This document shows, in pieces, positions 1 to 64,000 of a stretch of 64,000 bases of DNA (positions are counted from its first letter, which is position 1; every line of letters begins with the position of its first letter). The notes below the pieces were generated by a model. It did not search any database. It was not told where the DNA came from and saw nothing but the letters and a program-made list of their open reading frames with translations. Location of the stretch: NCBI GenBank assembly GCA_022340905.1, contig JAJDNB010000095.1, positions 10,967 to 74,966 of the forward strand. The letters are read 5' to 3'. The position numbers were made by a program, and so were the translations under genes. Source of the stretch: Deltaproteobacteria bacterium (GTDB lineage: Bacteria; Desulfobacterota; Syntrophobacteria; BM002).

Positions 1-1835
1 ACCTCCTGTAATTCTCTGCATCCTGGCTCACCCTCCTTTTTGCGCATCAGCAGAAGTTCCGTATATCCCTGTATAGCTTGGAGGAGGTTGTTGAAGTCAT
101 GAGCAATGCCGCCGGCCAGAGTGCCAACTGCCTCCATTTTCTGAGCGTGAAGGAGTTGGCTTTCCAGATTCTTTCGTTCACTGATATCGCGCAGATTGAT
201 CACACTGCCTACGGGCTTGCCGTCCATGTCACGAAGCACTGCTCCGCTGATACTCACTGGAATGATTTTGCCTTCTTTGGTATATCGACTGCTTTCGATG
301 CCTGAGAAGCTCTCGCCGGTCAAAACTCTTTGGATCATTATTTTGGTCTCTGGCCAATTCTCTTCGGGCACGAATAGGTCCATGGTTTTACCCAAACGTT
401 CACCCAGGGACCAGCCGAAAACTCGGGTGAAGGCGGGGTTGAAATAGACAACCTTACCCTCGATGTCGTAGACGACAACAGGATCAGGATTGGCTTCCAG
501 TACAGTGCGATATTTCTCCTCGCTGTCTCGCAGAGCTTCGATGGCTTGTTTGCGCTCAGTGATGTCGTGAACGATTGAGTACAATAGCTTTTTGCCGTTC
601 AAAATGATGGGTCCGCTGAATACTTCGACATCCACAACCTCGCCTCTGGCCAATCGATGACGGAACAAAAAGTGCTGGCTTTGTTCCGGCTTGGCTCTCT
701 CTATTTCTTGAAAAATCTGTTCTTCGGTAAGCGTATTGATATGAAAAATTTTCTTACTGGTAAGCTCTTTGTGGCTCCAGCCATAGAAAGAACAAGCTGC
801 TGGATTGGCATCTACTATGTCGGCAGTCTCGGGATCGACGAGAAGCATCACCGCATGGTTATTCTGGAAAAGACTCCTGTAGCGCTCTTCGCTTTCACGC
901 AGGGCTTCCTCGGCCTGCTTGCGTTCTGTCACATCTCGGACCACACCTCGAAAACCAGCAGGTTTTCCTGTGGAATCCTTCATCAAGGAAGCAGAGAGTT
1001 CCAGAGTCCTTGTGGTGCCGTCCTTTCTGAAAATGTCATAATCTAAAATCTTTGCCGGTTCTCCGGTCTGATATGTCTTGCTGAAGACTCTATACATTCT
1101 TTTGGCGGTTTCCGGCGTAGTATAGTCCCGGTTGTTCATGCCGATCAGTTCGTCTCGGTCATAGCCTGCAATTCTACATAGGGCGTCATTTGCAAAGGTG
1201 AAATTCCCAGCGAGGTCGACTTCGAAGTAACCTTCCTCTATATTTTCAAGAATATTTTTGTACCGCTCCTCGCTCTTTTGAAGCTCCTCCTCTATCCGTC
1301 TGCGTCCTTCTCTTACCCTCGGCAGTTGCTCATTTGTTTCAGAGAGAGCACCGGTTCTCTCCATAATCTCTCTTTCCAACTCAGCGTGGATCTTCAAAAG
1401 TTGGATCTCCTGTTGCCACTTTGACCCGAGAGCCACAGCTAGCTGCACAATCTCTTCTGGTGTAAAAGGTTTTTTGAGATAGAGCATCTTGTCGTCGGGA
1501 GGAACGGGGGAGACTATCGCTTCAGGAGTGACATCGTTATGGGCAGTGACCACGACGATCTCGATGTTGGGGTCGAGCATGCGGATTTTCCCTGCCGCGC
1601 CCACGCCGTCCTTTTCAGAATTTAATCGGCTGTCAATGAATACCAGGGAGAAGGGGGTACCGTCTTCCGCGGCTGCACGGACAGCTTCAACCGCCTCCCC
1701 ACCTTGGCGGCAGAGGGTTACATCGAATGTGTAGCTAGATGTTGGGGAAGAGAGGAATTCTTCGTAGAGTTCACGAACGTGTTGTTCGTGGTCAACTGCT
1801 AAGACTCGTACAGTGTTGGGTCGGGGCACTGACAT
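1..1835 (-). CDS. Hybrid sensor histidine kinase/response regulator with N-terminal receiver and PAS domains, partial. The C-terminal part lies beyond the window start.
   Basis: Reverse-strand translation from the ATG at 1835 (RBS GAGGA upstream) gives [47 protein letters not shown], a receiver domain, followed by repeated PAS S-box segments. Near the window start it reads [31 protein letters not shown], a HisKA H-box almost identical to that of the kinase at 29180-31291. The ORF track missed it because no stop lies inside the window. Confidence 0.75.
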
Positions 1836-2142
1836 CAGAGGAAGTCCTCTTTTCTTACGAGGAAAGTAAAGCCACTGACGGAAGTACTAATCAATATGCA
1901 AGAAGCTTGCCCGACCCACGGAAATCAAAATTCCAAATAACAAATCCCAAATATCAAACAAGCTCCAATGACAGAACCTCGCAATTCCAAACATTTACAT
2001 CTTTTTCAAAGAAAAGCGCATCTGAAATATGTTTTGGTCATTGAATATTGGAATTTTTAATTTACTGGTAATTTGGTGCTTGGGATTTGGGATTTAAGAG
2101 TATCTATCTATATGACTCATCTCCGATGAGTGATCACACCCC

Positions 2143-2349
2143 TCAAGACCCCCCATAGCCGATCTCTACTTTTTTGCCTTCCACAATGACCGGCACCTTG
2201 CGCACGCCCTTTGAAAATTTCAACATTGCCTCTAGTTTCTCTGGTTCTGCGACAACGTCCACATAGGTAGCACTGTCACCGTAAGCCGACCTGGCTTGAT
2301 TGGTGTAAGGTCAAGTCGATTTACCGAAGATAATAACTTTTTCTGCCAT
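2143..2349 (-). CDS. Glutaredoxin-like selenoprotein, 68 codons, with an in-frame UGA (Sec) at 2311-2313
   Basis: Translation is MAEKVIIFGKST-U-PYTNQARSAYGDSATYVDVVAEPEKLEAMLKFSKGVRKVPVIVEGKKVEIGYGGS. This is the glutaredoxin fold signature (beta1 - redox motif where CPYC becomes UPYT - ... - VP.I - GG). A strong RBS AGGAGGG sits 6 nt before the ATG. A hairpin AAGCC-AGGUC-GGCUU begins 17 nt after the UGA and contains CAGGUCGGC. The ORF track showed only a spurious 64-aa ORF here. Confidence 0.7.
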
Positions 2350-2466
2350 GCCAACCCTCCTGATGAGTTATCTTACGAGATAAAATAACCACAAAGACCA
2401 CGAAGAACACAAAGATTTTCTTTGTGACCTTTGTGCACTTTGTGGTGAAAGAACACCCATTGTCAT

Positions 2467-3858
2467 TCACTCCAACGTAAAAGTTTCTTGGAATTTGGGG
2501 ATGACCACATCCCATCCCAACCTTGTGTTGATTTTTTCTGCCAGTGATGATGAAGCATCGGGTTCACCGTGAACAATAAAGGTCTTTTGGGGAGGACGGT
2601 TGAAACCCATTAACCAAGCCAATATTTCGTTGTAATCTGCGTGGGCTGAGAAGCCGGATATGTTTTCAACCCGTGCCTTGATAGGAACATCTTCCCCGTG
2701 GATTTTCACCCTTGGGTTTCCGTCCAAGATTTTCCTCCCCCTCGTCCCTTCAGCCTGGTGTCCAATGAACAAAATGGTGTCTTTCCTAGAAGGGAGTCGA
2801 TGCCTCAAGTGATGCAAGATACGACCACCGGTGGCCATACCACTGGCGGAAATAATAATGGCATTTCTCTTTATCTCATTGAGCGCTTTGGATTCGTCTC
2901 GATGTCGACAAAACTTTAGCTGTTGCGGTTTTAGGATGGAGGTTCCCCGAATTTCCAAGACCTTCGCTACCAGACCATAACATCCTTTATTGTTTTCAAA
3001 GACAGCTGTTGTGTCGATTGCCATAGGTGAGTCCACGTACACCGGCAAAGAGGGAATCTCCTTGTCCTCCTCTAGCTCTCTTAGAGAGTAGAGCAGCTCC
3101 TGCGTCCGACCCACGGCAAAAGAAGGAATTACTAGCACTCCACCCCTGTCTACGCTGGCATTGATTACGGCTGCGAGATCCTTCTCTGGTGTTTCGTTTT
3201 GGTGCAGCCTGTTGCCGTAGGTTGATTCCAGGATAAGATAGTCGACCTCGAAGGGCTGGACAGGATCGCGAAGGATTGGTCTCGCTGGCCTACCCAGATC
3301 ACCGCTAAAGACGATCCTGCTTGCCCTCCCCTCTTTCATTAATTTGACGTCAACGAAGGAAGAGCCAAGTATGTGTCCTGCGTCCTTAAATTTTACCCGC
3401 AAGCTGTCAGTCAAAAATATGTCCTCACCGTAATGGTATGGCTCAAACTGTGATAGAGCGTTTTCTGCCTCCTCCACTGTATATAGCGGCAGGGCCGGTT
3501 TGTGTTTAGAGAATCCTCTTTTGTTGGCCCAAGTGGCGTCCTCTTCCTGAAGATGGCCTGAGTCGCGCAAAAGAATCTCACACAGGTTGTAGGTGGGGTG
3601 GGTACAATGGACCTTTCCCTTGAAACCCTGTTTACACAGCCGAGGCAGATAGCCAGAGTGATCAATATGAGCGTGGGTAAGAAAAACTCTGTCTAAATCA
3701 GTGGGAGCGATAGGAAAAGGTTCCCAGTTTCTCAACCTATTTTTCTTTAATCCTTGGAAAAGGCCACAATCTAACAGGAGACTGTTGCCGTCGATCTCTA
3801 GAAAAAAACGAGATCCTGTAACCGTACCCGTGGCACCTAAGAATGTTAGTTTTGTCAT
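2467..3858 (-). CDS. MBL-fold beta-CASP RNA-metabolising metallo-hydrolase (RNase J / CPSF-like)
   Basis: HAHIDHSGYLP metallo-beta-lactamase motif, beta-CASP and RMMBL-like C-terminus, length about 460 aa. Start chosen at MTKLTF (3858) because AGGA lies 9 nt upstream. The longer ORF start at 3891 has no RBS. Confidence 0.8.
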   Translation of the reverse strand: MTKLTFLGATGTVTGSRFFLEIDGNSLLLDCGLFQGLKKNRLRNWEPFPIAPTDLDRVFLTHAHIDHSGYLPRLCKQGFKGKVHCTHPTYNLCEILLRDSGHLQEEDATWANKRGFSKHKPALPLYTVEEAENALSQFEPYHYGEDIFLTDSLRVKFKDAGHILGSSFVDVKLMKEGRASRIVFSGDLGRPARPILRDPVQPFEVDYLILESTYGNRLHQNETPEKDLAAVINASVDRGGVLVIPSFAVGRTQELLYSLRELEEDKEIPSLPVYVDSPMAIDTTAVFENNKGCYGLVAKVLEIRGTSILKPQQLKFCRHRDESKALNEIKRNAIIISASGMATGGRILHHLRHRLPSRKDTILFIGHQAEGTRGRKILDGNPRVKIHGEDVPIKARVENISGFSAHADYNEILAWLMGFNRPPQKTFIVHGEPDASSSLAEKINTRLGWDVVIPKFQETFTLE

Positions 3859-3964
3859 CTTAGATCCTGCATTGAAGACACTAGACACCAAGTCTCGAGG
3901 TGTCAGGTGTCAGGGAGGAGAAACAGAAAAGCTGAAACCTGAACTCTGAAACCTTAGCTTATGT

Positions 3965-4567
3965 TTAGAAGTATTCCTTGTACTTCTTACAGAACTGCGC
4001 AATGCCATCTCCTTCATCTAAAACAATCTTTTTTAGCTTTTGGCAAATCAACAGATCTGTTGGGAAAGCCATTTTTTCAGGCAATCTATCAAGGGCAAAG
4101 AATTTGGCCTCTCTGGCATCGGAACCCGGCTGTAGCTCTCCGCCACTCACCTTTCCCATAAACCAAACACCCACTGTCTGGTGATCTGGATCGTGAAAGT
4201 TAGAATGAACATCGAAAACTGGACCTAACTCGATTTTGAAACCTGTTTCCTCCTCCAACTCGCGGCGAGCACAAAGCCGTATGTCCTCGTCCCACTCAAC
4301 ATGACCACAAGGTATGCACCACATACCATCGTAAGAACCTCGCCGCTTTATGAGCAGCACTTCGTCTCTTTGTAATATGATTACCGCGACGCCAACGGTT
4401 GGGTTTTTGTAATGGATGAAGCCGCACTGGGGACAATATCTGCGAGGGCGGTTACTTTCTGGGTATACAGTCAACGACCCGCCACACAACGGGCAGTATT
4501 GGTAATCCATCTGAGATGAATCTCCGTCTAATTCGAGATAAAGCCGAAAGATAACCCACCCGTCCAT
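3965..4567 (-). CDS. NUDIX hydrolase with N-terminal zinc ribbon (NudC-like NADH pyrophosphatase family)
   Basis: CPLCGG..CPQCG zinc ribbon followed by the Nudix box ..RRELEEETGF.. Confidence 0.8.
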   Translation of the reverse strand: MDGWVIFRLYLELDGDSSQMDYQYCPLCGGSLTVYPESNRPRRYCPQCGFIHYKNPTVGVAVIILQRDEVLLIKRRGSYDGMWCIPCGHVEWDEDIRLCARRELEEETGFKIELGPVFDVHSNFHDPDHQTVGVWFMGKVSGGELQPGSDAREAKFFALDRLPEKMAFPTDLLICQKLKKIVLDEGDGIAQFCKKYKEYF

Positions 4568-4649
4568 AGGAAAGTTATCTATAAGGCAGGCATGATAAAG
4601 AATAAGAATGGTTCATAGATAATTTTGAAAAATCTGAAAGTCTGTATTC

Positions 4650-4844
4650 CTATAAATCTACAAGCATATCCGCCTCACTGCCACAACTTGTGCAGGTGAA
4701 GGATTTTTTTTCTTGCTGCTCCACTCCGGCAGCTTTCTTCTGGGGATCTTCTACGGGGACAAGTTCGCAGGTCACTATCATTTCCGCTTCGTTGCCGCAG
4801 TTTTCGCACTTGCAGACTTCCATCATCTGTCTTTTTTCCGCCAT
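4650..4844 (-). CDS. Small zinc-ribbon protein (two CxxC pairs), hypothetical
   Basis: 64 aa, CKCENCG ... CTSCG. RBS AGGAGAG upstream of the ATG. Acidic, with no recognisable family. Confidence 0.45.
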   Translation of the reverse strand: MAEKRQMMEVCKCENCGNEAEMIVTCELVPVEDPQKKAAGVEQQEKKSFTCTSCGSEADMLVDL

Positions 4845-5086
4845 GGATCTCTCCTATCAGCCAAATAAGTCGTCCATCCAGTTCCCAGAATTATAGTATC
4901 TGCGCTGGGTGAAATCAACGTGAAGATGTCAAACACGGCAAGGCCGAACTGGTTATTATGGCCGAGGGCACTCTTACTCCTTGTCCATAAGTTTTGCAGC
5001 CAAGATATCTAATATTCCTTTGTGTTCTTTGTGCTCTTTGTGGTTTAATCCTTTGCAGCGTGGTAATAAGCAGGAGGAAAGGATGG

Positions 5087-5731
5087 ATGGCTGATCCAGA
5101 ACACGTGGCCAAACTGCGGCAGGGAGTAAAAGCTTGGAATACCTGGAGGGAAGGAAACCCGGATGTTGTTCCTGACCTCAAAAGTGCAGATCTTTCCAAT
5201 TTCAACTTGAGAGGCGCCTTTTTGGTAAGTGCTGATTTGGAACAAGTCTCTCTGGAGAGAGTCAATCTGGAGATGGCAATACTCTGGAAAGCAAATTTAT
5301 CTAAAGCAAACTTGTGGAGAGCCAGCTTAGAAGGTGCTGATTTCCTGGAAGCCAAACTGGCTGGTACAGAACTCATTAGAGCGGACCTGAGGAAAGTTGG
5401 ATTTTTGGGCGCTGATCTGGAGGGCGCTTCTCTAGCAGGTTCCAACCTAGAGGGAGCTGACTTCTGGAAAGCCAGATTGGTGGGTGCGAATCTTTACCGG
5501 GCTAATTTGTCAAAAGCTATGCTGTGGCGAGCCAACCTGGAGGGGGCCAATTTTGCCGAAGCCAAACTGGAAGGGGCGGTCCTCTGGAAAGCAAGACTGC
5601 TAAATGCACTGAATCTCAGGGTTGAGCAGCTCTCCGCGGTAAAAACTATTCAAGGATCGGAGTTAGAGGCAAGGCTCAGGATGGAGATTGAACGGAATTG
5701 CCCAAGTATTTTAGAAGAACCGCAGCGGTGA
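5087..5731 (+). CDS. Pentapeptide-repeat protein
   Basis: Long run of A(N/D)LxxAxLxxA pentapeptide repeats (ANLSKANLWRASLEGADFLEAKLAGTEL...). Start placed at MADPEH (5087) behind AGGAGGAAAGG. The upstream part of the ORF-track call (from 4994) is low-complexity read-through. Confidence 0.8.
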   Translation: MADPEHVAKLRQGVKAWNTWREGNPDVVPDLKSADLSNFNLRGAFLVSADLEQVSLERVNLEMAILWKANLSKANLWRASLEGADFLEAKLAGTELIRADLRKVGFLGADLEGASLAGSNLEGADFWKARLVGANLYRANLSKAMLWRANLEGANFAEAKLEGAVLWKARLLNALNLRVEQLSAVKTIQGSELEARLRMEIERNCPSILEEPQR

Positions 5732-5940
5732 TATTTGGTTTTCAGGAAAATTTGTTATATAAGTAGATTATGAGCACATAGTTCAACAGAGCAACGAACT
5801 AGGTCATGCCAAGGTTCTCCATTTCTGGTTAAATCTCAGGTGAAGAATTCGATAATTTACCCTAAGCGTTGGTTCGAGAATGGTTGAAGGCGGAACCGGA
5901 CAGGCAAAACTTTGTCACCTTTATAGACTGGGAGTAGTGA

Positions 5941-6459
5941 ATGAAGAAAGCGCCATTGCCAGAAAAAGTTACCATAGAAGTGGCGGCCAAGACATTGGGA
6001 GTGTCAAAAGGAACGATAGTGCACTACCTAAACAACGGAAGGTTGTCACGTATAAAAGAAGGATCGACGGTTTATGTTTCAACGGACGAGCTTGGTAAGC
6101 TACTTGAGACAAAGGTAGATCCAGCTGGCACCACTCCGAAGGCAGGGGCGGTCAAGGGTAAACAAGTCGTTGTCACCAGGGTTAAATCTAATGAAGGTGA
6201 TGGGACTACTATCACAGTGGATACGAATCATTATGAGGAAATGCTGACACGACTTGGACGACTCGAGTTGGAAAACCGTAATCTTCTTGCTTATAAAGAC
6301 AGTATGGTGAAGATAAAAAGCGTGTTGAGCGATAAAGAAAAGGAGCTGCAGAAGGCCACGGCCAAATTGCACATGATGGAAGAGGAACTTAGGCGGTTGC
6401 AAAAGATGGGCTGGTGGAAAAGGGTTTTCGGCAGAAAATGGCGAATGATTGGAGGATAG
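5941..6459 (+). CDS. HTH (excisionase/MerR-type) DNA-binding domain protein with C-terminal coiled coil
   Basis: N-terminal VAAKTLGVSKGTIVHYLNNGRL helix-turn-helix. The C-terminal 60 aa has a heptad coiled-coil pattern. RBS GGGAG upstream. Confidence 0.5.
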   Translation: MKKAPLPEKVTIEVAAKTLGVSKGTIVHYLNNGRLSRIKEGSTVYVSTDELGKLLETKVDPAGTTPKAGAVKGKQVVVTRVKSNEGDGTTITVDTNHYEEMLTRLGRLELENRNLLAYKDSMVKIKSVLSDKEKELQKATAKLHMMEEELRRLQKMGWWKRVFGRKWRMIGG

Positions 6460-6728
6460 TATACATCAAACCCAGGCAAATGTATCTGTTGGATTTCAAT
6501 CATTTGCCTTGGACTACACCTAACCTGAGGCTGTTTCAGATACTAGCATTATTTCCTCCCTATGACGCTTCCACATCCCCAGGACCTTCTTTCCCTTAAG
6601 CAATTAAGTGCATGATAATATGATGAAAGATAGGTTTGTGCGTTCTTTGCCTCTCCTCCCTACAGCTCTTGCCTTGAGTTTGGCACATATTCTGCTGTAA
6701 CCGGTGGGAATACACTCAAGGTAATCTG

Positions 6729-7148
6729 ATGGCAGATGAATTTGAAACTTATGGTGATCGACGCAAGGGCAAGGACAGAAGGGGCGACACTGATAGACGC
6801 TCTGGAAGGGATAGACGTAGTGGTGCTGAGAGAAGAAGTACCAGAGACAGACGGTCTGGCTGGGGAAAGGTGGACGAGGAGAGGTTGCAGGGTGCCCTGA
6901 CTGCGGCGGCCACGGTGGCACATCTGTTCAGCCAACCGTTGACAATAGTAATTGGGCACGTGGATCTACTGTTGTCCCGAGTGGAAGATCAAGCCGCCAG
7001 GAGAAAACTAGAAATAATCAAGGAACAATTGCAATCTTTGAGCATGACATTACAGGACTTGAGAAATCTTAGGCATTACAAGACAGTGGATTTGGATGGC
7101 CTTGTCCTGCTAGACATAGGACTACGAAAGGTTAAGAAGCTTGACTGA
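6729..7148 (+). CDS. HisKA (DHp) domain-only protein with N-terminal Arg-rich DRRSG repeats (Spo0B/ChpT-like phosphotransferase candidate)
   Basis: N-terminus DRRKGKDRRGDTDRRSGRDRRSGAERRSTRDRRSG, a degenerate 7-aa repeat. The core AHLFSQPLTIVIGHVDLL matches the HisKA H-box. No HATPase domain follows. Confidence 0.5.
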   Translation: MADEFETYGDRRKGKDRRGDTDRRSGRDRRSGAERRSTRDRRSGWGKVDEERLQGALTAAATVAHLFSQPLTIVIGHVDLLLSRVEDQAARRKLEIIKEQLQSLSMTLQDLRNLRHYKTVDLDGLVLLDIGLRKVKKLD

Positions 7149-7178
7149 GACTGGGACGCATCAGGAAGAGACACTACT

Positions 7179-7568
7179 TTGCGAGATGCCAAAAAAACAG
7201 AAATACTGTTATGGGACAAACACACAACTGAAAGAGAAGTAGTCGAAGAGATGCTCAGAAACCTCGGCTTTAATGTAACAGCCGTTAGTAGCGAGCATGA
7301 CTGTCTCAGAGAATTTTCTAATCGCAAATTTGATCTGGTAATTTTTGATCAAGGTCTGCCAGATCTAGATGTTAGAGAATTTGTTGATGAGTTGGCCGAG
7401 ATAGATCAAATGACACCAATAGCAATGATGGCAACTTTAGCTGTTGAATTCTATGAGAAAAGATTTGGAGGTTCCAATATTGATTTTCTTATAGTTAAGC
7501 CATTCGAGTTGGTTCAGCTTCAGAAGTTGGTTGAAGAAGCTGTGGAACTTGGCGAGCGACTGAAATGA
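7179..7568 (+). CDS. Stand-alone response-regulator receiver domain protein
   Basis: DLVIFDQGLPDLD (phospho-Asp), PIAMMAT (conserved T/S position), FLIVKPF (conserved Lys). No output domain. Confidence 0.6.
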   Translation: MRDAKKTEILLWDKHTTEREVVEEMLRNLGFNVTAVSSEHDCLREFSNRKFDLVIFDQGLPDLDVREFVDELAEIDQMTPIAMMATLAVEFYEKRFGGSNIDFLIVKPFELVQLQKLVEEAVELGERLK

Positions 7569-7630
7569 AGTGGTTAAATCAATGGCGTCAACGATCACCG
7601 TCGAACGGTGAAAAAGGAGGAGGTGAAAAG

Positions 7631-7831
7631 ATGGCTGAAAATGGTGGAGTATATGATAAGGTGGAATCCATCTTGGCAAAACTGTTTGTATTGAGGGATT
7701 CTTGCACGGGTGTTATACATAAAGGAGATTCCCCTTCCAACGCGATCTGGTTTCAGGGAGCTGAGACTATTCTGAAAGAGGCGGTGGATGAGCTTCAAGC
7801 GGCACTCCGCTCCCTAGAGGAGGGTAGTTAA
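7631..7831 (+). CDS. Small conserved hypothetical protein, copy 1 of a tandem triplicated family
   Basis: MAENGGVYDKVESILAKLFVLRDSCTGVIHKGDSPSNAIWFQGAETILKEAVDELQAALRSLEEGS. Start behind AAAGGAGGAGG. Stop overlaps the next start (TAATG). Confidence 0.5.
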   Translation: MAENGGVYDKVESILAKLFVLRDSCTGVIHKGDSPSNAIWFQGAETILKEAVDELQAALRSLEEGS

Positions 7832-8031
7832 TGAGCAATCATGGTGAAGTCTATGACAAAATGGAAAGTATCCTGGCAAAACTAAGCGTCTTAAGAGATT
7901 CTTGCACGGGCGTAATTCATAAAGAAGGGCCGAACTCCAATTTGATCTGGTTTCAGGGCGCCGAGGCCATGTTGCAAGAGGGGGTGGATGAACTCCAAAA
8001 GGCACTTCTTGCTCTGGAGGAGGGTAGTTAA
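7831..8031 (+). CDS. Small conserved hypothetical protein, copy 2 of the tandem family
   Basis: About 65% identical to copy 1 (VYDKMESILAKLSVLRDSCTGVIHKEGPNSNLIWFQGAE...). TAATG overlaps on both sides. Confidence 0.5.
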   Translation: MSNHGEVYDKMESILAKLSVLRDSCTGVIHKEGPNSNLIWFQGAEAMLQEGVDELQKALLALEEGS

Positions 8032-8324
8032 TGGCCAGCCATGGTGTAGTCTACGACAGGGTGGAAGGTATAGTGGCCAAACTTTATGTGCTGAGAGATT
8101 CCTGTACTGGAATAATTCACACGGAGAGATCAAACCCTAATCAGATGTGGTTTCAGGGCGCTGAGACAATCCTACAGGAAGCCGTGGATCAACTTCAGGG
8201 AGTACTTCAAGTTCTGGAAACCGGCGAGGAGGGTGAGCCTGCCATACCAGAGGAGGAAGTGGTAGAAGCCCCGAGCGAGGTGGATGAAGAGGAAGAAGAG
8301 ACTCCAGACGAAGAAACTGAGTGA
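8031..8324 (+). CDS. Small conserved hypothetical protein, copy 3, with acidic Glu-rich C-terminal tail
   Basis: Same core (VYDRVEGIVAKLYVLRDSCTGIIH..WFQGAE..) plus the tail EEGEPAIPEEEVVEAPSEVDEEEEETPDEETE. Confidence 0.5.
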   Translation: MASHGVVYDRVEGIVAKLYVLRDSCTGIIHTERSNPNQMWFQGAETILQEAVDQLQGVLQVLETGEEGEPAIPEEEVVEAPSEVDEEEEETPDEETE

Positions 8325-8377
8325 GGGAGATCTGCCCAGGGCCGGGATTGAACGAGCACACCAGAAGAGCTTGACTT

Positions 8378-9835
8378 TCAGGTAAGGACATTTAGGATTT
8401 CGGTAACCGCGAGGTTTCCTATGTCTTGCAGCCCTTTCCTTTTCAGCTCGTCTTCACTAAACAGCTCTCTCACGAGTGAGTAGAGACCGGACCTGATAAA
8501 CCCTTCTTCATAGGTCCCAAGCCTGATGCCAAATTCCACTCGCTCTCGATTTGAGGGTGACAGATTTTCAATCACTTCTTTACTAACCCAGATAGTCCCG
8601 CCCTGAGAAAATTCACTGAGCTTTACTGCCTCCACCAAGGTGTCTCCCACCACAGTGAACTCGAACGCCGACGGCGAGGGCATCATTCCCAACCAGTCGC
8701 GTCCACAGTGGATGCCAATGTTGACTCTAAGGGTGTTCTTCCAGGTTTGTTTGCTTTTCCACTCCCGGTCGATCTCGCGTACCATACTTTTCAGAGCACT
8801 GGCGCACAACAAAGACTGAAATAGATGGTCATCTTCCCGGCCTGGCACTTCGAGAAAAAAACAAACACTACCTTCCGTGCAGGATCGGCCGGGTGTCGCA
8901 CCGTGCTCTCTGAAGCACCGGTGCCAACCGAGGATAATCTGATTGATCAGATCAAAGTATGCAGAGGGAGAAAGAGCTGTACGCAGATGAAACTCAGACT
9001 CAAGACTGACGGCAAGGATACACAAGGATGTTGGAGAGGAGGTTTTCCGGAAAAATGTAGGCTTCGGTACCTTCGTCCTTCCAGTGAGTAACTCGAGCAT
9101 CTGACCCAGTTGCATGCTAGCCGGTGGGTATAGCAAGAGAGTCCCTTCCGGCAGGGCCCACGAAAGGAGTGTGTAGTGCTCAGCTCCACCATGGTGATAT
9201 TTTACTGTCAGTGTTTGCCCATCAAATGGCCGAGATGGCGCCATCTCTGTTTCATCCCACAACTGTCTGAGTTGAATTAGCAGGTGGGAGTCCTCATCGC
9301 GGTTTAAAGAAAGGAAGATTTCTGCGCCCACGTCTCTCTTAGCCAATTTCATATGAAACGTGAGGATTTCTTTCCAATTGACAAAGCGATCCTGCAATTT
9401 CTCGATCAAAGAGGGATCCAGAAACCGTCGTCTAACCTGAGACCCAAGCCCTCTGATATTTTCTCCAACCAGCAATTCTTCAGCCACCGAGTTCAGGCCG
9501 ATGATCTCCCAACTTCGGCTGACAAGAATGGCGGGAAATACAATTTGGTCAAGCCATGGGTACATCAGAGGTTCCTCTATAGCTTTCGGAGGCTCCGTAT
9601 CTTCATCCATAAAGTGCATTGCAATTTGAGCCATTCTCATACCTTGGCCTTTAAGTTGCTGTATTTTCTCTATCCGTTCCACAACCCACTCGGGGAAAAA
9701 GCCGATTTTGGTGGGACCACCCGGCTCTTCTGGCGGCCGCACTGATGGAGAAGGAATGAGGTCCATACCAATATAATTGTTGAGTGTAGCCCTGGAAATG
9801 CCAGTACGGGACATTACTTCTTTGCTTGAGATCAT
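8378..9835 (-). CDS. MerR-family HTH regulator fused to a degenerate class III nucleotidyl-cyclase-like (CHD) domain
   Basis: N-terminus MISSKEVMSRTGISRATLNNYI is a MerR HTH. C-terminus RVNIGIHCGRDWLGMM..EFTVVGDTLVEAVKLSEFSQGGTIWVS matches the second half of the cyclase homology domain. In the first half the metal-binding Asp is replaced (ILAVSLESEF). Start is uncertain, either 9835 or 9886. Confidence 0.55.
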   Translation of the reverse strand: MISSKEVMSRTGISRATLNNYIGMDLIPSPSVRPPEEPGGPTKIGFFPEWVVERIEKIQQLKGQGMRMAQIAMHFMDEDTEPPKAIEEPLMYPWLDQIVFPAILVSRSWEIIGLNSVAEELLVGENIRGLGSQVRRRFLDPSLIEKLQDRFVNWKEILTFHMKLAKRDVGAEIFLSLNRDEDSHLLIQLRQLWDETEMAPSRPFDGQTLTVKYHHGGAEHYTLLSWALPEGTLLLYPPASMQLGQMLELLTGRTKVPKPTFFRKTSSPTSLCILAVSLESEFHLRTALSPSAYFDLINQIILGWHRCFREHGATPGRSCTEGSVCFFLEVPGREDDHLFQSLLCASALKSMVREIDREWKSKQTWKNTLRVNIGIHCGRDWLGMMPSPSAFEFTVVGDTLVEAVKLSEFSQGGTIWVSKEVIENLSPSNRERVEFGIRLGTYEEGFIRSGLYSLVRELFSEDELKRKGLQDIGNLAVTEILNVLT

Positions 9836-9962
9836 TCCTGTCACCGTCAAGGTTGAAAAAAAGTTCGGCAAAGAATACACATTCAATTTACCAAAATGGA
9901 GCCATATGCAGCAAGCCTACTCGAACCCAACAAAGTTTCTGCCGGTGTTTTGACCTAGGTCA

Positions 9963-10367
9963 ATGGATAAACTTTTCGCTCAAGTTAAACAGAAGAACAT
10001 TAAGGTGGGAAATATAACCATTCACGCTAAAGAAGGAGTTTGGACGCACATGAAAAAAGTAAACATGTTTGAGGAAAACAGTTTCAAGGACAGCGGACTG
10101 AGTCGTCTGCTCGTCCACGATTCTCCCTATTTCAAAATCTTAAATTTTAACTTCAAAGCCGGTCAGGAGCTACCCCTTCACTCTCATGACATAGAGGGAG
10201 AGGTGAGCATTGCTGTGCTCGAAGGAAACGGAGAGTTTTTGGGCGATAATGATGAAACTTTTCCGGCTGGACCTGGCGATATTTTGATCTCTGAAATAGC
10301 CGAGCCGCACGGCTTAAAAGCTGAAACCGATATGCGGGTTCTGGTGACCATTGCCCCGCCCATATAG
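9963..10367 (+). CDS. Cupin-domain protein
   Basis: LPLHSHDIEGEVSIAVLEGNGEF ... PAGPGDILISEIAEPHG, a two-motif cupin signature. Confidence 0.75.
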   Translation: MDKLFAQVKQKNIKVGNITIHAKEGVWTHMKKVNMFEENSFKDSGLSRLLVHDSPYFKILNFNFKAGQELPLHSHDIEGEVSIAVLEGNGEFLGDNDETFPAGPGDILISEIAEPHGLKAETDMRVLVTIAPPI

Positions 10368-10484
10368 GGTTATCAACCCGGCTGGCCACTTGAAGAAAGG
10401 TGATAATCTGTCGGAACAGGAATTCCGGCTAAGATTACAAGAGGTTCACTCGGCCAAATATATTCACCCTTAGCCTCCACTTCT

Positions 10485-11507
10485 GTGTTATGGTTGTGCG
10501 AGGAAAGGACCAAAGTGCCAGTTAGCCCTGCTAAACACGAGTGGATAAAGGCAAACGAGGAGTCGCTCGTAAAGCAATCCCGCAGTTTTTCCATCCCCAT
10601 TCTCAATCTCGATCAGCGCTTTAGAATCCCAATCATGGTTGAATATAATCTCAACAAAACTATAGATACGATCGAAGACTCAACAGGTTTGGAATCAGAT
10701 GAAAAGATATATCTAATCACCACCTTCTGTGAGCACTTAGAGCGGGATAGCTACTCGTCTGAAATGCACAATCGCATGCTGGAGGTTACCCCTCAAGAGG
10801 AAGCTTTTGTTTTCAAGAATTACCAGGCTACCATAAACTTGTATAAAACCTTAGCTCGTGAAGAAAAGGAGCTGGCACGGAGATGGACTGGCGAAATGGC
10901 CGAAGGAATGTGCACTTTCTTGAAGAAACCTATTTACACCCACCAAGACCTAAATGAGTACTGCTATTATGTAGCCGGTACCGTGGGTCTTTATTTGACG
11001 AATCTCTTGAGGTTAAAAGGCAGTAACATTACGGAAGAAATCTTCGAAAAACTACTGGCTGATGCGGTTTCTTTCGGACGGTTTCAACAGAAACTCAATA
11101 TAATTAGAGACTTTTCAGAAGATAAGACTGCCAAAGGAAGATCCTTTTGGCCCCAGAGCTACTTCGAGAACGCAGATGACAATGTCAAGATCCTAAACAA
11201 AATGTGTTACGACGTTCTCGAAAAAGATATACCAGGAGCAATTGAATATTTTGGCCTGTTGCCACCGGGTAATGACTCGTACGATTATTTTATTCGCTTT
11301 ATCCTTTGCTCGGGAATAGAGTACTGGAGAATTCTCAAAGACCAGGAATCGGTGTTTTCAGAGGCAAAGGTAAAATTGCCGAGAAAATTTGTACAGAACT
11401 TGTACGCCCATGTTTCTTCTCAGACCCGTGAGCAGTTCAAGAATTACTGCCAACAATTCTACGAAGAAGAAATCTCGGCCTGGCCCGAGAACTGGCATGG
11501 GGCATAG
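10485..11507 (+). CDS. Squalene/phytoene synthase family protein (head-to-head isoprenoid synthase, HpnC/HpnD/CrtB-like)
   Basis: YCYYVAGTVGLYL and NIIRDFSEDKTAKGRSFWP match the two conserved SQS/PSY motifs. DTIED is Asp-rich motif 1. Confidence 0.65.
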   Translation: MLWLCEERTKVPVSPAKHEWIKANEESLVKQSRSFSIPILNLDQRFRIPIMVEYNLNKTIDTIEDSTGLESDEKIYLITTFCEHLERDSYSSEMHNRMLEVTPQEEAFVFKNYQATINLYKTLAREEKELARRWTGEMAEGMCTFLKKPIYTHQDLNEYCYYVAGTVGLYLTNLLRLKGSNITEEIFEKLLADAVSFGRFQQKLNIIRDFSEDKTAKGRSFWPQSYFENADDNVKILNKMCYDVLEKDIPGAIEYFGLLPPGNDSYDYFIRFILCSGIEYWRILKDQESVFSEAKVKLPRKFVQNLYAHVSSQTREQFKNYCQQFYEEEISAWPENWHGA

Positions 11508-11570
11508 AGCATAGAGTTTCAGATGTTTGTTTTCACCCCTTGTTTCTTATCCTGAAACCTGAACAATCAA

Positions 11571-11609
11571 AAAACCCGACAGGGTCCCTACCCTGCCGGG
11601 TTTTTTCTT
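11571..11609. terminator. Bidirectional rho-independent terminator between the convergent squalene-synthase-like gene and cooS
   Basis: aaaaaCCCGACAGGGTccctACCCTGCCGGGtttttt: GC-rich hairpin flanked by an A-run and a T-run. Confidence 0.6.
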
Positions 11610-11635
11610 CATTGCTTAACCTTTTTCAACAGTCC

Positions 11636-13624
11636 CTAATCTACCTCACCGGCTTCAACATCCAGAGCCTGACGATCTGCCATATCCATGAGCACGCGCT
11701 CACGCTCACCAATAATACCCAGAGCCTCGCGTTTCTTGTCAATATGGTCGATCACCATGGCGGCCATCTCATAGGGATCGGTGGCAAAACCCCACTTGCC
11801 TAGACCCTGCTTCTCCAACCCGTCAAAGAGCAGCTTGTGAAACTTGGTCTCCGCTATGGTGGGGAAGGTAACGCCAAACACCGTATATATTCCAGAGGCC
11901 ACCACATACTGACCAATGGCTATAGCCTTCTCACTGTACCACTCAGGGGCAACTCCGGCCACCGGCAGATCTGCTATGGTCTCACCCAAACCACCAGTCT
12001 TCACCATCTCAGCACAGGCAACGAGGATCCGGCTGTTGTCCACACAGCTACCCAGTCCCAATACCGGGGGCATGCCTACGGTCTCACAGACCTCCTGCAA
12101 GCCATCACCTGCCAATACCGAGGCATCAGGCTTCATCAACCCGGCCTTGGCCAGAGCTATCTGGGAACAACCAGTCTGCACCACCAAAATGTCGTTTTTG
12201 ATCAGTTCTTTCACCAACTCAACATGCACATAGTCCTGACGCACCCTGGGATTGGTGCAGCCAACCACACCGGCAACTCCCCGAATACGACCATTGATGA
12301 TGTTGTCATTCAAGGGCACATACGATGCCCGGAAGGTACCACCAAGCATGTAGTTGATGTATTCGTGGCTGAAGCCGTGAATCCCCAAAGACTTATTCTG
12401 GGGAATCACTATCTTGGCCTTGCGATTCTTGAATCGCTTGATCGCCTCTTTCACCACCTTGTCCGTGCACTGCCTCGGTTTATGCTCCTCAAACTCAATG
12501 TGCTCCGCACCCTCCATCTTGGCTCGGGGATTGGTGGTGAAAAACTTGGTGCCATAACACTCAGCAAGAGGCGCCAGAGCAGGCATGATACACTGCACAT
12601 CCACTGCCATGGCATCCACTGCACCGGTGATCAAAACCGCCTCGGTGCTCATGAAATTACCCGCATGGGGTATCCCGTGACGACACAATACTTCGGCACC
12701 AGAGCAGCACATGCCCAAAATATTGATGCCTTCGGCTCCCGCTCCCTTAGCCTCTTCCAATAGCTTGGGATCATTTACCGAAGCAATCAAAGACTCAAAC
12801 AGGTTGGGCTCATGACCATTTACAATGATGTTCACCTGCTTCTCATCCAAATAACCCATGTCTACCCCAGCCAAAACCGGAGAGGGCGTGCCAAACAATA
12901 TGTCAGAGATCTCGGTGGCCACCATGGAACCACCCCAACCATCGGCAAGGGCTGTACGACTGCACTGCTTTACCATGTTCTCGTAGTCCTGATCCACTCC
13001 CATGTGGGTCCGGTGCATGATCTCCATGATCTCCCGCATGGCCCCACGGGGAACGATCCCCAGCTCGCGCCACTTGGCCAAGGTCTTGGGCGGTACCCGG
13101 CTGGCAAAGGGAATCTCACCCTCAACCTGAGTGTAGGTACGCTCCAATTCTTTGTAGAGATCCGTGGCTACCTCCTTGACCTCACGACCAGCTGTCTCGA
13201 TACCTAAACCTTCGGCTACATCGAAAAGCTTCTGCTCGTCTTTGATTTTGTAGTCCTTGATCTCACCATTTACCACGCCACGAAACACATCCAGCATGGT
13301 CATGCCGTGGTCCGTGTGGGCCGCAGTACCCGCTGCCACCATCCGGGCAAAGTTCCGCGAGGCGATGGTGTCGATGGTTGCCCCGCATATGCCCGTCTTC
13401 GCATAGGGATCCTTGGAGGACAGCCGGCAGGGACCCATGGAACAGTGCTTACAACAGGCAGAGTCAGCTCCTATGGGACAGGCCTTCATCTCCGCTGCCC
13501 GGTGAAAGGCGGTCTCTACCCCGTCTTCCGCTGCCTTGCGCAACATCTGCTGGGTGGATTTGCAGGTGGTTACCTGCATGATCGGTAGTTCTTTCTTTTT
13601 CTTCTCCTTTACCTCTTCTGCCAT
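11636..13624 (-). CDS. cooS: Anaerobic Ni-dependent carbon monoxide dehydrogenase catalytic subunit
   Basis: 662 aa. N-terminal cluster motif CPIGADSACCKHCSMGPCR with further Cys/His ligands. Homologous to the adjacent Hcp, as expected for the prismane/CODH family. Confidence 0.85.
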   Translation of the reverse strand: MAEEVKEKKKKELPIMQVTTCKSTQQMLRKAAEDGVETAFHRAAEMKACPIGADSACCKHCSMGPCRLSSKDPYAKTGICGATIDTIASRNFARMVAAGTAAHTDHGMTMLDVFRGVVNGEIKDYKIKDEQKLFDVAEGLGIETAGREVKEVATDLYKELERTYTQVEGEIPFASRVPPKTLAKWRELGIVPRGAMREIMEIMHRTHMGVDQDYENMVKQCSRTALADGWGGSMVATEISDILFGTPSPVLAGVDMGYLDEKQVNIIVNGHEPNLFESLIASVNDPKLLEEAKGAGAEGINILGMCCSGAEVLCRHGIPHAGNFMSTEAVLITGAVDAMAVDVQCIMPALAPLAECYGTKFFTTNPRAKMEGAEHIEFEEHKPRQCTDKVVKEAIKRFKNRKAKIVIPQNKSLGIHGFSHEYINYMLGGTFRASYVPLNDNIINGRIRGVAGVVGCTNPRVRQDYVHVELVKELIKNDILVVQTGCSQIALAKAGLMKPDASVLAGDGLQEVCETVGMPPVLGLGSCVDNSRILVACAEMVKTGGLGETIADLPVAGVAPEWYSEKAIAIGQYVVASGIYTVFGVTFPTIAETKFHKLLFDGLEKQGLGKWGFATDPYEMAAMVIDHIDKKREALGIIGERERVLMDMADRQALDVEAGEVD

Positions 13625-13938
13625 AGTTTTCTCCTTAAAAGATTCAGATAAATTTGCTCCCTGAATTTTGCTTGCTAGACCTTAAAGTCACTTGCTGTTT
13701 TGGAGACCTATAAAAAGGTGAGCAGTAATCGTGCCAGAAAGATGAATGCATAAAGTCATTTAATATTAACTAGTTACGATCAGGCAATAAACGAATCATT
13801 GTCCGGATTATGCCATAATGGAATAATGCCATTCCATTCTGGAGTTATCCTTGTAAAAGAGAATTCCCAGCGCTGTCGTCGCGGCAGCTTCTTACTAGAT
13901 AGGAAGATTTAAAATAATTTTTTCAGTTTTTTTCTTTC

Positions 13939-13952
13939 TTGACTTAAGTCAA
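13939..13952. promoter_or_regulatory. CRP/FNR-family (HcpR-type) binding palindrome TTGAC-TTAA-GTCAA about 95 bp upstream of hcp
   Basis: Perfect TTGACnnnnGTCAA inverted repeat. A TACAAT -10-like hexamer lies about 30 bp downstream (13981-13986). It sits in the 425-bp divergent cooS-hcp intergenic region. Confidence 0.5.
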
Positions 13953-14049
13953 TGCCGGTGACCATGCTATTTATTACAGTTACAATCAATTAATCTTCAA
14001 GAGCAAAAACAACAGTTAGTGTAAATAGATTCAGCTTTAGAAAAGGAGG

Positions 14050-15684
14050 ATGTACATGTTTTGTTATCAATGCGAGCAAACGGCAAAAGGTGAAGGGTGC
14101 ACCAAGATAGGGGTATGTGGCAAGGAACCCGAGGTTGCTGCCCTTCAAGATCTATTGACCTACGGACTTATCGGGCTTTCTCAATATGCTGTCGAGGGCC
14201 GTAAAGTTGGCGTTAGCGAGCGGGACGTCAATGTATTTACAGTCGAGGCTTCTTTTTCCACCTTGACTAATGTGGACTTCGATCCTGATCGCTTCGTGGG
14301 CTTGATCAATCAAGCGGTGGAAAAGCGAGAGGGACTGGCGGAGAAAGTCAAGGCTGCGGGCGGAAAAGTTGATTTCGCCGATGGGCCTGCCACCTTCAAA
14401 CCCGAGACCACCCTGGACGGCCTGATCCGGCAGGGAGAGGCAGTGGGCATTAAGTCCTATCCAGCAGACAATCCCGATATTCTTTCCCTGAAACACACGG
14501 TGCTCTTTGGTATCCGGGGAATATCCGCTTATGCAGACCATGCGCAGATTCTCGGACAAGAGGACGACACAGTCTATGGCTTCGTCCACGAGGCTCTTGC
14601 GGCACTGTGGAGAGAAGATCTCGGACTGGAAGATTGGGTTGGATTGGCCCTCAAGTGCGGTGAAATAAATCTCAGGACCATGGAACTTCTAGATGCTGGA
14701 AATACAGGAACCTACGGGCATCCTGTGCCAACAAAAGTTCCGTTGGGACATAAGAAAGGCAAGGCCATCCTGGTCTCGGGTCACGACCTGAAAGACATGG
14801 AAGAACTGCTCAAGCAGACACAAGGCAAGGGAATCCATATTTACACGCACGGCGAGATGCTACCTACCCACGGTTACCCGGAGCTAAAGAAATACGAGCA
14901 TTTTTACGGTCATTATGGCACAGCTTGGCAGAACCAGGGCAAAGAGTTCATGCAGTTCCCTGGTGCTATCTTGATGACCACAAACTGTATCCAGAGGCCC
15001 AAGGAGGAGTACAGGAATAACATCTTTACCTGCGGCCTGGTTGGCTGGCCCGGGATAGCCCACATCTCCGACCGCAACTTTCAGCCGGTCATCGATCGAG
15101 CTCTTGCCCTACCGGGATTCCAGGAGGATGAAAACGGCAAGGATGTAATGGTGGGATTCGGCAGGAATACCGTCTTGGGTGTTGCCGATAAGGTCATCGA
15201 GGCAGTAAAGGGCAAAGCCATCCGTCACTTCTTTGTAGTGGCAGGCTGCGATGGAGCCAAGCCCGGTCGGAATTACTACACCGAGTTCGTGGAAAAGGTT
15301 CCCGAAGATACCGTGGTTTTGACCTTTGCTTGCGGCAAGTTTCGATTCTTCGACAAGGACCTGGGAGACATCGGTGGTATTCCGAGGTTGCTGGACATTG
15401 GCCAGTGCAATGACGCCCATTCGGCAATCCAGATTGCCGTGGCCCTGGCTAACGCTTTTAATGTAGGAGTCAATGATTTGCCCCTGTCGATAATCTGCTC
15501 GTGGTATGAGCAAAAGGCAGTGGCGATCCTTTTGTCCTTGCTCCATCTGGGAATCAAGGACATTCGCCTTGGACCTTCTCTACCGGCCTTTGTTTCCCCC
15601 AACGTCCTCGATGTCTTGGTGAAGAACTTCGACATCAAACCCATTACCACGCCGGACCAGGATCTCAAGGCGATTTTGGGATAG
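14050..15684 (+). CDS. hcp: Hybrid-cluster protein (hydroxylamine reductase)
   Basis: N-terminus MFCYQCEQTAKGEGCTKIGVCGK, 544 aa. RBS AAAGGAGGA. Confidence 0.9.
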   Translation: MYMFCYQCEQTAKGEGCTKIGVCGKEPEVAALQDLLTYGLIGLSQYAVEGRKVGVSERDVNVFTVEASFSTLTNVDFDPDRFVGLINQAVEKREGLAEKVKAAGGKVDFADGPATFKPETTLDGLIRQGEAVGIKSYPADNPDILSLKHTVLFGIRGISAYADHAQILGQEDDTVYGFVHEALAALWREDLGLEDWVGLALKCGEINLRTMELLDAGNTGTYGHPVPTKVPLGHKKGKAILVSGHDLKDMEELLKQTQGKGIHIYTHGEMLPTHGYPELKKYEHFYGHYGTAWQNQGKEFMQFPGAILMTTNCIQRPKEEYRNNIFTCGLVGWPGIAHISDRNFQPVIDRALALPGFQEDENGKDVMVGFGRNTVLGVADKVIEAVKGKAIRHFFVVAGCDGAKPGRNYYTEFVEKVPEDTVVLTFACGKFRFFDKDLGDIGGIPRLLDIGQCNDAHSAIQIAVALANAFNVGVNDLPLSIICSWYEQKAVAILLSLLHLGIKDIRLGPSLPAFVSPNVLDVLVKNFDIKPITTPDQDLKAILG

Positions 15685-15782
15685 TTACCCTTGAATGGTT
15701 TAGCGGGAGGGGGTCAACCCCTCTCCCCTACACCCCCCTTTGGAAGGGGATATGAGATTGGAAATTTGGGGTTGCAGGCTTT

Positions 15783-15890
15783 AGGTTTCGGGCGTCAGGT
15801 GTCGGGTTTCGGGAAAAATAAAGTGAAACGCTAAAGGTGAATCCTGAATAGCTTATAGCTAAACACTGAAACCCGAACACTGAAACCTGA
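15783..15890. repeat. Copy of the GGTTTCGGG palindromic repeat between hcp and narG
   Basis: AGGTTTCGGGCGTCAGGTGTCGGGTTTCGGG ... CACTGAAACCCGAACACTGAAACCTGA. Confidence 0.7.
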
Positions 15891-16086
15891 TTCAAGAGGC
15901 AACAGATTCGTGTCCGGTGGAAGCTATCCATTGGGAAGAATAAGACATATCGAAAGACTGAGACAAACTTAGAGCAAAATAAATTCCGCTAATTTACTAG
16001 GATCCCAGGTTAGGCCGAAATAGTTGTCCGGTCAAAAATAAGGGCTGCACAATCGTTGCCCATACCATCAAAAATGGAGGGAAACT

Positions 16087-19000
16087 ATGGCAAAGAGAAG
16101 TCTTCTGTCCTCTCTTCGCTTTCTTAGACCTCGAACCACCTGCGTAAAGGAAGCCCTTGCTGGGGGCTGGGCTGAGGTCCGTTGCGGCGAGCGGGATTGG
16201 GAGGATTTCTATCGAAAAAGATGGCAGTATGACAAGAAGGTCCGTTCAACTCATGGGGTCAACTGCACAGGTTCCTGCTCATGGGATGTTTACGTCAAGG
16301 ACGGGATTATAGTATGGGAGACCCAGAGAGGCGACTATCCGAGTTGCGGACCCGATCTTCCCGACCACGAGCCTCGGGGCTGCCCCCGGGGAGCTACCTT
16401 CTCCTGGTACACCTATAGCCCGGTACGACTAAAATACCCCTACATTCGCTCGGTCTTGTTAGAAATGTGGCGAACTCAGATCGATTCCACGGACGATCCG
16501 GTGACCGCCTGGCAGACCATTGTGGAGGATGAAGAAAAGAGGAAAATCTACCAACAAGCTCGGGGAAGAGGTGGATTTGTTCGTGTTCCCTGGGAGGAAG
16601 CTGCCACTCTCATAGCAGCATCCTTAGTGTATACCATAAAGAAATATGGACCAGAGAGAATATTTGGCTTTACCCCCATCCCCGCCATGTCTATGGTTTG
16701 CTATGCTTCGGGCGCACGCTTTCTTTCTCTCATAGGCGGGTCCTTGATCAGCTTTTACGACTGGTACTGCGATCTGCCCCCTGCATCTCCCCAAATCTGG
16801 GGCGAACAAACAGATGTTCCGGAAAGCGCTGACTGGTATGAGTCGAGTTATATGATTGTCTGGGGGACTAACCTGCCTATGACCCGAACCCCTGACGCCC
16901 ACTTCTTCACCGAGGCACGCTACCGGGGGGCCAAGGTTGCAGCGGTAGCGCCAGACTACGCTGAATATGTGAAATTTGCCGACACCTGGCTACCGGCCAA
17001 GGCTGGTACTGACACCGCCCTGGCCATGGCTATGACCTTTGTTATTTTCAAGGAATTCTACCTAGAGCGACCCTCCGAGTACTTCACATCCTATGCGAAA
17101 GCCTATACGGATCTTCCCTTCGCCGTGGTTTTAAAATCAAAAGATGAACTGTACGTGTCGGAGAGGTTTTTAAGAGCCTCAGACCTAGGTTTCGACCAGG
17201 AAAACGGAGAATGGAAAACACTCTATTACGACCTGAACAGCAAGACTTTTGTAGTGCCCAACGGCAGCATAGGTTTCCGTTGGAACGAGGAAGGACGGTG
17301 GAATCTTCACCAGCTTGATTCAGTGAGTGGGGAAGCGGTGGATCCGCTCCTGAGCTTTGCCGGGGAAAATGATGGGTGGGTGTCCGTCGGCTTTCCCTTG
17401 TTTGATTTCCAAGGTGCAAAGGTAAGAATTGGTAAAGTTCCGGTGAAAAGAATAGTGGGGGACGGTGAGGGAATTACGGTCGCGACGGTCTTTGATCTCA
17501 TGGCAGCCAACCTTGGGATGGACAGGGGACAAGGAGGAGAGGTTGCCAAGGACTATGATGAGGCGAAAGCTTACACGCCCGGTTGGCAGGAGGCTATAAC
17601 CGGCGTTTCCAAAGCTGATGTGATCAGAGTAGCTCGGGAATTCGCCGAGAATGCGGACAAGACTAAGGGAAAGTCCATGATTTTTCTGGGGGCAGGCACC
17701 AACCACTGGTACCACAACGATATGACCTACCGGGCCATCCTGAACCTCACCACCCTCTGCGGCTGCCAGGGGGTAAACGGTGGTGGCTGGGCCCACTATG
17801 TTGGTCAAGAGAAGATTCGCCCCCAGGCTTCCTGGTCTGCAATTGCATTCGGCCTGGATTGGCGCCGGCCGCCGAGACAGCAGAATGGCACTTCCTTTTA
17901 CTATTTTGCCACTGATCAGTACCGCTACGAGACCTTTGACGCCAGTCACCTACGTTCCCCCTTGGCCGAGAAGTGGGTGGATAAACACTTGGCTGATTAT
18001 AACGTGATTGCCGCGAGGCTCGGCTGGCTGCCCTCCTATCCTCAGTTCAACCGGAACCCTTTGCAGCTGTGCAAAGAGGCGGTAGAAAATGGAGCTACCT
18101 CCGATGAAGAAATCATCTCTTACGTGGTGGAGAGGCTGAAGAAAGGAGAAATAAAGTTTGCCCTGGAAGACCCGGACAGTCCGGAAAATTGGCCTCGCCT
18201 ACTTTTTCTGTGGCGAGCAAATCTGCTGGGTGCCAGCGGCAAGGGGCATGAGTACTTTCTCAAACATCTTCTGGGAACAGAGCATTCGGTGTTAAATCGT
18301 GAAAGTGAGAAAAAGACAGAGGAGGTTCTGTGGAGGGATCCTGCCCCCGAAGGCAAGCTGGATCTCTTGGTCACCTCAGAGCTCCGAATGTCTACCAGTG
18401 CTCTTTACGCTGACGTGGCCTTACCCGCGGCATCTTGGTACGAGATGCATGATCTCAGCACCACGGATCTGCACTCTTTTATCCACCCTTTTAACCCCGC
18501 AATTGATCCTCCCTGGGAGAGCAGGACAAATTGGGATCAGTTCAAAACCATTGCCGAGAAATTTTCTGAACTGGCGGTTGGTCATCTCGGTGAAGAAAAG
18601 GATTTAGTTGCCACTCCCTTGCTCCACGATTCTCCTGGAGAGATCGCCCAACCTAAGGTGAAAGACTGGAAAAGGGGTGAGGTGGAGCCTGTACCCGGAA
18701 AAACCATGTCGAACCTCACCGTGGTGACTCGGGACTACCCGAATACTTACAAGATGATGACCTCATTGGGGCCACTGGTGGCTAGTGTGGGGATCGGTTC
18801 CAAGGGGGTGACCTGGAAGGCGGATCAAGAATACGAGGACCTGAAGGCAAAATTGGGAACGGTCTCAACTGGCGGAGTAACTGAGGGGATGCCTCAGTTG
18901 CAGACAGGTAAGCAAGTGGCGGAAGCGATCCTGGCTCTGGCCCCGGAGACCAATGGAAACACAGCGGTAAAGGCGTGGCAGACCCTAGAGAAAAAGACAG

Positions 19001-19770
19001 GACTCAATCTGGCCCATTTGAGTGTTGAGAGAAAAGGGGAAAAGATGAGTTTTGCAGATCTTGATGGACAACCGCGCAAGATCATCACCAGCCCCATCTG
19101 GAGTGGCATAGAGTCCGAAGACCGTTTTTATTCGCCCTTTGTGATTAACATAGAGGAAAAAGTTCCCTTTCGCACCCTCACTGGTCGGGCCCAGTTCTAC
19201 CAGGATCACGAGTGGATGTTGGCCTTTGGTGAGGGGTTGCCGGTTTTCCGGCCACCTTTGGACATGCAGGCCCTGGGCTCCACCGAGATTGGTCGCAGTG
19301 ATAGCAAAGAAATTATCTTAAACTATCTCACCCCCCATTCCAAATGGTCCATTCATAGCACCTATTCCGATACTCTGATCATGTTAACTCTCTTCCGGGG
19401 AGGAGAGGCTATCTGGATCAATGACGAGGATGCGTCCTCCATTGGCGTCGAAGACAATGATTGGCTCGAGTGCTTCAATGTCAATGGAGTGGTGATGGCA
19501 AAGGCTGTTGTAAGTCACCGAATCCCCAGAGGGAAAGCTTTCATGTATCACGCTCAAGAGAGAATGATCAACACTCCCGGGTCGCAGCTGTCAGGTAAAC
19601 GAGGGGGAACCCACAACAGCGTTACTCGTATCCTGGTGAAGCCAACCCAAATGATTGGCGGATATGCTCAACTGAGTTACGGCTTCAACTATTATGGCCC
19701 CACAGGTGCCCAAAGGGATGAAGTTATTGTGGTCCGGAAGGCAGGAAAGGTTGATTGGTATGAAGATTAA
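16087..19770 (+). CDS. narG: Respiratory nitrate reductase alpha subunit
   Basis: 1227 aa. N-terminal FS0 region HGVNCTGSCSWDVYVKDG. Mo-bisMGD domain architecture. Confidence 0.95.
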   Translation: MAKRSLLSSLRFLRPRTTCVKEALAGGWAEVRCGERDWEDFYRKRWQYDKKVRSTHGVNCTGSCSWDVYVKDGIIVWETQRGDYPSCGPDLPDHEPRGCPRGATFSWYTYSPVRLKYPYIRSVLLEMWRTQIDSTDDPVTAWQTIVEDEEKRKIYQQARGRGGFVRVPWEEAATLIAASLVYTIKKYGPERIFGFTPIPAMSMVCYASGARFLSLIGGSLISFYDWYCDLPPASPQIWGEQTDVPESADWYESSYMIVWGTNLPMTRTPDAHFFTEARYRGAKVAAVAPDYAEYVKFADTWLPAKAGTDTALAMAMTFVIFKEFYLERPSEYFTSYAKAYTDLPFAVVLKSKDELYVSERFLRASDLGFDQENGEWKTLYYDLNSKTFVVPNGSIGFRWNEEGRWNLHQLDSVSGEAVDPLLSFAGENDGWVSVGFPLFDFQGAKVRIGKVPVKRIVGDGEGITVATVFDLMAANLGMDRGQGGEVAKDYDEAKAYTPGWQEAITGVSKADVIRVAREFAENADKTKGKSMIFLGAGTNHWYHNDMTYRAILNLTTLCGCQGVNGGGWAHYVGQEKIRPQASWSAIAFGLDWRRPPRQQNGTSFYYFATDQYRYETFDASHLRSPLAEKWVDKHLADYNVIAARLGWLPSYPQFNRNPLQLCKEAVENGATSDEEIISYVVERLKKGEIKFALEDPDSPENWPRLLFLWRANLLGASGKGHEYFLKHLLGTEHSVLNRESEKKTEEVLWRDPAPEGKLDLLVTSELRMSTSALYADVALPAASWYEMHDLSTTDLHSFIHPFNPAIDPPWESRTNWDQFKTIAEKFSELAVGHLGEEKDLVATPLLHDSPGEIAQPKVKDWKRGEVEPVPGKTMSNLTVVTRDYPNTYKMMTSLGPLVASVGIGSKGVTWKADQEYEDLKAKLGTVSTGGVTEGMPQLQTGKQVAEAILALAPETNGNTAVKAWQTLEKKTGLNLAHLSVERKGEKMSFADLDGQPRKIITSPIWSGIESEDRFYSPFVINIEEKVPFRTLTGRAQFYQDHEWMLAFGEGLPVFRPPLDMQALGSTEIGRSDSKEIILNYLTPHSKWSIHSTYSDTLIMLTLFRGGEAIWINDEDASSIGVEDNDWLECFNVNGVVMAKAVVSHRIPRGKAFMYHAQERMINTPGSQLSGKRGGTHNSVTRILVKPTQMIGGYAQLSYGFNYYGPTGAQRDEVIVVRKAGKVDWYED

Positions 19771-21181
19771 AGCGCAGATTGGGATGGTTCTAAATTTGGA
19801 CAAGTGTATCGGTTGCCATACCTGCAGCATTCCCTGCAAGAATGTCTGGACCAATAGGACTGGAGCCGAATACATCTGGTTCAACAACGTGGAGACCAAG
19901 CCGGGGATCGGCTACCCTAAGAAATGGGAGAATCAGACGATCCACAAGGGTGGCTGGAAGATGGATGCAAAACTTCGCCTTCGTGCTGGCGGTCAACCGA
20001 GCAAGCTGTTGAAGATCTTTCACAACCCTGATTTACCAGCCATTGATGAATATTACGAGCCTTGGACCTACAACTATGACAAGTTGATTTCCACTGCCCA
20101 GAAAAAACATCAGCCTTCAACCAGGCCCCAATCCCTGATCACTGGCAAGCCCATACGGCTCAGATGGGGCCCAAACTGGGAGGACGATCTAGCCGGGGTC
20201 AGTGAAACGGGCACGGGAGATGTTAATTTCAACAACCTGGACTACCAGGTTTACCTGCAGTTCAAAAAAGTGTTTATGTTTTACCTCCCCCGCCTTTGTG
20301 AACACTGCCTTAATCCAGCCTGCGTGGCCTCTTGTCCCTCAGGTGCTCTCTACAAGCGGGAGGAGGATGGAATCGTCTTGGTGGATCAGGAGAGATGCCG
20401 TGGGTGGCGATATTGTGTTTCAGGTTGTCCATACAAAAAGGTCTATTTCAACTGGGAGACCGGTAGATCCGAAAAATGTATTTTCTGTTATCCCAGAATT
20501 GAAGCAGGAATGACCAGTCTCTGCGCTGAGACCTGTGTTGGCAAGATACGCTATGTGGGTGTCATTCTCTACGATGCAGATAAAATTGCCATGACAGCCT
20601 CCACTGAGAAAGAGCAAGAACTGTATCCCGCCCAAGCCAGGATGTTCCTGGATCCCACGGACCCGGCAGTTGTTGCCGAAGCTATTTCTCAAGGAATACC
20701 GCAGAGCTATATCGAAGCAGCCCAACAGTCTCCGGTCTATAAGTTGGCGGTAGACTGGCAATTGGCCTTCCCACTCCATCCTGAATTCAGAACCCTGCCC
20801 ATGGTCTGGTACATTCCGCCACTGAGCCCTCTGGTGCAGTTTTTCGACGAATCTGTTGCTGATGTCCACGATCCTGAGGTGATGAGAATTCCATTGACCT
20901 ATCTTGCCAATCTTCTCACTGCCGGCGATAGGGAACCGGTCCGGATGGCATTGCGTCGACTCATGGCCCTGAGAAGCTACATGCGTTCCAGGCGGCTGGA
21001 AGGTAAAGCAGATGCTCATGTTCTTGAAAAAGTGGGAATGACCGAGGAGATGGCACAGGGGATTTACCGATTGCTTGCCATCGCCAAATACAAAGATCGT
21101 TTCGTCATTCCTACCACAAAGAAAGAAACGGAGGTCGATCTCTATCGCGGCCAAGGGGCCGCGGGGTTTGATTCGCATTGA
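19760..21181 (+). CDS. narH: Respiratory nitrate reductase beta subunit (4 Fe-S clusters)
   Basis: MKIKAQIGMVLNLDKCIGCHTCSIPCKNVW canonical NarH N-terminus. Start 19760 overlaps the narG stop by 11 nt. The ORF-track start at 19694 is an upstream extension. Confidence 0.95.
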   Translation: MKIKAQIGMVLNLDKCIGCHTCSIPCKNVWTNRTGAEYIWFNNVETKPGIGYPKKWENQTIHKGGWKMDAKLRLRAGGQPSKLLKIFHNPDLPAIDEYYEPWTYNYDKLISTAQKKHQPSTRPQSLITGKPIRLRWGPNWEDDLAGVSETGTGDVNFNNLDYQVYLQFKKVFMFYLPRLCEHCLNPACVASCPSGALYKREEDGIVLVDQERCRGWRYCVSGCPYKKVYFNWETGRSEKCIFCYPRIEAGMTSLCAETCVGKIRYVGVILYDADKIAMTASTEKEQELYPAQARMFLDPTDPAVVAEAISQGIPQSYIEAAQQSPVYKLAVDWQLAFPLHPEFRTLPMVWYIPPLSPLVQFFDESVADVHDPEVMRIPLTYLANLLTAGDREPVRMALRRLMALRSYMRSRRLEGKADAHVLEKVGMTEEMAQGIYRLLAIAKYKDRFVIPTTKKETEVDLYRGQGAAGFDSH

Positions 21182-21327
21182 GCATAGCGCAATGTCCAGC
21201 AGGCAGCGGGCAGATTGCAGCAGGCAGCCAGAGAGTAAGAGGTCGGAAATCAGAGAGTAGAGAGTACAAGAGAGCTGGCTACTGAGAAAGAAGCGGGGAC
21301 ATGGGTTTGGTTGTATAGGAGAAGGAG

Positions 21328-21870
21328 TTGGTGGTGGTTATAAACGAGGAAAATCGACATCTGTTAAAGGTGCTATCGGCTCTGCTTCAGTATCCCGACG
21401 AGGAACTTGTTCTTTTGCTCGATGAGTTGAAGGAAGCGGTTGGAGAAATTCCCCAAGAGGAGCACCGAGAAAAGTGCGTGAATTGCTTAGACTATCTGGA
21501 GAATAATTCGTTGATCCACTTACAGGAGGAGTACACAGCGACCTTTGACTTAAACCCCGCAACCAGCCTTAATCTTACTTACCACAAGTGGGGAGATGCC
21601 CGGGAAAGGGGAAGTGCTCTCTCCGATTTAAATTACCTTTATCACACAGCCGGCTACGATAGCTCCGATGACGACCTGCCTGATTATCTCCCGTTAATAT
21701 TGGAGTTTCTCTCCATAACTACATTAGCAGACAGTTTTTTGTTTCTTGGACAGTACTGTGACCAGGTGGAAGCTGTGGGTTCGCGCCTCAGAGAGAAAGG
21801 CAGTCCATATGCCGGTCTTTTTGAGATTGTCCTGGATATTTTTAGAGATTTACGAGGTAACGGAGACTGA
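21328..21870 (+). CDS. narJ: Nitrate reductase molybdenum cofactor assembly chaperone (TorD family)
   Basis: 180 aa, lying between narH and narI. LLQYPDEEL N-terminal pattern. Confidence 0.75.
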   Translation: MVVVINEENRHLLKVLSALLQYPDEELVLLLDELKEAVGEIPQEEHREKCVNCLDYLENNSLIHLQEEYTATFDLNPATSLNLTYHKWGDARERGSALSDLNYLYHTAGYDSSDDDLPDYLPLILEFLSITTLADSFLFLGQYCDQVEAVGSRLREKGSPYAGLFEIVLDIFRDLRGNGD

Positions 21871-21874
21871 GGAA

Positions 21875-22558
21875 ATGAACACGTTAAACACGCTCGCATT
21901 TTTAGTTTTCCCATACTTGGCGATCACTACCTGTGTAGTCGGTCATCTATACCGTTACCTTAGCGATCCCTACGGCTGGAATACGAGGTCGAGCGAACTT
22001 CTCGAAAAGAAGGGGTTAAAGTTTGCGGCCACGATTTTCCACTGGGGAATTATTTTTACCCTACTGGGACACGGAGCTGGATTGCTGGTCCCCCAAAAGT
22101 TTTGGGATGCGATGGGCATGGACAGCCAGACTCACACGGTGTTTGCCACCTATAGCGGTCTCGTTGTTGGGTCTGCGGCTCTATTGGGCCTTACCCTGTT
22201 ACTTTTTCGCCGACTCACCAAGGATCGAATACTGGCCACCACAACGCTGAACGATTTTGTCACCATAGGACTGCTGTTTTTTGTTGTCGCCACAGGGACT
22301 GCCAATGTTGTCATTAGTCTGTACGAACACTTTGACATTCTTACCACTGTTGCCCCATGGCTTCGCGGAATCGTCACCTTCACTCCAGATCCGACTCTCA
22401 TGCTCAGGGTGCCCCTGAGATTCAAGCTTCACATTCTCGGAGTGTTGACCCTAACAGGATTTTGGCCTTTTAGTCGCTTAGTGCATGTGTGGAGCATACC
22501 ACTCACTTATATTTTCCGCAGATGGATCATATTTAGAAAGAGAGAGGCTGTTTTATAA
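21875..22558 (+). CDS. narI: Respiratory nitrate reductase gamma subunit (dihaem cytochrome b)
   Basis: 227 aa from MNTLNTLAFLVFPYLAITTCVVGH (start 5 nt after the narJ stop). Five TM helices with conserved His. The ORF-track start at 21746 is an extension overlapping narJ. Confidence 0.85.
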   Translation: MNTLNTLAFLVFPYLAITTCVVGHLYRYLSDPYGWNTRSSELLEKKGLKFAATIFHWGIIFTLLGHGAGLLVPQKFWDAMGMDSQTHTVFATYSGLVVGSAALLGLTLLLFRRLTKDRILATTTLNDFVTIGLLFFVVATGTANVVISLYEHFDILTTVAPWLRGIVTFTPDPTLMLRVPLRFKLHILGVLTLTGFWPFSRLVHVWSIPLTYIFRRWIIFRKREAVL

Positions 22559-22661
22559 GGCAGGGTTTAGAGATCAAAGGTTTCAGGTGTCAGGTTTCGG
22601 GTGTCAGGATGACAAACAAAGGCTGAAACCTGTAACCTTATCGGGAAGGAGGTGAAGCTCC

Positions 22662-23966
22662 ATGAATGAAGAAGCCGTGTGTTACGCCCAATCCAGTCGA
22701 GGTGCTGCCCTGACTTGGACTACCTTGGCATTTTTTGCTGGCTTTGCGGGGGTTTCTGCTTTCGGTCCAATCGTTCCCAAGCTTAAAGAGTCTATGGCCT
22801 TGGATCCCTTCTTCATGGGTTTGTTGGCGGCCTGCCCTGCCCTCACCGGCTCCTTGCTGCGGATTCCTTTTGGAGCTATGGTTGACCGTATGGGTGGCAA
22901 AAAGCCCATTATGATCCTTTTAGTGCTCGCAGTTGCAGGCATCGGTTGCATAACCCTGATGTTCGGCCTCTTCAGACCCCCTCAGCCGGTTCATTATCCA
23001 GTGTTCCTCTTGTCCGGAATTCTCTGCGGTTGTGGTATTGCGGTGTTCTCCGTTGGGATTCCTACTGTTTCTTATTGGTATCCTCAGAAGAGACAGGGAA
23101 CCGCGCTCGCTATTTATGCGGGTCTGGGAAACATGGCGCCTGGAATGTTCGCCGTGATCCTCCCTTATCTGGTTGTATCTCTTGGGCTACCAATTTCTTA
23201 TGTGCTGTGGCTGGCCATGCTTGTCATTCTCCTTGGAGTATTCTGGTTTTTTATGCACGATGCCCCCTATTTTCAATATAGACAGATGGGCATAGAAATC
23301 GACAAAGACGCCCTGCTTATTGCCTGTGGTGAGGAACTATTCCCCTCAGGAGCCGCTTTCGAGTCGGTCAAGAAAGCGGGGTCCGACTGGCGAACGTGGA
23401 TATTGACCGCCTTTTACTTTGTCTCTTTTGGTGGTTTTATTGCTCTTACTGTCTGGTTTCCAACCTATTGGACCGAACACTTCGGCACAAGCCTGGTGGT
23501 GGCTGGTTCACTTACTGCTTTGTACTCACTTGCCACTTCCTTGCTCAGAGTTTTCGGCGGACTCACTTCGGATCGAATTGGTGGCGAAAAGACGGTGTTT
23601 ATTTCTTTTGTGATCGTCACAGTAGGTGCTTTTCTTCTTATCATCGCTTCAGAGTCTATGGGGCTTGCTGTAGCCGGCGAGGTGTTTCTTGCTCTGGGAA
23701 TGGGATTCGCCAATGCTGCTGTGTTCAAGCTGGTACCCAAATACACGCCGGAGACGGTTGGCGGGTCCGCAGGGATTGTGGGAGGCTTGGGAGCCTTTGG
23801 AGGTTTTGTCATACCGCCTGTGATGGGTCTTTTCGTCAAGGTGTCTGGTAGTGACGGATATTCTCTTGGATTTACGGTCTTTTTGGCACTCTCCCTGGTA
23901 TCTCTGGGTCTCTTTGCCATTCTAAACCATTATGCTTCCGGACATGAGGCGACGGCCACGACGTAA
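22662..23966 (+). CDS. narK: MFS nitrate/nitrite transporter (NarK family)
   Basis: 12-TM MFS protein with the G-x-x-x-D-R-x-G-x-R-type motif (GAMVDRMGGKKP), directly downstream of narGHJI. RBS GGAAGGAGGTG. Confidence 0.75.
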   Translation: MNEEAVCYAQSSRGAALTWTTLAFFAGFAGVSAFGPIVPKLKESMALDPFFMGLLAACPALTGSLLRIPFGAMVDRMGGKKPIMILLVLAVAGIGCITLMFGLFRPPQPVHYPVFLLSGILCGCGIAVFSVGIPTVSYWYPQKRQGTALAIYAGLGNMAPGMFAVILPYLVVSLGLPISYVLWLAMLVILLGVFWFFMHDAPYFQYRQMGIEIDKDALLIACGEELFPSGAAFESVKKAGSDWRTWILTAFYFVSFGGFIALTVWFPTYWTEHFGTSLVVAGSLTALYSLATSLLRVFGGLTSDRIGGEKTVFISFVIVTVGAFLLIIASESMGLAVAGEVFLALGMGFANAAVFKLVPKYTPETVGGSAGIVGGLGAFGGFVIPPVMGLFVKVSGSDGYSLGFTVFLALSLVSLGLFAILNHYASGHEATATT

Positions 23967-24123
23967 ACACAGAATCTATGCCCTCGTAGAGCTGTCGGGT
24001 ATTAGTGCAGCGGTTCGCTTCGGCTTGGCGGGAGGGGGTCAGGGGGAAAAGGAGAGAAGTTGGGTTAAACATAACGTCTGTTATAGTTTGAAATGGCAAC
24101 CGCGAACCTAGGAAAAGAATGCT

Positions 24124-24801
24124 ATGAAGGCCTTTGAAGAACTACTGGCTTCCTCAGCCTCCGCCCATGGTCATCTGTGCCCAGGCCAGGTGGTGGGCGT
24201 GCGCATGGCCATGTTGGGCTGCAGTCTCATCGGTTTGGATGATCCAACTGGGCTCGAGCAGATCAAGAAGCTGATTGTTTACCTGGAGATGGACCGGTGT
24301 GCAGGAGATGCGGTTGCTCATGTAACGGGGGCCCGATTGGGGCGGCGTTCGCTGAAGGTTGTGGACTATGGTATTATGGCCGCAACCTTTGTCAACCTTG
24401 AAACCGGCAGGGCCTACCGGGTACTTTCCACCGAGGAAGCCCGTGATCTTGCTCCTCACTACGCTTCGGAAATTCTCGGGAATTCGCAACAGCAGGTGGA
24501 GGCTTACAAGAGGATGGAGAACTGTGTCCTTTTTCGGGTTCAGCAGGTACAGGTTTCTGTCAGCGAGTTTGACTTGCCTGGACCTACCCGCCGAAAAGTT
24601 GCTTGCAACCGTTGCGGTCAAGTGGTGCGGGACTGCCGTGAAGTGGTCGTTGATGGAAAGGCTCTCTGCCGGCCGTGTGCTGAGGGTGCTTACTTCCGAG
24701 AACCCCGTGAAACTACCTGGCCTGGTATGGACTGGGCGCCGGTCTCTCCCCAGCAACCAGGTGAAACTAAGGCTGGAAGCAGTGAGGGCTATCCCCGATA
24801 A
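24124..24801 (+). CDS. FmdE/FwdE-family protein with C-terminal zinc ribbon
   Basis: SASAHGHLCPGQVVGVRMAM is the FmdE N-terminal signature. C-terminal CNRCGQ...CRPC. Confidence 0.7.
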   Translation: MKAFEELLASSASAHGHLCPGQVVGVRMAMLGCSLIGLDDPTGLEQIKKLIVYLEMDRCAGDAVAHVTGARLGRRSLKVVDYGIMAATFVNLETGRAYRVLSTEEARDLAPHYASEILGNSQQQVEAYKRMENCVLFRVQQVQVSVSEFDLPGPTRRKVACNRCGQVVRDCREVVVDGKALCRPCAEGAYFREPRETTWPGMDWAPVSPQQPGETKAGSSEGYPR

Positions 24802-24974
24802 TGTAAGCCATCATGGCATGGCGATGGCAGAGGCCACTGAGGTTCGCTATGGTGCCGCCGCCCTTCCCGGCTCACCACAACTACCCCCATCGTGGGTTTG
24901 GTAAAGGCGGGGAGATACTTTCTGGCAAAGCGACTGGCGCCGTGCTTTTTGCCTAAGAAGGAGGGATTGCAAAT

Positions 24975-25412
24975 ATGTGGGAGTATGAGTGGCTGTGCCA
25001 ACAAATTGTGGAAAAATCAGCAGATGCGATCATTTTTGCGGATCATGATGGCATCATTCGGCTGTGGAATGCTGGTGCTAAGGCCATTTTGGGTTACACT
25101 GCGGAAGAGGCCTTAGATCAGAGCCTTGATCTCATTGTGCCGGAGAAGTTGCGGAATAGGCATTGGGAGGGCTACCGCAAGGTGATGGCAACGGGAAGGA
25201 CAAAATACGGCAAGGAAACCCTGGCGGTACCGGCAATTACCAAGGGCGGAAACCGAATTTCCATTGAATTTACCATAGTATTGGTGACCAATGACTCAGG
25301 TGAACCCCTGGGCACAGCCGCCATTATTCGCGATGTCACTGAACGCTTTCTGAAACAGAAGGAACTCAGGAAGCGGCTAGCTGAACTGGAGCAGCGAGAA
25401 AAAAAGAGTTGA
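24975..25412 (+). CDS. PAS-domain sensor protein (single PAS, no output domain)
   Basis: IIFADHDGIIRLWNAGAKAILGYTAEEALDQSLDLIVP ... AAIIRDVTER, a PAS S-box. Confidence 0.75.
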   Translation: MWEYEWLCQQIVEKSADAIIFADHDGIIRLWNAGAKAILGYTAEEALDQSLDLIVPEKLRNRHWEGYRKVMATGRTKYGKETLAVPAITKGGNRISIEFTIVLVTNDSGEPLGTAAIIRDVTERFLKQKELRKRLAELEQREKKS

Positions 25413-25439
25413 CGTGGGAGATCTGGGGTGTGGGATTTT

Positions 25440-25507
25440 AGGTTTCGGGTTTCAGTGTTCCCCGCTGCCGCTTCGCTTCAGACGGGAACACTGACACCCG
25501 AAACCTA
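25440..25507. repeat. Copy of the GGTTTCGGG palindromic repeat forming a 22-bp inverted repeat
   Basis: AGGTTTCGGGTTTCAGTGTTCC ... GGAACACTGACACCCGAAACCT, with 21 of 22 positions complementary, around a 23-nt loop. Lies between the PAS gene and the MetE-like gene. Confidence 0.7.
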
Positions 25508-25527
25508 AATTTGACAGGGAATGAACA

Positions 25528-26559
25528 GTGCCCATACCGGGAAACCTCCTAACTACTGCCATGGCAGTAATGCCCCACAGGGACGTAGAGCGGGCCCTCG
25601 AGGTGGCTCTTTCCTTGGATATACCATTCTGGCCGCAATTACCGCTCGTGAGCTACTACGAGGATATGTATGTGCAGGCATCGGAACACTTTCCCGGGAT
25701 TGTCCTTGATCTGGAAAAACGAAAGCTGCGTTTTTCTATGGACAAGTTCGTGGCTGAATTTGAAGAGACCATGGCCCATTTTGATGAACCGGAATATTTT
25801 GATATCAGTGAACACTACTCAGTGGTGTACCACAGGTTCCTCCAGAAAGATTTCTCCCGGCGACCGGCGATAAGGGGGCAAATAGAAGGGCCCATCAGTT
25901 TCGGCTTCAACGTGGTGGACCAGGACGACCGGCCTATCCTGTTTAATGATACCGTTCGACCGTTCCTCATGGAATTTATGGCGAAACGGGTCAATGTGCA
26001 ACTGCAAAGGTTAAAGGAGCTTAATCCTAACGCTTTCATGTTTGTTGACGAACCTGGTTTGCAGTTTCTCTTTAGTGCCTTGGCCGGTTACAGTGACCTG
26101 GCGGCGCGAGGTGACATGGAAAACTTCTTTGCCATGATAGAAAGACCCCGGGGGGTACACCTCTGCGGCAATCCGGACTGGGACTTTCTGCTCGGCCTGG
26201 ACATGGATGTGCTTTCAATGGATGTTTACAGCAACGGCGAGGTTTTTACTCAGTACGGACCATCCATCAAGAAATTTTTGGACCGGGGAGGAAGGCTGGT
26301 CTGGGGTATTGTGCCAAGCAACGTGGAACCATTCGAAGAGGAGAACCTGGATACTCTGGAACAACGTCTAGTAGGTATCTGGACTGCCCTGGATAAGAAG
26401 GGGATAGATCGGGAATTTCTTCTCTCGCGAAGCATGCTCTCCCCCGCGACCTGTTGTCTGGTAAATCCTGACGGCGAGAAAACTGTGGAAAAGGCTTTTG
26501 GGACGACCAGGCAACTTTCCCGACGGCTAAGGCGGAAAATGAACCTGTTGGAGGGCTAG
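25528..26559 (+). CDS. Cobalamin-independent methionine-synthase-like (MetE C-terminal / URO-D superfamily) putative Zn methyltransferase
   Basis: FVDEPGL (cf. IQIDEPA), GVHLCGNPDW (His-x-Cys) and C-terminal PATCCLVNP resemble the MetE zinc and substrate motifs. Assignment is tentative. Confidence 0.4.
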   Translation: MPIPGNLLTTAMAVMPHRDVERALEVALSLDIPFWPQLPLVSYYEDMYVQASEHFPGIVLDLEKRKLRFSMDKFVAEFEETMAHFDEPEYFDISEHYSVVYHRFLQKDFSRRPAIRGQIEGPISFGFNVVDQDDRPILFNDTVRPFLMEFMAKRVNVQLQRLKELNPNAFMFVDEPGLQFLFSALAGYSDLAARGDMENFFAMIERPRGVHLCGNPDWDFLLGLDMDVLSMDVYSNGEVFTQYGPSIKKFLDRGGRLVWGIVPSNVEPFEEENLDTLEQRLVGIWTALDKKGIDREFLLSRSMLSPATCCLVNPDGEKTVEKAFGTTRQLSRRLRRKMNLLEG

Positions 26560-26822
26560 CCGCGTGGTCTATTTGGGTTCGGAAGGAATTTGAAATTTCT
26601 CATATTATTGTGATAGGTATCTTGACAATTTCTTCAAAGTCGGCTTTAGTTATTAAATCATAGCGATTTTCTATCTTTTCATAAACACCCGCACCACAAC
26701 GTCTAGTAACAATTCAAATACATGTTTCGCAAGATCATGAGGCGCCGTTTGTGAGCTTGAACTAATTGGTGGTAGACAAAACTCAAAGGACCTAACCTAA
26801 AATCCTATTGAGGAACGGAACC

Positions 26823-27374
26823 ATGAAAAAGTTCGTCAAGCCCGCTATTTTCATCGTCATTGGTATAATTATCGCCTTTCCATTGTTCAGTCTCACCTAC
26901 TACACCATGGTGCGCACAACCACGCCCCAATTCTGCGCCACCTGCCACGAAATTCAATTTGCCTACAACACTTGGAAGACCTCCACCCATGTGAACAATG
27001 AACAGGGCTTTGTGGCCGACTGCATGGATTGCCATCTGCCGGCTCCGCACGACACCTTTAATTTTTTCTATGCCAAAACCTGGCACGGTGCTAAAGACGT
27101 CCTCCTCCACTTTTTCCAGAGCGAGTATGACCACGAAGAACAGCGACGTGAAGCCTATGCTTCCTTTAAGAATGACCAGTGTCAGAAATGCCATCGCAAT
27201 CTCCTTTATATTCCCAATAAACGTGGTGCTATGCTTGCTCACCGTGACGTGGTCTATGCCAGGCCCGGCTACGAGAAGAAATGCGTTGATTGTCATAAAA
27301 ACCTGGTTCACAACCCCAGAGAGTATTACGATTACAAACAATACGGAGAAACATACCGCGGTTTAGGTTCGTAA
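26823..27374 (+). CDS. NapC/NirT/NrfH-family membrane tetraheme cytochrome c quinol dehydrogenase
   Basis: N-terminal TM helix, then four CxxCH motifs (CATCH, CMDCH, CQKCH, CVDCH). ATG start at 26823 behind GAGGAA. The ORF track used an upstream TTG. Confidence 0.85.
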   Translation: MKKFVKPAIFIVIGIIIAFPLFSLTYYTMVRTTTPQFCATCHEIQFAYNTWKTSTHVNNEQGFVADCMDCHLPAPHDTFNFFYAKTWHGAKDVLLHFFQSEYDHEEQRREAYASFKNDQCQKCHRNLLYIPNKRGAMLAHRDVVYARPGYEKKCVDCHKNLVHNPREYYDYKQYGETYRGLGS

Positions 27375-27460
27375 CCAGAGTAATTAACATCACCGAAGTT
27401 GCCTGGAGTGCACAGTGGCACTCTGGGTGCCTGAGGTTAATCTAGAAAGGGGGTGAAGAA

Positions 27461-36220: not shown

Positions 36221-37321
36221 CTATTGAGTCATGTCCCTAATGATGGAGCGGATGGCTTTTTTCTGGGATTCGATACTTTCGGTGAGCCTGAATTGGATGA
36301 GTGCTCTGGCAAGATTGTGCTCTTGGTGGTCGGCCTTGAAGTAGACATTGCCTTCCAAGTAGTCGGTAAAAAATCTCAGTCCCAGCTCAAAAGAGATTAA
36401 CCGGATGGCGTCGTACAGATATTCGTAATCGTTTTCGGTGAGGAAGTCTCTTGCCAAAGAGAGATAGCCTTGAAGAATGGCCTGGCAAAGTTCGGGATCG
36501 AAGCGAACCCGTTCCCACTGGTCGATATCTTCACCGAGGGGATTGCAGCCGGAGCGGAGACAGTCGCCGATATCGTAATGAACCAGTCCGGGCTTTACGG
36601 TGTCTAGGTCGACAATACTGATAGCCTGACCAGTGGTGTTGTCAATCATTACGTTATTGACCTTTGGATCGCCGTGAATCGGGCGGAGGTCCAGTCTGCC
36701 CTCCCCTTTGGCTTTTTCGAGGATGTGTGCCCATTCCCTACGTTTCTCAATAAACTGCAAACCATAATTTATTTCCGGGGTTTTCTTGGGGCGGTTTTCT
36801 GCCATGACTTCATGGTAATGATTAAGGTAACGGGGCGTGATGTGAAAACCTTCCAGAGTATCTACCAGTTTTTCACTTGGCAGGTCGCTGAGGAGATTGT
36901 GGAACATTCCGAGGGCAATACCCACTTCTCTGGCGTGCTCAATGTCTTTGATGGTGTCGAAGGACTGGGAACGGTCAATAAAGCTGATGGCACGCCAGAA
37001 TGAACCACCGGGGGCAATCCAGTGGTCCTGATCGTCCTCTGTCCGGAGCACCCGCACCACTTCCCAACGTCGATCTGGACTGACAGGGACATGTCGGAGC
37101 CGCTGGTGAACATGCTCAGTAAAGGTACGCATGTTCAGCATGATAAGCTCTGGCTGGCGAAACACACGGGTGTTGATTCGTTGAAGGATGAAGTATTTCT
37201 CTTCTGCAGAAGCAAGGGTTACGATAAAAGTATCATTGACATTGCCATTGCCATATTCTTCAACGGTAACCACCTTACCCTGTGCTTTAAATTGATCTGC
37301 TACAGTGACAAGATTATCCAA
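36221..37321 (-). CDS. APH/ChoK-like phosphotransferase family protein (NahK-like sugar kinase candidate)
   Basis: HGDPKVNNVMID catalytic loop and DLD motif of the aminoglycoside-phosphotransferase fold. Adjacent to a ROK kinase. Confidence 0.6.
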   Translation of the reverse strand: MDNLVTVADQFKAQGKVVTVEEYGNGNVNDTFIVTLASAEEKYFILQRINTRVFRQPELIMLNMRTFTEHVHQRLRHVPVSPDRRWEVVRVLRTEDDQDHWIAPGGSFWRAISFIDRSQSFDTIKDIEHAREVGIALGMFHNLLSDLPSEKLVDTLEGFHITPRYLNHYHEVMAENRPKKTPEINYGLQFIEKRREWAHILEKAKGEGRLDLRPIHGDPKVNNVMIDNTTGQAISIVDLDTVKPGLVHYDIGDCLRSGCNPLGEDIDQWERVRFDPELCQAILQGYLSLARDFLTENDYEYLYDAIRLISFELGLRFFTDYLEGNVYFKADHQEHNLARALIQFRLTESIESQKKAIRSIIRDMTQ

Positions 37322-37354
37322 GATTGATCCTCTGACTTGGTTGATGCGTAATTA

Positions 37355-38341
37355 TCACATCTCTTCAGTTTCGGAGGCTAGGTAGGCTGCGCCCAAAGCT
37401 CCGGCATACTGCCCTAGAGCACTTCTGATCACTTTCACTTCAGGGGGCCGAACCATGGTCAAACGCGGGTTTAATTCCTTTTTTAGTGGTCCTATAAAAA
37501 AGTCCCAGGCATTTGCTAAACCGCCAGCAATGACCACACTTTGAATACCTAGCAATTGGGTTACATTAGCGATGGCTATGGCCAGGGAAGTCCCAACTAC
37601 ATTGAACAGTTCACGAGCCAAGGAGTCACCTTCCTGTGCTGCTTGCTGAATGGACTCAGCTTCCAACCTTCCTGTCCTTTCCAGACAACTCTTTAGGGTG
37701 CTCGAAACCCCTTGTTGTAAGTGTTTCTCAGCCCGTCGGATCAACCAACCTGCCGAGGCGAGCGTTTCCAGACATCCTCTGTTGCCACAAAGACATTGTT
37801 CCCCTTCGGGCTGAATGGTCATGTGACCTATTTCGCCGGCGGTAGTGTTGCCCGTTGTCCAAACTCTCCCCCCAATAATGAGGGAACCACCAACTCCTGT
37901 GCCAAGGGCTATACACAAAAAATCGCCCAGTTCACGACCACTACCTAAACGGTATTCAGCATAGCCGATGCAATCAACATCGTTGAAGACCCGGACTGGT
38001 GTCTCCAGTATTTCGATTAATTTTTCCTGCAAGGGAAACCCTTCCCAACCGGGAAGATTGGGTGAGACCAGAACCGATCCCTTTTTTACATCAATGGCAC
38101 CTGCACATCCCACCCCGACTACTCCAACTTGGATACCATCCTCCTTTGCTTTACGGATCATTGTGGCCAAAGTTGTAGCAATTTCAGTAACTATGATATC
38201 AGCTCCCGACTTTGTGGACGTCTTGAGAATGGTCCGATCAATAACATTTCCTTTCCGGAGATCAATAAAGACAACCTTTATGTTTGTTCCGCCAATGTCA
38301 ATACCTATAGCAACTGCAAACCCTGGCTCTAGACTCGACAT
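37355..38341 (-). CDS. ROK-family sugar kinase (glucokinase-like)
   Basis: GIDIGGTNIKV ATP-binding N-terminus and CLCGNRGCLETLAS zinc motif. Confidence 0.8.
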   Translation of the reverse strand: MSSLEPGFAVAIGIDIGGTNIKVVFIDLRKGNVIDRTILKTSTKSGADIIVTEIATTLATMIRKAKEDGIQVGVVGVGCAGAIDVKKGSVLVSPNLPGWEGFPLQEKLIEILETPVRVFNDVDCIGYAEYRLGSGRELGDFLCIALGTGVGGSLIIGGRVWTTGNTTAGEIGHMTIQPEGEQCLCGNRGCLETLASAGWLIRRAEKHLQQGVSSTLKSCLERTGRLEAESIQQAAQEGDSLARELFNVVGTSLAIAIANVTQLLGIQSVVIAGGLANAWDFFIGPLKKELNPRLTMVRPPEVKVIRSALGQYAGALGAAYLASETEEM

Positions 38342-38357
38342 CCTCCGTCCCCCTCCG

Positions 38358-38448
38358 GTTTCAGGTGGCAGGCACTAAGGTTTCGGGTGTCAGGTTTCAG
38401 GTGTCAGAAAAAAAACAAATAATGGCTGAAACCTGAACACTGAAACCT
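38358..38448. repeat. Dispersed intergenic palindromic repeat element (GGTTTCAGGTGTCAGG family), representative copy
   Basis: Left arms GGTTTCAGGTGGCAGG / GGTTTCGGGTGTCAGGTTTCAGGTGTCAG, A-rich spacer AAAAAAAACAAATAATG, right arm GCTGAAACCTGAACACTGAAACC, which is the imperfect reverse complement of the left arms. Other copies are at 3896-3954, 15783-15890, 22578-22637, 25440-25507, 28939-28996, 41340-41390, 41976-41999, 55222-55290 and 58639-58740, with a fragment at 11551-11568. Confidence 0.7.
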
Positions 38449-38511
38449 AACGTATCACAATTTATTGAGATTTTTGAAGTAAAATGGGCAGGACCGATCG
38501 CCTGAATCTGC

Positions 38512-38895
38512 TCAGCGGTTAGTCTTGGGTAATCTTGGAAGCCATGCGGTAAGCTTGTTGGCGTGGTGACTGGCAATCAACTCTCGAAGAAACCAACGGT
38601 CTCCACTGACTATATTCCTAAACCGCACCCCCATTCCGCGTATTATGCTCTTATCCTTGATCTCTTGGATGTCTTGCCACACAACTTCACCAATAATTGA
38701 GATGAGCCGACCCCTTGCGCTTATAACCATATGGAACTCGTCATTGGTGTTTAACATCTCCCGGCAGCGGATAAATGCGCCTCCCATGCTGAGATCTCGT
38801 GTTTCCCCGTTCACAAGACCATTTCCAGCCGTCTTTACAACAGGCAGTTTAATCTTAGCTCTTGGGTGCTTGCGTCTTTCCTTGCGATTCACCAT
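38512..38895 (-). CDS. PilZ-domain protein (c-di-GMP receptor)
   Basis: RKHPRAKIK ... DLSMGGAFIR PilZ motifs. Start at MVNRKE (38895) behind GAGGA. The ORF-track start at 38928 lacks an RBS. Confidence 0.7.
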   Translation of the reverse strand: MVNRKERRKHPRAKIKLPVVKTAGNGLVNGETRDLSMGGAFIRCREMLNTNDEFHMVISARGRLISIIGEVVWQDIQEIKDKSIIRGMGVRFRNIVSGDRWFLRELIASHHANKLTAWLPRLPKTNR

Positions 38896-39072
38896 ATTGT
38901 AATCCTCACGTCTGCTAAAAGAGGGCAAAAGCGCAAAGCAGGGGGAGCAAAGGTTATGCCAGAATGATTGAGACGACGATTAAATAAGATTTCATAGACT
39001 TATACTTAGGTAACAAAAAATAGCTTCAACAAAAGTAGGCAATATATTCCACAAAGAGGAAAAAGACTTCAC

Positions 39073-39828
39073 CTATTCTTTTCGTTCTATATTGTGTATC
39101 AACTCCAAAATATTCCCACCGAGGACTTTGTCGAGATCAGTCCCTGCTAGATTGAGAGCTTCAACCTTGCGTAGCTCGTGTCCTGGTGCACCAAAGGGAA
39201 AATCGCTCCCAAACAATAACCTTTCCGGACCGTAGTGCTGGATAAAGTGGCGCATGTGATCCATGGGTGCCAAAGCGGTATCTGCGTAAGTGTTACTGCG
39301 CTGCCAGATTCCTGACTTCTCCAAGGCAGGATAGGACCCATTCAAGGCCCCAAGGTGTGGTATGATAATCACTGCCTCGGGAGCCAGTTGCTCAATAAAC
39401 CAGCAGGTATTGGCAAAGCTTTCTTCCAAAACCACGGGCAGGCGACGCTCAGTTATCTCATGAATTATTTTCCCACAGCGGGGATCTTGGTAGTGATAGA
39501 CGGGCTCGTTGCTGTGACGATGCCATTTGATCCCACAATATTTCTGGTCGAGTTCCTCAATAGCAAAGTCGTTCCAAACAAACAGATACGGAAAAATCGA
39601 CTTGGTTCGGGTTGCCAGGTCAAGGAGATAACGATTTGCAGCATGTCTGGTTCCTATCCACTCCCGGTTGTCTTGGAAATTAGGATTGTGTCGATCGTAG
39701 ATATCTTCTACCGGAGCGTACAAACAGGCCCCATCGATGCCAGAGTCCTCTAGCAGGGGCGAAATTACCTCAAAGGGTAAGTCCACGTTTTGTATGCCAC
39801 AATGAATATGACTGTCGATTATTTGCAT
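39073..39828 (-). CDS. Amidohydrolase-2 family TIM-barrel metal-dependent hydrolase
   Basis: IDSHIHC N-terminus, LLFGSDFP C-terminal motif. Confidence 0.7.
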   Translation of the reverse strand: MQIIDSHIHCGIQNVDLPFEVISPLLEDSGIDGACLYAPVEDIYDRHNPNFQDNREWIGTRHAANRYLLDLATRTKSIFPYLFVWNDFAIEELDQKYCGIKWHRHSNEPVYHYQDPRCGKIIHEITERRLPVVLEESFANTCWFIEQLAPEAVIIIPHLGALNGSYPALEKSGIWQRSNTYADTALAPMDHMRHFIQHYGPERLLFGSDFPFGAPGHELRKVEALNLAGTDLDKVLGGNILELIHNIERKE

Positions 39829-39852
39829 CTCCGATACTCAATCTCCGGTCAC

Positions 39853-40341
39853 CTACCCGACGACACACACAGCACACCCTCGTGCTTCCCGAACCACTTT
39901 TGTAGAAATGCTCCCCATGAAAAACTCTCGGACGCGGGAGAGTCCACGTCTGCCCAAGATCAGGGTATCGTATTTGCCGAGTTCTGCTTCCTCTAGAATA
40001 GCGTCGGCAATCTCGAGCTTCTTCACTCCGAATTTAGACTTGATCTGTTCCGGCTTCGCTCCCCCCTTGCCGAGGATATCCTCGGCCTCGGCAAAGAACT
40101 TATTCATCTTGTCCTCGTCCTCCGCTCGCCAATATAGGCCGGCCAAGTCGGGACGTTCCACCTTGCGAGCATCAATTTCTTTTATCTCCTTTTTATCGAG
40201 ATTCATCCGGGAGATTGCCGGGAGAATCTGAAAGAGCACCAGCCGAGCCTCCGGATTTGGTGAGAATACTTTCCCGGCATATTCAACCGCTCGCCGTGAA
40301 TTTTGACTGCCATCTACGGCAATGAGTACATTGTGAAGCAT
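39853..40341 (-). CDS. Universal stress protein (UspA family)
   Basis: VLIAVDGSQNSRRAVEYA ... ILGRRGLSRVREFFMGSISTKVVREARGCAVCVV. Confidence 0.85.
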   Translation of the reverse strand: MLHNVLIAVDGSQNSRRAVEYAGKVFSPNPEARLVLFQILPAISRMNLDKKEIKEIDARKVERPDLAGLYWRAEDEDKMNKFFAEAEDILGKGGAKPEQIKSKFGVKKLEIADAILEEAELGKYDTLILGRRGLSRVREFFMGSISTKVVREARGCAVCVVG

Positions 40342-40452
40342 GAGGGCTCTCCTTGTATGACTCTTGGCTTTCCCGTGATCTTAGCAAACCAAGATTTAGG
40401 GAGTATTGGGGTATTGGATTGTGCCCCATCACTCCATTACTCCGTTACTCCA

Positions 40453-41289
40453 TTACAGCCTCACAAAAAAACTTTCAATTTTGTTGAAGTAATCCTGTCC
40501 TCCCACGACGTAGGTGTCGTTATGCCCTGCTCCTGGTAAAACTACAAATTCTTTTGGGTTGGGAGCTGCTTTGAAGAGTTTCCGACCAAGTTTGATAGGT
40601 ACAATCCTATCTCGGTCGCCGTGGAAAAAAAGTATGGGAACTCGCACCTGGACAATCTCATCCAGTGCATTCAACCGATGTTTTAATAAAGTCTCAGCGA
40701 AGGGAAGAGGATAGTGAGCCCTGGCCATGGCGCCCATGTTGGTAAAAGTCGACTCCAGAATTAAACCATCGCACTTTTTCGTAGCCCCCAAATGAGTAGC
40801 TGCAATGCCGCCCAAAGATCTTCCAAAAACAACAAGCTTGGCCCCATTTTGTCCAGCCCATTTCCTTGCCACCACGTAGGCCGCCTCTGAATCTTGATAA
40901 AAACCTTTTTCACTGATGTGGCCTTGACTGCGACCGTAACCGCGGTAATCAAAGATAAAAACGCTGATACCCATGTGGTGGAGCAAACGCACATTGTCCA
41001 AACGGTGTGAAATATTGCCGGCGTTGCCATGACAGAAAAGGAGCAGGTGTTTGGGAGAAGATGCTGGAATCAACCAACCGTGCAGGCGAACTGAATCTCC
41101 ACTGGTAAACCATACATCCTCAAATGGGAGGTCCAAGTCCAGCGGCGTCTGTTCTATCGTGGTCTCAGGGAAAAAGACCTGCCTTTCCACAAACCAGTTC
41201 CAGCAACCGGTAAGAAAACCCAAGATCAACACCCCCACGAAAAAGGCCCCGACTCGCAGAACCTTAAATATAACCCTTCTAATGGCCAT
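40453..41289 (-). CDS. Alpha/beta-fold hydrolase with N-terminal membrane anchor
   Basis: FCHGNAGN ... DYRGYGRSQG ... GRSLGG nucleophile elbow ... HNDT. Confidence 0.75.
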   Translation of the reverse strand: MAIRRVIFKVLRVGAFFVGVLILGFLTGCWNWFVERQVFFPETTIEQTPLDLDLPFEDVWFTSGDSVRLHGWLIPASSPKHLLLFCHGNAGNISHRLDNVRLLHHMGISVFIFDYRGYGRSQGHISEKGFYQDSEAAYVVARKWAGQNGAKLVVFGRSLGGIAATHLGATKKCDGLILESTFTNMGAMARAHYPLPFAETLLKHRLNALDEIVQVRVPILFFHGDRDRIVPIKLGRKLFKAAPNPKEFVVLPGAGHNDTYVVGGQDYFNKIESFFVRL

Positions 41290-41447
41290 ATCATTTCAGT
41301 ATGTCAAAGAAGGACTAGAAACTGAGCACCAAGGCTCACGGTGTGAGGTTTCAGGCTTCAGGAAGGAAAAATTATAAAAGCTGAAACCTTAGTCTTCCCT
41401 CTATGCTCTATGCTCTATGCCCTCTGCGAGGGGCGAAGCCCCTCTAG

Positions 41448-41864
41448 TCATATTTCCTTAAAGACTTTGGCCAATGACTCGCCAGCCACATGCAGCTTCC
41501 ATTCATTGAGGTAGCCAAAGGGCGTCACTGTAACTAAATATCCTGACCTCTCCAGCCGATCACGGGCGTTTTGAACCAATTCCTCGGCGAAATCTGCAGG
41601 AGCTTTGCTTGTCGAGAGATGATTAAACGAATGTAAGACTATGTTCTTGGAATCAAATTTTCCAGCGAGCCATTTGATATTTTTCAAAAACTTTGTTAGG
41701 ACCTTGCCCCGCCTCTCAAGGTCATCAGTCTCAACCTGATAAAAGACTACCACAGCGTTTTGACAACTGGCCTCTAATTCCTGGTCGGCCACGTGTTCCA
41801 GAACTTTTTGGTAAGTCTTGAACCAAAAAGAGGGGGCGTAGAAAAGAAGAAGTTTCATCAGCAC
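41448..41864 (-). CDS. Hypothetical protein
   Basis: 138-aa ORF with good codon usage and no recognisable motif. Confidence 0.3.
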   Translation of the reverse strand: MLMKLLLFYAPSFWFKTYQKVLEHVADQELEASCQNAVVVFYQVETDDLERRGKVLTKFLKNIKWLAGKFDSKNIVLHSFNHLSTSKAPADFAEELVQNARDRLERSGYLVTVTPFGYLNEWKLHVAGESLAKVFKEI

Positions 41865-42000
41865 AGCCTAGTGAAATATCCCAAGATAAAATCATACAAC
41901 GGCTAAAAGGCGGTGGTCAACAAAGAGTGAAGATATCCGATAAAAGTTCGCGGAGCGCAAAGCACATAGCGAAAAAGCTGAAACCTGACACCGGAAACCT

Positions 42001-42390
42001 CTATTGAGCGAAGAACTCTTTTTTTCGCGTAACCTCTTGCTTAATCCTGTTCACAGTGTCTTCCAGTACTGGAAATACGTGTTCACGTATATCCCCGGCC
42101 ACAGCCACAAACATCACATCTTCACTAACCTTTCGATATCCCTCAAACAAATGGACTGCCACTTCGATTATTCCCTCGCATCCCTTCATTTCCAGGAGAA
42201 TCGTCTCGAGGCGGTTGCGGTCTACTTCGATCTCCAACCCCTTGACAGTCCGACCATCTTTGGAAGTTGCCCTGACCACACCGATATGGCAGGCAACCAT
42301 ACCGGCCTTGTCGAAGTCAGGGCTTCTCCTGATAGCATCCAGCATATCCTGTAACGTCATCTGAATGAACTCCTTATTGGCAGAGAGCAT
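42001..42390 (-). CDS. Molybdopterin synthase catalytic subunit-like (MoaE family), tentative
   Basis: GMVACHIGVVR..DGRTVKGLEIEV and VMFVAVAGDIREHVFPVLEDTVNRIK follow the MoaE pattern (G.vvtF.G.VR ... v.va.sAHR..aF.a....D.lK). Confidence 0.45.
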   Translation of the reverse strand: MLSANKEFIQMTLQDMLDAIRRSPDFDKAGMVACHIGVVRATSKDGRTVKGLEIEVDRNRLETILLEMKGCEGIIEVAVHLFEGYRKVSEDVMFVAVAGDIREHVFPVLEDTVNRIKQEVTRKKEFFAQ

Positions 42391-42677
42391 AGAGTATAAA
42401 GTATAAAGTAAATGCTATAGCGATAAACGCTATGCGCCTGGCGCTCTGTGCTTTGCGGGGTCTGATTTCGTTGACACCAAGGCACCACTATTGTAAAGTC
42501 CTTAGCACAAAAGACGAGGGTCAGCAAAGGTTTTCGATGCTCCGGATACGGACTCCCGCTGCAGAATTCACCAGCGAAAACCCTTAAAACATACTTCTAT
42601 ATGGTAGGTGACCCAAATCTCCATTTCCATCTGTGTTTTCTCAATAATGTGTCAATCACCGTTTCTAAGGCCAGGCT

Positions 42678-43733
42678 ATGCGACTGGGAATCATTGGACT
42701 TCCTGGGTGCGGGAAGACTACAGTTTTCAATGCTCTCACCAGTAGTTCCGCCCAGGTCTCAGATTTTTCCACGGTAGAACGGGGTCCCAATCTGGCGGTG
42801 GTAAAGGTGCCGGAGCCTCGGCTGCCCTTTCTCGCAAAGCTGTACAATCCCAAGAAAGTTTCAGAAACCACGGTTGAATATGTGGATGTGGGTGGTTTGA
42901 CCGGCGCCGCACAGAAAGGTGAAGAACTGGGAGAGGCTTTTCTCAATCACATAAGACCTGTGGACGCACTAATTCACGTTGTGCGCAACTTCCGACATCC
43001 CCTGCACGGCGCTCCGGATCCTATGGGTGACCTGTCGCGGGTGGAGACGGAACTTATTTTGGCGGACCTGCTGGTTGTGGAGAAAAGGCTTGAACGCATC
43101 GCCACCGAGAGAAAGAAAGGGAAGAAGGAGAGCCCTGAAGAGGTGCGGGTGTTGGAACAATGTCTGGAAACCTTGGAGGCCAGTAATGCTCTTAGACCCC
43201 TGGCGGATATACTTGATGTGCCCGTTATGAGGGGATTTAGTTTCCTTTCAGCGAAACCCGTGCTCATACTGGTCAACCAGGCGGAGGAAAATTTGCAGCC
43301 CCTGCCAAAAGGAATACCTGATGGCACCATGGGGCCTTACCTAGAAATAACGGGTAAGCTGGAAATGGAATTGGCGCAACTCACCCCGGAAGAGGCAGGT
43401 GAGTTTATGGAGGAACTCGGACTGGAGGCGCTCGCCAGGGAGCAGGTCATACAGGCCTCCTTTCGACTTCTCGGCCTGATATCTTTCTTCACTGCCAATG
43501 AACAGGAAGCGCGGGCCTGGACCATTAAGCAGGGCAGCTCTGCCCTAAGAGCAGCGGGCGTTGTACATACAGACATGGAGCGCGGTTTCATTCGGGCCGA
43601 GGTGGTCGCCTATGATGATCTCAAAAATAGCGGCAACTACGCTCAAGCGCAAAAACAGGGGCTTGTGCGCTTGGAAGGAAAGGACTATATAGTTCAAGAC
43701 GGTGATGTCATCTTTTTTCGCTTCAAAGTTTGA
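42678..43733 (+). CDS. ychF: Ribosome-binding ATPase YchF (Obg-family GTPase with TGS domain)
   Basis: GIIGLPGCGKTTVFNALT P-loop. C-terminus GFIRAEVVAYDDL...GKDYIVQDGDVIFFRFKV is the YchF TGS signature. Confidence 0.85.
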   Translation: MRLGIIGLPGCGKTTVFNALTSSSAQVSDFSTVERGPNLAVVKVPEPRLPFLAKLYNPKKVSETTVEYVDVGGLTGAAQKGEELGEAFLNHIRPVDALIHVVRNFRHPLHGAPDPMGDLSRVETELILADLLVVEKRLERIATERKKGKKESPEEVRVLEQCLETLEASNALRPLADILDVPVMRGFSFLSAKPVLILVNQAEENLQPLPKGIPDGTMGPYLEITGKLEMELAQLTPEEAGEFMEELGLEALAREQVIQASFRLLGLISFFTANEQEARAWTIKQGSSALRAAGVVHTDMERGFIRAEVVAYDDLKNSGNYAQAQKQGLVRLEGKDYIVQDGDVIFFRFKV

Positions 43734-43848
43734 AATCCATAGTGAATACTGGATGCTCAAGGTAGAATGCTCCGTTCGAGACTGACTCTATATTGTTGGA
43801 TTGACATAGACGATCTGATAAAGATACACGTTTCGCTGAGCCAGTAAG

Positions 43849-45549
43849 GTGATTCAGAGAGGAGGAATCATGTTTGACAAGGAACAACTAAAGTCTATCA
43901 AAGCAAAAAAAGAGGAATGGGACTGCGGCCCAGTAGAAAAAGTTTGTGCCAAGTTTCCGGAACGAAGATCCGTATTTACCACTATTTCAGGTGAAGAGGT
44001 TGATCGTCTCTACACGCCGGCCGATGTTGCCGATTTGGATTACGAGAATAAACTGGGCTTTCCGGGAGAATATCCTTTTACCCGCGGAGTACAACCCACC
44101 ATGTACAGGGGCCGTTTGTGGACTATGCGTCAGTATGCCGGTTTTGGTACCGCCCGCGAGACCAATGCACGCTATCGATATTTGTTGAAACAAGGTCAGA
44201 CAGGCCTCAGCGTAGCTTTCGACCTGCCAACTCAATCAGGCTACGACTCCGACCACCCCCTATCCATGGGCGAGGTGGGCAAGGTGGGGGTTGCCATTGA
44301 TTCCATCGATGATATGCGGGTGCTTTTCGACCAGATTCCTCTCGATAAAGTCACCACCTCTATGACCATTAATGCTCCGGCAACTGTATTACTGGCTATG
44401 TATTTGGCTCTCGCAGAAGCACAAGACGTCCCTTACGACAAGGTGGGCGGTACTGTACAAAACGACATCCTCAAGGAAATTATCTGTCGAGGCCAGTACA
44501 TCTATCCGCCCCTGCCGTCCATGCGTCTCACTGTAGATCTCATAAAGTATTGTTACGAGTATGTCCCCAGGTGGAATACCATCAGCATTAGCGGCTATCA
44601 TATTCGCGAGGCCGGTTCCACTGCGGCTCAGGAGATGGCATTTACCATCGCCAACGGCATTTCCTATGTGCAGGCCTGCATGGATGCAGGTATGGAGATT
44701 GACTCTTTCGGACCACGTCTTTCCTTTTTCTATAATGCCTTCACCAATGTTTTGGAAGAGGTCGCCAAGTTCAGAGCCGGCAGACGCTACTGGGCTAAAA
44801 TTATGAAGGAGCGGTTTGGCGCCAAAAACCCCAGATCGATGATGATGCGTTATCATGTGCAGACCGGGGGTGTTACCCTCACTGCCCAACAGCCACTTAA
44901 CAACGTAGTCAGGGTTGCTTTACAGACTCTGGCAACTGCCTATGGCGGGGCTCAATCACTGCACACTAACTCATTCGATGAGGCCCTATGCCTGCCCACT
45001 GAGGAAGCAGTAACTGTAGCCTTGAGAACTCAGCAGATAGTTGCTGAAGAAAGTGGAGCTGCGGATAGCATAGACCCGCTGGCAGGCTCCTACTATGTTG
45101 AGGCCATGACCGATCGAATTGAGGAAGAAATCGATGAGTATATTAAGAAGATTGACGCTATGGGAGGTACCCTTAAAGCCATAGAAGAAGGATACATTCA
45201 GAGAGAAATCCAGGACAGTGCCTACCGTTTTCAGAAAGAGATCGAAGCAAATGAGCGTATATATGTGGGGATCAATAAATACACCATGGAGGAACCTCCA
45301 CTCAAAAACCTGCTCAAGGTAGACCCCAAGCAACAAGAAATTGAGACGGAGAAGTTGAAGAAGTTTCGGGCTGCAAGAGATCAAGAGGTCTGGAAGTCGG
45401 CGTTGGACAGACTAGATGAGGTTTCGAGAACTGACGAGAATGTCATGCCTGCAGTGATTGAAGCGGTTAAGGCCAAAGCTACCGTTGGTGAGGTTTGCGA
45501 TGTGTGGCGAAATATTTGGGGCGAGTATCGGCCAAAAGAATTTGTGTAA
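43849..45549 (+). CDS. Methylmalonyl-CoA mutase family large (substrate-binding) subunit
   Basis: RGRLWTMRQYAGFGTARETNARYRYLLKQGQTGLSVAFDLPTQSGYDSDHP, canonical acyl-CoA mutase TIM-barrel motifs. 566 aa. Confidence 0.9.
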   Translation: MIQRGGIMFDKEQLKSIKAKKEEWDCGPVEKVCAKFPERRSVFTTISGEEVDRLYTPADVADLDYENKLGFPGEYPFTRGVQPTMYRGRLWTMRQYAGFGTARETNARYRYLLKQGQTGLSVAFDLPTQSGYDSDHPLSMGEVGKVGVAIDSIDDMRVLFDQIPLDKVTTSMTINAPATVLLAMYLALAEAQDVPYDKVGGTVQNDILKEIICRGQYIYPPLPSMRLTVDLIKYCYEYVPRWNTISISGYHIREAGSTAAQEMAFTIANGISYVQACMDAGMEIDSFGPRLSFFYNAFTNVLEEVAKFRAGRRYWAKIMKERFGAKNPRSMMMRYHVQTGGVTLTAQQPLNNVVRVALQTLATAYGGAQSLHTNSFDEALCLPTEEAVTVALRTQQIVAEESGAADSIDPLAGSYYVEAMTDRIEEEIDEYIKKIDAMGGTLKAIEEGYIQREIQDSAYRFQKEIEANERIYVGINKYTMEEPPLKNLLKVDPKQQEIETEKLKKFRAARDQEVWKSALDRLDEVSRTDENVMPAVIEAVKAKATVGEVCDVWRNIWGEYRPKEFV

Positions 45550-45663
45550 ACGCAAATTCAGCGGGCAGCCTACAGCTGTCAGCAGGCAGCAAAAAGGCAT
45601 ATTTTCCTGATTACGGCTGCCTGCTGCATCCTGCCTGCTGCTAGCTGGATAGGGAGGTTGAGG

Positions 45664-46068
45664 ATGACAGCTAAGAAGAGGGTTAAAATCATCATGGCTA
45701 AGCCTGGCCTGGACGGCCATGACCGGGGGGCAAAGCTCTTGGCGCGCGTTTTTGCTGAAGCTGGGATGGAGGTAGTATATACTGGCCTGCGCCAAACTCC
45801 GGAGATGATAGTTGATGCGGCGTTACAGGAAGACGCAGACGTGGTGGGATTGAGCAGTCTGAGTGGAGTGCACAACTATTTCTTTCCCCGAGTCGTGCAA
45901 TTACTCAAAGAGAAAGGCCTCGATGATGTTCTGGTTGTTGGTGGCGGCATCATACCCGAAGAAGATGTCGCAGAGTTAAAGAAAGCCGGGGTAGCTGCCA
46001 TCTTTGGACCGGGTACCAGAACGGATGATATCATCAAATTCATCGAGGATAATGTCTCCAGGAGTTAA
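45664..46068 (+). CDS. Methylmalonyl-CoA mutase B12-binding small subunit
   Basis: [23 protein letters not shown] contains the DxHxxG cobalamin-binding motif. ATG at 45664 behind GGGAGG. Confidence 0.85.
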
Positions 46069-46081
46069 TTAAGAGGAGTGC

Positions 46082-47035
46082 ATGGACGATTTAGTTGCGG
46101 CAGTTTTGCAAGGATCAGTAAAGGCCATGGCCAGGCTCATCACTCTGGTAGAAAATGAGGATGCCAGGGCCTTGCAAATCATGGGAGCAATATACCCTCA
46201 TACGGGAAATGCTTACGTCTTGGGTATTACTGGCTCCCCGGGGACAGGCAAGAGTACCCTGACAGATAAAATCACTTCAATCTTGCGTGAGCGGGAGCAG
46301 ACAGTGGGGGTTATCGCAGTGGATCCCTCCAGTCCTTTCACTGGTGGTGCTCTTTTGGGAGACCGAATTCGTATGCAACGCTCTTCAGGTGACGCGGAAG
46401 TTTTTATTCGTTCAATGGCAACTCGTGGAACCCTCGGTGGGCTTGCCCGGACCACGAATGACGTAGTTAAAATTATGGATGCCTTTGGTAAAAATTGGGT
46501 GATTGTCGAAACAGTGGGTGTTGGCCAGGATGAAGTGGAGATAGCTAAGACTGCAGATACCACTATTGTAGTTTTGGCTCCGGGCCTGGGTGATACCATC
46601 CAGAGCATGAAAGCTGGGGTGATGGAGATTGCCGATCTCTACGTGGTGAACAAGGCTGACCGTTCGGGTGCTGATGAATTGGTGAACGAAGTGACCTTCC
46701 GGGTGGAACAGGATGCTCACATCAGAAAAGCGGTCTGGAAACCACCGGTTGTTAAGACCATAGCCCTAGAAAATCAAGGGACGAATTCCCTGATGGAGGC
46801 CATTGAAGAGCACAGGAGCTTCCTCCGGCAAAGTGGCAAGTTGAGAAAAAACCGCAGGGAGAAAACGAGACAAGAGACCCTAGCCCTTCTGAGAGAAGAG
46901 ATTTCCCGAAATGTTTTGGAAAGAGTTCTCGGGAATGGGCGCTTTGATGCTCTGATCGACGACATCGTTGCACACAAGAAGGACCCCTACACGAGTGTTC
47001 AGGAGATTGTTCGTACGATTTTCCCAGAGGAATAA
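46082..47035 (+). CDS. meaB: Methylmalonyl-CoA mutase-associated G-protein chaperone MeaB/ArgK
   Basis: GITGSPGTGKSTL P-loop. NKAD nucleotide specificity motif (VVNKADR). Confidence 0.9.
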   Translation: MDDLVAAVLQGSVKAMARLITLVENEDARALQIMGAIYPHTGNAYVLGITGSPGTGKSTLTDKITSILREREQTVGVIAVDPSSPFTGGALLGDRIRMQRSSGDAEVFIRSMATRGTLGGLARTTNDVVKIMDAFGKNWVIVETVGVGQDEVEIAKTADTTIVVLAPGLGDTIQSMKAGVMEIADLYVVNKADRSGADELVNEVTFRVEQDAHIRKAVWKPPVVKTIALENQGTNSLMEAIEEHRSFLRQSGKLRKNRREKTRQETLALLREEISRNVLERVLGNGRFDALIDDIVAHKKDPYTSVQEIVRTIFPEE

Positions 47036-47041
47036 CCATCG

Positions 47042-47062
47042 AGCATAGAGCATAGGGCATAG
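47042..47062. repeat. CATAGAGCATAGGGCATAGAG short dispersed repeat
   Basis: The same 21-mer recurs at 62043-62063, as a reverse complement at 41400-41420, and truncated at 11505-11518 and 42388-42398. Always intergenic, immediately after a stop codon. Confidence 0.6.
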
Positions 47063-47225
47063 AGAAATACAGCTGCCAGCGAGTCAAATGGTCAAATTGT
47101 CGATCGGTCAAATGGGAAATTAGGCAAATCGTTAATTCGTCACTGAGGCCATTTCACAACCATTTGACTATTCGACAAATTGACTAATTAACCTATTGGG
47201 CTGCGCGATGAGAGAGGAGAGATAG

Positions 47226-47633
47226 ATGAAGGTACTGAAGATCGACCATCTGGGCATTGCCGTCAACAGTATAGAGGAAGCAAAAAGGCTGTTTCACGAC
47301 ATACTGGGACTAACTTTTGAAGGCAGTGAGACAGTTCAAGAGCAAAAGGTTACCACCGCTTTTTTTCCTGTGGGAGATAGTGAGGTTGAACTATTGGAGT
47401 CAACCGCTCCTGACGGGCCTATCGCCAAATATCTGGAGAAAAGAGGTGAAGGCATACAACATATCGCTTTCAGGGTCGATAACCTAGAAGAAGCGCTGAC
47501 TGAACTCAAGGACAAAGGGATAAGACTCATAGATGAAAAGCCACGCCAGGGAGCAGGTGGGGCCAAAATCGCATTCCTCCATCCGAAATCAACCCATGGA
47601 GTACTCATTGAACTGAGTGAAAGGGAAGATTAA
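47226..47633 (+). CDS. Methylmalonyl-CoA epimerase (VOC/glyoxalase fold)
   Basis: IDHLGIAV ... IQHIAFRVDNLEEAL ... GVLIEL, 135 aa. Confidence 0.85.
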   Translation: MKVLKIDHLGIAVNSIEEAKRLFHDILGLTFEGSETVQEQKVTTAFFPVGDSEVELLESTAPDGPIAKYLEKRGEGIQHIAFRVDNLEEALTELKDKGIRLIDEKPRQGAGGAKIAFLHPKSTHGVLIELSERED

Positions 47634-47845
47634 CTCGGCAAGACGAGTTGAGCGATGCGCTTGGCGCATGGCATGCTATGCACTAGGGAGCAAGCAGTAC
47701 TACAGGACGTTAGTCACCATGTCAAAATGTAATATTTATTATTTAAAGTTTATTCTTAAATAATCAATTTTTTAACTAATAATTTTAGATAATTATATCT
47801 AACAAATCAAAATGCAAGTCCTTAGTGCATAGGGCTTAGTGAAAA

Positions 47846-47880
47846 AACCTCTACCGGAATCAGGTAGGGGCTTTTTTTTA
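47846..47880. terminator. Bidirectional rho-independent terminator downstream of the carboxyltransferase gene
   Basis: gaaaaaaCCTCTACCggaatcaGGTAGGGGcttttttttac: hairpin with A-run and T-run flanks. Preceded by a 90-bp >85% AT stretch. Confidence 0.55.
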
Positions 47881-47899
47881 CTTTACGCCAGAGGCATAC

Positions 47900-49453
47900 T
47901 CACGTGGGTATATTGCCGTGCTTCTTCGGAGGTAGGGTTTCTCTCTTAGTGCTCAGCACTTCAAGAGCGTCAATAAGACGTGGTCGGGTCTCGCTGGGGA
48001 CGATCACTCCATCGATGTATCCTCGGGAGGCGGCAATGTAAGGATTGTAGAGCAGTTCTTTGTATTCTGCAATTTTCTCCTTTCGCTTGGCCTCCTTATC
48101 TTCGGCTGCCTGGATCTCTCGACGAAAAATAATGTTAGCTGCTCCATCGGCCCCCATTACCGCAATTTCGGCGTTTGGCCAGGCCAAAGCCATGTCGCAA
48201 CCAAGGTCACGTGAGCACATGGCCAGGTAGGAGCCGCCATAATCCTTTCTGGTAATCAGGGTGATTTTAGGCACGGTGGCCTCGGAGTAACACCAGAGCA
48301 GCTTGGCACCGTGGCGAATAACCCCGCTCCACTCCTGGTCGCTGCCAGGCAAGTATCCAGGGACGTCAGCAATGGTAAGGAGTGGGATGTTGAAACAGTC
48401 GCAAAAGCGAATGAATCGGGTCGCCTTATCTGATGAGTTCACATCCAGACAGCCAGCTAGAACTTTGGGTTGGTTGGCAATGATTCCAATTGTCCGGCCG
48501 TCCAATCGGGCAAAGCCCACAATGATATTCTGGGCGTAGAACTCATGAATTTCGTAGAAATTACCGTTGTCAACAATGGAGTAAATAACATCTTTCATGT
48601 CGTAGGAGGCCATGGGGTTGTCAGGAATGATGGAGTCCAGGGCTGGGTCAGTGCGTAAGGGACTGTCACCGGTGTCGATTCTGGGTGGCTCCTCCATATT
48701 ATTGCTGGGAAGAAAAGCAAGGAGGCCTTTGATTTGTTCAATTGCGCTGGCATCGTCCTCGCAGGCGAAATGAGCAACTCCACTCTTGCTATTGTGAGCC
48801 ATGGCACCACCAAGATCTTCAAAGGTAATCACCTCTCCCAACACGGCCTTGATCACGTCGGGACCGGTTATAAACATATGGCTGGTGTTCTTGACCATGA
48901 AGACAAAATCTGTCATGGCCGGGGAATAAACTGCGCCACCTGCACAGGGGCCCATAATTGCAGATATCTGCGGCACCACGCCTGAGGCAATGGCATTGCG
49001 ATAGAAAATCTGCCCGTAGCCGGATAGAGAGTCCACCCCCTCCTGAATGCGCGCACCCCCCGAGTCATTGAAGCCCACAACGGGAATTCCCGATTTCATT
49101 GCCAGATCAAGGATCTTGCAGATTTTTTTGGAGTGCATTTCGCCAAGTGTGCCAGCTCTGGCGGTAAAATCTTGAGAAAAGGCGCAAACGGGACGCCCAT
49201 TGACCTTGCCGTAGCCGGTTATCACCCCATCCGCTGGAATTTCCATTTTTTGCAAGCCAAACAGAGTCCCACGGTGCCTCATGAAGATATCAGTTTCCCT
49301 GAAAGTCCCTGCGTCGAAGAGCAGGTTTATTCTCTCCCTAGCAGTGAGTTTGCCACGTTCATGTTGCTTCTCTACTGCCTCTGTGCCGCCCATTTCAAAG
49401 AGCTTAGCTTCCTTTTCCTTCAAATCCTTAATTTTGTCTGATACGATTCCCAT
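47900..49453 (-). CDS. Acyl-CoA carboxyltransferase subunit (propionyl-CoA carboxylase beta / methylmalonyl-CoA carboxyltransferase 12S-like)
   Basis: 517 aa. N- and C-terminal carboxyltransferase domains (GGARIQEG ... typical PccB motifs). Confidence 0.9.
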   Translation of the reverse strand: MGIVSDKIKDLKEKEAKLFEMGGTEAVEKQHERGKLTARERINLLFDAGTFRETDIFMRHRGTLFGLQKMEIPADGVITGYGKVNGRPVCAFSQDFTARAGTLGEMHSKKICKILDLAMKSGIPVVGFNDSGGARIQEGVDSLSGYGQIFYRNAIASGVVPQISAIMGPCAGGAVYSPAMTDFVFMVKNTSHMFITGPDVIKAVLGEVITFEDLGGAMAHNSKSGVAHFACEDDASAIEQIKGLLAFLPSNNMEEPPRIDTGDSPLRTDPALDSIIPDNPMASYDMKDVIYSIVDNGNFYEIHEFYAQNIIVGFARLDGRTIGIIANQPKVLAGCLDVNSSDKATRFIRFCDCFNIPLLTIADVPGYLPGSDQEWSGVIRHGAKLLWCYSEATVPKITLITRKDYGGSYLAMCSRDLGCDMALAWPNAEIAVMGADGAANIIFRREIQAAEDKEAKRKEKIAEYKELLYNPYIAASRGYIDGVIVPSETRPRLIDALEVLSTKRETLPPKKHGNIPT

Positions 49454-49611
49454 GTATTTTTCTCCTGTTTTCTCCCTGTCTTACCTGGAGAGATAGATAA
49501 GACATTTCCTTTAAAATCAGGTCATTCTATCCCCTCCCCCCCTTTTGTCAAGGCTTTTCTCCATGCGGAGTTTCCCCATTTCGACTGATATTTTCACTAC
49601 GCCAAGAAAGC

Positions 49612-50043
49612 TTATTGATCTTTCACTGGAGACATCTTCGCAGGGCTTACCAGACCTCTAATGGTAAAATAGACATCTCCTCCCCGTACGAATATCTTTA
49701 CCCCATATCGGGCTTCTCCCAGTATTTCCTCTCCATTAATAGTCCAGTTTTTCCATTCATCTTTCTTTTTTCTGCCCTTCTTCCAAGTCCGATAAAAATA
49801 AAGAGCGTATTTATCGTCGTATTTTATCAGTTTATACATGACATAGTTTTCGTCGGGAAGGGATCTGCCGACATATCTCGCAAAACTGCACTCCCATGCT
49901 CCCATCAGCAGGGGAGCTGGTTCTTTGATTACTTGGCAAAAGGAATCGGGTTTTTGCTCAATGACATGGGAAGGTGTTTTCCCGTTGGTGGCACACCCAA
50001 TCAGAGCAAAGAATGATATCAGGAAAATAGCGAGTTTTTTCAT
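49612..50043 (-). CDS. Lipoprotein, hypothetical
   Basis: MKKLAIFLISFFALIGC signal peptide with a lipobox, then a small beta-rich domain. Confidence 0.5.
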   Translation of the reverse strand: MKKLAIFLISFFALIGCATNGKTPSHVIEQKPDSFCQVIKEPAPLLMGAWECSFARYVGRSLPDENYVMYKLIKYDDKYALYFYRTWKKGRKKKDEWKNWTINGEEILGEARYGVKIFVRGGDVYFTIRGLVSPAKMSPVKDQ

Positions 50044-50318
50044 GCCATTGTCTCCTTGTTCTGCGTGATTTGATCGTTTACTTAAGCCCATTAACTAAAG
50101 CAATGGACAACCATCTCCATCGTACTGGCACAGGCATGCATTCTGCCGGTCTTCTTTGAAGAAAAGCGCCCGCAGATCAACAGAACTCGAAGTCATTTTA
50201 CCAGGCGCCAAGGCAAAAGCACACCATCTCTCACTTGTCATTTACAAGTCTATTCAATTTGTGATAAACAATCAGATAAGTTGGAAGAGCAAACGGGCTT
50301 TGCTCAATAGGCTCAGCC

Positions 50319-50630
50319 ATGAACAGAAAAATTAAGCCAGCGAAAACCAAGTGGTATTTTCTCATATGGCCTCTCTTGGTTCTGGGCTCAGTGCTGCTCA
50401 TTATCTGGAGCCCCAATGGATTGCTTCATCTTCGTCAGCTGCATGTTGAACATCAAGAACTTCTTCACAAAAATCAAATTTTGGAGAAAGAAAACCACCT
50501 TCTCTATGAGGAAATCAGTCGCCTGCAAAAGGATTCTGATGCCATAGAGAGCTTAGCCCGTGAAGAACTGGGTCTCGTTAGAGAGGGTGAACTTATTTTT
50601 CAGTTTGTCCAACCTCAACCAGAGGAGTAG
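50319..50630 (+). CDS. ftsB: Septum-formation initiator FtsB/DivIC family protein
   Basis: N-terminal TM helix, then the coiled coil LRQLHVEHQELLHKNQILEKENHLLYEEISRLQKDSDAIESLAREELGLV. Confidence 0.75.
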   Translation: MNRKIKPAKTKWYFLIWPLLVLGSVLLIIWSPNGLLHLRQLHVEHQELLHKNQILEKENHLLYEEISRLQKDSDAIESLAREELGLVREGELIFQFVQPQPEE

Positions 50631-50778
50631 ATAGCCCGAGCCCCTCTCACCCCCCTGATAAGCTTTCTATGCCCCATCCTTTGCCTTGCTTGCCCCTTAG
50701 AAACTTCGAGGTTATACTATGAAGCGGATAGGGTTTGATTATGTCGACCCTACGCCAAAGCCTGAAACCTCCTTCCAC

Positions 50779-50822
50779 GCCCCACCCCTGCCTCAACCTA
50801 TGCAGGGGTGGGGATTTTTTTG
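50779..50822 (+). terminator. Rho-independent terminator
   Basis: GCCCCACCCCTGCctcaacctatGCAGGGGTGGGGatttttttg: 12-bp perfect stem followed by a T-run. Confidence 0.6.
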
Positions 50823-50984
50823 TTTGATTAGCCTGGATGTTACTCGCTGGCCTGATGGCCAGAATTCAAACCACAGCTTGAATGACAGGAGGTTCTGGTT
50901 ACTAGTAAGTATTGCTTTTGTTGAGCAAAACATCTATAGTCTTTTCCAACTGATGGCTGAATTAAAAACCTGACGCCAGGAAAG

Positions 50985-51737
50985 TTGACCATGGATGAGT
51001 TGGAATTGTATCAGCAAATGATGAGTAAGGACCCCTCATCGCAGGTTTTCGTTTATCTCGCCGAGGCACTCTTGGAACATGAGATGTACAAAGAGGCCAT
51101 TGAGACGTGTGCAAATGGCTTACGCCTCCGCCCTCATGATCTTCGAGCTAGAGTAATACTCGGGGTGGCCTTGCTACGGACCGGTGAGTTGGACCGAGCC
51201 GAAAGCGAACTGCACAAGGCTAAAGAGATGCTCGAGATAAATGCGGTTACGTATCGTGCCCTAGCTGAACTCTATGAAAAAAAGGGTGATTCCGAGTCGG
51301 CTGAACGCTACCAACGGCTTTTTGAAGCTATTCAGCCAACTCAAGCGGAGGGGATCGGAAGCGGGAAAGAGGAAACAGAATTAGAGACGGCGCCTGCAGG
51401 GGTTCCGAGCGGAAAGACAGAGATGTCCACTATTACCATGGCTAAACTCCATGAAGAGCAAGTGCACCTAAAAGAGACTGCTGAAGTGTATGGCGAAATT
51501 TCCGAACCTTCCCCCGAAACTGAGGATGTGGAAGATCAGCTTGATGATTTTGAGAGACCTGTCGGCGAGGGTGACGTTAAGCGTAAGCTTCTGTCAAAGC
51601 TAGAATTGTGGCACCAGAGTGTGCAGGAAAAAATCGGTGAAGATAAACCATCGCCCTCCCCTGGATCATCAGGGATCGACCCCAAAGAAGTGGTCGCCTT
51701 TATAAGGAAATATTTTAAAGAGTTACACCCATCCTAA
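50985..51737 (+). CDS. TPR-repeat protein with acidic C-terminal region
   Basis: Three TPR-like helical repeats in the N-terminal 120 aa. Glu/Pro-rich tail. Confidence 0.65.
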   Translation: MTMDELELYQQMMSKDPSSQVFVYLAEALLEHEMYKEAIETCANGLRLRPHDLRARVILGVALLRTGELDRAESELHKAKEMLEINAVTYRALAELYEKKGDSESAERYQRLFEAIQPTQAEGIGSGKEETELETAPAGVPSGKTEMSTITMAKLHEEQVHLKETAEVYGEISEPSPETEDVEDQLDDFERPVGEGDVKRKLLSKLELWHQSVQEKIGEDKPSPSPGSSGIDPKEVVAFIRKYFKELHPS

Positions 51738-51947
51738 CCTACCCGGACTTACAATGCCCCTCAGCAGAGATCACCAACTTACTTTCCAACAAGAGTCTGA
51801 TCGGATTTCTCCTCTGCTTCGGGGTACAAAGAAAGCACGAAAAGTTTAACATTATTGTGGAAATTTGCGTCACTACCACTGTATGGACCATTACACCCTT
51901 TTAAATGGGGTGTATTTTGTGGGGAAAGATTAAAGAGAGAAGAGTGC

Positions 51948-52505
51948 ATGTATTCTACGGCTGACTTTCGTAAAGGTTTAAAGATCGAATTGGAGGGCAA
52001 GCCCTTCATCATGGTTGATTTCCTCCACGTCAAACCGGGTAAAGGTGGAGCCTTTGTCCGAACTCGTCTGAAAAATATGGAGACCGGTCAGGTACTGGAA
52101 AGAACCTTCCGCTCCGGTGAAAAAGTCGATCGCCCTGATCTTGTAGAGCGAGATATGCAGTATCTTTACCAAGATGCCGAAGGTTATTGCTTCATGGATA
52201 ACAACAATTACGAGCAGATTTTTATCGATGATGAGCATTTGGGCGAGAGCAAAAATTTTCTCAAGGAGAACGTGGACGTTAAAGTGCTTCTTTTCAACAA
52301 CAAGCCTATCGGTATCGATCTCCCTATTTTCGTGGAACTATCAATCGCTCAGACCGAGCCTGGACTGCGAGGGGACACAGCCACGGGTTCCACCAAGCCA
52401 GCCACCCTTGAAACCGGGTATGTTATCCAGGTTCCTCTTTTCATAAATGAAGGCGACAGGGTAAAGATAGACACACGCACGGGTGAATATGTAGAGCGGG
52501 TTTGA
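51948..52505 (+). CDS. efp: Translation elongation factor P
   Basis: MYSTADFRKGLKIELEGKPFIMVDFLHVKPGKGGAFVRTRLKN, canonical EF-P with the KPGKG loop. 185 aa from the ATG at 51948. Confidence 0.9.
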   Translation: MYSTADFRKGLKIELEGKPFIMVDFLHVKPGKGGAFVRTRLKNMETGQVLERTFRSGEKVDRPDLVERDMQYLYQDAEGYCFMDNNNYEQIFIDDEHLGESKNFLKENVDVKVLLFNNKPIGIDLPIFVELSIAQTEPGLRGDTATGSTKPATLETGYVIQVPLFINEGDRVKIDTRTGEYVERV

Positions 52506-52798
52506 AGCTGGCTGGAGATTTGAGGTTGCAGATTTAAGATTGTTGATTTAGCAGTGGAGAAGTGGGAAAAGACTATCAAGGAACCATAAGTCTGCAATCG
52601 TCGATCTGCAATCGCCAACCTGTAATCTAAAATTTCCTATCTCTTATCTGCAATCCTCTTAGTGGGCATGCAAAGTGCAGAGGATCGCAGTGAACATACA
52701 CTCTTTACAGGCAAACCTGTGTGGTGGGAAAATGTATCTAGTCCGGGTTTTTCTCATACCGTTGCCAGCACAATAGCGGCTTTTTTTAGACGAGAGGT

Positions 52799-54970
52799 GT
52801 GATGGCTGAAATCAGCCGCTTGGCTTTGTCGCTCAGCAAACTAGGGATACAGGCCCTGGCCCGTTGGTTTAAGGCATCAGTGCAGGTTTGCGGTGCCGAA
52901 AACATTCCAGATGGCGTGATTATTTTCTTAGTAAACCACTTCACTCGTCTCGAAACCCTGATTTTGCCCTACGAATTTTACAGACTCACCGGCAAACCAA
53001 TCATGTCCCTTGCCTATCACGGACTATTCACTGGAGCACTAGGCACCTATTTGGATAACATAGGTGCTGTTTCTACAAAGGATCCCAACCGTGACAAAAT
53101 TATTATTCGCTCTTTACTGATGGGAAACAATCCTTGGTTAATTTTTCCAGAAGGCTCGATGATCAAGGACAAAAAGATTATTGAGAGCGGGAAATTTCTC
53201 ATATACAGCACCACGGGCACCCGTCGCCCACCTCACACCGGCGCTGCAGCGCTCGCCTTGCGCACGGAGTTCTACCGACTGAGGCTTCAGCATTTACAGG
53301 CCACCGACGTGGATTTACTCAATCAGCAGTTGGAGGTTTTTGACCTTTCTTCCATGGAACAAGTGAAGAACTGCGAGACCTTTCTGGTGCCAGTTAACAT
53401 TAGCTACTATCCCATTCGGTCTCGGGAAAACGCCATTGAGAGGCTGGCTTTATACCTCGTAAAAGATATGCCTGACCGTATTGTTGAAGAATTGCAAACC
53501 GAGGGAACAATGCTTCTCTCTGGAGTGGACATTGACATAACGATCGACAAGCCTTTGGCCATACGGCCATTGCTTAGAAAACGGGTTATCCAAAAAGACA
53601 TACGCACCCTGCACCCCATAATGCCAGACGATCTGCTGCCCTCGAGGCCGACAATGCGGCGAGTTGCTAGTAAGCTTACCAGAAAGGTTATGGCCTCAAT
53701 TTACCAGAATACTATGGTCAATTATGACCATCTCATTGCCTATATTTTGAAATATTATCCCAGGCAAAAGTTGAGTTTCTTCAGCTTAGCGCAGCGACTG
53801 TACCTTGCTGCGGAAGCAGTCACTAAGCTCAAGTCCATACGGCTGCACGCCGGGTTGCTCCAGGACCAATGTGTACAACTCTGTCGCAACTATCACACAG
53901 TTATGACAGACTTCCTCGAGGTGGCGGAACGAAGCGGTGCGGTGGAAGTAGAAGGCGATCTCATCCGTTTGAAAAGGCCAGCGATGAAAACTCTTTTCGA
54001 CTTTCACAGTATCCGGCGAGAGAATACTTACCAAGTCATTCTCAACGAGGTGGAGTATCTTCGGCCACTGACCAGAAAAGTGCGGCTAATTGCTGAGCAC
54101 TCCCCTTGGCTAGTGCGCAGGCGTCTGCGGCGCAAATTCCTCCGAATAGCTAAAAAGGAGTTCGAACTCGACTATGAAAAGTATTGGCGAAAGGGCGAGT
54201 CGAAGCCTAAAAATATAGGTGCTCCTATTTTTTACCGCAGGTTTCGCCCTAAGGCTGGAATATTGCTTGTTCATGGGTATTTGGCGGCTCCCGAGGAGGT
54301 AAGAGCCCTTGCTGAATATCTACACCACCAGGGCTATACTGTCTTTGCTCCGCGCCTTCGTGGACATGGCACCAGTCCAGAAGATTTAGCTCATAGAACC
54401 TGGGAGGATTGGTTGCAGTCAGTGGAACGTGGGTACATGATCCTGGCGAATAGTGCTCAGGATGTTGTTTTGGGAGGGTTCAGTATGGGAGCAGGCTTGG
54501 CCCTCTTTGCAGCGACAAACAAGCTCTATAAGATCAAAGCCATTTTTGCTATCAACTGTGCCATGAGACTGAGGACACGAACCGCCAGACTTGCTCCGGC
54601 CGTCGTTCTCTGGAACAAGCTGGTGGACAAACTCATTAAAGATGAGGGACGGAGGCACTTCGTGCCTAATGAGCCAGAAAACCCTCATATCAACTATTTT
54701 CGTAATCCCATAAGTGGGGTAAAAGAGCTCATGGAGCTCATGGAGCAGCTCTCATCCCGCCTTGATCGCATACCAGTTCCGACGCTCTTAATACAATCGT
54801 CAGGGGACCCCGTTGTCCACCCTGAAGGCAGTAGAGAGATCTATGAAAATCTCGGTGCCAAGGATAAGGAGTTGATCATGTTCAATTCCGACCGGCACGG
54901 AATCCTCAGAGGTGAAAGCTCACAGCATGTCTTCACCGCGATAGCAGATTTTCTCCATACGAGACTCTGA
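52799..54970 (+). CDS. Fusion protein: N-terminal glycerolipid acyltransferase-like domain plus C-terminal alpha/beta hydrolase (lipase/esterase)
   Basis: N-terminus LVNHFTRLETL..FPEGS resembles PlsC-family acyltransferase blocks. C-terminus ILLVHGYLAAPEE...RGHGTS...GFSMGAGLA...DRHG is a serine-hydrolase fold with a GxSxG elbow. 723 aa. Confidence 0.55.
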   Translation: MMAEISRLALSLSKLGIQALARWFKASVQVCGAENIPDGVIIFLVNHFTRLETLILPYEFYRLTGKPIMSLAYHGLFTGALGTYLDNIGAVSTKDPNRDKIIIRSLLMGNNPWLIFPEGSMIKDKKIIESGKFLIYSTTGTRRPPHTGAAALALRTEFYRLRLQHLQATDVDLLNQQLEVFDLSSMEQVKNCETFLVPVNISYYPIRSRENAIERLALYLVKDMPDRIVEELQTEGTMLLSGVDIDITIDKPLAIRPLLRKRVIQKDIRTLHPIMPDDLLPSRPTMRRVASKLTRKVMASIYQNTMVNYDHLIAYILKYYPRQKLSFFSLAQRLYLAAEAVTKLKSIRLHAGLLQDQCVQLCRNYHTVMTDFLEVAERSGAVEVEGDLIRLKRPAMKTLFDFHSIRRENTYQVILNEVEYLRPLTRKVRLIAEHSPWLVRRRLRRKFLRIAKKEFELDYEKYWRKGESKPKNIGAPIFYRRFRPKAGILLVHGYLAAPEEVRALAEYLHHQGYTVFAPRLRGHGTSPEDLAHRTWEDWLQSVERGYMILANSAQDVVLGGFSMGAGLALFAATNKLYKIKAIFAINCAMRLRTRTARLAPAVVLWNKLVDKLIKDEGRRHFVPNEPENPHINYFRNPISGVKELMELMEQLSSRLDRIPVPTLLIQSSGDPVVHPEGSREIYENLGAKDKELIMFNSDRHGILRGESSQHVFTAIADFLHTRL

Positions 54971-55305
54971 ACAGAAGAGTTTTCCATTTAGCAAGCTTGT
55001 TCTGCCAGCATATCAACAGTCAGATAGAAATTTTCTGAGATGGATAAAGAAAATATCCGAGTTGAATGAAGGCTTCTCGAATTGTTATGATCATGGGGAT
55101 GGGATGTAAAACCCTAATTTATTGGGGACAGCCAGGTGATGTTCTAATGAAAGATTCAGACCATTAGGTACGTGCCATTAAGCTTCCCCAAAAGGGTAAT
55201 CTCCTGTCCTTCCTTCAATCTAGGTGTCAGGTTTCAGATGTCAGGGAAAAAAATACGATGGCTGAAAACTGAAACCTGAACACTGAAACCTTAGTCAATG
55301 AGGAG

Positions 55306-55506
55306 ATGCAGATGAGAGTCAAGATTGATTACGATTTGTGTATGGGTGACAGGAATTGTAACAAGGTTTGTCCTGAGGTTTTTGAGTACGATGAGGACCA
55401 GATGATTTCCAGAGTTCTCGTAGATGAAGTCCCCGATCATCTTGAAGGACTGGTAAGAAGAGCAGCAGACGAATGTGCACCCAAGGCTATCATCGTGGAG
55501 GAATAG
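55306..55506 (+). CDS. Small ferredoxin (single Fe-S cluster)
   Basis: 66 aa, CMGDRNCNKVCP ... CAPKAI. Confidence 0.8.
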   Translation: MQMRVKIDYDLCMGDRNCNKVCPEVFEYDEDQMISRVLVDEVPDHLEGLVRRAADECAPKAIIVEE

Positions 55507-55632
55507 TCTTTCCTTCATCCAACTTGTTGGAATATTTCCGGGGAAAGTCTTGAATTTACCGACCTTGACAACCCCACTGCTTCGTGTCACAGTTGTGTCT
55601 TGTCCACAGTCAAGCGACGTAGGAAAAAACCT

Positions 55633-56133
55633 ATGGTTCGACCGATAACCGCAGAAGTCTTTCTCGAGACTGCCAAGTCTAACATGAGGTCTGCAGAATA
55701 TTGTATGCTTATTACCTTAGGTGAGCGAGGGGAAGCCAATGCTAGACTGGTGCAGCCATTCGAACCTGAAGGGGATATGACAATATGGGTCGGCACCTGG
55801 TCAAAATCCCGAAAGGTGCGGGAAATTCTCAATGATAGGCGGGTTACTCTGGCTTTCCATGACAAAGAGGATACCGCCTATGTCACCCTCCTGGGGTCAG
55901 CCGAGATAGAGAGCGATATCAACAAGAAGCGCAAGTACTGGCGGGAAGAATGGGTCGGCTTCATCCCGCAAGGCCCCGAGGGAGAGGACTACGTGCTTGT
56001 CAAATTCACGCCCTTCCGGATTGAAATCATGAGTTTTGGTAGCGGTATTCTGCCGCAACCGTACGGCCTAAAGCCTGCCGTTTTGGTACGATCTGATGAT
56101 GTGTGGGTTCTTGTAGATAATGGCGAAAAGTAG
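55633..56133 (+). CDS. Pyridoxamine 5'-phosphate oxidase-like FMN-binding family protein (general stress protein 26-like)
   Basis: Split-barrel pattern ...ARLVQPFEPEGDMTIWVGTWSKSRKVREI..., about 166 aa. Start uncertain, 55633 or 55600. Confidence 0.7.
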   Translation: MVRPITAEVFLETAKSNMRSAEYCMLITLGERGEANARLVQPFEPEGDMTIWVGTWSKSRKVREILNDRRVTLAFHDKEDTAYVTLLGSAEIESDINKKRKYWREEWVGFIPQGPEGEDYVLVKFTPFRIEIMSFGSGILPQPYGLKPAVLVRSDDVWVLVDNGEK

Positions 56134-56397
56134 TCGACATTCCTTAAGTCATCTATCTCTCCCCTCTCATCGCATAGTGCAAAGCGCATGGCGCACAGTG
56201 TTTCTTGGTCAATTAGGCAAATAGTCGATTGGTCAAATTGTCTAATCGTAAACGGGAAACCGCGTTTCACATCCCACATCTCAAATCCGAAATCCGCAAT
56301 CCGAAATCCCAAATACTGAATCTCTTTCTTGTCTTTTTCTTCCTGAGTGTTTAATAAATCATAAAGGAGTAACTGCGGTCAACGTTAGGAGGTAAAA

Positions 56398-57357
56398 ATG
56401 AAATTACGCACTCTTGGAACTTCTGAAGTAAAAATTTCTCCGATCATAATGGGAACCTGGCAGGCAGGTAAAGATATGTGGGTAGGAATAAATGACGCTG
56501 AGACAATCAAGGCCTTGCGCGCTGCAGTTGAGGCGGGCATAACCACCATAGACACCGCGGAGTACTATGGCCATGGCCATTCAGAACGAGTTATAGGCGA
56601 AGCTCTTGCTGACGTTCGAGATCAGGTGGTATACGCCACCAAGGTTTTCCCTAACCATCTGAAGTATGACCAGGTTATGGAAGCGTGCCACAATTCACTC
56701 AAAAACCTCAGGACCGACTACCTTGATCTCTACCAGATTCACTGGCCTGCTGGTTCATGGGGAACGGAGTATGTGCCCATTGAGGAAACCATGGGGGCAC
56801 TGAATAATCTTAAAGAACAGGGCAAAATACGGGCCATTGGGGTGTCTAATTTCTCGGGAGTTCAACTAGAAGAAGCAACCGATTACGGTAGGATTGACAG
56901 TCTGCAGCCACCCTACTCTCTTTTCTGGCGTCAGGTAGAAGAAGATGGTATACCCTATTGTCTGGCAAACGATATCACCATTTTGGCTTATTCTTCCATG
57001 GCTCAGGGTCTTTTGACGGGGAAATTTGGACCCGACCATACATTTCCCAAGGGCGATCATCGCTCAAAAAACAAACTGTTCAAGCTTGAGAACTATGAGC
57101 GCGTGCAGCTGGCACTGGAAAGACTACGTCCCATCGCTGCGCGTAATGGAATTAGCATGGGGCAACTGGCCCTAGCGTGGCTCATTGCCCAGCCGGGGAC
57201 GAGTGCAATTGCCGGAGCACGGAATGCTGAGCAAGTGAGGCAAAATGCCAAGGCCGGTGAAATTAGTCTTACTCCAACCGATTTAGAAGAAATCGATCTC
57301 ATCGGGAGGAGTGTCACCGATCACTTGGGAGATGATCCGGTAATGTGGGAGTTTTAG
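56398..57357 (+). CDS. Aldo/keto reductase
   Basis: IDTAEYYGHGHSERVIGEAL ... AIGVSNF ... LAWLIAQPG, canonical AKR motifs. Confidence 0.9.
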   Translation: MKLRTLGTSEVKISPIIMGTWQAGKDMWVGINDAETIKALRAAVEAGITTIDTAEYYGHGHSERVIGEALADVRDQVVYATKVFPNHLKYDQVMEACHNSLKNLRTDYLDLYQIHWPAGSWGTEYVPIEETMGALNNLKEQGKIRAIGVSNFSGVQLEEATDYGRIDSLQPPYSLFWRQVEEDGIPYCLANDITILAYSSMAQGLLTGKFGPDHTFPKGDHRSKNKLFKLENYERVQLALERLRPIAARNGISMGQLALAWLIAQPGTSAIAGARNAEQVRQNAKAGEISLTPTDLEEIDLIGRSVTDHLGDDPVMWEF

Positions 57358-57368
57358 GAGATTATCTA

Positions 57369-58568
57369 TCAGGTAAAAACCCTGACCATGAGGGGAATAG
57401 CAACAAAAGTTCCCAGTGAACTTCCTATATTGGTAAATACCACGACCAGAAGAATTCGGGTTATCTTGTTCCTCCAAAATCCTTTTAGCGAGGAAATATC
57501 CTCAGGCAAGCTCTCGAAATCCTTAACCTTTGGCTTTCCCACAAAAGCCTCGACAAAGCCGGAAACCCACCCAGCGGCAATCATGGGATTAAGTGAAGTT
57601 AGCGGCGCGGAGACAACAGCGGAAAGAATGGTCAAAGGATGAGCAAATGCCAGGGTGGCACCAAGACCGGCCAGTATACTGTTAGCCAAGATCCACCACT
57701 TGAGCATGGTGGTGGTTGTGGCGCTTCCTGCAGTGAAAAAGCCAAGGACAAATAATGCCAGTATCAGCAAGGGAATAATCCACTTTAGTGCACTGACAAT
57801 TTTATTCCTTGGCGGAATATGGTTCAGCGGCGCGATATCTATGGGAAGGTCCCAATAATGCTTTATTCCAGGAACGTGCCCGGCACCAACCACGGCAACA
57901 ATGTTCTTCCCTGGAGCAGTTCTAATTTTGTGAGTAAGGTACTGATCTCTTTCGTCAATGAGAATGTGTTTTACTTCGGGCAGCTCTTCACCTATTTCTG
58001 AAAGCAACGTTTCAAGTACATCTCTCTTCTTCATTTCTTCAATTTGTTCTTCAGTTATGGACTCCAGTGCACCTGCTGAGGTAATAAGTTGGGCCAAAAG
58101 TTTAATCTTGGTCCAAAGACCCATTAGTCGCCAGGTTCTCGCTAATGTGATACGTATATCCCTGTCTGCGAGATGAACCTCGGCGTCCATCCTCTCGGCC
58201 GCCTCAATGGCGCGTATCATTTCTTCACCGGGTTTGATACCAAGTTTATGGCCAATCTTCTTCTGGAAATAGGCAAGAATGAGATTTGACAGCAAAAGAA
58301 AAGATTTTTTATCCTTGATCACCTTGAAGATATTTGCCTCTTGCCAGGTTTTCTTTTGTGTTAGAGATTCATATCTTGACTTACAAAGTTCCACACAGAC
58401 TGTATCTGGTTTTTTCTCATTCAGTACCTGATTGACCAAATCGACGCTTTCCCTCGAGACATGAGCTGTGCCCACGAGGTGGATGTCTTTACCCTCAAAG
58501 GTTAGATGGTGTATGTCGTCTCTGACCATTGCTATTTCGGCTGAAGATACTCCTCGAGAAGTAACCAA
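57369..58568 (-). CDS. TraB/GumN-family protein with C-terminal membrane domain
   Basis: HLVGTAHVSRESVDLV ... CVELC TraB signature. Hydrophobic C-terminal third. Confidence 0.8.
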   Translation of the reverse strand: MVTSRGVSSAEIAMVRDDIHHLTFEGKDIHLVGTAHVSRESVDLVNQVLNEKKPDTVCVELCKSRYESLTQKKTWQEANIFKVIKDKKSFLLLSNLILAYFQKKIGHKLGIKPGEEMIRAIEAAERMDAEVHLADRDIRITLARTWRLMGLWTKIKLLAQLITSAGALESITEEQIEEMKKRDVLETLLSEIGEELPEVKHILIDERDQYLTHKIRTAPGKNIVAVVGAGHVPGIKHYWDLPIDIAPLNHIPPRNKIVSALKWIIPLLILALFVLGFFTAGSATTTTMLKWWILANSILAGLGATLAFAHPLTILSAVVSAPLTSLNPMIAAGWVSGFVEAFVGKPKVKDFESLPEDISSLKGFWRNKITRILLVVVFTNIGSSLGTFVAIPLMVRVFT

Positions 58569-58742
58569 CTTAATGTAAGTGCTCTTGAACGTGAAAGCAA
58601 GACAAGATAAGAGGCTCTTCTGAAAATAAGGTTCCAGTTTTCAGGGGTTACTCAGGTACCAGATGTCAGGTTTCAGGAAAAATAAACAAAAATGCTAAAC
58701 TAAAATTTTGAATAGTTATGCCTGAAACTCAAACCTGGAATC

Positions 58743-59636
58743 TCAGACAGGATGGGCGTCTTTAAGTTCGCTGATGAAGTTAGCGAATGATATTGAGGAG
58801 AAATACACTGTTTTTGTCTGTGGTCCGAAGCAGATTTCATCGCAATCAGCAACTTTGTATTGTTCAAAAGGCTTGAGAACCTTTCCGTTCAGCAGTGTTC
58901 CATTCTTGGAGCCGCAGTCGACGATGTAACAGTCTTGGGAGGAGGGATGGAGGTAAAAGTAAGCATGTGTCTTGGACACCAAATTGTCATAGATCACTAT
59001 GTCGTTAGTTGCTGCGCGTCCAATGGCAACAGTGTTTTTCGCCGTGTCAAATTTCCTTTTCCTCACTTCTATAACTTTTGCATCATAAATGTTGCCCATT
59101 GAGAAATCTCGCTTGATTACTCGCATGGACTGATCCTCATCGAGCGCTAAGGTGTTGAACTGAAAAACTGCATTGTTAGTTCTCTCACCTGCAGACTTCT
59201 CTACGAGAAAGCCATGTGGGTTAGCTCTTATTAGGTCAACGAATTCTAGATCGGATACAGAACGAAGATAATAGGAAATTTCCTTGTATCTGAATTTTAT
59301 AGCGATCTCCGAGTGTTCGACTTTTTGGAATTCTTGTAATTCCCTGGCGAATTCCAGAGCGACACCTTCTTTCTTATTATCCACTCGCCTGACAATTGCA
59401 TTGCCGCGCAAGCCGAACATCTTTTCTCTATTAGTGAAGCTGGGAGGCAAGAATAGAGTGACAATTGCTTGATCACCAGTCTGGAAGGAGCGCCAGTCTC
59501 TTGTTCTTATATAGACACCGCCTTGGCTGATATTCTCAGTTAAACCCTCAATTTCGTATTTAACTTTGGCGTTGAACAGCCTGGCTTCAAACTGACGTTG
59601 CATGCGAACGTGTTTTCTCCGTTCACGAGAGGTCAT
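58743..59636 (-). CDS. PilZ-FHA two-domain protein
   Basis: N-terminus RRKHVRMQRQ ... ENISQGGVYIR (PilZ). C-terminus VAIGRAATNDIVIYDNLVSKTHAYF...GSKNGTLLNGKVL (FHA). Confidence 0.7.
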   Translation of the reverse strand: MTSRERRKHVRMQRQFEARLFNAKVKYEIEGLTENISQGGVYIRTRDWRSFQTGDQAIVTLFLPPSFTNREKMFGLRGNAIVRRVDNKKEGVALEFARELQEFQKVEHSEIAIKFRYKEISYYLRSVSDLEFVDLIRANPHGFLVEKSAGERTNNAVFQFNTLALDEDQSMRVIKRDFSMGNIYDAKVIEVRKRKFDTAKNTVAIGRAATNDIVIYDNLVSKTHAYFYLHPSSQDCYIVDCGSKNGTLLNGKVLKPFEQYKVADCDEICFGPQTKTVYFSSISFANFISELKDAHPV

Positions 59637-59925
59637 GTAGATACTGTCTTCCCTTGGTGCGCTTTTAGGTTAGAGCGAGCACAGCTCGCCATTCTTAAAT
59701 TTAGAAAATCTGCAATTTTTATGCCCACTTACCAAACAAAACATGAAGAGCTATATACCTCGATTTGCATCCAGTCCCTGTGCGCCCGGGTCCTTCCCTT
59801 GCCCATTTTGATGTTCAGTTGCACAGGGTGATGGGCATGTTGGTACAGATTTTTCTGTCATTCCGAAAAAAAAATTGTGGTAGAGTTTAGAGAAAATTGA
59901 ACCCATGGACTGGGAGGGGGAGGAT

Positions 59926-60546
59926 ATGGCTGTAATCTCGGTTTACAAGAGTTTTGCTACCGGAGGCCGAGAACTGGGCCGAGTTCTTGCGAAAAAGCTC
60001 GGTTATCAATATGTTGACAAGTCTCTTTTTCAAGAAGTTGCCGAAGCACTGCATGTATCGGAAGGAACTCTGGAATCATTTGAGAAAAGCCGGCAGTACC
60101 GGATATCGAATGTTTTTTCAAATCTTTTCAGTAGAAGTTACATTCAACGAATTGTGGGATACGACAAATCAGTAGTGGAGGAGAAAGCGTATCAGAGTAG
60201 TCTAGAGAGGTTGGTTCTCTCCGTAGCAGAAGAAGATAACGCTGTGATTATTGGCAGGGCATCTCACTACTTTTTGAGAGACAAGGAGAACTGTTTTCGA
60301 TTTCGGCTAATTGCTCCGATGGAGTTCCGTCTAAGATACGCGGTGGACAAACATGGCGTTTCACCGGACCAAGCCCAAAGTGTCGTAGAAAGGAGAGATA
60401 GAAACCACCAGTGGTTTCACCGCTCAGTCTGTGGGGACAATTACGACGACCCACTGCTGTTTCACCTGACAGTAAACACAGGATTTATTTCTATCGATAA
60501 GGCAGCTGGCATTATACTGTCAATAGTTGGATCAACCAAAAAATAG
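59926..60546 (+). CDS. Cytidylate-kinase-like family (P-loop NTPase) protein
   Basis: Start MAVISV behind GGGAGGGGGAGG. Glycine-rich N-terminal segment and overall pattern of the cytidylate_kin2 family. Confidence 0.6.
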   Translation: MAVISVYKSFATGGRELGRVLAKKLGYQYVDKSLFQEVAEALHVSEGTLESFEKSRQYRISNVFSNLFSRSYIQRIVGYDKSVVEEKAYQSSLERLVLSVAEEDNAVIIGRASHYFLRDKENCFRFRLIAPMEFRLRYAVDKHGVSPDQAQSVVERRDRNHQWFHRSVCGDNYDDPLLFHLTVNTGFISIDKAAGIILSIVGSTKK

Positions 60547-60554
60547 ACTGGGGC

Positions 60555-61328
60555 TTATTTCTTCGGCACCAGAATTATCTCTATGCGGCGATTTTGACGC
60601 CTACCCTCTGGAGTGTCGTTCGAGGCTACCGGTCTATAGTAGCTGTAGGCCGCTACCGAAAGCCTTTCTGGCTCCAACCATCCTTTCTCCTGGAGAAAAC
60701 GAGCAACTCCTATGGCCCGAGCTGCTGATAATTCCCAATTGGTGGGATATTTGTCCATCAAGGCCAGTCCTATGGGAACATCGTCAGTGTGGCCTTCGAC
60801 TACTATGTTCTGGTTTTTGTTTTCCCTCAGTGAGTCAGCCAACTCCAGAAGTGCCTCTTGACCTCTCTTGCCAATTTTCACTTTTCCGGTGTCAAATAGA
60901 ATTTTATCCACAAAAGTTACCTTTAGTTTTCCCTCTATTTCCTCAATCTTGACTTCCTGGGCTTCTATCTGCTCTTTCAAGCTGCTCTCTATTTTCACCT
61001 TTGTTGCGTGAAGCTCTCTGATAAGCCTTGTTTGCTCTTCAATAATTGATTCTTTTTTTTCAATGTCGTTTCTCAGGTCTTCCATCCTTCTGGAAAGTTG
61101 AGTCTTCTCGCCTTCTCTCTCTTTCATTCTTCCTTGACAGTCTGCCAAGCTGTCCATGCACTTTTCCTTGCTTTCGTCAGTATAGGAAAGCCTACTATTA
61201 GTATAGGCAAGCTGCTCATTAGTTCGGGCAAGATCGGATTCGAGTTGTACGTACTTCGATTTAGAAACACAGGCGGAAAGCAAAAATACTACTGAACAAG
61301 AAATCAATAATAGTCGTTTGTTAAACAT
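60555..61328 (-). CDS. OmpA-family lipoprotein with coiled-coil linker
   Basis: MFNKRLLLISCSVVFLLSAC lipobox. C-terminal OmpA/MotB peptidoglycan-binding domain (NIVVEGHTDDVP ... NRRIEIIL). RBS AAGGGGGAGAGG. The ORF-track start at 61505 is an extension. Confidence 0.8.
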   Translation of the reverse strand: MFNKRLLLISCSVVFLLSACVSKSKYVQLESDLARTNEQLAYTNSRLSYTDESKEKCMDSLADCQGRMKEREGEKTQLSRRMEDLRNDIEKKESIIEEQTRLIRELHATKVKIESSLKEQIEAQEVKIEEIEGKLKVTFVDKILFDTGKVKIGKRGQEALLELADSLRENKNQNIVVEGHTDDVPIGLALMDKYPTNWELSAARAIGVARFLQEKGWLEPERLSVAAYSYYRPVASNDTPEGRRQNRRIEIILVPKK

Positions 61329-61663
61329 AGCCTCTCCCCCTTTAGTACGGTAAACCCCCAACAGGTTTTTACCCGATCTCCATCTGATGAGTTTTTCATC
61401 ACGAGCAGCGCAAGCTTGTCCACTTTCCCTTTTAAACACAAGACTGAAGACGGATCGAGATACCTTTATTGTCGATAACATAGTGAAATGACAAATCTCA
61501 GTCAATAGGGGAATTTAGCATATGGCAAATAAAAATTGATTTCTCGCTAGGAAAATTAATTGAATGGTGGGATTGGTCACATGAGCGGTCAGATAACTAG
61601 ATCCAAGTAAAGTATAAATTTGTTCACCACAAGTTACGGGCAGGATACGGAGTGGGGGGTGCG

Positions 61664-61882
61664 TTAGATCAGACTTCGAAGGACCGGTTTAATTCTTCTG
61701 ACATCATTTGGCAGTAAGCCTTTGGGTACGTAAAAATTCCCAAGAGATTGCGAGAATTGGTAACGGGCACAAGCCGAATAATCTCCGTGACAATATTTTT
61801 GCAGCAGCTCAAATGCTTGAGATTGTGGATCTATTGTATTCTTATAAAACCAACAATCTCCGTATATTTCACAGCGAGACAT
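61664..61882 (-). CDS. Small Cys-rich hypothetical protein
   Basis: MSRCEIYGDCWFYK ... YCHGDYSACARY, four Cys in a C-x5-C / C-x6-C arrangement. RBS GAGGTGA. Confidence 0.4.
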   Translation of the reverse strand: MSRCEIYGDCWFYKNTIDPQSQAFELLQKYCHGDYSACARYQFSQSLGNFYVPKGLLPNDVRRIKPVLRSLI

Positions 61883-61991
61883 TTTTATCACCTCAATTCA
61901 AGGCTGTCCCTGACCTCAAAATTTCCCAGCTGGAAGCGCGTACATACTCACGCTTTCCTAGTGGTGCCGGCTGATTTTTCTCACTAGACAA

Positions 61992-62008
61992 TTGCAAATG
62001 GTGTGCCC
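61992..62008 (-). promoter_or_regulatory. Sigma-54-type -24/-12 promoter candidate upstream of the Cys-rich small ORF
   Basis: Minus strand reads GGGCAC-ACCAT-TTGCA versus consensus TGGCAC-N5-TTGCW, with GG/GC spacing correct and one mismatch. No enhancer-binding protein lies in the window. Confidence 0.3.
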
Positions 62009-62140
62009 AAGGTGAGGATTCATGATTGAAGATTTCAAAAGGCATAGAGCATAGGGCATAGAGTCCGATGACAGACGACGGAGGGCAGAAGGCGGAGGAC
62101 AGATTTCGGATTCAGGATTTCTTATTGTGGCTTGAGTATT

Positions 62141-62869
62141 CTAGTCGGGGGTGCTGAGTCTTCTGAGTGCTTTTTTCAATGCGGCGATGTGGACGTCACC
62201 AGCGAAATGAACTGGGCTCTTTCCGTGGATGGGATCCCAACCAGAAGGATCTGCTGAGCAGAAGAACTGGGTTTCAAGTCCAATGCGGAATATGGCATCC
62301 TCGACTGGTAAACCCTCTACCCGTTTAGCTGCATCCCACGTTGCTCCACAAGGGGCACCTCGGATCACCTCGACGCTGGTCACCTTCTCCTCCGCGGTTT
62401 CTACTTCAAACTCTGGAGAACCGAATAATTCCCCGTATTGACCCAGGCCGACCTGCCTGGAAAGACCGCATCAAGTTGGGGGGACAAAAATCCTCTGGCC
62501 TTTCACTTTTTTGCCCGAGGCAACTACTGGGATTTTACTCCTGGCGCAGGCAGCGGCGAGATCGTGCGAGAGGTCAGGATGTTTCAAAAAGTCCAAAACC
62601 AGGTCTGCCTGAATATCTTCGGGTAAATACTCCGAAGTATTATCGAGGATCGGAGGCAAGGGCTCGTCGATAGATATTGTCTCAATGATAAAAAAATCCT
62701 TTCCGTATTTTTTTATGCCCCGTATTTTCTTTTCACCGCTGCCATTCTGTTGAAATACCAAGATTCTTTGAGGGTTAGCAGATTTTAGTGTTTCGCCTTC
62801 CCCGGGAATGAAGCAACCTTTGCACTTCTCTGTGATCACTGATAGCGACCTTTCAGCCAGCGGTGTCAT
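62141..62869 (-). CDS. Cys-rich selenoprotein candidate of about 242 aa, with an in-frame UGA at 62471-62473 joining two ORF-track ORFs
   Basis: ORFs 62471-62869 and 62141-62383 are in the same frame, separated only by TGA. Read-through gives ...RIFVPPT-U-CGLSRQVGLGQYGELFGSPEFEVETAEEKVTSVEV... The hairpin CCAGGC-AGGUCG-GCCUGG starts 14 nt after the UGA and contains CAGGUCGGC. N-terminal CKGC, later APCG and FFCSADP. Start overlaps the upstream PilZ gene stop (ATGA). Confidence 0.65.
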
Positions 62870-63204
62870 TTAAAATCGGTATCATTTAGGAGTCGGGAAA
62901 CAGCATCCGATATAAACTGGCGATCCTCGTCAGACATCTCAACGAAACGGACTCCCATCCCGAGAGCCAAAACCTTACCTGCCCATATCACCTCCGCTGT
63001 GATCTTTAAAACGGCCGATTCGGGAGGTCTAATGGTCAAAGAGACTCGCTCTCCTGGTTCCGGTGTCTCATCGCAGTGGATATAGGCACCGCCAATCCCG
63101 AGATTTCTCAGCTTGGCTTCAATTATACCCCCCGCGCTTTCGATGGTAACAGGCCATCTGATCTCTGCTCTTGGGTAAGTACGCCTGTCTTCAACGGGAA
63201 TCAT
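62866..63204 (-). CDS. PilZ-domain protein
   Basis: RRTYPRAEIRWPV ... NLGIGGAYIH PilZ motifs. Translationally coupled to the selenoprotein gene. Confidence 0.7.
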   Translation of the reverse strand: MIPVEDRRTYPRAEIRWPVTIESAGGIIEAKLRNLGIGGAYIHCDETPEPGERVSLTIRPPESAVLKITAEVIWAGKVLALGMGVRFVEMSDEDRQFISDAVSRLLNDTDFK

Positions 63205-63494
63205 CTACTCACCCCCTAGATCTCGAAAGTGTTTCTCTTGCAAGTCTAGAGTAGCACCATCTAATACCTGTCGTATTTCCCCTTTATTGTTCCTATACCT
63301 TGTACAACAACTGGAAAAATCAAACAACACCTTTATGAAATCAGAGAAAACCTGATCCCTTCATCAGGTTAAGGTTACATAGCTTTGCCACTAAAGATTA
63401 CGAGCGGTTTTGGAGTAGTGAGGTCCTGGAGTATGGGCATGCCGTCGCATGAGGAAAAGATCACTGAACCCAGGTATGGTGTGGCTACCTCGGC

Positions 63495-63575
63495 TTCTTT
63501 TTATATAAAAAAAGGCCCCTTAGCAATTTAGATAGTATAAGAGCTTGGTGCTTAGGGGCCACTTCCAGTGGAGGG
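63495..63575 (-). terminator. Rho-independent terminator after the MoaD/ThiS-like gene
   Basis: On the minus strand: GGCCCCTAAGCA-(loop)-TGCTAAGGGGCC followed by TTTTTTTATAT. Confidence 0.45.
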
Positions 63576-63653
63576 GATCACCCTCCTTAATTGGACTGAG
63601 ATATCTACATCACAGCTTCGCCCAATGTCAAGAGAAAAGTAGAGGATGAAAGC

Positions 63654-63905
63654 CTAGCCTCCTCCGAGAAAGGGAAGGAAGGTAACATTGTCTTTGTTCT
63701 TGAGTACCCTTTCCATGGAGGAAAGCTTGTTGTTTACTGCCACGAGAACGCCATCATCCAGAAATGGCAAATGAGGATAACTTTCCCTTATATAGGATAA
63801 AAGGTCGACGACTCGAGTTTCTCTTGCGAGAGGGACCTGAATCTGGTCTGTTTGAGCACGAGCCCTCTGCAATCCAAGAAATGTCACTGATACGTACATC
63901 GGCAT
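63654..63905 (-). CDS. MoaD/ThiS-family ubiquitin-like sulfur-carrier protein
   Basis: 83 aa ending in the diagnostic C-terminal Gly-Gly (..VTFLPFLGGG), beta-grasp-like pattern. Confidence 0.7.
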   Translation of the reverse strand: MPMYVSVTFLGLQRARAQTDQIQVPLARETRVVDLLSYIRESYPHLPFLDDGVLVAVNNKLSSMERVLKNKDNVTFLPFLGGG

Positions 63906-64000
63906 GGCCTTGTTGTTACCAATTTAAGATAACTTCGTAAGGTCGCTGCAACCCTGGGTGAGTGCAGCAAAGTTCTCAAACACCGTATGCCTGAAGCAGC

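Follow-up and report, generated by a model that had tools for sequence, protein, structure and literature searches.

UXX-star selenoprotein family 1, curated as NF041114, corresponds to the "Distant Grx-like protein 1" that appears in Table 1 of Zhang et al. 2026 (PMC13188914) with a UxxT motif and 2 selenocysteine (Sec) residues. The same paper credits distant Grx-like protein 1 to Zhang & Gladyshev 2008, cites Haft & Tolstoy 2025 (mSystems 10:e0141724) for other UXX-star families, and gives family 2 a single Sec and the motif GxGU (PMC13188914). Families 2 and 3 (NF041211 and NF047338) and the HUGP/GUXX-star fusion (NF045501) are built on the same glutaredoxin-like (Grx-like) module of ~70 aa and share a C-terminal U-x-x-stop; the fusion protein has an extra N-terminal domain. 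In mammalian thioredoxin reductase, Sec is the redox centre of a mobile C-terminal Gly-Cys-Sec-Gly tail, and in SelL, a thioredoxin-fold protein, the two Sec of a UxxU motif form a diselenide. Bacterial Sec codons are followed by a SECIS (selenocysteine insertion sequence) hairpin. In the consensus model its upper stem has 4-16 bp and carries an apical loop of 3-9 nt with G in one or both of the first two positions, the spacing is 16-37 nt, and the minimum free energy does not exceed -7.5 kcal/mol (PMC13188914, Fig. 2A legend).

We hereby compare with these systems a gene on the minus strand of the window, which is the whole stretch of 64,000 nucleotides analysed. Positions 2134-2349 very probably encode, as judged from sequence comparison, a 71-residue member of UXX-star family 1 with a truncated Grx fold and two Sec residues, the UGA codon of each being recoded through a SECIS hairpin of its own. 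The start codon ATG (2349-2347) lies 5 nt downstream of the Shine-Dalgarno sequence AGGAGGG (2361-2355), just as the initial annotation had read it. Under the ordinary code the frame from 2349 to 2143 translates as MAEKVIIFGKST*PYTNQARSAY...VEIGYGGS*, and the full translation as far as the second TGA is MAEKVIIFGKST*PYTNQARSAYGDSATYVDVVAEPEKLEAMLKFSKGVRKVPVIVEGKKVEIGYGGS*, each asterisk standing for a TGA. The first TGA, codon 13 (2313-2311), places Sec in the N-terminal UxxT motif as U13-P-Y-T16, the active-site motif of the protein. Past the second TGA, codon 69 (2145-2143), the frame runs TGA GGG GTG TGA (2145-2134), which reads U-G-V-stop with the true stop TGA at 2136-2134; the complete product is MAEKVIIFGKST-U-PYT...GYGGS-U-GV. 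U69 lies three residues from the C-terminus within G-G-S-U-G-V, and the protein has the C-terminal Sec-x-x-stop of the family, a layout common to all 81 genes compared here. The initial annotation had closed a 68-codon gene at 2143; the gene has 71 codons and ends at 2134, and because the supposed stop was the second Sec codon, both the C-terminal U-x-x-stop motif and the hairpin in the 3' UTR were missed. The remark that stop-to-stop ORF calling cannot see such a gene was correct, since the ORF list shows only a 39-aa GTG-started fragment (2143-2262) and a 40-aa out-of-frame ORF.

With Cys written for Sec, the 71-aa product reaches 109 bits against NF041114 (curated equivalog cut-off 72 bits) and is matched along the whole profile, positions 1-70 of 70; writing X for both Sec leaves a score of 95.7 bits. 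The Pfam model Glutaredoxin PF00462 is passed as well (31.6 bits, cut-off 22.9). Glutaredoxin equivalog models give 12-23 bits against cut-offs of 84-205; GRX_bact scores 23.2 bits (cut-off 90), GRX_euk 21.4 (87) and NrdH 14 (86). The gene had been described as an unannotated selenoprotein gene, and it is unannotated here, yet by its sequence it is no new kind of gene: its family is already catalogued and curated, and for this reason its novelty is low.

The two UGA codons were followed in a sample made of the window and 80 loci from a scan of one genome per species, so that counts are out of 81. The 80 loci belong to Desulfobacterota (Syntrophobacterales and others), Nitrospirota/Thermodesulfovibrionales, Desulfotomaculaceae/Pelotomaculum and Spirochaetes, and the closest of them is in the MAG CP070689.1, at 89% identity. 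Codon 13 is TGA in 69 genes, TGC in 8 and TGT in 4, that is, Sec in 69 and Cys in 12, and Thr16 is invariant across the orthologues. Together with the SECIS hairpin behind the codon, these counts uphold the reading of the UGA as Sec in place of the first Cys of CPYC, with Thr in place of the resolving Cys, and they supply the Cys orthologues with TGC at codon 13 that this reading led one to look for.

A coding signature is present on both sides of codon 13, with an entropy near 1.5 at third codon positions and near 0.6 at the first two: the values at positions 1/2/3 are 0.64/0.61/1.47 for codons 2-12 and 0.79/0.65/1.63 for codons 24-68. The sequence downstream of the UGA, whose conservation had been named as a check, is therefore conserved as coding sequence among the 81 genes. 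These data also bear on the idea that the locus is a decayed glutaredoxin pseudogene, or that the 39-aa GTG-started piece (2143-2262) is the real product. The ORF list does give the 39-aa piece only, and the same or similar fragments are recorded as "glutaredoxin" (JGI); but the codon 13 TGA and the 12 codons 5' of it are conserved under purifying selection in Desulfobacterota, Nitrospirota, Desulfotomaculaceae/Pelotomaculum and Spirochaetes, the ATG at 2349 has a strong ribosome-binding site in front of it, and a product of 39 aa would be without strand 1 and helix 1. We give this explanation next to no probability.

Conservation at the second UGA is stricter still: none of the 81 genes departs from TGA at codon 69, and in every one exactly two codons follow before a stop. 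The tail reads UGV in 63 genes, UGI in 11 and otherwise in 7, and the true stop is TGA in 51 genes, TAA in 28 and TAG in 2. The TAA and TAG stops of these 30 genes establish that the true end of the frame is two codons beyond the second TGA. A separate consequence of the counts is that 51 of the 81 genes terminate at a UGA placed 9 nt after UGA69, a recoded and a terminating UGA thus standing two codons apart; the third UGA, codon 72, would act as a real stop because it would be too near the loop of the second hairpin for recoding.

It could be objected that only codon 13 is recoded and that the TGA at 2143-2145 is a genuine stop, giving a single-Sec protein of 68 residues. TGA is often a genuine stop in the window, where it ends 14 of the 39 long ORFs; the 68-aa version, with Cys for Sec, already exceeds the NF041114 cut-off at 100.2 bits; and the second hairpin is a weak one when folded alone (-6.4 kcal/mol). 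The 68-aa version, however, covers only profile positions 1-67 of 70, and the profile runs three positions further, with the score rising to 109 bits. Moreover, all 81 genes would have to use TGA for such a stop, with two conserved codons behind it (G-V or G-I in 74), then a further stop (TAA or TAG in 30 of them) and, at a fixed distance, a hairpin that covaries in all seven pairs; the homologue P0042, finally, has Cys at the place of codon 69. We regard a single-Sec protein as very improbable. Sec insertion at both UGA codons is what the comparative data predict.

A search of protein databases returned 44 relatives, and many of the public gene calls among them read TGA as Trp. From such Trp-read relatives (for example ...GKSTWPYT...GYGGSWGVWLLIGDES...) it is clear that TGA occupies both positions as well as the stop. 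Cys is found at position 13 in the relative P0030 and at the C-terminal Sec position in P0042. These calls raise the question of whether TGA is a standard amino acid here, Trp or Gly as in genetic codes 4 or 25, with no selenium involved, since the public metagenome proteins P0001-P0032 have W at both positions and run past the stop. Against this, both positions alternate with Cys and never with Trp or Gly codons, a covarying hairpin lies behind each TGA, and the read-through tail "LIGDE" is nothing other than the second hairpin translated. The Desulfobacterota and Nitrospirota lineages to which the hosts' MAGs belong are not known to use codes 4 or 25. The 14 of 39 long window ORFs that end in TGA exclude a reassignment, whose probability we set at practically nil.

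The same records form an observation on databases in general. Public metagenome sets carry the family in two wrong forms (P0001-P0032 and P0034-P0043): in one, TGA is read as Trp and the protein runs on into the 3' UTR, the second SECIS appearing as the conserved peptide "LIGDE"; in the other, a C-terminal fragment of 39 aa is named "glutaredoxin". The gene thus illustrates two routes by which double-Sec genes are lost in annotation, as a 39-aa fragment and as a run-on with TGA taken for Trp.

The hairpin behind the first UGA (SECIS 1, 2297-2283, minus strand) has a 5-bp helix AAGCC/GGCUU and the loop AGGUC (2292-2288), and it lies within codons A19-R20-S21-A22-Y23. The initial annotation had recognised this hairpin and put it 17 nt after the UGA; the spacer from the UGA to the hairpin base is in fact 13 nt, 17 being the number of the first stem base when the U of UGA is counted as 1, and the loop begins 18 nt past the UGA. 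When the 69 Sec forms are aligned without gaps, 98.8% of the helix is paired, with compensatory changes in two of its five pairs (GC in 31, AU in 24 and GU in 8 for one; CG in 52 and UA in 12 for the other), and Ala19 GCC/GCT covaries with Ser21 TCG/TCA. All 69 Sec forms have the loop AGGTC, the Arg20 codon AGG (never CGN) and the peptide ARSAY. This constancy of the loop, like the TGA at codon 13 in 69 of 81 genes, goes well past what chance would give. Only 2 of the 12 Cys forms keep AGGTC, and in them ARSAY loosens to AISAF, ALSAF, ALAAH and the like; since ARSAY is invariant in the Sec forms and relaxed in the Cys forms, it is largely an RNA constraint. A lower helix for SECIS 1 (2302-2305 with 2277-2280) was considered and dropped, because it folds in the window but is only 60% paired across the family.

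The second hairpin (SECIS 2, 2131-2115, minus strand) stands in the 3' UTR just past the true stop and consists of a 7-bp helix ACUCAUC/GAUGAGU with the loop GGA (2124-2122), which in the window begins 18 nt past the second UGA. RNAalifold, run on a MAFFT alignment of 80 sequences, returned this same 7-bp helix with compensatory changes in 7 of 7 pairs. Its cells are paired in 89.5% of cases; shuffles give 65.7% (none of 500 reaching 89.5%), and shifting the partners by 1-3 columns leaves 20-45%. A hairpin stands right behind the true stop in every genome, and the sequences themselves diverge widely, from ACTCATC-GGA-GATGAGT in the window to GCCGGCA-GGC-TGCCGGC and ACCGATA-GTT-TATCGGT. The position of the loop is kept: it starts 16-21 nt past the UGA in 70 of 80 genes, 37 of which have it at 18 nt, and most of the 80 loops start with G, as GGU, GGA, GUU, GUC or GGC.

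Both elements lie within the limits of the bacterial model for loop size, stem length, loop G and spacing, SECIS 1 with a loop of 5 nt on 5 bp and SECIS 2 with one of 3 nt on 7 bp. The energy limit is reached by both only with flanks that are not conserved. SECIS 1 gives -5.0 kcal/mol for the conserved hairpin alone and -9.2 to -10.3 only with the non-conserved lower stem; SECIS 2 on its own gives -6.4 kcal/mol, and short flanks bring it to -7.0, longer ones to -11.1. Single-sequence folding z-scores of the two hairpins are unremarkable, being uninformative at such short length, and the case for the SECIS elements consequently rests on position and covariation. An Rfam scan of 1800-2700 at E<=1 gave a chance miRNA match under threshold only, and no SECIS family. 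By the comparative evidence each UGA is shown to have behind it its own bacterial SECIS hairpin, through which it would be recoded; a putative role of the hairpins in SelB binding and read-through is supported by their covariation and by the loss of the motif in Cys forms.

As for the decoding machinery, ARAGORN found no tRNA, and hence no tRNA-Sec, in the 64-kb window, and a Pfam scan of its 39 long ORFs found none of selA, selB and selD. A scan of intergenic TGA read-through ORFs, on the other hand, revealed dfsP, an unannotated gene for a DUF166 family (seleno)protein at 62141-62869 on the minus strand (NF041372, 340.8 bits, cut-off 200). Its in-frame TGA (62473-62471) lies in FVPPT-U-CGLSRQ, and 16 nt 3' of the UGA starts a 7-bp hairpin, UCCAGGC-AGGUCG-GCCUGGG. 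As a second selenoprotein gene, dfsP makes it very likely that the organism decodes Sec. With the gene model corrected, two Sec residues are added to the selenoproteome of the organism, which, counting dfsP, would carry no fewer than two selenoprotein genes within 64 kb.

The structure was approached through the homologue P0007 (79% identical, with Trp in place of Sec), whose AF2 model has a mean pLDDT of 80. The model has beta1 at residues 5-9, alpha1 at 14-26, beta2 at 27-31, alpha2 at 36-46, beta3 at 54-57 and beta4 at 60-63, with no helix after beta4, and residues 69-71, where Trp likewise stands for Sec, form a disordered tail with pLDDT below 50. The top Foldseek matches are glutaredoxins, the best solved structure being the A. 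fulgidus glutaredoxin 3ic4 (TM 0.70). According to the model, the fold is Grx-like, a truncated beta-alpha-beta-alpha-beta-beta arrangement without the C-terminal helix. The initial annotation had spoken of a complete glutaredoxin fold: the PF00462 and 3ic4 matches support the glutaredoxin part of that description, and the missing C-terminal helix of the P0007 model contradicts "complete".

Within this fold, U13 occupies the canonical nucleophile position at the start of helix 1, and U69 stands two residues past the invariant Gly-Gly. The Gly-Gly kink of glutaredoxins borders the active site. The protein may be a stand-alone small redox carrier in which U13 would be the attacking nucleophile and U69, carried on the flexible tail after the Gly-Gly kink, would be its partner, since Thr here replaces the resolving Cys of CxxC. 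The two residues could then join in a selenenylselenide, replaced by a selenenylsulfide in the Cys13 variants. It is possible, if somewhat doubtful, that U13 and U69 form a reversible intramolecular diselenide and that the protein is a natural bacterial diselenide redox protein of very low potential. Were this true, the N-terminal partner would be replaceable by Cys, as in 12 of 81 genomes, the C-terminal Sec codon being TGA in all 81 sampled; and in the Cys13 variants the supply of selenium would choose between a truncated product of 68 residues and one of 71, a selenium-dependent switch. The conserved C-terminal TGA, the alternation of Sec and Cys at position 13, the SECIS in the 3' UTR and the stop at a third UGA together provide a concrete hypothesis for an uncharacterised family.

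The two selenolates might instead chelate a soft metal or organometal (Hg, As) jointly, the protein serving as a carrier or buffer. Metals or unknown substrates have been suggested as possible ligands of the Sec residues in the UXX-star family (PMC13188914), and in the window hgcA, hgcB, a CopZ/MerP-like chaperone and a heavy-metal P-type ATPase, all at 31690-36041, point to soft-metal chemistry in the organism. These metal genes are, however, about 29 kb away, no metal-related neighbour is conserved at the 81 loci, and the scaffold is a thiol-disulfide oxidoreductase fold with a nucleophile in the canonical position. We consider a metal-ligand role rather unlikely; it is compatible with the redox role of a U13-U69 pair, the two not being mutually exclusive. 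Gene context does not help to choose between them, for a search across the 81 loci gave no family-wide gene partner. No neighbour is kept in more than 19 of the 81 loci, and the Beta-Casp hydrolase, the NUDIX gene and the PAS sensor kinase are common only to close Syntrophobacterales-like relatives (9-19 of 81 loci). In Nitrospirota, as judged from reading of the sequences, the copies adjoin apparent dTDP-rhamnose biosynthesis genes.

Several other features of the window were recorded. Immediately upstream, between the Beta-Casp gene and the selenoprotein gene, nested inverted repeats CACAAAG/CTTTGTG occur at 2390-2440 (minus strand); a terminator-like hairpin at 2426-2408, after the upstream Beta-Casp gene, may be the terminator of that gene or a regulatory element. 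A promoter scan gave one weak sigma-70-like site, inside the selenoprotein gene, which is no more than in shuffles. Further along the window are a narGHJI-like respiratory nitrate reductase operon (16087-22558, plus strand), two Prismane/CO-dehydrogenase-family genes (11636-13624, minus strand; 14050-15684, plus strand) and a pair consisting of NapC/NirT and a multihaem cytochrome (26808-28858, plus strand). The mercury-methylation pair occupies 31690-33023 on the plus strand, with hgcA matching NF040863 at 452 bits (cut-off 275) and hgcB matching NF040864 at 115 bits (cut-off 99), and is followed by the CopZ/MerP-like HMA protein (33276-33482) and the heavy-metal P-type ATPase (33588-36041). 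A Sec form of HgcB is known; the protein of the window was rejected as a third selenoprotein because it is the Cys form, GVGC.

As regards known systems, the initial annotation had likened the first hairpin to the SECIS of E. coli fdhF, and the fdhF sequence it used (TGACACGGCCCATCGGTTGCAGGTCTGCACC...) is correct, being present without a mismatch (100% identity) in the fdhF gene of 5419 E. coli genomes. The likeness consists of a hairpin directly 3' of the UGA with a G-rich loop at equal distance: counting from the U of UGA, the fdhF loop GGUC is at nt 22-25, and the window loops are at 22-26 (AGGUC) and 22-24 (GGA), SECIS 1 also sharing the string AGGUC. The conserved stems here, at 5 and 7 bp, are far shorter than that of fdhF, and neither a conserved bulged U nor a long lower helix was found in them (the lower helix of SECIS 1 being 60% paired). 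In addition, SECIS 2 is in the 3' UTR, with a spacer running across the stop codon, whereas the fdhF element is wholly coding.

Like classical dithiol glutaredoxins (CPYC; 3ic4), the protein has a thioredoxin-type beta-alpha-beta-alpha-beta-beta core in which helix 1 carries the nucleophile at its N-terminus, a V-P motif comes before strand 3 and a Gly-Gly after strand 4. It differs from them in having U-P-Y-T for C-P-Y-C, without the resolving Cys, in being without the C-terminal helix, and in bearing a Sec-containing tail after the Gly-Gly. Its resemblance to mammalian thioredoxin reductase is limited to the position of a Sec, 2-3 residues from the end in a flexible C-terminal tail, with no homology between the two. 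In SelL a single UxxU motif contains both Sec; here 56 residues separate them, and a bond between them is only inferred.

The closest relatives are the UXX-star proteins. NF041211, NF047338 and NF045501 are matched at E-values of 1e-11 to 1e-13, with the window protein scoring 44-49 bits, far under the respective cut-offs of 97, 100 and 325. Of family 1 it is a member in every respect, with an end-to-end match over ~70 aa, a Grx-like scaffold, UxxT, two Sec and a C-terminal U-x-x-stop. Nothing at this locus alters what is known of this kind of system, and no difference of substance separates the protein from its family, in which the SECIS 2 loop GGU is commoner than the GGA of the window's lineage.

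Follow-up and report, generated by a model that had tools for sequence, protein, structure and literature searches.

Our analysis of a 64,000-nucleotide stretch of Desulfobacterota DNA (the window) suggests that three overlapping genes at positions 7631–8324 encode the subunits of a small helical bundle: each of the three paralogous proteins (T1, T2 and T3) would contribute one hairpin; the bundle would serve as a hub that docks the dimeric DHp-like protein and/or the receiver encoded upstream; and the hub would belong to, or regulate, an assembly handled by ParA/MinD ATPases that carry a CBM48 glycogen-binding module. We put the probability of this reading at about 0.5. As part of it, we infer that the three proteins hetero-oligomerise and that they bind the receiver or the DHp-like protein.

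The genes for T1 (7631–7831, plus strand, 66 aa) and T2 (7831–8031, plus strand, 66 aa) were identified as open reading frames and by sequence, T1 matching the profile of the family with an E value of 1e-29; T3 (8031–8324, plus strand, 97 aa) consists of a hairpin (8031–8228) and a 33-residue acidic tail. At both the T1/T2 and the T2/T3 junction the stop codon overlaps the next start in the string TAATG, and sequence comparison shows these overlaps to be kept in 11 other related loci. A strong Shine-Dalgarno site, GGAGGAGGTG (7616–7625, plus strand), lies 5 nt before the ATG of T1, and its core GGAGGTG is found in 11 of the 12 loci compared, the window included (it reads GGAGGTA in L012). T2 and T3 have no Shine-Dalgarno site of their own beyond the overlap, which is consistent with coupling of their translation to the gene before, and the three genes are presumably translationally coupled. 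A longer, 88-aa version of T1 starting from the ATG at 7565 is present as an open reading frame and also in some database entries; the start at 7631 is favoured because the Shine-Dalgarno site is conserved and the orthologues are 66–67 aa long. A scan of positions 5700–10100 for promoters and terminators gave fewer matches than did shuffled sequence.

An earlier sequence-only reading of this DNA had placed three consecutive paralogue genes at the same coordinates and in the same order, and had noted the stop/start overlap at both junctions; both points are borne out. The consensus it quoted is also correct, with 37 alignment columns invariant among T1, T2 and T3. Its estimate of 60–65% identity was right in making the three proteins paralogues and slightly low as a figure, the pairwise values being 73% (T1/T2), 65% (T1/T3) and 62% (T2/T3). 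What it described as a poly-Glu tail on the third copy is instead a mixed acidic tail with 18 Asp/Glu among its 33 residues.

Each gene of the trio shows a dN/dS of 0.02–0.16 against four related genomes (0.07–0.16 for T1); because of these values and the homologues described below, the trio are genuine genes under strong purifying selection and not chance open reading frames. The copies within the window's clade are far closer to one another than to copies from other lineages, and in locus L013 T1 and T2 are 89% identical; such close likeness within the clade suggests recent duplication or gene conversion of the copies.

A word-indexed search recovered 212 homologues of the trio, all of them unnamed hypothetical proteins and most from metagenome-assembled genomes (MAGs) labelled Syntrophobacteria or “Deltaproteobacteria”; the hosts are uncultured Syntrophobacteria- and Desulfobulbaceae-like sediment bacteria, sulfate-reducer relatives. 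The family is genuine but small, since only 60 clusters at 50% identity came out (E ≤ 0.001) when 1.84 billion cluster representatives were searched exhaustively with a profile. T1–T3 have no match in Pfam, NCBIfam, PADLOC or PHROGs, a Pfam scan of 41 diverse family members (E ≤ 5) gave nothing consistent, and a profile search of PDB sequences gave noise only (best E 0.85, to an expression tag). Judged by these searches, the sequence family is new and unnamed, and is without a relative of solved structure. The sequence-only reading had called the family novel and had made its proposal depend on homologues elsewhere, and on both counts it stands. Two other origins were rejected: a defence-system or phage origin on the null searches of PADLOC and PHROGs, and a RiPP precursor on conservation over the whole length, with no variable core and no modification enzymes nearby.

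In the whole-family alignment six positions reach 90% conservation or more, three of them in helix 1 (L18, L21 and S24) and three in helix 2 (W40, G43 and A44); Cys25 and Phe41 come close. Two conserved tracts stand out: L-R-D-S-C-x-G at the end of helix 1 and W-F-x-G-A at the start of helix 2. Position 42 may be Q, E, K, D, S, R or H, and D23 varies as well; His30 is invariant in the window trio only, other members of the family having Y, F, N, L, K, S or further residues there. In every lineage examined, the last copy carries a C-terminal extension, either an acidic tail or, in L035, PatA_N and PilZ domains.

The AlphaFold2 model of T2 (pLDDT 89.4) is an antiparallel two-helix hairpin with helices at residues 2–30 and 38–63, and this fold is generic; the sequence-only reading had suggested structure prediction as a check. 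Hydrophobic residues recur in heptads on helix 1 (7/11/14/18/21/25/28) and on helix 2 (41/44/48/51/55/59/62), with extra hydrophobic positions alongside, a pattern typical of hairpins packing into larger bundles. The heptad register would place Cys25 at a core position facing Gly43/Ala44 of helix 2, and the small size of these residues opposite the Cys points to helix packing rather than to a ligand site. The earlier proposal of a small ligand-binding module finds no support in a generic hairpin whose Cys probably sits at a packing position.

The same Cys could be read as a redox or metal sensor, in which cysteines of several subunits would come together in the bundle core as a disulfide or a thiolate metal site, alter assembly and so signal to the receiver/DHp pair. 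Such a sensor would account for the retention of Cys25 in most family members and for its probable core position, and a MerR-type regulator, two hybrid-cluster proteins and a nitrate reductase are encoded nearby. However, several members, and one domain of some fused hairpin pairs (for example L039 dC), have Trp, Phe, Tyr or Ala in place of the Cys; each subunit has a single Cys, with no CxxC and no His partner; the pairing of Cys with small Gly43/Ala44 is what close helix packing would lead one to expect; and loci outside the clade do not share the surroundings of the cassette. We therefore regard a sensor role as quite improbable.

Relatives of the trio provide further indications on assembly. 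Several other lineages encode two hairpin domains as a single fused polypeptide of 166–188 aa with an acidic C-terminal tail (P0121, P0122, P0124, P0127 and P0131; loci L033, L036 and L039; about 25 metagenome loci), and the two domains within such a pair are only 24–48% identical. A single-sequence AlphaFold2 model of the P0122 fused pair (pLDDT 71) has four helices and a disordered tail and gives TM scores of 0.5–0.66 against up-down four-helix bundles, all fold matches having E ≥ 0.02 and none being significant. A second, independent trio occurs in L035, where the third copy ends in PatA_N and PilZ domains and has no acidic tail. The overlapping genes, the two-hairpin fusions in relatives and the single tail-bearing subunit all indicate, and none proves, that the trio forms a hetero-oligomeric or mixed oligomeric helical bundle. 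Since T1 and T2 are 89% identical in L013, the copies may instead be interchangeable subunits of a homo-oligomer. Derivation of the hairpin from the neighbouring DHp-like family was rejected, the hhalign probability between the two families being 0.4%; the hairpin family also has no Pfam HisKA match.

Bundles of this kind might also be Hpt-like four-helix bundles that complete a His-Asp-His relay, or WXG100-like secreted hairpin pairs. The DHp and receiver context, the W-F-x-G at the hairpin turn, the tandem genes and the likelihood that pairs form four-helix bundles speak for such roles. An Hpt role is nevertheless excluded for the hairpins by the want of a conserved His, as His30 varies across the family and no His is kept throughout the fused pairs. 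The WXG100 profile (PF06013) matched only one of the 41 members, at E 0.068; the hairpins have 66 aa against about 100 aa; the motif is W-x-x-G (W-F-x-G) and not W-x-G; and no type VII secretion genes, EccC/EssC ATPase included, were found among the called and annotated neighbours of at least 10 Pfam-labelled loci. We give hardly any credence to either of these roles.

Upstream of the trio are two genes of two-component type, both on the plus strand: the first (6729–7148) encodes a 139-aa kinase-less DHp (HisKA-like) protein, with a Pfam HisKA match of E 9.3e-6 and 26.0 bits against a cutoff of 26.9, and the second (7179–7568, TTG start) encodes a 129-aa stand-alone receiver (Response_reg, E 6.5e-14). 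The gaps are 30 nt between these two genes and 62 nt between the receiver gene and T1, and the DHp-only and receiver-only proteins that had been read upstream of the trio are thus confirmed. The DHp-like protein has an N-terminal (D/N)RR-repeat and a GWG segment and has no HATPase_c domain; its H-box, VAHLFSQPLT, aligns with those of EnvZ and HK853, and the His is present in the window and in 13 of 13 clade relatives. The receiver, aligned with CheY and Spo0F, keeps D12, D57, T87 and K109; at the position of the metal ligand D13 the window has Lys, other loci have Lys, Gly, Arg, Ser or Cys, and L018 alone has Asp. CheY with the substitution D13K is not phosphorylatable yet active. Set against a canonical two-component pair, the proteins of the window have the H-box His and lack both HATPase_c and a full receiver active site. 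A separate hybrid kinase is encoded in the window at 29180–31291.

In the lineages with fused hairpin pairs, the H-box His is replaced by Phe or Tyr (L033, L036, L039 and 17 metagenome loci), a count that is partly circular in that one search pattern of the two admitted only Phe or Tyr at this position. The other pattern left the H-box unconstrained and recovered a His-containing sister class of DHp-like proteins, with a REC-HD-GYP regulator as the next gene and hairpins absent in 11 of 11 loci. As the DHp His is lost in the fused-pair lineages and the receiver D13 is missing, the cassette as a whole is not reliant on His-Asp chemistry; a true phosphotransfer step may take place in the window's clade, given that the DHp His and the receiver D57, T87 and K109 are all retained there. 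The placement of the trio at the output of a phosphorelay, as the sequence-only reading had it, is weakened by the loss of the DHp His in the fused-pair lineages, by the replacement of the receiver D13 and by the variability of His30. Its other proposal, a partner-switching or protein-interaction module, is compatible with the evidence.

An alternative role for the hairpins, close to the receiver and DHp-like genes themselves, is to regulate this pair, either as a receiver phosphatase of the Spo0E/CheZ kind or as an anti-kinase of the Sda kind docking on the DHp. Spo0E and CheZ, both helical hairpins, reach into the active site of the receiver with a catalytic side chain, and Sda is a helical-hairpin anti-kinase that docks on the DHp helices. 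The tight linkage of the hairpin genes to the receiver and DHp-like genes in four lineages, the hairpin shape with conserved polar residues near its tip (R22, D23, S24 and Q/E42), and the retention of receiver D57, T87 and K109 and of the DHp His in the window's clade would all agree with such a role. However, neither T1–T3 nor the 41 family members scanned at E ≤ 5 match the Spo0E-like profile (PF09388) or any phosphatase family in Pfam, and SQELD-type and D-x-x-x-Q motifs are absent, so that a phosphatase of the Spo0E/CheZ kind was rejected. Moreover, Q42 and D23 are variable; the DHp His is lost and the receiver D13 absent in most hairpin lineages, which would leave the regulator no substrate there; and the three conserved copies, the fused pairs and the relatives that are partners of ParA would be left unexplained. 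On balance, we consider direct regulation of the pair unlikely.

The gene order DHp-like, receiver, hairpins is kept in four lineages and, among metagenomes, in some 30 loci; its persistence over larger evolutionary distances says more than its conservation within the clade. L033, from a Desulfobulbaceae MAG, has, in order, a MerR/cyclase-like gene, a PAS-HD-GYP gene, the DHp-like and receiver genes and a fused pair; L039 has the DHp-like gene, the receiver and a fused pair; and in L036 genes for a ParA-type ATPase and a fourth hairpin protein come after the same three genes. Distant DHp-like proteins used as seeds in a metagenome scan led to 56 loci. Of these, 17 have the DHp-like gene in its Phe/Tyr form together with 1.3 kb or more of sequence downstream, and 16 of the 17 show the receiver followed by a fused pair. 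Fourteen loci of the window's clade share a block made up of a beta-CASP nuclease, a NUDIX protein, a 64-aa zinc ribbon, a pentapeptide-repeat protein, an HTH_17 protein, the DHp-like protein, the receiver, the trio and a reversed MerR/cyclase-like gene; the scan of the genome collection relied on close alignment and mostly recovered this same clade, and synteny inside it partly reflects close relatedness. The surroundings beyond the cassette are not conserved outside the clade.

Two members of the block deserve separate description. The HTH_17 gene (5941–6459, plus strand; Pfam HTH_17), which is syntenic in the window's clade, encodes a protein with a coiled coil and a Trp/Arg-rich C-terminal tail. 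The other gene (8378–9886, minus strand) encodes a 502-aa protein with MerR-HTH, MLTR_LBD-like and class III cyclase-like regions by Pfam; it had been read as divergent from the trio and is convergent with it instead, tail to tail, and it has a counterpart as neighbour in L033. By manual reading, the metal-binding Asp positions of the cyclase-like region are Ser and Glu in the window and Asp and Asp in L033. The wider neighbourhood in the window includes two hybrid-cluster proteins and a nitrate reductase.

Linkage to receiver or HisKA genes, put forward earlier as a check on the family, holds in L033, L036, L039 and the 16 of 17 metagenome loci, and is not universal. Hairpins without such neighbours are found in the singleton loci L021–L032, which represent a singleton paralogue elsewhere in the same genomes as the trio; in the ParA-linked loci; and in L038, where a distant “YPP” hairpin subtype lies beside an HTH_3 gene. 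The L021 singleton adjoins open reading frames that, from their translations read by eye, look like trehalose-phosphate synthase and glycosyltransferase. Parts of c-di-GMP signalling recur (the PilZ fusion in L035, the PAS-HD-GYP gene in L033 and the REC-HD-GYP regulator of the sister class) and may act as input in some lineages.

The link to ParA/MinD ATPases, absent from the sequence-only reading, comes from relatives of the trio that carry an N-terminal extension. Nine cluster representatives (P0151, P0153, P0157, P0160, P0162, P0164, P0165, P0175 and P0179) share an architecture of N-terminal peptide R-[GS]-[LF]-x-x-[VI]-x-H-[FL]-F-L-[ST], variable linker and hairpin. In all five cases that could be placed (L034, L036, L037, L096 and L097), the gene for the peptide-bearing hairpin lies directly downstream of a ParA/MinD ATPase gene, and the ATPase has a deviant Walker A motif (KGGCGKT) and a C-terminal AMPK1_CBM/CBM48 glycogen-binding module. 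As a general rule, ParA/MinD ATPases contact an N-terminal part of the partner protein (PMC11407121). ParA-CBM48 ATPases form a large family with members in Syntrophobacterales MAGs. In L036 the cassette lies next to the ParA module, and the cassette of L033 and the ParA module of L097 share contig CALZHP010000001.1, so that both are present in one genome.

A second type of partner was found in L098, where the gene after ParA-CBM48 (5303–6472) encodes a 390-aa protein that opens with the peptide RGLERVSHLFLSG and continues with HTH_17, a coiled coil, a stretch that, to judge from the translation, probably spans the membrane, and RodZ_C. Residues 29–195 of this partner match residues 8–158 of the window's HTH_17 protein (BLASTP E 1e-21), which is a short paralogue without the N-terminal peptide and the membrane part. 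By sequence, then, two proteins of the window cassette, the hairpin and the HTH_17 protein, are homologous to two alternative partners of one ATPase family. T1–T3 themselves begin directly with the hairpin, the N-terminal ParA-type peptide being absent, and tblastn over the 64-kb window and loci L001–L032 turned up no ParA-like gene. For the window's own genome, we infer the ParA connection. A review of ParA/MinD cargoes makes no mention of glycogen (PMC11407121), and our literature search on glycogen-linked ParA returned nothing relevant.

We propose that T1, T2 and T3 come together in the cytoplasm as a small hetero-oligomeric helical bundle, in which the L-R-D-S-C-x-G and W-F-x-G-A tracts would form the hairpin tip and the packing seam. 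One message carrying three genes would be translated in fixed proportion, the products would assemble via their heptad seams, and the acidic tail, borne by the last subunit only, would project from the bundle. The bundle would act as a protein-interaction hub for a cassette consisting of a kinase-less DHp dimer and a receiver with a degenerate metal site; the receiver/DHp pair would decide whether, or with what, the hub associates, by docking and not necessarily by phosphotransfer. Because partners of the ATPase carry the hairpin as their C-terminal module and the HTH_17 protein is paralogous to a further partner, the hub is probably part of, or a regulator of, the structure positioned by the ParA-CBM48 ATPase.

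In a more speculative extension, which we hold tentatively and as unlikely, the trio would lie at the heart of an unrecognised system by which Desulfobacterota organise the cell in space, a helical-bundle hub, gated by the degenerate DHp/receiver pair, that serves as cargo or anchor of a glycogen-binding ParA/MinD ATPase; this system would position glycogen granules, or would use glycogen as its matrix rather than the nucleoid or membrane, and its partners, of the hairpin type or of the HTH_17/RodZ_C type, would be interchangeable. In its fixed association with a kinase-less DHp protein and a receiver that lacks a metal ligand, the family would illustrate how two-component parts have been put to new use for docking in nature, especially where the phospho-accepting His has been replaced. 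The ParA link hints at a possible new cargo or matrix for ParA/MinD ATPases and supplies named candidate partners with a recognisable N-terminal partner peptide.

Among known systems, the trio resembles WXG100/ESAT-6 proteins in its tandem arrangement, in the small helical hairpins and in the Trp and Gly kept at the turn, and it probably forms four-helix bundles likewise; it differs in its length of 66 aa, in its W-F-x-G-A tract, in the absence of secretion machinery nearby and in its cytoplasmic signalling context. With the Spo0E family, CheZ and Sda it shares the form of a small all-helical hairpin that has receiver or DHp domains as genomic neighbours or as targets. In those proteins the hairpin bears the functional residues; the trio, in contrast, has no sequence or motif match to them, has degenerate partners, and occurs as three copies or as fused pairs. 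The upstream protein is comparable to Spo0B and ChpT in that it is a DHp hairpin, lacks a catalytic domain for ATP binding, stands beside a single-domain receiver and has, in the window's clade, the H-box His; its family differs from these proteins in having Phe or Tyr in place of the His in all fused-pair lineages and a long N-terminal segment with the (D/N)RR-repeat and GWG.

The hairpin family has no sequence similarity to McdB, PomX or ParB, and the window trio differs from ParA partners of this type in having neither the N-terminal peptide nor an adjacent ParA gene. Relatives of the trio, however, share the layout of these partners, in which a short conserved peptide at the N terminus is joined by a variable linker to an oligomerising helical module at the C terminus, and are likewise encoded directly after a ParA/MinD ATPase, which itself differs from other positioning ATPases of the ParA/MinD type in carrying a CBM48 glycogen-binding domain. 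Precedents in kind for the trio are therefore to be found both among the helical-bundle accessory proteins of signalling cassettes and among the oligomerising modules of ParA partners.

The DHp-only proteins, i.e. HisKA-like proteins without a kinase domain, share an N-terminal segment in which (D/N)RR-x-x-x is repeated up to a closing G-W-G motif; in the window copy this segment occupies positions 6729-6880. A sister class of DHp-only proteins contains His, as in the related locus L082 (6947-7357; handles of this form denote related loci in other genomes or metagenomes), and has a REC-HD-GYP regulator (L082 7541-8701) encoded next, in place of the receiver and the hairpins. The gene convergent with the hairpin trio encodes a protein with a MerR-HTH, an MLTR_LBD-like and a cyclase-like region (window 8378-9886, minus strand). 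Given that the two class III cyclase metal-binding Asp positions are occupied by Ser (AVSLES) and Glu (TEGS) in a manual alignment, we infer from sequence that the window copy is probably catalytically dead; in the same alignment, the L033 homologue has Asp at both positions (VADLQDS and GDG).

The wider window contains a β-CASP metallo-β-lactamase nuclease (2467-3891, minus strand) that matches the NCBIfam type VII CRISPR Cas14 model at 403 bits (E 1.6e-120), far under the model cutoff of 800 bits, and also matches aCPSF1-type RNases. Its gene is syntenic across the clade, the close relatives that share the cassette block, and its product is probably an ordinary β-CASP RNase. A 64-aa zinc-ribbon-like protein with two CxxC pairs (4650-4844, minus strand) is 83-95% identical across the clade, a conservation above that of its neighbours. 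Further downstream, two hybrid-cluster (prismane) protein genes (11636-13624, minus strand; 14050-15684, plus strand) and NarG/NarH-type nitrate reductase subunits (16087-21181), together with a multihaem cytochrome at 27461-28858 and, at 29180-31291, a hybrid kinase of PAS-HisKA-HATPase-REC architecture, look like a region for nitrogen-oxide respiration or stress.

The genomes that carry the hairpin trio also carry a singleton hairpin paralogue of 55-65% identity (L021 8001-8336; L022-L032), and some singletons, namely that of L021 and those of family clusters P0128 and P0136, bear a conserved C-terminal extension (EKGRKEWADVERLIRKLD). The L021 singleton adjoins ORFs whose translations read like trehalose-phosphate-synthase and glycosyltransferase genes, and neither REC nor DHp was found near it. 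Within the array, the first two copies are 89% identical in the relative L013 (8001-8398) vs. 73% in the window, which suggests gene conversion or an independent recent duplication. An independent hairpin trio follows a PilZ protein in L035 (89-2472); the last of its three copies carries PatA_N and PilZ domains in the same polypeptide, and a GlgB gene lies nearby. L035 thus ties the hairpin family to receptors for c-di-GMP and, once more, to glycogen genes.

The ParA/MinD ATPases at L097 6888-7967, L037 313-1389, L036 2928-3905 and L098 4062-5285, which have the deviant Walker A motif KGGCGKT, end in a fused glycogen-binding module of the AMPK1_CBM/CBM48 type, and such ParA-CBM48 ATPases are widespread in Desulfobacterota MAGs. 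All gene products encoded directly 3′ of them (L098 5303-6475, L036 4036-4518, L097 8001-8297, L037 1497-1847, L034 592-945 and L096 743-1267) start with a shared N-terminal peptide, R[GS][LF]xx[VI]xH[FL]FL[ST]; the domains beyond it differ, being either a hairpin or HTH_17 followed by a coiled coil, a probable transmembrane stretch and RodZ_C. The peptide is a candidate ATPase-interacting element. At the position where its longer L098 homologue runs on into an apparent transmembrane helix, the window protein with HTH_17 and a coiled coil (5941-6459) closes with a tail rich in Trp and Arg (MGWWKRVFGRKWRMIGG), which may bind membranes as an amphipathic segment. Glycogen is absent from a review of ParA/MinD cargoes (PMC11407121); with its glycogen-binding module, the ParA-CBM48 fusion may point to a cargo or a matrix of these ATPases that has not been described.

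Follow-up and report, generated by a model that had tools for sequence, protein, structure and literature searches.

A palindrome between divergent cooS and hcp genes of an uncultured delta-proteobacterium is predicted to be an HcpR-type operator of hcp, with cooS probably under separate control

The genes for a hybrid cluster protein and a carbon monoxide dehydrogenase lie back to back in the MAG of an uncultured delta-proteobacterium, and the gap between them contains a perfect palindrome. Which regulator would recognize this palindrome, and does it serve one of the two genes or both? The analysis covered a 64-kb stretch of DNA, hereafter referred to as the window. In it, cooS, the gene of the catalytic subunit of anaerobic Ni-CO dehydrogenase, occupies positions 11636–13624 on the minus strand (TIGR01702, 604 bits; cutoff 478), and hcp, coding for a 542-amino-acid hybrid cluster protein of the hydroxylamine reductase family, occupies positions 14056–15684 on the plus strand (NF003658, 819 bits; TIGR01703, 755 bits; PF03063). 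The cooS-hcp gap (13625–14049) is 425 bp long, or 431 bp when the ATG at 14056 is taken as the hcp start, and has a GC content of 35.1%, compared to 48.3% for the window. The original prediction held that the palindrome is an HcpR/FNR-type operator of hcp, possibly shared with cooS.

The 14-bp perfect palindrome TTGACTTAAGTCAA was found at 13939–13952 of the plus strand, exactly as predicted. Together with its flanks it reads ttcTTGACTTAAGTCAAtgc, and its wider surroundings are ttttctttcTTGACTTAAGTCAAtgccggtgacc. The pattern TTGAC-N4-GTCAA is matched perfectly at exactly two places in the window, 13939 and 9950, both of them intergenic. The chance expectation was obtained from 100 dinucleotide-preserving shuffles: 0.07 perfect sites per window, with two or more sites in none of the 100 shuffles. 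Perfect sites are thus far more frequent than chance would predict. Sites with up to two mismatches were found at chance frequency (36 versus 33 expected), so only the two perfect sites are meaningful. The box at hcp matches the core of the published HcpR motif of non-Desulfovibrio delta-proteobacteria, wyTTGACnnnnGTCAArw (PMC1274295), at ten of ten positions; of its flanks, 5′ 'tc' fits 'wy' and 3′ 'tg' misses 'rw'.

Conservation of the box was assessed by an Hcp scan of GTDB representative genomes, which yielded 80 loci with 66–93% protein identity, 78 of them with usable upstream sequence. The box was sought within 400 bp of the hcp start in each relative. A perfect copy was present in 31 of the 78 upstream regions and a copy with at most one mismatch in 54, mostly between −80 and −130 from the hcp start. 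Per base, perfect boxes are enriched 268-fold upstream of hcp over the rest of these loci (1.27 Mb). The question whether the site is conserved upstream of hcp orthologues is therefore answered in the affirmative. No box with one mismatch or fewer was found in the other 24 of the 78 upstream regions, so control of hcp through the box is not universal. Alignment of the 54 sites gave the motif yTT-TTGAC-yTAr-GTCAA-kG, with a nearly invariant TA at the centre (48 of the 54 sites have the T and 52 the A) and, as the second base 3′ of the box, a G in 48 of the 54; both window sites have this G. A position weight matrix built from the same 54 sites (median training score 26.5 bits) gave the hcp box 30.1 bits in the hcp orientation, the highest score in the window, and 19.3 bits in the reverse one. 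The two perfect boxes are the only matches of at least 10 bits in the 64 kb.

The closest relative, locus L044 (CP070689.1, the chromosome of the MAG 'Deltaproteobacteria bacterium bin63', with Hcp 93% identical), shares the cooS-hcp divergon and carries an identical box at −116. Identity around the L044 box extends over 30 bp, and directly upstream of this block the sequence has diverged. In an eight-way alignment, in which six metagenomic relatives were added to the window and L044, no column ahead of the ribosome-binding site is invariant apart from those of the box and a few promoter positions. Separately, L044 matches hcp only as far as residue 416 and loses DNA synteny with the window at window position 15302, a pattern suggestive of truncation or rearrangement of hcp, or of a break in the assembly.

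The placement of the box relative to the promoter depends on where hcp begins. The hcp ribosome-binding site GGAGG (14045–14049, plus strand) is conserved in the eight-way alignment; it abuts a first ATG at 14050 and precedes a second one at 14056 by 6 nt. Hcp read from the second ATG begins with MFCYQCEQ and aligns with each of the 80 relatives from its first residue. Since GGAGG abuts 14050 and MFCYQCEQ aligns from the first residue, hcp almost certainly starts at 14056, and the box is found at −117 from this ATG.

Counted from the first base of the box, a TAnnnT hexamer is found at offset +36 in 31 of the 54 box-bearing hcp loci, and a C/A pair is conserved across loci at offsets +47 to +49. 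The corresponding hexamer of the window, TACAGT (13975–13980, plus strand), is our predicted −10 element of hcp; its T13975, A13976 and T13980 are invariant in the eight-way alignment. The conserved C/A points to a transcription start at CA 13987–13988 of the plus strand, which would give a 5′ UTR of ~68 nt. The box centre, 13945.5, is 29.5 bp before the −10 hexamer, and TAnnnT at +36 together with CA at +47 to +49 places it ~41.5 bp before the likely transcription start. In textbook class II promoters, CRP/FNR activators bind at −41.5, and the predicted hcp promoter has this arrangement. The hexamer originally proposed as the −10 element, TACAAT (13981–13986), directly follows TACAGT, is less well conserved and is probably the wrong one of the two; the distance of about 45 bp given between the box centre and TACAAT is in fact 35.5 bp to its first base. 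A scan for a σ70 consensus returned GTGACC-17-TACAAT at 13958–13986; this candidate was dropped, as the positions invariant across relatives are those of TACAGT. A terminator-like hairpin at 13872–13888 was dismissed, being located in the part of the gap least conserved in comparison with L044. An Rfam search of the gap revealed no RNA family, only a sub-threshold snoRNA match that was treated as noise.

Regulator genes were sought in the hcp loci with E. coli CRP and FNR as seeds. In 25 of the 80 loci a CRP/FNR-family gene was found no further than 10 kb from hcp, and about 20 of these genes are divergent from hcp and directly upstream of it. The box is present in all 25 loci with such a gene, and none of the 24 box-less loci contains one (Fisher p = 1.2e-5). 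All six linked regulators that were scanned have cNMP_binding and HTH_Crp_2 domains. The linked regulators contain 0–4 cysteines, and the C-x2-C-x5-C motif of the FNR cluster is absent from all 25. Their recognition helix conforms to P-E-x-x-S-R in 23 of 25 cases, most often as G-T-I-P-E-T-L-S-R, so that CRP Arg180, Glu181 and Arg185 correspond to Pro, Glu and Arg; Pro is replaced by Ser in L023 and by Ala in L047. HcpR proteins with Pro or Ser in place of Arg180 are reported to recognize wyTTGACnnnnGTCAArw and to have a regulon centred on hcp, while Desulfovibrio HcpR, which has Arg180, recognizes a CRP-like TGTGA box (PMC1274295, PMC545781). Judged by its residues, the helix of the linked regulators fits the published HcpR signature for the TTGAC-N4-GTCAA motif. 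The Pro-Glu-Arg helix subtype is supported by comparative data (PMC1274295, PMC545781) and by expression data from a D. gigas mutant (PMC4534486).

No CRP/FNR gene was detected within the 64-kb window by Pfam analysis of ~50 ORFs or by phmmer with CRP and FNR, and an HMM of the 25 HcpR proteins had no match in the window even at E values up to 10. The closest relative, L044, likewise has no CRP/FNR gene within 10 kb of hcp. As 29 of the 54 box-bearing loci are without a CRP/FNR gene at this distance, a regulator gene located far from hcp is not unusual.

The second perfect box, TTGACCTAGGTCAA (9950–9963, plus strand; 24.7 bits), is located 100 bp upstream of the ATG of a 105-amino-acid cupin gene (10050–10367, plus strand; PF07883) with an AAGGAG ribosome-binding site upstream. 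The start at 10050 is confirmed by a 100%-identical NCBI protein (P0001) annotated at 105 amino acids. A TAAACA hexamer is found at offset +36 from this box (9986–9991). The cupin gene is a probable second target of HcpR, and boxes accompany its relatives in four settings. In L040, the cupin gene directly follows hcp in the order nrfH-multihaem-hcp-cupin, with a perfect box upstream of hcp. In L161 and L162–L171, where the cupin gene is syntenic with the window, the box is at −100, identical in L161 and with two mismatches in L162–L171. A perfect box precedes norB by 260 bp in the norB-cupin-DUF364 operon of L172–L179, and stand-alone cupin genes (L182–L187) have TTGACGCACGTCAA at −116 with TATTAA at +36. 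A cupin gene is already part of the Desulfovibrionales HcpR regulon, as validated in D. gigas (PMC4534486), and a cupin behind an HcpR box would fit this known picture. PDB entry 2Q30, a full-length relative of the cupin (E 4.5e-35), is deposited as 'Uncharacterized protein'.

Two further features were noted around the second box. The octamer TGCCGGTG occurs both directly 3′ of the hcp box (13953–13960) and just 5′ of the cupin box (9940–9947). L044 and L095 have it next to the hcp box, L162 lacks it next to the cupin box, and its recurrence is probably a coincidence. Divergent from the cupin gene, and syntenic with it in L162–L171, is the gene of a 485-amino-acid protein (8378–9835, minus strand) whose N-terminus has a weak MerR-type HTH and whose C-terminal domain resembles class III nucleotidyl cyclases (PF00211, 24.8 bits).

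We consider it highly probable that the palindrome at 13939–13952 is the operator of an HcpR-type regulator of the CRP/FNR family which would activate hcp from a class II position under NO. The original assignment of the box to hcp as an HcpR/FNR-type operator is supported by the motif class, by conservation and by the hcpR-type genes linked to the box in relatives. According to the proposed mechanism, HcpR, a CRP/FNR-family protein devoid of the FNR iron-sulfur cysteine motif, would bind as a dimer across the −35 position, to the box centred ~41.5 bp before the hcp transcription start, and recruit RNA polymerase to a promoter with only a −10 element (TACAGT). The activating signal of HcpR would be nitric oxide or nitrosative stress, and hcp would be switched on when nitrate or nitrite respiration yields NO; nar and nrfH/multihaem genes are located just downstream of hcp. 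The box at 9950–9963 would put the small cupin gene under the same regulator, and the cognate HcpR would be encoded outside the window. Binding, the direction of regulation, the signal and the presence of hcpR in this genome are the parts of this scheme that we infer; for regulator binding and for induction by NO or nitrite, the support is by analogy with D. gigas (PMC4534486).

The only serious rival is that a different CRP/FNR paralogue, an oxygen-sensing FNR or a DNR/NnrR-like protein, binds the box, in which case hcp would answer anoxia and not NO. FNR and DNR/NnrR-like regulators recognize the closely related TTGAT-N4-ATCAA, and the one-mismatch box variants of relatives, mostly TTGAT or ATCAA, overlap the FNR consensus; moreover, the cognate regulator of this genome is not seen in the window. 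The promoter layout is also that of E. coli FNR class II promoters (TTGAT-N4-ATCAA at −41.5), which likewise have a 14-bp palindrome centred 29.5 bp before the first base of the −10 hexamer and, as here, no recognizable −35 hexamer. However, the E. coli FNR half-site ends in T and the window half-site in C. Box position 5 is C in 40 of the 54 sites, and both window sites are perfect TTGAC/GTCAA, with C and G at positions 5 and 10. Unlike E. coli FNR, the box-linked regulators of relatives are without the Fe-S cysteine cluster, which argues that the signal would not be oxygen, and the same 23 of 25 have the HcpR-specific Pro at CRP position 180. Control by such a paralogue is in our opinion unlikely.

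Far less probable is that the box is the operator of the 485-amino-acid MerR-like/cyclase-domain regulator encoded beside the second box. The adjacency of its gene to the 9950 box and the synteny kept in L162–L171 would agree with this, but the box also precedes hcp and cupin relatives without this regulator, for example in L040 and L172–L187, and none of the 80 hcp loci contains a homologue of it. MerR-type operators are normally located between the −35 and −10 elements, which also counts against this reading. Finally, the palindrome could have arisen by chance or be a bare σ70 −35 hexamer: TTGACT matches five of the six −35 consensus positions, and the region is AT-rich. Against this stand the expectation of 0.07 sites per window, the absence of a −10 hexamer 16–18 bp downstream of TTGACT and the conservation of both half-sites and the central TA across dozens of genomes; comparison of these sequences leaves this reading effectively refuted. 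The HcpR-type operator of hcp is thus the preferred reading of the box.

Next comes the question of whether this operator also serves cooS. A shared bidirectional operator, through which HcpR would tie CO oxidation to NO stress, is suggested by the location of a perfect palindrome in the common gap and by a TATTTT hexamer (TAnnnT) found at offset +36 on the minus strand as well; in D. vulgaris, HcpR sites are predicted upstream of a CODH-associated hydrogenase operon (PMC545781). On the other hand, the box is 315 bp away from the cooS ATG, and in relatives the box-cooS distance varies from 264 to 557 bp, while the box-hcp distance is steady near 105–117 bp. The flanks of the box, too, favour the hcp orientation, as the matrix scores given above indicate. 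A CooS metagenome scan gave 80 loci. In six of them cooS is divergent from hcp; all six have the box, as does L044. Among the 69 scanned loci in which cooS is not accompanied by an hcp match, the search up to 600 bp gave no box scoring 12 bits or more, with the exception of a weak 12.3-bit match in L143. The box tracks hcp and not cooS, and cooS is probably not under the HcpR box; the proposal that cooS shares the operator is contradicted by these data, and we regard joint control as quite improbable.

Instead, cooS appears to have regulatory elements of its own. A σ54-type −24/−12 element, CTGGCACGATTACTGCT, with one mismatch to TGGCAC-N5-TTGCW, is located at 13721–13737 of the minus strand, ~100 nt upstream of the cooS ATG. 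Approximately 95 bp further upstream is an inverted repeat, I1 (13805–13850, minus strand), with 20-nt arms (13805–13824 and 13831–13850) that are 80% complementary, a 6-nt spacer and the core CCAnAATGGAAT-N6-ATTCCATTnTGG; this repeat may serve cooS as an enhancer (UAS). The GG and GC of the σ54-type element are found at the same place in L044, L082, L087, L090, L092, L095, L112 and L153, and the inverted repeat is conserved in the same eight loci, where both precede a monofunctional cooS. Of these, L112 keeps both features without the box and without hcp, which also speaks against a shared operator. The density of σ54-like elements upstream of these cooS genes is ~4 times that within the genes. 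This density statistic is modest support, and the σ54 module of cooS is probable and not proven. A search for the GAFTGA motif revealed no gene of an enhancer-binding protein in the window or in close loci, L097 excepted.

The CooA operator is given as TGTCGGCTAGCCGACA (PMC545781, Table 10). The corresponding palindrome, TGTCR-N6-YGACA, was not found in 13625–14055, where the only inverted repeats are I1, I2 and the HcpR box. We tentatively suggest that an enhancer-binding protein and σ54 control the Ni-CO dehydrogenase gene, so that the gap would integrate two separate signals for divergent prismane-family enzymes; this possibility falls somewhat short of an even chance. To our knowledge, the CO-responsive regulators described are CooA, RcoM and CorQR. 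If true, control of cooS by σ54 and an enhancer-binding protein would be of a different kind. A full-text literature search that combined cooS, σ54 and enhancer-binding protein found no paper.

Comparison with known systems places the hcp box in a familiar context. The core TTGAC-N4-GTCAA is identical to that of the HcpR regulon of Geobacter, Desulfuromonas, Desulfotalea and two cyanobacteria (PMC545781, PMC1274295). In the regulon described by Rodionov et al. in 2004/2005 the primary target is hcp, as here; the published sites are at −80 to −126 from the ATG, a range that includes the −117 of the window, and the Arg180-to-Pro helix signature is common to the Rodionov HcpR and the linked regulators of related loci. 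The second site of the window, tTTTGACCTAGGTCAAtg, also fits the Rodionov 2004 consensus ATTTGACCNNGGTCAAAT. In contrast to that regulon, hcpR is not adjacent to hcp here, the nar and nrfH-type genes of the window carry no box, although nar, nrfHA and frdX are published members, and the only second target in the window is the cupin gene. In D. gigas, TTGAy-N4-rTCAAGG sites precede hcp, frdx, nrfA and a cupin gene (PMC4534486). These HcpR1 sites share the downstream G with the window sites, and the targets of D. gigas HcpR1 include hcp and the cupin-domain gene DGI_2602, just as hcp and a cupin gene carry boxes in the window. In D. gigas hcpR1 adjoins hcp, whereas there is no hcpR gene in the window, and the source of the latter is an uncultured MAG with a respiratory Nar nitrate reductase.

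The hcp box is thus an ordinary further example of a regulon predicted in 2004–2005 and partly validated since, and current understanding is unchanged. The analysis would place hcp and a small cupin gene in the HcpR nitrosative-stress regulon of an uncultured, nitrate-respiring delta-proteobacterial MAG. The published motif receives modest refinements, namely the nearly invariant central TA, the G two bases 3′ of the box and a fixed −41.5 geometry across about 50 genomes. Further additions are the corrected −10 hexamer and hcp start codon, as well as a cooS gene that appears to be separately wired, probably through σ54. The value of these results is in annotation and in the design of experiments.

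The genes downstream of hcp are narGHJI, an MFS (narK-like) transporter gene, an FmdE-like gene, a PAS protein gene, a 343-amino-acid ORF without a family match, and the genes of an nrfH-type cytochrome, a multihaem cytochrome and a hybrid histidine kinase. No matrix match of at least 10 bits was found upstream of narG, narK or nrfH, or elsewhere in the window beyond the two boxes. In relatives, HcpR boxes also precede narG (L005, position 12378) and a norB operon and a DUF438/hemerythrin/PAS gene (L172, positions 492 and 2394). The 343-amino-acid ORF (25528–26559, plus strand) has no Pfam, NCBIfam or PDB sequence match. Its strong homologues (E 1e-126 to 1e-190) are found directly beside hcp in three other genomes (L019, L029 and L080), which marks the product as an hcp-linked protein.

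Follow-up and report, generated by a model that had tools for sequence, protein, structure and literature searches.

We suggest that the hairpin-forming repeats scattered between the genes of the window (the whole 64-kb stretch of DNA analysed here) are probably gene-less miniature derivatives of a widespread selfish cassette resembling the intervening sequences (IVSs) of 23S rRNA, whose sole gene belongs to the TIGR02436/PF05635 family (S23p, Avd-like). The results below indicate a point missed by an earlier, sequence-only reading of this DNA, namely that the arms of the hairpins are the terminal inverted repeats of a cassette carrying a TIGR02436 four-helix-bundle gene. In such a cassette the terminal repeats would consist of short tandem heptamer arrays, here (GGTKTCA)n ... 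(TGAMACC)n.

An intergenic family of heptamer hairpins

The motif GGTTTCRGGYGTCAGG, with up to two mismatches allowed, matches 14 times in the 64-kb window, where shuffled sequences give an expectation of 0.12 and a maximum of 2, and the family occupies 11 loci, comprising nine hairpin elements, one solo arm and one degenerate copy of opposite polarity (Table 1). This bears out the sequence-only reading of an abundant repeat with at least 10 copies in 64 kb. All 11 loci are intergenic, although intergenic DNA makes up 17.1% of the window (chance ~4e-9); they account for 11 of its 51 intergenic regions, about one in five and not nearly every third as had been stated.

In each element GGTKTCA heptamer arrays face TGAMACC arrays across an A-rich spacer, with a copy length of 55-110 bp. 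The terminal inverted repeats pair into a long stem in all window copies, and all copies fold better than shuffles on both strands (z -2.3 to -10.8). Of the earlier description as a palindromic, hairpin-folding repeat, the folding is thus upheld, whereas the 3' arm departs from a simple reverse complement of the 5' arm. The arms consist of heptamers in tandem, frequently in an alternating 14-mer pattern, and contain no internal palindrome. Period 7 is the dominant period among the tandem repeats of the window, in which other heptamer unit families are also found, and the repeats qualify as heptanucleotide long simple-sequence repeats (STRR/LSSR type), being intergenic tandem 7-nt units with several unit families per genome. 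Rfam 15 at the gathering threshold gave zero matches across the whole window, and a tRNA/tmRNA scan of the window returned nothing. The GGTKTCA unit, the fixed loop, the polarity and the exact 14-mers occur in no searchable paper text, and a literature search on the bare heptamers yielded primer noise only.

Table 1. Copies of the GGTKTCA family in the window, in order of position
Copy	Position	Strand	Structure	Context	Fold
E1	3898..3954	+	5' arm AGGTGTCAGGTGTCAGG, loop GAGGAGAAACAGAAAAG, 3' arm CTGAAACCTGAACTCTGAAACCT	Between NUDIX stop and beta-CASP/MBL start (minus-strand genes)	z = -2.4
E11, degenerate, opposite polarity	11516..11568	-	Minus-strand loop ATAAGAAACAAGGGG, matching the loop of the L122 copy		
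E2	15777..15888	+	Five-heptamer 5' arm, 45-nt loop, four-heptamer 3' arm	Between hcp and narG; 3' end abuts truncated ferredoxin remnant 15890-15943 (translated)	z = -4.5
E3	22578..22638	+	Four-heptamer 5' arm, loop ATGACAAACAAAGG, short 3' arm	Between narI and MFS (NarK-like) gene	
E4	25440..25506	.	GGTTTCG/GGTTTCA arms around nested 37-nt hairpin module 25455-25491 GTGTTCCCCGCTGCCGCTTCGCTTCAGACGGGAACAC	After PAS gene	-46 to -49 kcal/mol, z = -9.6 and -10.8
E5, chimeric	28939..29006	+	GGTKTCA-type 5' arm 28939-28955 facing CTCCTGA-type heptamer array 28965-29006	Downstream of octahaem cytochrome gene, directly after terminator-like hairpin	
E6, flagged copy	38357..38448	+	Outer partial 5' arm 38357-38372, four-heptamer 5' arm 38378-38407, A-rich loop, 3' arm CTGAAACCTGAACACTGAAACCT 38426-38448	Between PilZ stop and ROK start, both genes minus strand	-34.4 kcal/mol, z = -4.6
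E7, short	41346..41389	+	5' arm AGGTTTCAGGCTTCAGG, A-rich loop, single 3' heptamer	Followed by CTCTATG x3 (41399-41420)	
E10, solo 3'-type arm	41978..42000	.	CTGAAACCTGACACCGGAAACCT	No partner in its own intergenic region	
E8	55222..55291	+	Three-heptamer 5' arm, A-rich loop, four-heptamer 3' arm	Between convergent genes; last bases abut minus-strand ORF stop codon	z = -4.5, both strands
E9, degenerate	58660..58738	+	GATGTCAGGTTTCAGG, A-rich 43-nt loop, CCTGAAACTCAAACCTGG		z = -2.3

Several placements made in the sequence-only reading change on closer inspection. Copies had been put after the stop codons of the MBL and ROK genes, but both genes lie on the minus strand with the element upstream of their start codons, and the stops that these copies follow are those of the NUDIX and PilZ genes instead. 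The ribosome-binding site before which one copy (E2) was said to end belongs to a ferredoxin remnant of which only the last 17 codons are left; the ferredoxin is intact in the relative L125. E10 and the 5' arm of E7 together bracket the tRNA-Thr-ED gene. Several copies are found inside operons, 15-40 nt ahead of the next start codon. Five elements lie between convergent and 3 between divergent genes, and of those between co-directional genes 7 are in sense and 9 in antisense orientation; the near balance of sense and antisense makes a strand-specific RNA role unlikely.

The element has a polarity of its own, since the 5' arm is built of GGTGTCA/GGTTTCA and the 3' arm of TGAAACC plus TGAACAC (reverse complement GTGTTCA), an asymmetry kept across genomes (Fisher p = 7e-6). 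Among 39 elements oriented by loop composition, 5' arms contain GGTGTCA 44 times, GGTTTCA 33 times and GTGTTCA only 2-3 times; 3' arms, read as the reverse complement, contain GGTTTCA 53, GTGTTCA 24 and GGTGTCA 14 times. The loop reads approximately AAAAAGAAACATAGAAG, with no difference between the L011 and L126 copies, which occupy unrelated sites. Seven canonical window copies share one polarity, while E11 and E4, the latter scored by loop composition only, are opposite (7/9, p = 0.18). A strand or replication bias was rejected; other loci mix polarities, and GC skew just tracks gene direction.

Dispersal and turnover in relatives

An element with the same loop is found at unrelated sites, on several contigs per MAG and in many Desulfobacterota MAGs, and orthologous sites in relatives are filled, empty, inverted, resized or differently filled. 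The copies are therefore dispersed and not a local duplication restricted to this region. The sequence-only reading of a dispersed family stands to this extent, as a non-coding, hairpin-forming intergenic repeat that behaves like non-autonomous mobile DNA. Arrays of at least three heptamers were present in 46/53 Desulfobacterota matches versus 3/27 'other' matches.

Turnover is visible at individual sites. Between narI and narK the element is present in 5 lineages and absent in 2 (L125 and L124); there, the L122 orthologue of E3 has 2 heptamers versus 4, the loop is inverted in L126, and L127-129 carry a nested insert. The PAS site has four different occupants, with different array elements in L122, L125/L126 and L127 in the intergenic site of E4, and the nested module of E4 is found again in L127 and L144, within family members located elsewhere. 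The hcp|narG site is filled in the window only, E2 being missing from the same site in L124, L125 and L127. In 13.5 kb of the close relative L124 not one period-7 array was found, compared with 4-17 in its sisters.

No array indel was found in any array between 99.4-99.9% identical strain pairs over 6-13 kb, on which ground fast slippage or phase variation was rejected, and E6 in the 99.4%-identical metagenome contig L001 differs by 2 SNPs and is otherwise identical. Some copies persist at orthologous sites across ~25% nucleotide divergence, an observation as compatible with very slow movement or host retention as with mobility. Assemblies break at copies in L001, L123, L032 and L013. IMG/VR returned 93 pattern matches, about the chance number estimated, yet 26 of them carry real arrays, which may stem from host-derived sequence, prophage or mis-called contigs alike.

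Heptamer arrays bracket a four-helix-bundle gene

The arms of the window copies recur around a gene in other genomes, both of a close relative and of metagenomic organisms unrelated to it. In L144/L145, a close, syntenic relative (87% YchF identity), AGGTTTCAGGTGTCGGG and CCTGAAACCTGAAACCTGACACCTGAAACCT enclose a PF05635 gene, and the corresponding site is empty (24 nt) in the window. L144/L145, L242, L252 and L256 each have a PF05635/TIGR02436 ORF enclosed by identical arms, and in L073 the enclosing arms are similar. These full-length cassettes are 400-700-bp units with inverted repeats forming a long stem and one PF05635/TIGR02436 ORF. More than 1900 protein clusters are ~80-86% identical to the L144 cassette gene product over its first ~90 residues, mostly on short contigs. 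Three such genes, picked blind to their DNA context, proved in 3/3 cases to be bracketed by GGTKTCA arrays, 85-95% complementary, and to sit between co-directional operon genes; GGTKTCA/TGAMACC arrays thus bracket 4/4 sampled genes of the L144 protein type.

The association extends to more distant members of the family and spans phyla. Among 16 plasmid-borne TIGR02436 genes, 13 have inverted hepta- or octamer arrays, 1 has direct arrays and 2 have only a 3' array beside an ISL3 end. Every one of the 21 TIGR02436 genes sampled, whether from a metagenome or from a plasmid (cyanobacterial or other), has a tandem hepta- or octamer array next to it. In one automated test for inverted arrays, 18/21 cassette genes were positive versus 2/105 controls, the latter made up of 42 genes from N. 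punctiforme pNPUN01, with 2 positives that include the cassette gene itself, and 63 window genes, with none. A tblastn search of plasmids with P0209, a homologue of the L144 cassette protein, gave no match, while the more typical L073 protein did match plasmids. The CTCCTGA unit of the chimeric copy E5 is the reverse complement of TCAGGAG, the arm unit of Nostoc/Aulosira four-helix-bundle cassettes. A Pirellulaceae TIGR02436 gene is also bracketed by such arrays; since its protein is only ~25% identical to the L144 type and yet has similar arms (GGTTTCA), arms and gene are not strictly co-inherited and the arrays could be convergent.

No full cassette and no TIGR02436 gene or ORF was found in the 64-kb window, so the window copies can only be derivatives and not full members of the cassette family, and their derivation rests on shared arms, shared insertion contexts and a similarity, itself weak, between the mini-element loop ATAAGAAACAAAGG and the leader that follows the 5' arm of the L144 cassette, GATAAGACAGTGACAAAGAAG.

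Alternative explanations

The sequence-only reading had proposed REP/MITE-type elements and a check for a cognate RAYT. The corresponding explanation is that these are REPIN/REP elements and that a single-copy RAYT (Y1 HUH transposase), with its gene at another place in the genome, moves them. The likeness to REPINs is considerable, covering two inverted conserved ends with a short spacer that form a hairpin, an extragenic location, abundance, the lack of a target-site duplication, long persistence at orthologous sites and solo arms as apparent remnants (PMC3116915). The imperfect, polar stem is also the kind of feature that HUH enzymes read. However, each arm here is a tandem heptamer array and not a REP palindrome with a conserved tetranucleotide, and the genes that the arms bracket encode a four-helix-bundle protein instead of a Y1 transposase. 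A Y1 transposase or RAYT was seen neither in the ~60 window ORFs nor in 143 ORFs flanking arrays in 120 genome loci, a result to be read with the single-copy nature of RAYTs in mind. We consider this explanation unlikely.

A similarly low probability is given to ordinary long simple-sequence repeats, kept alike in their two arms by slippage in place and quasi-palindrome template switching, with neither mobility nor a link to any gene. In many bacteria no long simple-sequence repeat is commoner than the heptamer type, whose origin and function are stated to be open (PMC4679880, PMC4692102), and a proposal of Mrazek 2007 (summarised in PMC4679880 and PMC4692102) links slippage to the 7-nt footprint of the polymerase. 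Agreeing with such an origin, copy number differs between orthologous copies (2 vs 4 heptamers) and many different heptamer units occur in one genome. Against it, conservation at non-orthologous sites and in different genomes extends over the full element, its non-repetitive loop and arm asymmetry included, L124 is devoid of arrays where its sisters are not, nearly identical strains show no length variation, and the arrays are tightly associated with one gene family.

The arrays could also be host-beneficial DNA sites, with paired arrays binding a nucleoid-associated or global regulatory protein. This has been proposed for Geobacter metallireducens, where paired arrays of 3-5 tandem units (classes 1-3) occur on opposite strands at variable distance in dozens of copies and were read as IHF/HU sites with no gene cargo reported (Aklujkar et al. 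2009, PMC2700814). The class 3 consensus MTYCTGA equals the CTCCTGA-type arm of E5, and insertion sequences (ISs) insert beside the Geobacter arrays (PMC2700814), whereas the dominant unit here is different. The shared paired-array architecture, and arm sequences conserved beyond what hairpin formation alone needs, would suit a protein-binding site. But the 143 neighbours share no functional theme, being spread over 211 Pfam families, the occupants of one site vary between relatives, and the elements lie between convergent, divergent and co-directional genes alike, all of which renders this explanation quite improbable.

That the elements are classical TIR-MITEs, originating from a DDE insertion sequence and mobilised by it, is in our view very unlikely, although small size, inverted ends and hairpin potential speak for it and the sequence-only reading had suggested a REP/MITE-type element. 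The elements do resemble bacterial MITEs (Nezha, Correia, Chunjie) in being small and non-autonomous, with inverted ends, long hairpins and filled and empty sites (PMC3184786); the assembly breaks at copies and the ISs beside some arrays (ISL3 in Nostoc 7120, ISGme8/9 in G. metallireducens) point in the same direction. [quoted passage not shown] No direct repeat flanks any of 37 copies, the flanks showing only A at -1 and T at +1, which continues the heptamer register. Arm length is variable, the 143 neighbouring ORFs are not enriched in transposases, and the observed ISs look like insertions into arrays and not like parent elements. The partner that shares its ends with the window elements is the four-helix-bundle gene cassette and not an IS.

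That the elements are primarily intrinsic (Rho-independent) transcription terminators, as their stable hairpins downstream of stop codons had suggested, can hardly be the case, because the stems have no T-run, a terminator scan calls no element, E5 comes just after a genuine terminator-like hairpin, several copies lie within operons shortly before the next start codon, and both orientations are found. The Cra/FruR operator, the parS half-site, matS, CsrA GGA motifs, G-quadruplex and DNA uptake sequences were dropped as candidates, with no real match or no feature common to other heptamer families.

A possible origin and fate of the elements

We return to the selfish cassette as the probable source of the window hairpins. 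The 55-110-bp copies may have been derived from full cassettes through loss of the ORF, and could then have multiplied as non-autonomous elements with function supplied in trans. Heptamer number would drift by slippage, and recombination between arms would flip the loops. Neither a target-site duplication nor a transposase or reverse transcriptase nearby accompanies the elements.

The closest known parallel is with the 23S rRNA IVSs of Coxiella burnetii and Leptospira, to which the full-length relatives are alike in having an inverted-repeat stem and one PF05635/TIGR02436 ORF. The Coxiella IVS is 428-444 nt long, has terminal inverted repeats that form a 28-bp stem and an S23p ORF, has been described as selfish, and RNase III cuts it out of the RNA, as it does the IVSs of Leptospira and Salmonella (PMC4990558). 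In contrast, the units described here lie between protein-coding genes and not in 23S rRNA, and the window copies are without the ORF. The stems described here are tandem heptamer arrays, the comparison with the IVSs covering stem formation and ORF content. By analogy, when transcribed within operons the two arms would pair into a 15-30-bp imperfect stem, and we infer that this stem might serve as an RNase III substrate, as in the rRNA of Coxiella and Leptospira. Insertion between cistrons would be tolerated for this reason, and the main effect of the window-type stems would be mRNA processing and end-capping and not termination.

Implications

In cyanobacteria, heptamer repeats have been on record since about 1990, the STRR repeats reportedly from Mazel et al. 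1990. The family described here resembles these repeats, as well as the Xanthomonas GGGAATC, Nostoc GGGGAYT and Beggiatoaceae TAACTGA repeats, in being tandem heptamers located between genes, in the many unit families of a genome and in a patchy phylogenetic distribution, and 70-75 convergent (inverted) pairs of heptamer repeats were counted in Xanthomonas (PMC4692102, PMC4679880). The reports treat them as simple sequence, G-quadruplex or regulatory motifs (PMC4692102, PMC4679880), and S23p or four-helix-bundle genes go unmentioned in the two papers that were searched.

A wider reading, to which we give only limited credence, is that bacterial intergenic tandem-heptamer arrays (STRRs, the Xanthomonas GGGAATC pairs, the Geobacter pairs and GGTKTCA) might be the terminal repeats and footprints of one unrecognised class of mobile cassette, whose sole gene would encode an Avd-like four-helix-bundle protein. 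This protein, alone or together with a reverse transcriptase as Avd in diversity-generating retroelements, would recognise the arrays and drive copying of the stem-bounded unit, and the 23S rRNA intervening sequences would be a special case, with rRNA as the place of insertion.

As regards the window, the practical message is modest: its elements are non-coding selfish hairpins, and not terminators or regulators with demonstrated function. Beyond it there is a concrete and testable link, in that inverted array pairs bracket one small gene family (TIGR02436, S23p, Avd-like) and abundant gene-less hairpins share the same ends, which could contribute to an explanation of the 7-base repeats that have long been a puzzle in cyanobacteria and other bacteria. 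If this link held true genome-wide, STRR-type repeats, the 'global regulator sites' of Geobacter and the rRNA intervening sequences would be one kind of selfish element, and the uncharacterised stand-alone Avd homologues would gain a candidate role. It would also explain the tolerance of hairpins inside operons, including cas, cmr, nrd and nar, and would flag a systematic cause of metagenome assembly breaks and spurious small ORFs.

Heptamer-armed hairpins in intergenic DNA

The flagged stretch, E6, reads GGTTTCAGGTGGCAGG cactaa GGTTTCGGGTGTCAGGTTTCAGGTGTCAG aaaaaaaacaaataatgg CTGAAACCTGAACACTGAAACC and belongs to a family of inverted GGTKTCA arrays. With at most two mismatches allowed, the degenerate 16-mer of the sequence-only reading occurs 14 times in the window, against 0.12 in dinucleotide-preserving shuffles (shuffle maximum 2). 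Clustering of heptamer matches, together with a reading of every intergenic region, defined 11 loci: nine hairpin elements (E1-E9), a solo arm (E10) and a degenerate copy of opposite polarity (E11). All 11 are intergenic (intergenic DNA is 17.1% of the window; chance ~4e-9), occupying 11 of 51 intergenic regions and scattered over 3.9-58.7 kb amid unrelated operons. The window encodes two hybrid-cluster proteins, narGHJI, an MFS transporter, NapC/NirT and octahaem cytochromes, methylmalonyl-CoA mutase, a carboxyltransferase, YchF, EF-P and other housekeeping functions, and no transposase; an Rfam search and a tRNA scan of it gave no matches. As the nearest named YchF relatives come from "Deltaproteobacteria bacterium" MAGs (79%) and Syntrophobacteria (66-73%), we place the host in an uncultured Desulfobacterota lineage.

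The 5' arm consists of two to five heptamers (GGTGTCA, GGTTTCA and variants with a final G) and then GG, and is followed by an A-rich loop of ~14-20 nt and a 3' arm built from TGAAACC and TGAACAC units, with a conserved internal mismatch block in the stem. When 39 elements, taken both from the window and from other loci, were oriented solely by loop composition, the 5' arm contained GGTGTCA 44 times, GGTTTCA 33 times and GTGTTCA just 2-3 times, whereas the 3' arm, read as reverse complement, had 53, 24 and 14 occurrences of GGTTTCA, GTGTTCA and GGTGTCA, respectively (Fisher p = 7e-6). The element is therefore polar and not a true palindrome. This polarity shows no relation to transcription, with 7 elements in sense and 9 in antisense orientation, 5 where the neighbouring genes converge and 3 where they diverge, and the strand bias of the window copies (7/9) is not significant. 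A 3' arm of at least three TGAMACC units, as in E6, places TGA in all three frames, and a 5' arm places none.

Every window copy outfolds its shuffles on both strands (z -2.3 to -10.8). The terminator role first proposed for these hairpins is not borne out, as no window copy has a T-run, a terminator scan called none of the elements, and E5 lies directly 3' of a genuine terminator-like hairpin.

Period 7 is the prevailing tandem-repeat period in the window (Tandem Repeats Finder and a separate periodicity scan), and several further heptamer and octamer families are present, with units such as GAnGACA, CATAGAG/CGCTATG, ATCCCAA and the octamers GTCAAATK, ACTAATTN and GTAATGGA, some of them concentrically nested. 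About 20 intergenic regions out of 51 hold a hepta- or octamer array of some kind. In three genomes, each time at an unrelated site, a GGTKTCA element contains a nested 37-nt GC-rich hairpin module, GTGTTCC-CCGCTGCCGCTTCGCTTCAGACGG-GGAACAC, which looks like a very small element inserting into a TGAACAC heptamer. In Desulfobacterales MAGs, inner GAnGACA arms lie within outer GGTKTCA arms, as though by insertion of one element into the loop of another. Three successive small ORFs of 88, 66 and 97 aa, beside a response-regulator gene, match a 200-bp unit in position (2.2 repeats, 73% identity); they are diverged paralogous mini-genes arrayed in tandem.

Coordinates of elements, arrays and associated features (L-numbers are fetched comparison loci; other-unit arrays are inverted or tandem, with non-GGTKTCA units)
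Feature	Sequence	Position
E2, hcp/narG site	window	15777-15888
E3, narI/narK site	window	22578-22638
E4	window	25440-25506
E5	window	28939-29006
E6, flagged stretch	window	38357-38448
TGA in three frames, 3' arm	window	38426-38448
165-bp CAAATCA-type element	window	1925-2095
Ferredoxin remnant	window	15890-15943
Tandem mini-genes	window	7565-8324
CTCCTGA array	window	28965-29006
GAnGACA array	window	33054-33103
Other-unit array	window	11502-11516
Other-unit array	window	33040-33240
Other-unit array	window	40342-40452
Other-unit array	window	41399-41420
Other-unit array	window	47036-47225
Other-unit array	window	56134-56397
Other-unit array	window	61975-62140
37-nt nested module	window	25455-25491
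37-nt nested module	L127	~9560-9610
37-nt nested module	L144	~12240-12280
Concentric hairpins	L014	5217-5367
Concentric hairpins	L074	196-333
Concentric hairpins	L119	2334-2595
Cassette ORF ending in arm	L144	2540-2580
Cassette ORF ending in arm	L242	2455-2498

The same arrays flank four-helix-bundle genes

In the relatives L144 and L145, a 120-codon PF05635 gene lies between the Usp and amidohydrolase genes, with arms of exactly AGGTTTCAGGTGTCGGG and CCTGAAACCTGAAACCTGACACCTGAAACCT; the window has a spacer of 24 nt at this junction. In a Pirellulaceae MAG (L073), GGTTTCA/GACTTCA arrays enclose a canonical TIGR02436 gene. The L144 protein retrieved >1900 clusters at ~80-86% identity over the first ~90 residues, mostly on short contigs, from which three (L242, L252 and L256) were chosen by contig number and length with their DNA unseen. 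GGTKTCA arrays flank all three genes, with arms of 22 nt (95% complementary), 33 nt (85%) and 33 nt (94%), respectively, and the cassettes lie between co-directional operon genes (FabA-like and TP_0789-like, MacB/FtsX and OEP, AMP-binding and ECH). The ORFs of L144 and L242 extend into an arm and terminate there. Each of these cassette proteins is scored as a TIGR02436 "four helix bundle protein"; that of L073 also touches the DGR Avd model.

Nostoc and Calothrix are classic STRR taxa. In a tblastn search with the L073 protein, 24 of the 27 plasmids matched were cyanobacterial (chiefly Nostoc and Calothrix), the rest including Gemmatirosa and Azospirillum. Inverted tandem hepta- or octamer arrays flank the gene on both sides in 13 of the 16 plasmid loci fetched, with a unit that differs by protein subfamily (for example TCAGGAG, AGGGTGT, TTAGCTG, AGGCAGA, AGGGAGT, AGGTGAC, AAAAGGG, GGGAAAA and GAGGACA). 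A Pseudanabaena plasmid gene has direct arrays instead (AAAGCTA x15 upstream, AAAGCCA x10 downstream), and two Nostoc 7120 copies retain the 3' array, their 5' side being the end of an ISL3 gene. Under a single automated test, inverted arrays flank 18 of 21 four-helix-bundle genes. As controls, the first 50 kb of N. punctiforme pNPUN01 gave two positives among 42 genes (the cassette gene itself and the one next to it), and the 63 window genes gave none. Two more window families, CTCCTGA and GAnGACA, recur elsewhere as cassette arms.

Cassettes also lie inside CRISPR-Cas operons of cyanobacterial plasmids, at cas6/cas4 (Pseudanabaena, L265; Anabaena sp. 90, L271) and cmr2/cmr3 (Picosynechococcus, L275), and between the ribonucleotide reductase subunit genes nrdB and nrdA of Nostoc edaphicum (L270). 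The four-helix-bundle gene stands on opposite sides of WP_104899637.1, upstream versus downstream, in Nostoc sp. C052 (L272) and Nostoc sp. ATCC 53789 (L276), with different arm units (TCAGGAG and GGGAAAA), which indicates independent insertions into one operon.

Turnover at orthologous sites

Relatives syntenic with the window were obtained via NarI (L122-L129, 76-84% identity) and YchF (L144-L148). The narI/narK site is occupied in the window (four 5' heptamers), L122 (two), L123, L126 (inverted loop) and L127-L129 (nested 50-nt insert), and holds no element in L124 or L125. In the window, the site after the PAS gene carries a GGTKTCA element that encloses a nested hairpin; the site holds a GGTKTCA element of opposite polarity in L127, GAGCATA/CTACTGA arrays in L122, and a 165-bp hairpin element with CAAATCA/TTGGGAT-type arms in L125 and L126. 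The latter recurs at ~80% identity at a non-orthologous window site, which is independent evidence of heptamer-armed elements moving. Among the compared relatives, the hcp/narG site holds an element in the window only. There, a small ferredoxin gene keeps only its final 17 codons (IQEATDSCPVEAIHWEE-stop), with a break point that coincides with the 3' end of E2; the full ORF is present in L125, and L124 is similarly truncated without an element.

Strain pairs at 99.4-99.9% identity show zero indels in compared sequence, and the arrays are thus stable over short timescales. L124 (82% NarI identity to the window) has zero period-7 arrays in 13.5 kb; its sister lineages have 4-17 in similar lengths. 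Generic slippage could be invoked for tandem heptamers, but this absence argues against it and for a lineage-specific cause, and possession of period-7 arrays seems to be an on-or-off property of each lineage.

Distribution across genomes

A scan of 185,579 species genomes gave at least 120 matching stretches. Among the matches listed, arrays of at least three heptamers were found in 46 of 53 from Desulfobacterota/"delta" MAGs (often on several contigs per MAG), 8 of 15 from Acidobacteriota, 10 of 17 from PVC and 3 of 27 from other taxa, these last matches being mostly chance 16-mers. On predicted viral contigs (IMG/VR), 26 of 93 pattern matches had arrays; six contigs (L155, L168, L170, L214, L216 and L217) carry several GGTKTCA-type arrays apiece, some full hairpins and some single arrays directly upstream of ORFs. 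Metagenome contigs often end within or next to an element (L001, L123, L032, L013 and L101), consistent with a multi-copy repeat breaking short-read assemblies. The 143 array-adjacent ORFs fall in 211 Pfam families of at most four members each, with no transposase signal among them.

Origin of the hairpins

The REP/MITE idea of the sequence-only reading caught the behaviour of these elements and probably named the wrong family: no RAYT was found in the window or among the 143 array-adjacent ORFs, the elements have no REP palindrome and no target-site duplication, and the A at -1 and T at +1 of the element flanks are the heptamer register continuing.

Paired hepta/octanucleotide arrays in G. 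metallireducens have been interpreted as IHF/HU sites (PMC2700814), TAACTGA repeats are known from Beggiatoaceae, cyanobacteria and Bacteroidetes (PMC4679880), and Xanthomonas GGGAATC repeats form 70-75 inverted pairs (PMC4692102). The full text of the latter two papers does not mention S23p or four-helix-bundle genes, and exact GGTKTCA 14-mers are absent from searchable literature text; the array-gene association may have been noted in other literature, e.g. MacGregor 2013.

The cassette, an inverted-repeat stem around one S23p ORF (400-700 bp overall), has the same architecture as the Coxiella 23S rRNA intervening sequence, which is 428-444 nt with a 28-bp terminal stem, has been called selfish and is excised by RNase III (PMC4990558). 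On this likeness, and as PF05635 proteins are Avd homologues, we suggest that the 55-110-bp hairpins of the window are rather probably gene-less miniatures of S23p cassettes. The loop AAAAAGAAACATAGAAG is the same in L011 and L126 although the sites are unrelated, and near-identical in L037, L103 and L127; such sharing of one loop between sites and between genomes speaks for multiplication of the miniature form itself and against independent decay of each copy. The miniatures would have derived from cassettes by ORF loss and could be mobilised in trans, and by analogy their stem may be processed by RNase III.

Follow-up and report, generated by a model that had tools for sequence, protein, structure and literature searches.

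A DUF166-family selenoprotein gene, dfsP, with a probable selenocysteine UGA and a predicted SECIS hairpin downstream of a PilZ gene in a deltaproteobacterial contig

An in-frame UGA in a DUF166 gene

In the window (the whole 64-kb stretch of DNA that was analysed) the UGA codon at 62473-62471 on the minus strand is very probably decoded as selenocysteine; the gene, dfsP, belongs to the known DUF166/COG1810 selenoprotein family and carries a bacterial SECIS downstream of the codon. The dfsP coding sequence (62141-62869, minus strand) comprises 242 codons from ATG 62869, or 232 if translation starts at GTG 62839, and this TGA is the single in-frame stop between the ATG (62869-62867) and the terminal TAG (62143-62141). 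Read through, the frame gives a product of 242 aa in which the stop stands in the context FVPPT-U-CGLSRQVGLGQYGE, with a Cys (CGLSRQ) directly after the Sec; the assignment of U133, followed by the invariant Cys134, is based on the homologue column and on the codons found at the corresponding genome loci. The protein also contains the motifs CKGC (aa 16-19), APCG (C174) and FFCSADP (C204).

An earlier note on this DNA had proposed that two adjacent ORFs form one UGA-read-through gene, of a family that it could not assign. The family can now be named as DfsP/DUF166/COG1810. The Cys-substituted protein matches Pfam DUF166 (PF02593) with 154 bits (cutoff 24.4, E = 5.9e-45) in one stretch, aa 37-236 against profile positions 1-220 of 221, which spans the TGA. 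The NCBIfam model NF041372, "DUF166 family (seleno)protein DfsP", scores 340.8 bits against a curated equivalog cutoff of 200 and aligns over its full length (aa 34-236 to model positions 1-203 of 203). The NCBI pipeline PGAP names proteins by these models and should call the window protein DfsP. "Conserved protein COG1810" was listed among the new selenoproteins of the Olavius algarvensis delta-symbionts, with a predicted SECIS (Zhang & Gladyshev 2007, NAR 35:4952, PMC1976440), and DUF166/NF041372 appears among the prokaryotic selenoprotein families in two reviews (PMC9312934, PMC13188914). The window gene is thus an ordinary member of a curated, published family of sulfate-reducer-like bacteria whose Sec codon and SECIS have been in the literature since 2007. 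It shares with that family the full-length equivalog match, the PPT-[U/C]-CGL site, a SECIS directly downstream and a deltaproteobacterial or Desulfobacterota host range, and departs from it in nothing essential: it has a lineage-specific CKGC N-terminal extension, common only to two related loci (L001 and L002), and a PilZ gene lies immediately upstream.

The codon itself is conserved between species. Eighty dfsP loci were fetched from genomes that each represent a species; almost all bear the label of a delta-proteobacterial or Desulfobacterota MAG or isolate, and in the 75 where the motif could be located the Sec position is TGA in 61 and TGT/TGC in 14. Together with the DUF166 match across the TGA, and with the use of TGA as an ordinary stop elsewhere in the window, this places the single-gene reading beyond chance. 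A protein database search found 1070 homologues, and in the best 120 of these the same column holds Cys in 112 and 'W' in the remaining 8; homologues are single uninterrupted ORFs with Cys at the Sec position rather than separate small proteins that end there.

If the TGA were instead a true stop or a nonsense mutation, the locus would consist of two small genes or a pseudogene and only the 132-aa N-terminal fragment would be made. Public metagenome gene calls at the identical locus do give a 132-aa DUF166 product, and among the cluster representatives there are many fragments whose end or start coincides with the Sec column, but callers that halt at UGA account for such fragments. The TGA stands at the same codon in 61 species with the downstream frames intact and C174 and C204 invariant, full-length homologues carry Cys at the position, and the RNA hairpin described below shows compensatory changes. 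We consider termination at this codon extremely improbable.

A further alternative is that the UGA is decoded, but not as Sec, through a reassigned code (Trp or Gly) or by leaky near-cognate read-through. In its favour are the eight database homologues with 'W' at the position, which include the two closest of the best 120 (70-71% identity), and the lack of Sec machinery in the 64-kb window, where a tRNA scan found no tRNA gene, and hence no tRNA-Sec, and where selA, selB and selD were absent among the 20 large ORFs scanned (these encode CooS, Hcp, NarGH, NarK, HgcA, a CopA-type ATPase and methylmalonyl-CoA enzymes, among others). The 'W' is most simply a TGA translated under an alternative code by the gene caller, most likely one that had switched to translation table 4 or 25. 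Against a reassigned code, TGA is the stop of 11 of the 22 confident window genes and is internal in none besides dfsP. Moreover, non-TGA homologues of the subfamily always have Cys at the position, never Trp or Gly, and the SECIS-type hairpin is a feature of the TGA forms only. Decoding as another amino acid is accordingly very unlikely, and we retain selenocysteine.

Since the window holds no Sec machinery, we infer that this genome is competent for Sec from its relatives, in which the UGA and the SECIS are conserved. Related genomes do use Sec, as in the FdhA of one Desulfobulbales-type locus (L055) with HCARY-UGA-HSAT. At that locus (2692-3774 and the following codons), and in 21 other loci of the same type, the ORF of a NuoG-like/molybdopterin formate dehydrogenase near dfsP stops at HCARY-TGA-HSATVAGL, the classical FdhA selenocysteine site; these loci therefore hold two selenoprotein (or Sec/Cys) genes within ~3 kb. 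Within the window no convincing second selenoprotein gene was found: the 18 other frames joined across a TGA amount to antisense or overlap noise, and the best candidate, TGA 7146-7148, proved to separate two ordinary adjacent genes.

The handling of this codon in public annotation is uneven. In a JGI contig with an identical PilZ gene (L081, 980-1378) dfsP is cut at the UGA to give a 132-aa product; some gene calls break dfsP into N- and C-terminal fragments, seen among the cluster representatives; and across the database proteins P0001, P0002, P0010, P0032, P0080, P0084, P0091 and P0095 the UGA is treated inconsistently, including as Trp. Naming the gene dfsP restores a full-length selenoprotein that ordinary callers split or mistranslate with Trp at the UGA.

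The hairpin downstream of the UGA

The candidate SECIS hairpin lies at 62442-62461 on the minus strand. Its 7-bp stem pairs U/CCAGGC (62461-62455) with GCCUGG/G (62448-62442) and closes on the apical loop AGGUCG (62454-62449). The earlier note had placed a hairpin 14 nt after the UGA; it folds as described there, but the spacing has to be corrected, the hairpin starting 10-11 nt after the A of the UGA. Its folding energy in the single sequence is unexceptional (z = -0.17 and -0.93), and the case for it rests consequently on comparative data.

For this comparison 60 nt around the codon were aligned without gaps for 58 distinct TGA-type sequences. Over the 7-bp helix 95.1% of cells show pairing, with 22 double-change cells; none of 500 shuffles attains this value and slid controls reach 21-63%. 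The pair between alignment columns 21 and 36, both third codon positions, is C-G in 37 sequences and A-U in 18, while pair 24-33 alternates between G-C and G-U, and the two loop guanines (G27, G28) are invariant in the Sec forms. In the Cys-type genes (n=14) the same columns are 59.2% paired and carry no covariation signal. The peptide encoded by the loop, R-Q-V, behaves in the same manner, being fixed in the Sec forms and variable in the Cys forms (RQD, RLA, RHK, PNP), and selection therefore acts on the RNA. The hairpin is thus present in the orthologous loci, conserved with compensatory changes in the TGA forms only. It had no match in Rfam, which gave no relevant family either in the whole window (gathering thresholds) or at the locus (E <= 10).

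On these alignments the element is predicted to be a classical bacterial SECIS. In the fdhF-type SECIS of E. coli, recoding by SelB involves a stem-loop within the coding sequence, ~11 nt after the UGA, with a GGU apical loop ~20 nt from the UGA and a constrained peptide. The dfsP hairpin is similar in its start distance, its GGU apical loop and its peptide constraint, but its helix is shorter and simpler: it has 7 bp, the loop is 6 nt long and a bulged U is not obvious; those dfsP relatives with an extra A-U pair have a 4-nt loop. By the established bacterial mechanism, the hairpin, with its GGU-containing apical loop ~17-22 nt from the UGA, would recruit SelB and Sec-tRNA(Sec) to the ribosome.

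Protein anatomy and possible role

The translated product would comprise ~232-242 aa, with a Rossmann-like N-terminal half and with C134, C174 and C204 in the C-terminal half, U133 immediately preceding C134. Structure prediction used a natural Cys homologue, P0004, 66% identical, in place of the window protein, and the AlphaFold model of P0004 has a pLDDT of 92.9 and a pTM of 0.88. The N-terminal half is Rossmann-like, and Pfam gives weak NAD_binding_7 and ThiF hints. No solved structure matches DfsP by sequence, a Foldseek search with the P0004 model returned nothing below E = 0.018, and the Cys-rich C-terminal half has no PDB counterpart.

The cysteines define the conserved core. Among the window protein and its best 120 homologues C108, C134, C174 and C204 are kept in 120-121 of 121 sequences. 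When 1.84 billion cluster representatives were searched with a profile, 359 relatives came up, and in an alignment of 36 diverse full-length DUF166 members C134, C174 and C204 (window numbering) are invariant in 36/36; the Sec column has Cys in 20 of them and F, L, T or G in the others, and C108 is specific to the DfsP subfamily. The position of Sec beside an invariant Cys triad suggests either a vicinal redox pair of selenol and thiol or a metal or Fe-S site whose fourth ligand varies, and it probably marks the active site. A Cys-rich selenoprotein with a U-C dyad, as had been proposed, is supported by the Cys column of the homologues, by the TGA in the orthologues and by the hairpin specific to the TGA forms. 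The N-terminal CKGC had been counted as part of the same redox or metal centre; this does not hold, as the motif is found only in the window and two close relatives and lies outside the conserved centre.

A vicinal Cys-Sec redox centre is found in mammalian thioredoxin reductase, at the C-terminal GCUG. By general analogy the Sec and Cys of DfsP are likewise adjacent, and a selenenylsulfide or the chelation of a soft metal would be possible. The order in DfsP is reversed (U-C), however, and the site is internal, in a protein of unrelated fold in which a flavin domain was not detected.

From these features we infer, as the most likely role for DfsP, an accessory oxidoreductase whose centre would be of the selenol/thiol redox kind or would contain a metal (possibly Fe-S or Ni), and with modest confidence we hypothesize that the protein assists anaerobic metabolism through selenol/thiol-based redox chemistry or the handling of metals. 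Functional data were found only for an archaeal member, the Methanococcus maripaludis DUF166 gene (MMP_RS05055): its deletion leads to the loss of autotrophic CO2 fixation, and it shows cofitness with CODH-ACS and CooC2 (bioRxiv 10.1101/2024.03.05.583561). The archaeal protein belongs to the same Pfam family, and the C134, C174 and C204 core is ascribed to it from the family-wide invariance; it is, however, a distant member whose gene adjoins cooC2 and CODH-ACS, and not a DfsP equivalog. A CODH gene occurs near dfsP in 1/80 bacterial loci, and the cooS gene of the window is ~49 kb off. No universal neighbour of dfsP exists across the 80 loci. Loci of the Desulfobulbales type have rubrerythrin, a Sec-type FdhA/NuoF-like formate dehydrogenase and DUF3786 with an FeS protein, and an ABC-F ATPase is also among the neighbours in more distant loci. 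Because the neighbours vary between lineages and the CODH linkage is 1/80, local context lends the biochemical role no support. Sec at the variable fourth position might give rise to a metal or Fe-S centre with Se as a ligand, or to a redox dyad of Sec and Cys, that serves anaerobic metalloenzymes such as CODH/ACS as an accessory factor, in line with the methanogen deletion, and whose activity or expression in this lineage is tied to c-di-GMP through the co-transcribed PilZ protein, a composite reading that we hold to be unlikely.

The start codon, the PilZ gene and the neighbourhood

Translation in the window may start at either of two codons. The ATG at 62869 overlaps the TGA stop of the upstream PilZ gene as ATGA. 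The alternative GTG (62837-62839, minus strand) is preceded by GAAAGG at 62854-62849, and in L001 and L002 an ATG preceded by a Shine-Dalgarno sequence (GAAAGG or GGGAGG) stands exactly at the position of GTG 62839; L002 has no usable start upstream of this ATG. In L003, on the other hand, the ATGA overlap is the sole start. L001 and L002 favour the downstream position, and the true dfsP start may therefore be GTG 62839 rather than ATG 62869. The N-terminal extension is otherwise unconserved, and its CKGC (or CTGC) is restricted to the window, L001 and L002.

The PilZ gene (62866-63204, minus strand) encodes a single-domain protein of 112 aa (Pfam PilZ, 59.9 bits against a cutoff of 22.5). Its sequence contains the RxxxR motif (RRTYPR, R8-R12), while the second motif, NLGIGG, has G at the S/A position of the expected (D/N)x(S/A)xxG. 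Upstream of dfsP, a PilZ orthologue on the same strand is found in 11-12 related loci only, of the 80 (L001-L012), and in none of the other ~65 loci is PilZ next to dfsP. In the window and L001-L003 the two genes are separated by -4 to 26 nt (the ATGA overlap in the window and L003, a 26-nt gap with its own Shine-Dalgarno sequence and ATG in L001 and L002), and by 208-726 nt in the remaining eight loci (within L004-L012). The loci L001-L012 have the whole neighbourhood in common, namely a MoaD/ThiS-like gene, PilZ, DfsP, a 75-aa Cys-rich ORF, an OmpA-like gene and a cytidylate-kinase-like gene on the opposite strand; in L003 an AOR-like gene lies upstream of the MoaD/ThiS-like gene.

In this lineage dfsP thus lies directly downstream of a small PilZ gene with which it is probably co-transcribed; co-transcription within this subclade is likely, and the pairing is lineage-specific. 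The earlier note put forward translational coupling of the two genes on the strength of the ATGA overlap. The overlap is present, but an overlap or tight gap is confined to the window and three relatives, and the overlap may not mark the real start. As an addition to the selenoprotein reading, PilZ and DfsP could constitute a functional module in which a c-di-GMP-bound PilZ protein controls or partners the selenoprotein, with the two genes coupled via the ATGA. The close spacing in the window and L001-L003 and the same-strand arrangement in 11 related loci are consistent with such a module. However, these loci share their entire neighbourhood, and the adjacency is explained by common descent; the gap is wide in 8/11 loci, the other ~65 loci have no adjoining PilZ gene, the start that is conserved is probably the downstream one (GTG/ATG), which has a Shine-Dalgarno sequence of its own, and the second c-di-GMP motif is degenerate. 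We regard the module as rather doubtful. The adjacency is new, but limited to one clade, and shared ancestry accounts for it.

Between the MoaD/ThiS-like gene and PilZ lies a 445-nt non-coding gap (63205-63653, minus strand). Within it an imperfect inverted repeat, GGCCCCTAAG...CTAAGGGGCC, is followed by a T-run (~63556-63500). The arrangement looks like a terminator by its sequence, although a consensus terminator scan made no call there; if it is one, PilZ-dfsP would have its own promoter. On the other side, ~250 nt downstream of dfsP, is the small Cys-rich ORF of 75 aa (61664-61891, minus strand; MSRCEIYGDCWFYKN...CHGDYSACARYQF...), which is syntenic in the same clade. It gave no Pfam or NCBIfam match. 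In the 11 syntenic loci it occupies the same relative position and is 78-97% identical, more conserved there than DfsP itself.

Several further features of the window were observed. A region at 31690-33023 (plus strand) encodes the corrinoid protein of mercury methylation, hgcA (452 bits, cutoff 275). A 95-aa ferredoxin with two [4Fe-4S] sites comes next, from 32736; it is similar to hgcB and appears to be without a C-terminal Cys pair. A CopZ-like 68-aa ORF then precedes a P-type ATPase of the CopA type, which has two HMA domains (region 33276-36041, plus strand). A beta-CASP/MBL nuclease is encoded at 2467-3891 (minus strand); its best NCBIfam match is type VII CRISPR Cas14, at 403 bits against a cutoff of 800, and it also resembles aCPSF1. 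Finally, in a genome that, judged from the nearest loci, looks to be of the Desulfobacterota/Syntrophobacteria type, a cluster at 11636-23966 contains cooS (anaerobic CO dehydrogenase), hcp (hybrid-cluster protein), narG/narH (respiratory nitrate reductase) and a gene for a NarK transporter.

Follow-up and report, generated by a model that had tools for sequence, protein, structure and literature searches.

A nonamer shared by two in-frame UGA codons

A stretch of 64,000 nucleotides from an uncultured Desulfobacterota genome, here called the window, contains two in-frame UGA codons that are followed at nearly the same distance by the identical nonamer CAGGTCGGC. This raises the question whether the 9-mer is a SECIS core specific to this organism, which could serve as a cheap probe for further selenoproteins as proposed in a preliminary description, or a part of bacterial SECIS elements of a more general kind. 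Exact matching found the 9-mer twice in the window, both times on the minus strand. At site A, in a UXX-star gene, the TGA is located at 2313-2311 (-) and the 9-mer at 2293-2285, starting at +21 when the U of UGA is counted as +1; the mRNA following this TGA reads UGACCUUACACCAAUCAAGCCAGGUCGGCUUACGG. At site B, in the gene dfsP, the TGA is located at 62473-62471 (-) and the 9-mer at 62455-62447, starting at +19 in the same count; here the mRNA following the TGA reads UGAUGCGGUCUUUCCAGGCAGGUCGGCCUGGG. The coordinates, sequences and offsets described earlier were confirmed to the base. In shuffled versions of the window the 9-mer CAGGTCGGC was found 0.35 times on average, and two or more copies arose in 4 out of 100 cases; the copy number by itself is only marginally unusual. 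The earlier argument that a chance coincidence is unlikely does not hold by count alone. It does hold by placement, and chance is excluded because each copy follows an in-frame UGA codon in a gene of a curated selenoprotein family, a different one at each site.

Both sites fold into hairpins in which the 9-mer supplies the loop and the closing pairs, in agreement with the preliminary description. Hairpin A, AAGCC-AGGUC-GGCUU (2283..2297, minus strand), is supported by both fold and covariation and carries CAGGUCGGC at 2293-2285 with GGUC at +23 to +26. Hairpin B, UCCAGGC-AGGUCG-GCCUGGG (62442..62461, minus strand), carries GGUC at +21 to +24 and folds with -11.8 kcal/mol. The upper stem of hairpin A yields -5.7 kcal/mol in isolation, and -10.3 kcal/mol together with a weakly supported lower helix. 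Compared with shuffled sequences, the hairpins folded in isolation reached z = -3.0 (A) and z = -2.9 (B), and in a context of 44-54 nt the folds of both sites were no more stable than shuffles (z ~0).

Both UGA codons belong to known selenoprotein families

Site B lies in dfsP (62141..62869, minus strand), which encodes a DUF166-family selenoprotein of 242 aa with the motif PPT-U-CG. DfsP scores 341 bits against NCBIfam NF041372 (cutoff 200), aligned over model positions 1-203 of 203 with the Sec position spanned, and matches Pfam DUF166 with E = 6e-45. The DUF166 protein DfsP has been described as a predicted selenoprotein family (PMC13188914). A scan of species-representative genomes provided 57 dfsP loci, all from Desulfobacterota MAGs or isolates, the best relatives being 82-83% identical. 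The Sec codon (62471..62473, minus strand) is TGA in 51 of 56 orthologs and TGC or TGT in the other five. A hairpin is present at the same place in every TGA form and absent from the five Cys forms. Among 47 distinct sequences, 93.6% of the cells of hairpin B are paired, compared with 22-62% when the partner strand is slid, and pair 15-30 is realized as C-G (25), A-U (15) or G-C (5). Pair 16-29 is unpaired in 10 sequences, and some orthologs would need a bulge. Near-invariance in the ungapped alignment is limited to GGCAGG and the distal stem; AGG is kept in 44 of the 51 Sec-type orthologs, and the three loop bases that follow it vary (UCG, UUG, UGG, AUU, ACG, AAG, CUU and GCG).

Site A lies in a gene for a glutaredoxin-like selenoprotein of UXX-star family 1 (2134..2349, minus strand), with the ATG at 2349-2347, two Sec codons and the true stop TGA at 2136-2134. 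UXX-star family 1 is a predicted selenoprotein family with two Sec residues (PMC13188914). The encoded protein has 71 residues, MAEKVIIFGKST-U-PYT...GYGGS-U-GV*, and contains the motifs STUPYT and SUGV*. Its score against NCBIfam NF041114 (cutoff 72) increased from 100 to 109 bits when the U-G-V tail was added, the model then being aligned over positions 1-70 of 70. A metagenome scan with alignment of the protein matches provided 80 orthologous loci; under a TGA=Trp code both Sec positions of these matches, and often the stop as well, are translated as W. The first Sec codon, in the active-site motif U-P-Y-T (2311..2313, minus strand), is TGA in 75 of the 80 loci and a Cys codon (TGC or TGT) in five. 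In the upper helix of hairpin A, 97.5% of the cells are paired among 63 distinct sequences, the next-but-two pair is A-U in 26 and G-C in 21, and the Sec forms share the consensus GC[C/U]-AGGUC-[G/A]GC. The lower helix (CACC/GGUG), with 65% of cells paired, is poorly supported and is not claimed. For the stems of dfsP and of UXX-star site 1, the covariation score was reached by none of 500 shuffles, and slid controls collapse. The alternation of TGA and Cys codons, the curated families and the covarying stems bear out the earlier reading of both UGAs as selenocysteine codons.

Two further Sec codons in the window

The preliminary description treated the two UGA sites as the only ones. Both are Sec codons, but the window contains four, in three selenoproteins. 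Because of the family name UXX-star, the apparent stop of the UXX-star gene was re-read: the region 2145-2134, TGA GGG GTG TGA, corresponds to U-G-V-stop. This second, C-terminal Sec codon (U69; 2143..2145, minus strand) is TGA in all 79 orthologous loci that reach the position, also where site 1 is Cys, and is followed by G-V and then by TGA, TAA or TAG. The fold of the 3' UTR places its SECIS hairpin, ACUCAUC-GGA-GAUGAGU, at 2115..2131 (minus strand), with GG at +22/+23 and without CAGGUCGGC. RNAalifold analysis of 60 orthologs showed compensatory changes in five of six pairs and an invariant loop G, after which comes G or U (CGGUG, CGGAG, AGGUG, AGUUU, CGUUG and others). The two UGAs at the C terminus are 6 nt apart, and the first, at SECIS distance from the hairpin, would be read as Sec, with the second probably too near the hairpin and therefore used for termination.

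The fourth Sec codon is found in the third selenoprotein gene, hgcA (31570..32727, plus strand), whose product scores 452 bits against NCBIfam NF040863 (cutoff 275). A crude bSECIS-style scan flagged the TGA at 31657-31659 (+), which precedes the ORF 31690-32727 by 10 codons in the same frame. Starting from the ATG at 31570, which has a GAGGA ribosome-binding site, hgcA gains an N-terminal extension (MEQK...VEPC-U-GPKT...) that continues as ...QVEPC-U-GPKTVPGG and contains Sec as U30. C-TGA-GP is found in all four orthologous loci examined. Most HgcA proteins have been reported to be selenoproteins with an invariant PCUGP in an N-terminal extension (Haft and Gwadz, preprint 10.1101/2022.07.06.499078). 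Cys-type HgcA homologs have PCCGP aligned to PCUGP, that is, CC in place of C-U. The SECIS hairpin of hgcA, UCCCC-GGU-GGGGA (31673..31685, plus strand), presents G22 G23 U24 as in E. coli fdhF and does not contain CAGGUCGGC. Among the hairpins of the four orthologous loci the loops are GGU, GGG, GGC and GGUCA, and the stem sequences differ.

The shared bases probably contain a common SECIS loop

It is highly probable that CAGGUCGGC forms the apical portion of a genuine bacterial SECIS hairpin at both sites, and that what the two have in common is the (A)GGUC loop together with the C-G pair that closes it. The conservation of the UGAs, the Sec/Cys alternation, the covariation of the stems, the conservation of the loops, the spacing and the independence of reading frame support this directly. 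SECIS stem-loops of this kind, 11-13 nt downstream of the UGA, would be bound by SelB together with Sec-tRNA(Sec). The hairpin would recruit SelB-GTP-Sec-tRNA(Sec) to the ribosome, so that a UGA in the A site would be decoded as Sec rather than stop. By analogy with E. coli and Moorella, we infer that SelB binds the hairpins of the window and that Sec is actually inserted. The functional element would then be the loop (A)GGUC with the closing C-G pair, which would place the GG at +21 to +24, comparable to G22 G23 U24 C25 of fdhF. Because the four hairpins fit the bSECIS model and fdhF shares CAGGUC, the relevant portion of the 9-mer is probably the known SelB-binding loop. The remaining GGC would serve as G+C-rich filler of stem or loop, and its identity between the two sites is presumably for the most part coincidental because its structural roles differ. 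In hairpin A, which has a loop of 5 nt, all three bases belong to the stem (G27-C21, G28-C20 and C29-G19). The loop of hairpin B has 6 nt, the last of them being the first G, and in the dfsP alignment this position (column 25) is free to vary, with column 26 being the conserved closing G. Thus, the 9-mer does not occupy the same structural register in A and B.

The proposal of an organism-specific core did not stand, as the 9-mer is found in the orthologs of many organisms and is missing from two of the four SECIS elements of the window itself, UXX-star site 2 and hgcA. The exact 9-mer occurs at the homologous position in 48 of 75 (64%) UXX-star and in 10 of 51 dfsP orthologs of the Sec type, drawn from numerous metagenomes and MAGs, and UXX-star and dfsP paired at random across organisms would share it in about 1 in 8 cases. 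The observation named beforehand as decisive against the proposal, other selenoprotein genes with a hairpin lacking the core, was made at UXX-star site 2 and hgcA, and also at fdhA of relatives. In three relatives, fdhA is located about 2.5 kb upstream of dfsP and has the hairpin GGCC-GGUCU-GGCC (gene identity from TIGR01591, 853 bits, the L022 copy being the one scanned); the dfsP loops on the same three contigs are AGGUUG, AGGUCG or AGGAUU. Judged from these sequences, the 9-mer appears to be passed on within each gene family in numerous species and to be no signature of the window genome. It most likely represents the standard loop of E. coli type, which many species share.

A different explanation for the nine shared bases would be an extended recognition by the SelB of this lineage, reading C-AGGUC-G and the adjacent G-C and thereby pulling unrelated SECIS elements toward one 9-mer. 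Two of the four SECIS in the window do share all nine bases, and a dfsP clade (L004-L009, L011, L056 and others) keeps the 9-mer. Moreover, loop positions 4-6 of dfsP are clade-dependent, with GGAUU in Desulfobulbaceae-like MAGs, which could reflect co-evolution with SelB. Yet the other two SECIS of the window are conserved without the 9-mer, and the nearest dfsP relatives L001 and L002 (79-82% amino-acid identity) have the synonymous variant CAGGUUGG. The 64% of UXX-star orthologs that carry the 9-mer come from very diverse samples, and the GGC is out of register between hairpins A and B. CAGGTC was found in none of 73 orthologous mRNAs in the region of the second UXX-star SECIS, so CAGGUC is never common to both SECIS of one mRNA in these 73 organisms, and the fdhA and dfsP hairpins of the same MAG also differ. 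An extended recognition is hence considered improbable. If such a preference did exist in this Syntrophobacterales-like lineage, the clade-specific dfsP loops (GGUC, GGAU, GGAC) would track the co-evolution of SelB, and selenoprotein genes in metagenomes could be attributed to lineages by their SECIS loop dialects.

It is less probable still that the 9-mer has no role at the RNA level and reflects coincidence or a protein-coding constraint. The mildly unusual count (4 of 100 shuffles with at least two copies) and the presence of 28 non-SECIS copies in 540 kb of related DNA would be compatible with this, as would the conservation of ARSAY as protein in UXX-star, even in some Cys forms. However, both copies stand at the canonical SECIS distance behind UGAs that align to Cys in homologs, and they are read in different frames, as Q-V-G at site B and as A-R-S-A at site A. 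The loop-closing pair of hairpin A is C-G in 49 sequences versus U-A in 13, so that synonymous third codon positions covary (GCC/GCU for Ala and UCG/UCA for Ser). The Arg codon at UXX-star site 1 is AGG in 73 of 75 Sec forms, whereas the Cys forms have CTG, ATA, CGA or CGG instead. Because AGG accounts for 19% of the Arg codons in the window and is not rare, the argument rests on this contrast between Sec and Cys forms. The Cys forms of dfsP lack QVG as well as the hairpin. Protein coding thus does not explain the 9-mer, because the frames differ and other codons or residues stand in place of AGG in Cys orthologs. A recent copying of the SECIS between the two genes by recombination or gene conversion might account for the nine identical bases, but is scarcely credible, as no likeness extends beyond the 9-mer (flanks AAGC/UUAC versus CAGG/CUGG) and each hairpin is orthologously conserved within its own family in dozens of organisms.

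The 9-mer as a probe and the annotation of the window

The proposed use of the 9-mer as a cheap probe for selenoproteins was assessed. In 540 kb of related loci 87 copies were found; 59 coincide with SECIS sites, counting a second UXX-star copy in L075, and 28 do not. Five of the off-target copies have a TGA 16-22 nt upstream (L015, L023, L031, L034 and L047), and none of the five is in an open reading frame; the probe is specific when combined with the TGA prefix and a frame check. Its sensitivity in its own window is only 50% (two of four sites). A single exact word derived from two SECIS elements, missing half of the sites in the window it came from, is therefore unsafe as a selenoprotein finder. 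The general SECIS reading of the 9-mer was correct; the evidence does not support an organism-specific core that could serve as a probe.

Several minus-strand matches of the 9-mer arise from CCG-CCG-ACC-TGA at the dfsP Sec codon, read in reverse complement. A bSECIS-like scan of the window and all loci returned 131 candidates, which besides the known dfsP and UXX-star SECIS were mostly non-coding noise; the only new true positives were fdhA (three loci) and hgcA. A pair of ORFs joined in the same frame by a TGA (6729..7568, plus strand) was judged to represent two genes, the first for a coiled or HK-like protein and the second for a receiver domain, and neither a redox motif nor a hairpin was found in this pair.

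The main value of these results is for annotation, with two additional Sec codons (UXX-star U69 and HgcA U30) and a corrected start of hgcA. Ordinary gene calling splits UXX-star into fragments, the longest being a 39-aa ORF (2143..2262), splits dfsP into ORFs of 132 and 80 aa, and drops the PCUGP extension of hgcA. A search with Rfam gave no SECIS family at gathering thresholds in the whole window, nor at E up to 10 around both sites; the sole Rfam match, to CRISPR-DR, was judged to be due to chance. As Rfam currently matches none of these SECIS elements, covariance models would be worth seeding, and the SECIS alignments of dfsP, both UXX-star sites and hgcA could be applied for this. No tRNA was found in the window, and selA, selB, selC and selD were not identified among the ORFs screened, which were part of the ORFs of the window.

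Comparison with known SECIS elements and selenoprotein families

The consensus bacterial SECIS model is that of bSECISearch (Zhang and Gladyshev 2005), as far as it is summarized in PMC13188914. According to that summary, the loop has 3-9 nt, with a G at position 1 or 2 and then G or U, the spacing between UGA and loop is 16-37 nt, and the folding energy is -7.5 kcal/mol or lower (PMC13188914). The apical loops of the window hairpins, AGGUC (A), AGGUCG (B), GGA or CGGAG (UXX-star site 2) and GGU (hgcA), all contain the loop G. Loop and upper stem measure 5 nt and 5 bp in A, 6 nt and 7 bp in B, 3 nt and 7 bp at UXX-star site 2, and 3 nt and 5 bp in hgcA, so that all four stems are within the 4-16 bp of the model. 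The spacing is 16 nt in B and 18 nt in the other three. In a context of 44-48 nt the minimum free energies are -13.3 (B), -10.3 (A), -9.9 (UXX-star site 2) and -9.3 kcal/mol (hgcA), all below the threshold. The isolated upper stem of hairpin A, with -5.7 kcal/mol, misses this threshold, but otherwise nothing essential differs from the model. Compensatory changes are found in three pairs for dfsP, two for UXX-star site 1 and five for site 2. Sec/Cys pairs are found in dfsP (51 TGA and 5 Cys), in UXX-star site 1 (75 TGA and 5 Cys) and in hgcA, with C-U aligned to CC.

Common to all four window hairpins are a small apical loop and a GG within +21 to +24, in the form of GGUC at +21 to +24 in dfsP, GGUC at +23 to +26 at UXX-star site 1, GGAG at +22 to +25 at UXX-star site 2 and GGUG at +22 to +25 in hgcA. 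This GG-in-loop rule coincides with the bSECIS consensus already in the literature and, applied alone, is known to lack specificity.

In E. coli fdhF, GGUC is located at +22 to +25. Its sequence TGACACGGCCCATCGGTTGCAGGTCTGCACC, confirmed in 5419 genomes, has the form TGA-N16-GCAGGUCUGC with CAGGUC from +20, and G23, U24 and the 11-nt spacing have been described as determinants of E. coli SECIS function (PMC8659212). The claimed resemblance of the 9-mer to an fdhF-type GGUC loop is thereby substantiated: hairpins A and B both have the GGUC loop, the counterparts of G23 and U24 and a spacing of about 11 nt, and like fdhF they lie directly after an in-frame UGA within the coding region and have a G+C-rich stem. 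The positions are slightly shifted, with CAGGUC starting at +20 in fdhF, +19 in B and +21 in A, and the GG at +22/+23, +21/+22 and +23/+24, respectively. The bulged U (U17) of E. coli fdhF has no counterpart in A or B, the upper stems of which are perfect helices, and the minimum free energy loops of A and B comprise 5-6 nt, whereas fdhF has a GGUC tetraloop closed by A-U. The host genes are also unrelated, and the organism of the window belongs to the Desulfobacterota.

In hgcA the arrangement reported by Haft and Gwadz is reproduced, with VEPC-UGA-GPKT upstream of the usually annotated start and a GG-loop hairpin following it. The loop of its SECIS, GGU or CGGUG, differs from AGGUC, and SECIS loops thus vary within the genome. 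The UXX-star and DfsP proteins of the window score above the curated cutoffs of NF041114 and NF041372 as equivalogs, with Sec at the family positions, two in UXX-star and one in DfsP. They show no difference at the family level and add new sequences, from an uncultured Desulfobacterota genome, to these families. The SECIS elements of the window are thus known biology, new examples of well-known kinds.

A second selenocysteine codon and variant forms of UXX-star

The apparent stop codon of the glutaredoxin-like selenoprotein gene UXX-star (2143-2145, minus strand) is a second Sec codon, reading U-G-V before a TGA stop. It has its own SECIS, the hairpin ACUCAUC-GGA-GAUGAGU in the 3' UTR (2115-2131, minus strand). 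The position is TGA in all 79 orthologous loci that extend to it (79/79), and the stem of the 3'-UTR SECIS covaries among the orthologous loci.

Two of the related loci, L116 and L124, encode Cys (TGT) at the first UXX-star site, yet in both the SECIS position still holds a hairpin, GGCC-CG[A/G]UC-GGCC. Its retention in these Cys forms suggests either that Sec was recently replaced by Cys or that ARSA is constrained at the protein level. Another locus, L075, carries an extra UXX-star copy (L075:1040-1100, plus strand) approximately 500 nt upstream of its main copy; this copy, which is probably truncated, retains the TGA and the CAGGUCGGC hairpin.

A selenoprotein form of HgcA

The mercury-methylation corrinoid protein gene hgcA (31570-32727, plus strand) is the third selenoprotein gene of the window, and its upstream in-frame UGA is the fourth Sec codon. 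The TGA lies within a PCUGP motif (31657-31659, plus strand) and is followed by a hairpin with a GGU loop (31673-31685, plus strand). The usual ORF call starts at GTG 31690 and is thus truncated, leaving out the part with the UGA and PCUGP. Immediately 3' of hgcA is the gene of its ferredoxin partner, hgcB (~32740-33023, plus strand; MGLQYLRDVV...CTLCGMC...), which has Cys (GVGC) where the selenoprotein variant reads GVGU. Further downstream, a small HMA-domain-like ORF (33276-33482) and an ORF similar to heavy-metal P-type ATPases (33588-36041) were assigned by eye, and the whole run resembles a mercury- or metal-related gene cluster.

Neighbourhood of dfsP and antisense matches at its Sec codon

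Upstream of dfsP, the DUF166-family selenoprotein gene, are a PilZ-domain gene (62866-63204) that shares an ATGA overlap with it and, beyond this, a ThiS/MoaD-like gene with a C-terminal GG (63654-63905), both on the minus strand. Downstream lies an ORF for a Cys-rich protein of 75 residues (61664-61891), for which Pfam gave no match. In three Desulfobulbaceae-like or Desulforhopalus contigs, the gene for a Sec formate dehydrogenase alpha subunit, fdhA (DHCARY-U-HSAT; L017:~1-2360, L022:~1-2490, L048:~1-2450, plus strand), is found ~2.5 kb upstream of dfsP with the SECIS GGCC-GGUCU-GGCC, and the pairing may represent a conserved neighbourhood.

The reverse complement of CCG-CCG-ACC-TGA, which encodes P-P-T-U in dfsP, itself includes CAGGTCGGC, and therefore the 9-mer shared by the dfsP and first UXX-star SECIS hairpins, when used as a probe, also finds the opposite strand of several dfsP orthologs, right at their Sec codon (minus strand of L014, L015, L016, L017, L019, L022, and L035). 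Such matches are a curiosity and produce false positives.

A hairpin upstream of UXX-star

Between the gene of a beta-CASP/MBL RNase (2467-3891) and UXX-star, a long imperfect hairpin (2388-2446, minus strand) places three CACAAAG-type 9-nt repeats opposite their inverted copies, with a folding energy of -28.7 kcal/mol (z = -6.9). It is followed by UUAUUUUAU and is probably an intrinsic terminator. For such a terminator, it is unusually long and repeat-structured.
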